The notes: generated by a model from the sequence alone, not told the origin. 5,344 nucleotides of DNA from Bugula neritina (GCA_964035545.1 CAXIUT010000010.1:1-5344), one strand, 5' to 3'; positions 1 to 5,344 are shown, counted from the first letter of the stretch. Numbers and translations: made by a program.

Positions 1-87
1 CCAACCCCCAACCCCAACCCCAACCCCAACCCCAACCCCAACCCCAACCCCAACCCCAACCCCAACCCCAACCCCAACCCCAACCCC
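1..87 (+). repeat. Left telomere, (CCCCAA)n C-rich strand
   Basis: Uninterrupted CCCCAA repeats from base 1, ending in CCCC at 84-87 and followed by unique AT-rich sequence. C4A2/T2G4 is the known ciliate (Tetrahymena-type) telomeric repeat. Confidence 0.99.
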
Positions 88-119
88 TAAGATATTAAAT
101 AATGATAGTATAAACAATT

Positions 120-1075
120 TCATATATAAGTAATCTATTATCGATATAGACCTTCTCTATGATATCCTTTTTCTTCCTGCATAGCCTTCTGGCAACTCTC
201 TACTTCCTACAGCAAATCGATCTCCGAAAACACCTTTCCATCTCTGAGTCTTATCTGAATATCACTATCAGAACAAGATAGTTGAATATTTTGGTTTCTT
301 CCACTTAAAATCACAATAATAGGAAAATATAGCTTCAATGAGTTTTTTTATTTCTCTTTTACTTTTCCCTTCTTAATTATCCACTTTTCTATTGCTTATT
401 TTTTTGACTACATAGTCTTAAGAAATTATTTTTTAGTATCAACAATATTTTTGACTTTCCAGTATTCCCTTGTTTATTCTTCTTTGCGATTTATCACATT
501 ATAACTCTTTTCTGATTGACTGCTATGATTCAGAGAATTCTGGTATTTTTATAGTACTTTTGCTGATATCATCACATTTATGGCGTCATAAATTCTTCTC
601 TTTATGTTTTTTAGATCTTTCTAAGTTTCCTATATTATAATTAAAATACAAATCCAGATATGCTTTCATGCATCAGATGCTTTTCGATAGCCTAAGCCAC
701 CTAACTATGAGAATAAAAGCTGTTTCTTTAAAGGGTTTTGAGGAGCAATGACGATAAGTTTTTAAGACCTCTTCTCGAAAGCTGATCGTATTTAACCCAA
801 TCTTGAATCATAAGAGGGCGTTAGGCAGAAAAATATTGCTTTTCTAAAGATTCAGGATTGCTATCGAAGATATCTCTGTTAATATCTCCAAAGTTGATAG
901 TTTTATCGAAGTTAAAGGAATGAAGATGATATGATTAAGAGTATTTTTATAAATCTGGAACAGATTGATCTGAATTAGATTCTCTTTAGTGATTGTAGGA
1001 TTAGTTGTAGAAATAGATGTCGTTGTATGATGAGTTGAGGCCAAGCCAATTGTTCGCTGATCTTTTACTATCCAT
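120..1075 (-). CDS. E2F/DP-family transcription factor, DP-like (311 aa; exons 1075-650 and 629-120; TAA/TAG read as sense)
   Basis: ATG at 1075-1073, TGA at 122-120, with no in-frame TGA after removing intron 630-649. The translation contains RRGLKNLSSLLLKTLXRNSFYSHSXVAXAI...KDLKNIKRRIYDAINVMISAKVL, matching the DP winged-helix domain (GLRHFS...YNEVADEL...KNIRRRVYDALNVL). A coiled segment follows, then LYFPIIVI, which resembles the LPFIIV motif of the DP dimerisation domain. Confidence 0.9.
630..649 (-). other. 20-nt spliceosomal intron in the DP-like gene
   Basis: The minus strand reads GTATTTTAATTATAATATAG. Removing it (phase 0) joins the two halves of the DP DNA-binding domain in frame; keeping it leads to a TGA shortly downstream. 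Confidence 0.9.
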
Positions 1076-1265
1076 AATTTTAATTATAAAAGGAGAAAAT
1101 AACCAAAATAGCAAAGAAAGAATTTTTAATTCGAATCTAAAACAAATCAAATTACTTTTATTAGAAGTTTAATTGTTGATTTGGAGGGAACTTTCTTTGT
1201 TGATTTTAACCAAATTGTTATTCAAAATAGTATTTGTAAATAACAGAAAGCGGACTTACCCCTAC

Positions 1266-1580
1266 TCATCTCCATCTAACTCCATTCTTCTATTATCTAT
1301 CAAAATATCCACTCTTATTCATCATATTAATGATCTCTTTTATTTTTTGTTTGAGTTATTCTTGTTTATCAAGATAATTGGGTGATGATTGTTGTTTCTT
1401 TTTATTATTATTTAGTGTTTTTGGTTGGTTGTTAGTTTTAGTAAGTTTGAATTTAGTTTGTTGCAATGAATATAGTATAGAGATTTAATTAATTCGTTGG
1501 ATAAGAAATAGTTGACTATTTATATTTTAGATAATTTTTGTAAAATTAATTTAATTTATATACTTATATTTACAACCAAA
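1266..1580 (-). CDS. Possible coding exon of an unresolved small gene
   Basis: A 105-codon stretch between two TGAs encodes ...KKKQQSSPNYLDKQEXLKQKIKEIINMMNKSGYFDRXXKNGVRWR. The minus strand has coding-like A skew, but there is no clear upstream ATG without assuming an intron. Confidence 0.2.
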
Positions 1581-1755
1581 TCAATAAAAAACATCTAAGA
1601 CTAACCTTAGATAGCCCTCTTAGCTCGATAAAGATTGCTGATTATTACAATAATGTGAGTCTTATCAAATGAACCATCAGTTATCTTGAATTAATACCTT
1701 TTATAACAAAATTGTATTCATTGATGATCGATTTTGAACCAAATAAGGTAAAATA

Positions 1756-2427
1756 ATGCAGAAAAACGATATTGAAAGGAATAAACTAAAGAAAATAAGT
1801 CAATTCATACTATTTAAACTAAACAATAAGAACTTTTATAAACGAAAATGTTAGAAATAAATCTTGAATTTCTCTTATAATATCAACAATAGTCAACTTA
1901 AAACACTTCAAAGAGAAGAAATTCAAAGAGTTCTTATAAATCTAAACTGTTTAAATAGAAAAAAAGGAAATTTAGAATTTTATCTATCTTTTAAAATCAC
2001 TGATATCTCTGAAATAACAAAATAAATATAAAAAATATCAAACAATAACGAAATAACAAACAAAAATTCGCATTAGAAATGCTAATTAATACAAATTAAC
2101 TATAGTTAAAAACTGATGATCATGTAGTGCAATATATTGTTAAAGTTTATAATAAATCCATAAAATAAACTGTCAATTAAAAGTTAAAATAGTTCCTCTT
2201 TATCAAAATTAAATATCAAATCTTTTTTATCTTATTTATAGATATTTAATTATGTTAAATTCTTTACACGGCGAAATCCCAAGGTTAAAAGCATAATCAG
2301 TCGAACGAGCATACGCTTAACATAAAAAGTAAGTCAACACTAAGTAGATGTTTCAAGCAGTGTATCAGTACTTTTGAATCTGGAGCTATATCTAAACAAT
2401 AAAAGGAATGCGTGGTGGGTTGTTTGA
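1756..2427 (+). CDS. Possible hypothetical protein (TGA-free frame of 223 codons; true 3' end uncertain)
   Basis: ATG 1756 opens MQKNDIERNKLKKISQFILFKLNNKNFYKRKC...LKTLQREEIQRVLINLNCLNRKKGNLEFYLSFKITDISEITK. The next in-frame TGA is at 2425-2427, inside the Tim gene. The plus strand is A-rich like the sense strands of the other genes, but I recognise no homology. Confidence 0.3.
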
Positions 2428-2549
2428 GTAAATATCGAGAATCAGAAAAGTACATGGCCTAGAAGATTCATAAAATGATGACTGAACACGCAGCTCAAAA
2501 TCCTGACATAAATGCATTTTATAACTAAGAAGGAGGTTCAAAAAAATGA
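2252..2549 (+). CDS. Small Tim mitochondrial intermembrane-space chaperone (Tim9/Tim10-like, zf-Tim10/DDP family), 92-93 aa
   Basis: Exon 2 encodes CFKQC-ISTFESGAISKQXKE-CVVGC-LSKY, a CX3C-X15-CX3C motif with the CF and KY features of small Tims, and ends at TGA 2547-2549. ATG 2252 (MLNSLHGEIPRLKAXSVERAYAXHK) joins it in frame through an intron starting GTAAGT at 2329. The N-terminal exon is less certain than the domain. Confidence 0.85.
2329..2347 (+). other. Tiny intron in the small Tim gene: 19 nt (to TAG 2347) or 16 nt (to AAG 2344)
   Basis: GTAAGTCAACACTAAGTAG has a consensus GTAAGT donor. Both acceptors restore the frame between ATG 2252 and the cysteine motif; the unspliced frame stops at TGA 2375. 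Confidence 0.75.
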
Positions 2550-2603
2550 TGTTGTTAATTTTGTACCCACTTAAAACCTTAAATTAATTTATTCTTTTAT
2601 CTA

Positions 2604-4951
2604 TCAATAGTTGACCTTCTTCTTCTTTTTCTTAGATGTCTTTGATATCGATGCCTCAACAGAAGAACATTATTTTGATATTTTCTTATTTTTAGAATAT
2701 TTTTTGTTTTTCCATCGATCCAGTCTCGATTCTTCAATATGCCAAGTCACTCGATTTTGAGATATATTGAAGTTATCAAGAAAGTTAGTCAGGACAATTT
2801 CCTATTCAGAAGCTACTATCTTATTTTACTTCTATTGCTGAGAAGGACCAATATTTGATTTCAATTCTTTCATCTCTCTCTATATCTTTTTCCTCAGTTT
2901 TTGTTGTCTTTTGCTTATTTTAACTTATTTTTCAACAGGCTAAGGTTCCTTCTTCTATGCCTCATATTCTTACTACTTTAATTTACTCATCAGCTATCTC
3001 TTGATAAATGATTAACCGTTTACATTTTCTAAGAGCATATCTTGAATTTAGTGGGTAAACTTTTTGAACTATGCTTGCTTTTCTTGTCTTTTAGCCAGTT
3101 CTTACTTAGTGATAAAAACAGTTTTTTACTCGTCTTTGTGGTGTTTGCATCGTCCGAATTAGAAGTTTTTTATTTCTTGAACACATTTGTAACTGTTTTT
3201 ATGATGACGACATTTTCTATTCGAAAACTTATCGTTCACCATCTGAAATATCTTCTTATCTTTTTACTTCTATTTCATAAATTTTTATACCTCTCTGAGA
3301 AGTTATTACTTTTCTCTCTAAAGCTACTTTCGATACCTCTCTAACTTTTCCTTCTCCTCCTACAAATAACACTTCGAATGCTACTGACGATTTATCCTAT
3401 CATTCTGCTTAGCTATCTTCTTCTTACTCTTCTACAAATAAACTGTTATCGGCTCATCGCTATTCTTACTATGAGATATCACGAACTCTTGATTGATTTT
3501 CAAATCATTTTTATGAAGGTATCTCTGAGATATTTAAAAATTGATTTTTTCCTGATTCTAATCAATTTAATAAGGATCAAGAGAAGAATTAAAGTCATCT
3601 TAAAGAATAAATTCAGGAGGATTATCGAAATCTGCACTCTTTATATTCGATAAATCATTATTATCATTATTTTATTACACTCCAGTCGATAAAGATAACT
3701 TAGTTAAATTTTAATGCTCTTTGTTTTGATAAGGCAACTGCTCCACTTCAATTTATACATTTTATTAAATCAACTCCTCCTTGTTTTCAACTACCTTAAC
3801 ATAAGAAATACTTTAATAGCAATTTTAAGGTGAATCTTCTTGACTAGAAGTATCTTACAGCTCATATTTTAGTTATTGATTAAACTAAAAAGCTTATAGA
3901 AGTTTTGATTACTATTATTATATTTTCAACTAATCAAGCCTGTTCTGATGAATCGATTTAGAAAGTTCCTCTTTATATTTCACCTGCTCACTAGAACTTT
4001 AAGAATTTAAAAACTGATTTCGAAGCTATTCGATTGAACAGTGATCTTTATAATATCATCATTACCTATCTTTCTTTTCTTTGGATTATTATTTTGATGT
4101 CTTTTTGGATTTGCCTGGTCTTCATCAAGAGATTGTTTTACTAAATACATATATTCTTCAGGATTAAATCCAAGTGTCTTTATCATTTTAGCATTAGTCT
4201 ATATCAAATTTTTAGCCAACTAATCCTCTTAGAACTTAGTAATTTCTATTCTTCTAGAATAACCTTCATTATCAGCATTAATGAATTTACACTTACTGGC
4301 AAGTGATATGACAGGTAACATATGCATCGGCTGAAAAGTTTACGAAGACTCAGTAAAAATATCAAGTATCAAAGAACTGATCGATTGTTGAAAAGTACTA
4401 CAGTTAATATCTTTAACTGGTGCATATTCGTAGAGTATTTTCCATAAAGTATTTACTTCTTTAGTTGAATCACAAAGGTACTTGTAGAATATGATGAAAG
4501 CATTCGATAGAGGAGGATATATATTTTTAAGAGTGGGAGAGTCTGATTCTTGTTTGAATTTGGACCAATTTTTACGCCAAGAAGTACTAGTTTAAGAAAC
4601 TTTACTGAGATGATGGCAATTTGTTTTTAGAAATGAAAAGGAATGATCGACGAGATGCCTTAGTTTCCAAATGACAGTTTCGATAGTACTTTTAATGGTT
4701 TCATAGAGAGTTAAAGAAGTACAATTTTAGAATACTTTTTCTTAATGTATTTTTCTATAGAGTTCAATTTTAAGTTGGAGAGTTACTTTTTTATTACAGT
4801 AGAAGATAGATTATACTTGTTATTTTATGTATTGTTCGATGTTGATTTAAGGATTAGGCTAAGGATAGATTTGTTCGAAGGGTTGCTATTGACCACTAGG
4901 AAGACGTTATTTTATTTTGAGAGGGGGTTATTCTGGTTGTTATTCTGTCAT
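2604..4951 (-). CDS. Hypothetical protein, 775 aa, Lys/Glx-rich with coiled-coil character, probably nuclear (exons 4951-4066 and 4045-2604)
   Basis: ATG at 4951-4949 (MTEXQPEXPPLKIK...), TGA at 2606-2604. After removing intron 4046-4065 there are 776 codons (including the stop) with no internal TGA. It contains PKKRK, a C-terminal SKKKKKK and a Cys/His cluster. I do not recognise the family, and additional 3n-length introns cannot be excluded. Confidence 0.82.
4046..4065 (-). other. 20-nt spliceosomal intron in the 775-aa gene
   Basis: The minus strand reads GTAATGATGATATTATAAAG. Removing it (phase 1) links two long TGA-free frames, and it is the same length as the DP-gene intron. Confidence 0.8.
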
Positions 4952-5251
4952 GATTATCAATGAGATTTATTATTATTATTTTAGATGAAAAATATATAAA
5001 TAAAGGTTATCTCAACCATTCGCTTCAAAGTAAATAAAACTAAATAATTTGGATTTCTTTTTAGTAACATTTATAACTATAATCAATGTTTTCTTTTTAA
5101 AATAGCATCAATAAAAAATATTAATTCACGTGTGATATATTTTTGATAATATAAATGACACTACTTTCATAGTTGTCAACACTTACTAAATATAAATACA
5201 ATATTCATAGTTAATATTTTATTAATTATCTATATTTATATTAAAAATCAA
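4952..5251 (-). promoter_or_regulatory. AT-rich 5' subtelomeric leader that should contain the promoter of the 775-aa gene
   Basis: These 300 nt are all the DNA between the ATG at 4951 and the telomere. The call is positional only; no specific motif is established. Confidence 0.5.
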
Positions 5252-5344
5252 GGGGTTGGGGTTGGGGTTGGGGTTGGGGTTGGGGTTGGGGTTGGGGTTG
5301 GGGTTGGGGTTGGGGTTGGGGTTGGGGTTGGGGTTGGGGTTGGG
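5252..5344 (+). repeat. Right telomere, (TTGGGG)n G-rich strand
   Basis: Uninterrupted GGGGTT repeats from 5252 to the end, in the opposite orientation to the left tract, as expected for the other end of a linear chromosome. Confidence 0.99.

Follow-up and report, generated by a model that had tools for sequence, protein, structure and literature searches.

The window, by which we mean the whole stretch of DNA analysed here (5344 bp), is bounded by telomeric repeats on both sides. The left telomere (1..87) reads CCAAC, thirteen CCCCAA units and a final CCCC, with the perfect units counted by regular expression at 6-83. The right telomere (5252..5344) consists of fifteen GGGGTT units followed by GGG, the perfect units lying at 5252-5341 by the same count. 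Apart from a single additional C in the outermost unit on the left, the tracts are regular. On the left the C-rich strand is 5' and on the right the G-rich strand is 3', the polarity expected at the two ends of a linear chromosome, and no telomere tract (run of two or more units) occurs elsewhere within the window. With C4A2/G4T2 ends in correct orientation and no internal tract, the original prediction of a complete, telomere-capped 5.3-kb chromosome is borne out. At least three intact genes had been claimed; there are exactly three, all spliced in frame and with homologues elsewhere, and they fill 69% of the interior. Each gene carries one GT..AG intron, and the measured lengths of 20, 19 and 20 nt (g1, g2 and g34) agree with the roughly 20 nt proposed earlier. 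All three genes terminate with TGA. Searches for Rfam families, tRNA and rRNA found none in the window. The contig is not of human origin.

The reading frames of these genes depart from the standard genetic code. Across their 1178 codons there is no in-frame TGA, whereas the other two frames have 29 and 40, and an open reading frame as long as that observed appeared in 0.4% of 500 Markov simulations. TAA and TAG are found in frame 88 times. Homologues of all three genes were detected in other assemblies (tblastn E-values 1e-20 to 1e-91), among them two syntenic contigs, L001 and L014. When the TAR codons of the window were masked as X and aligned with three relatives, they stood opposite Glu 46 times, Asp 19 times, Gln 13 times and Lys 11 times, pairwise counts that are partly non-independent because the relatives have common ancestry. 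The log-likelihood favoured Glu over Gln by 35 nats (n = 124), and the usual ciliate reassignment, TAR to Gln, was therefore rejected. Conversely, TAR codons of the relatives faced Glu in the window 19 times and Gln 3 times. Taken separately, TAA and TAG were each best assigned to Glu in the window, L001 and L014 and in the further relatives L015, L006 and L008, and translating TAR as Glu raised the identity to relatives. The same is seen at single sites. At an 'LHG-E-IPRL' site the window encodes Glu with GAA, L001 with GAG and L014 with TAA; a TAG of the window stands at the 'NEVA' Glu found in human DP-2 and L014; and '..R-TAA-TAG-ITYI-TGA' of the window matches '..LEEITYI-TGA' of L001. Judged from these alignments, the window uses TAA and TAG for Glu and TGA as the only stop, and this is the peritrich nuclear code. 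The predicted TAR reassignment is hence real and can be specified as Glu for both codons. Identical assignments make up the peritrich code of Campanella umbellaria as well as Carchesium polypinum (table 30 of NCBI), which was defined from transcriptomes.

Gene g1 lies next to the left telomere on the minus strand, complement(120..629, 650..1075). Its exons (650-1075 and 120-629) are separated by a 20-nt intron at 630-649 (GTATTTTAATTATAATATAG), and its stop TGA is at 120-122. The 311-aa product is a DP-type E2F/DP winged-helix transcription factor. PF02319 (E2F_TDP, cut-off 25.7) gave 27.3 bits for a 23-aa piece of the window, 552-620(-), and 38.4 bits for the orthologue in L014, and the RRxYD motif can be read directly as KRRIYDAINV. 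The only PDB match was human DP-2 (1cf7_B, E = 9.6e-8). Orthologues are present in L001 and L014, and L001 shares the intron position, the C-terminus ..ITYI-TGA and the position of the stop. The stop-free C-terminal pieces, which the TAR codons leave short, gave no Pfam match to a DP dimerisation domain. From the g1 stop to the telomere there is a trailer of 32 nt (88..119, minus strand, 12.5% GC). It contains the 12-mer TGTTTATACTAT (105-116, minus strand), which is likewise located 3 nt past the g1 TGA in L001 and L014. The distance from this element to the telomere is 17, 39 and 19 nt in the window, L001 and L014, respectively, and no other copy was found in the window or in the L001 or L014 loci. 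The conserved 12-mer may mark where the chromosome ends, downstream of the DP gene.

The divergent genes g1 and g2 are separated by a spacer of 1176 nt (1076..2251, 22% GC), which exceeds the usual non-coding length of nanochromosomes. No gene or RNA was detected in it, and tblastx gave no match to relatives. In L001 and L014 the g1-g2 spacer has a similar size (1.15-1.24 kb) and its sequence is not conserved. Presumably it holds the promoters of g1 and g2; a role as replication origin is only a guess. Gene g2, on the plus strand, join(2252..2328, 2348..2549), comprises two exons (2252-2328 and 2348-2549) interrupted by a 19-nt intron at 2329-2347 (GTAAGTCAACACTAAGTAG), and the L001 and L014 orthologues have a 20-nt intron at the identical site. 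Its product is a 92-aa small Tim protein with a Tim9/10-type twin CX3C motif, read directly as CFKQC and CVVGC, 15 residues apart. PF02953 (zf-Tim10_DDP, cut-off 22.3) scored 16.1 bits on the window piece of g2, and its score for the orthologue in L014 was 22.6 bits. Genes g2 and g34 converge, with 54 nt between their stop codons (2550..2603), and relatives have two additional genes in this place.

Gene g34 occupies complement(2604..4045, 4066..4951) on the minus strand and was defined by its open reading frame, its splicing and its homologues. Exons 4066-4951 and 2604-4045 flank a 20-nt intron at 4046-4065 (GTAATGATGATATTATAAAG), and the stop TGA is at 2604-2606. The intron interrupts the same codon (KI|DH) in L001, L014 and L008, and the spliced L001 product of 767 aa is collinear with the 775 aa of the window. 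The protein is conserved, with homologues in at least eight lineages, and is all-alpha in its N-terminal part and rich in K/E in its C-terminal part. We found no Pfam family for it, and Foldseek with an AF2 model (pLDDT 62.6) gave no match in the PDB. A leader of 300 nt (4952..5251, 17% GC) connects the g34 start codon to the right telomere. Its counterpart in L001 is a spacer of about 190 nt that leads into an oxoprolinase gene, not a telomere. The related proteins found in the databases were all fragments of 55-254 aa.

The relatives allowed a comparison of gene order and chromosome ends. L001 (run DRR438463) is 11,130 bp long, has a C4A2 left end and a G4T2 right end, and reads oxoprolinase, g34, two extra genes, g2, g1 and telomere. 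Contigs of this chromosome were recovered from four runs at 10-20 kb, none longer, and L002, from a different run, stops 3 nt inside the left telomere junction of L001. L014 (6,814 bp, run SRR14234112) carries g34, g2 and g1 and then terminal GGGGTTGGGG. A telomere just past g1 is thus found in three species, that of the window and two others, with proteins that are only 40-50% identical among them. The right end of the window, upstream of g34, is telomeric in the window alone, and the position is internal in L001. Comparison of these loci suggests that the end downstream of the DP gene has kept its place across species and that the other one has shifted, with a telomere in the window standing against the oxoprolinase gene in L001. 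Small chromosomes were accordingly seen for one locus family: the window, the complete syntenic L001 (11.1 kb) and the shared end in L014. A relative at greater distance that shares the code carries g34 on a scaffold of 138.5 kb or more.

We interpret the window as a complete macronuclear chromosome of a ciliate with the peritrich code, most likely a peritrich (Oligohymenophorea: Peritrichia), and assign this reading a probability of roughly 0.8. The assignment is made because the genetic code, the oligohymenophorean-type telomere and the tiny introns are found together. In the literature found, UAR to Glu is reported only for Peritrichia, where it arose once, and the lineage is therefore most likely a peritrich. 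It is quite improbable that the window comes from an undescribed ciliate lineage outside the peritrichs with C4A2 telomeres and its own reassignment of TAA and TAG to Glu. Ciliate codes do change repeatedly, and only in 2023 was an oligohymenophorean discovered that reads UAA as Lys and UAG as Glu, but the single reported origin speaks against a further event. Furthermore, C4A2 telomeres and narrow distributions of tiny introns fit Oligohymenophorea and peritrichs, whose genomes show narrow, Paramecium-like intron length distributions, and the GC content of published peritrich assemblies (25-46%) is held to cover the 27-49% of most relatives, the most distant group reaching up to 56%. The chance that we are dealing with a known nanochromosome class (Spirotrichea, Armophorea, Phyllopharyngea, Litostomatea) or with Tetrahymena or Paramecium is practically nil. 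The nanochromosome-like size and compactness would suit the former and the C4A2 unit is the Tetrahymena repeat, but the telomere units of the classes differ (C4A4, C4A2T or C4A3 against pure C4A2), and so do the codes, with standard stops in Chaenea and a TAA stop in Nyctotherus. In Tetrahymena, Paramecium and Oxytricha TAR encodes Gln, whereas Glu is preferred here by the margin given above. Neither the class-specific telomere unit nor the code of spirotrich, armophorean, phyllopharyngean or litostome nanochromosomes was found in the window. A lineage outside the textbook models had been proposed, and indeed no textbook nanochromosome group fits, nor do Tetrahymena and Paramecium with TAR = Gln; the proposal can be refined to a peritrich, most likely.

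Following general ciliate biology, a germline chromosome would be cut at programmed sites while the new macronucleus develops, in this case immediately downstream of the DP gene and, on the other side, about 300 nt upstream of g34. G4T2 repeats would be added de novo by a telomerase whose template is of the Tetrahymena type, and the acentric product would be amplified and then segregated amitotically. Each gene would keep its own short promoter, g1 and g2 in the 1.18-kb divergent spacer and g34 in the 300-nt leader. The window could instead be a minor isoform of alternative fragmentation, or a rare breakage product of a far larger macronuclear chromosome, and would then not reflect the normal architecture. 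This would agree with the longer 11.1 kb chromosome that bears the block in L001, where the right end of the window is internal, and with the large g34 scaffold of the same-code relative. Against it, three species have their g1-side telomere at one and the same position despite the low protein identity, the L001 chromosome is telomeric at both ends and was no longer than 20 kb in any of four runs, and in its 32-nt trailer and compact arrangement the window is like a regular gene-sized chromosome; trailers in Nyctotherus measure 33-125 nt. We therefore regard an isoform or breakage product as unlikely. Very improbable is an assembly artefact, be it a chimeric contig or a false joining of telomeric reads to an internal fragment. 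Repeats can be mis-joined by short-read assemblers and the organism was seen in one contig only, but the two tracts have correct, opposite polarity, each of the three genes is intact with in-frame splicing, and the gene order and the g1-telomere junction recur in independent assemblies from two other species.

If the window is a regular peritrich chromosome, its size bears on the way ciliates are classified. Ciliate classes are usually sorted by their somatic genome as extensively fragmented or not, and Oligohymenophorea was given as a non-extensively fragmented class in a 2023 genome paper. A peritrich genome paper presents assembly statistics only (N50 2.3-57 kb), with telomeres and chromosomes unmentioned, and the papers covered by our literature search gave no account of such tiny chromosomes in peritrichs. 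It is conceivable, at somewhat less than even odds, that some peritrichs have a macronuclear genome fragmented into multigene C4A2 chromosomes of about 5-11 kb while other organisms with the same code keep the genes on at least 138 kb, and that extreme fragmentation arose inside Oligohymenophorea separately from the known nanochromosome classes. If true, this would be a further transition to near gene-sized chromosomes, close to Tetrahymena and Paramecium, the best genetic models among ciliates, and with the same telomere repeat. Public data already include relatives at differing degrees of fragmentation, and the questions raised are therefore testable by comparison. Such a comparison could address how breakage sites arise, persist and move, and whether the evolution of gene families and of rates is altered by small chromosomes. 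A practical side is that gene callers set to the standard or bacterial code split contigs of this kind in metagenomic, wastewater and river data into pieces.

Among known systems, the chromosomes of spirotrichs (Oxytricha, Stylonychia, Euplotes, Halteria, Pseudourostyla) are likewise linear, of kb scale and coding-dense, with two telomeres and short subtelomeric flanks, and the same origin by programmed fragmentation and de novo telomere addition is presumed for them. However, they carry C4A4/G4T4 repeats and mostly one gene each (about 2.4 kb on average in Pseudourostyla), whereas the window has C4A2 repeats and holds three genes and a 1.2-kb non-coding spacer within its 5.3 kb. Their TAR codons specify Gln, or TGA specifies Cys in Euplotes, in contrast to TAR = Glu in the window. 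Litostomes also have multigene, telomere-capped chromosomes, from a few to about 14 kb, and tiny introns (16 nt in Chaenea). Here, too, the degree of fragmentation varies between related families: multigene chromosomes of rumen Isotrichidae measure about 14.3 kb and the chromosomes of Ophryoscolecidae about 2.3 kb. Chaenea vorax is a further litostome with small chromosomes. They differ from the window in the CCCCAAT unit, in the standard stop codons of Chaenea and in belonging to another class. Phyllopharyngeans (Chilodonella; TARA MAG contigs of 12.5-13.5 kb) provide two-telomere contigs of similar size, also from environmental assemblies, but have CCCCAAA telomeres, and where their code is altered UAG alone is reassigned and UAA remains a stop. 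Tetrahymena and Paramecium share with the window the C4A2-type repeat, TGA as the only stop and, if the organism is a peritrich, the class; Paramecium also has tiny introns. Their chromosomes, 181 in Tetrahymena, range from 50 kb to more than 1,500 kb and TAR encodes Gln, whereas the window is a chromosome of 5.3 kb in which TAR encodes Glu.

Both ends of the window are capped by telomere repeats. The left end consists of CCAAC followed by 13 copies of CCCCAA and a final CCCC, with the last base at position 87, and the right end, starting at base 5252, of 15 copies of GGGGTT followed by GGG. They are oriented as the ends of a linear chromosome should be, and no run of two or more units lies inside the window. 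The two inward-facing C4A2 tracts of the original prediction are present in the correct orientation, and its claim of at least three intact genes is borne out by the three genes that we found between them. The outermost left unit carries an extra C (window 1-11, CCAAC CCCCAA), while the remaining units are perfect; the additional base probably reflects an error at the end of a read or natural heterogeneity of the terminus. The interior has a GC content of 27-30%, with some stretches down to 17-22%, and 69% of it is coding. The contig does not come from human DNA. Judged from its sequence, we regard the window as a genuine small macronuclear chromosome.

Under the standard code the longest ORF of the window does not exceed 104 codons, and an exact look-up of two standard-code ORFs gave no match. 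With TGA as the sole stop, ORFs reach 484 codons, a length that was matched in only 0.4% of 500 simulations (first-order Markov). The three genes are g1 on the minus strand, complement(120..629, 650..1075), encoding 311 aa, g2 on the plus strand, join(2252..2328, 2348..2549), encoding 92 aa, and g34 on the minus strand, complement(2604..4045, 4066..4951), encoding 775 aa. Over their 1178 codons there is not a single in-frame TGA, and the other two frames contain 29 and 40. The genes hold 88 in-frame TAA or TAG codons, and all three terminate with TGA. Scans of the window for tRNAs and for Rfam families were negative (lone Rfam match at E = 0.52, under threshold), and a repeat search returned just short AT-rich chance matches.

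Introns of about 20 nt had been predicted, and each of the three genes contains one, of 20 nt in g1, 19 nt in g2 and 20 nt in g34, all of the form GTA...AG. We compared them with related contigs from other public assemblies. The g2 intron is found at the identical site in L001 and L014 (20 nt in both); the g1 intron has 20 nt in L001 and is missing in L014. The g34 intron interrupts one and the same codon ('..KI|DH..') in the window, in L001 (22 nt), in L014 (20 nt) and in L008 (20 nt), and the spliced products of the window (775 aa) and L001 (767 aa) are collinear. Because this conserved intron joins both halves of g34 and the spliced products are collinear, the halves once modelled as separate genes, "g3" and "g4", are one gene. 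A four-gene model, with "g3" starting at ATG 3865 and an intron at 3839-3858, was rejected: that conserved DNA codes for YELEDTSSQED, the peptide preceding the presumed start is conserved, and neither the window nor L001 offers an in-frame ATG for the downstream ORF. Frameshifting by +1 or -1 at the "g4" TGA was also discarded, because the shift needed varies by species and the intron accounts for all cases.

The reassignment of TAR (TAA and TAG) proposed in the original prediction stands, and comparison with relatives identifies the amino acid as Glu. When TAR was masked as X, the window codons were found opposite Glu 46 times, Asp 19 times, Gln 13 times and Lys 11 times in three relatives, and a BLOSUM-based likelihood favored Glu over Gln by 35 nats. 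In the reverse comparison, TAR codons of the relatives were opposite Glu 19 times and Gln 3 times in the window. As a control, CAA/CAG codons of the window were mostly opposite Gln and GAA/GAG codons mostly opposite Glu. A reading of TAR as Gln was rejected, since the alignment of the relatives favors Glu. TAA alone and TAG alone both gave Glu in the window, L001, L014, L015, L006 and L008, and therefore the UAA = Lys/UAG = Glu code of Oligohymenophorea sp. PL0344 is excluded. Individual positions can be followed across species: the Glu of 'LHG-E-IPRL' is encoded by GAA, GAG and TAA in three species, the window has TAG where human DP-2 and L014 share the invariant Glu of 'NEVA', and the g1 tail 'R-TAA-TAG-ITYI-TGA' aligns with 'LEEITYI-TGA' in L001. 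Published ciliate code papers describe UAR to Glu as the peritrich code, with a single origin; transcriptomes of Campanella and Carchesium provided its first prediction. These data point to a peritrich-code lineage as the source of the window.

The g1 product contains an E2F/DP winged-helix domain, with PF02319 above cut-off on a 23-aa piece of the window and at 38.4 bits in the stop-free L014 orthologue. Against the PDB, this orthologue had human DP-2 as its sole match (1cf7_B, E = 9.6e-8) and its partner E2F4 was not matched, which is why we call g1 a putative DP-type E2F/DP factor. Pfam gave no match to a DP dimerisation domain in the short stop-free pieces of the C-terminal part. The g2 product is a twin-CX3C small Tim: the CX3C motifs CFKQC and CVVGC are directly visible and the L014 orthologue scores barely over the cut-off for PF02953. 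Profile searches with window pieces and relatives assigned g34 to no Pfam family. An AlphaFold (AF2) model of P0017, a database homologue of the N-terminal part, is all-alpha with a pLDDT of 62.6, and Foldseek found nothing below E = 0.4 for it in the PDB.

Relatives of g34 were retrieved by an exhaustive HMMER search with an 83-aa piece, yielding 13 proteins, every one a fragment of 55-204 aa; a word-index protein search with the same piece gave no match. Neither two scans of JGI metagenome contigs (single piece; five-sequence alignment) nor a scan of IMG/VR revealed a relative, and a telomere-pattern scan of IMG/VR gave mostly internal matches within large viral contigs. All related database proteins (P0001-P0019) are fragments of 55-254 aa, nameless or 'hypothetical protein'. 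They are fragmentary because gene callers stopped at TAA/TAG, which means that the annotation of peritrich-code contigs is systematically wrong in public metagenomes and run assemblies.

L001 (11,130 bp, run DRR438463, 39% GC) has a C4A2 left and a G4T2 right end and carries an oxoprolinase gene, g34, two extra genes, g2 and g1, followed by the telomere. Its locus was found in four runs on contigs of 10-20 kb, with no longer contig from any of them, and L002, from a different run, terminates 3 nt inside the left telomere junction of L001. The 5-oxoprolinase gene (L001 81-3900, minus strand; Pfam Hydantoinase_B, E = 1e-34 to 1e-45) has several tiny introns, and about 60 nt lie between its end and the left telomere; the window chromosome stops short of the position of this gene. 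L014 (6,814 bp, run SRR14234112, 44% GC) carries g34, followed by the same two additional genes and by g2 and g1, and its 3' end reads GGGGTTGGGG. In the distant homologue L022 the order is g34, geneX, a small highly conserved gene and g2, and this order is probably the older one. Neither geneX nor the small gene is present in the window, where just 54 nt occupy that place. L008 comes from a river metagenome, where it belongs to a scaffold of at least 138.5 kb, and likewise reads TAR as Glu; here g34 is followed by the small gene, and g2 and g1 are absent within 10 kb. An ML tree built from the N-terminal part of g34 groups the window with L001, L014, L015 and L006/7, and L008 with L016/17 (support 100/100), L016 being a contig of NCBI assembly GCA_025491035.1. 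Relatives are also present in the public runs SRR8581135 and SRR8581137 and in the GROS21 river metagenomes. The small gene in the g34-g2 interval (L001 7579-7824; L014 3390-3635; L008 12152-12331; L022 3424-3642) belongs to no Pfam family. Its protein is 100% identical between L001 and L014 over 82 codons, with 92% identity for L008 and 78% for L022, whereas the flanking genes are just 40-70% identical.

A telomere just past the DP gene g1 is common to three species, whose proteins are about 40-50% identical. The opposite end differs: in the window, the sequence upstream of g34 reaches the telomere after 300 nt, while L001 has an intergenic spacer toward the oxoprolinase gene. Breakage-site positions are thus in part conserved, as on the g1 side, and in part labile, as on the g34 side. 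From general ciliate biology, programmed breakage would release the small chromosome, G4T2 would be added de novo at the cut ends, and the product would be amplified and then segregated amitotically. Small chromosomes are seen in some organisms with TAR = Glu, and a scaffold of at least 138 kb in one or more others. The 12-mer TGTTTATACTAT lies 3 nt past the g1 TGA in the window (105-116, minus strand), L001 (11063-11074) and L014 (6774-6785), at 17, 39 and 19 nt from the telomere, respectively, and is absent from the rest of these loci. The 12-mer may direct 3'-end processing, or it may be a cue for breakage or telomere addition. The divergent g1-g2 spacer (window 1076-2251; L001 8842-10076; L014 about 4639-5780) has kept a length of about 1.15-1.24 kb across the three species, though not its sequence, and is unusually long for a chromosome this compact. 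Its GC content in the window is 22%, and searches of it detected neither an ORF nor a tRNA nor an Rfam match.

Three distant homologue contigs with 56% GC, L022, L023 and L026 (the last 1,023 bp long and cut mid-gene), carry TGTGTTGGGTGTGTTTGG at their ends in inverted orientation, with G/T-rich bases after it (L022 1-30 and 4706-4735). We rejected these TG-rich ends as odd telomeres, since a G-rich strand at the 5' end has the wrong polarity. TGTGTTGGGTGTGTTTGG is probably a GenomePlex/PicoPLEX whole-genome-amplification primer, in which case these contig ends would stem from amplicons and have persisted in the public assemblies.

A 2023 genome paper placed Oligohymenophorea among the non-extensively fragmented classes, and a 2025 paper that compared seven peritrich genomes (N50 2.3-57 kb, 25-46% GC) never mentions telomeres or chromosomes. 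In the passages checked, papers that name both 'peritrich' and 'nanochromosome' draw no link between them, and an earlier description may exist. The architecture of the window belongs to an already known kind. Spirotrichs have nanochromosomes with C4A4 telomeres, litostomes C4A2T telomeres, with standard stops in Chaenea, and Chilodonella and other phyllopharyngeans C4A3 telomeres, whereas the window combines C4A2 with TAR = Glu. Nyctotherus uses TAA, Glu in the window, as stop, and Tetrahymena and Paramecium read TAR as Gln on chromosomes of 50 kb to more than 1.5 Mb, compared to 5.3 kb here. The window fits none of these groups. The original observation of a telomere-capped small chromosome is confirmed. 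The interpretation attached to it, a lineage outside the textbook models, is supported in part and is sharpened to a peritrich-code lineage in which TAR is Glu and not Gln.
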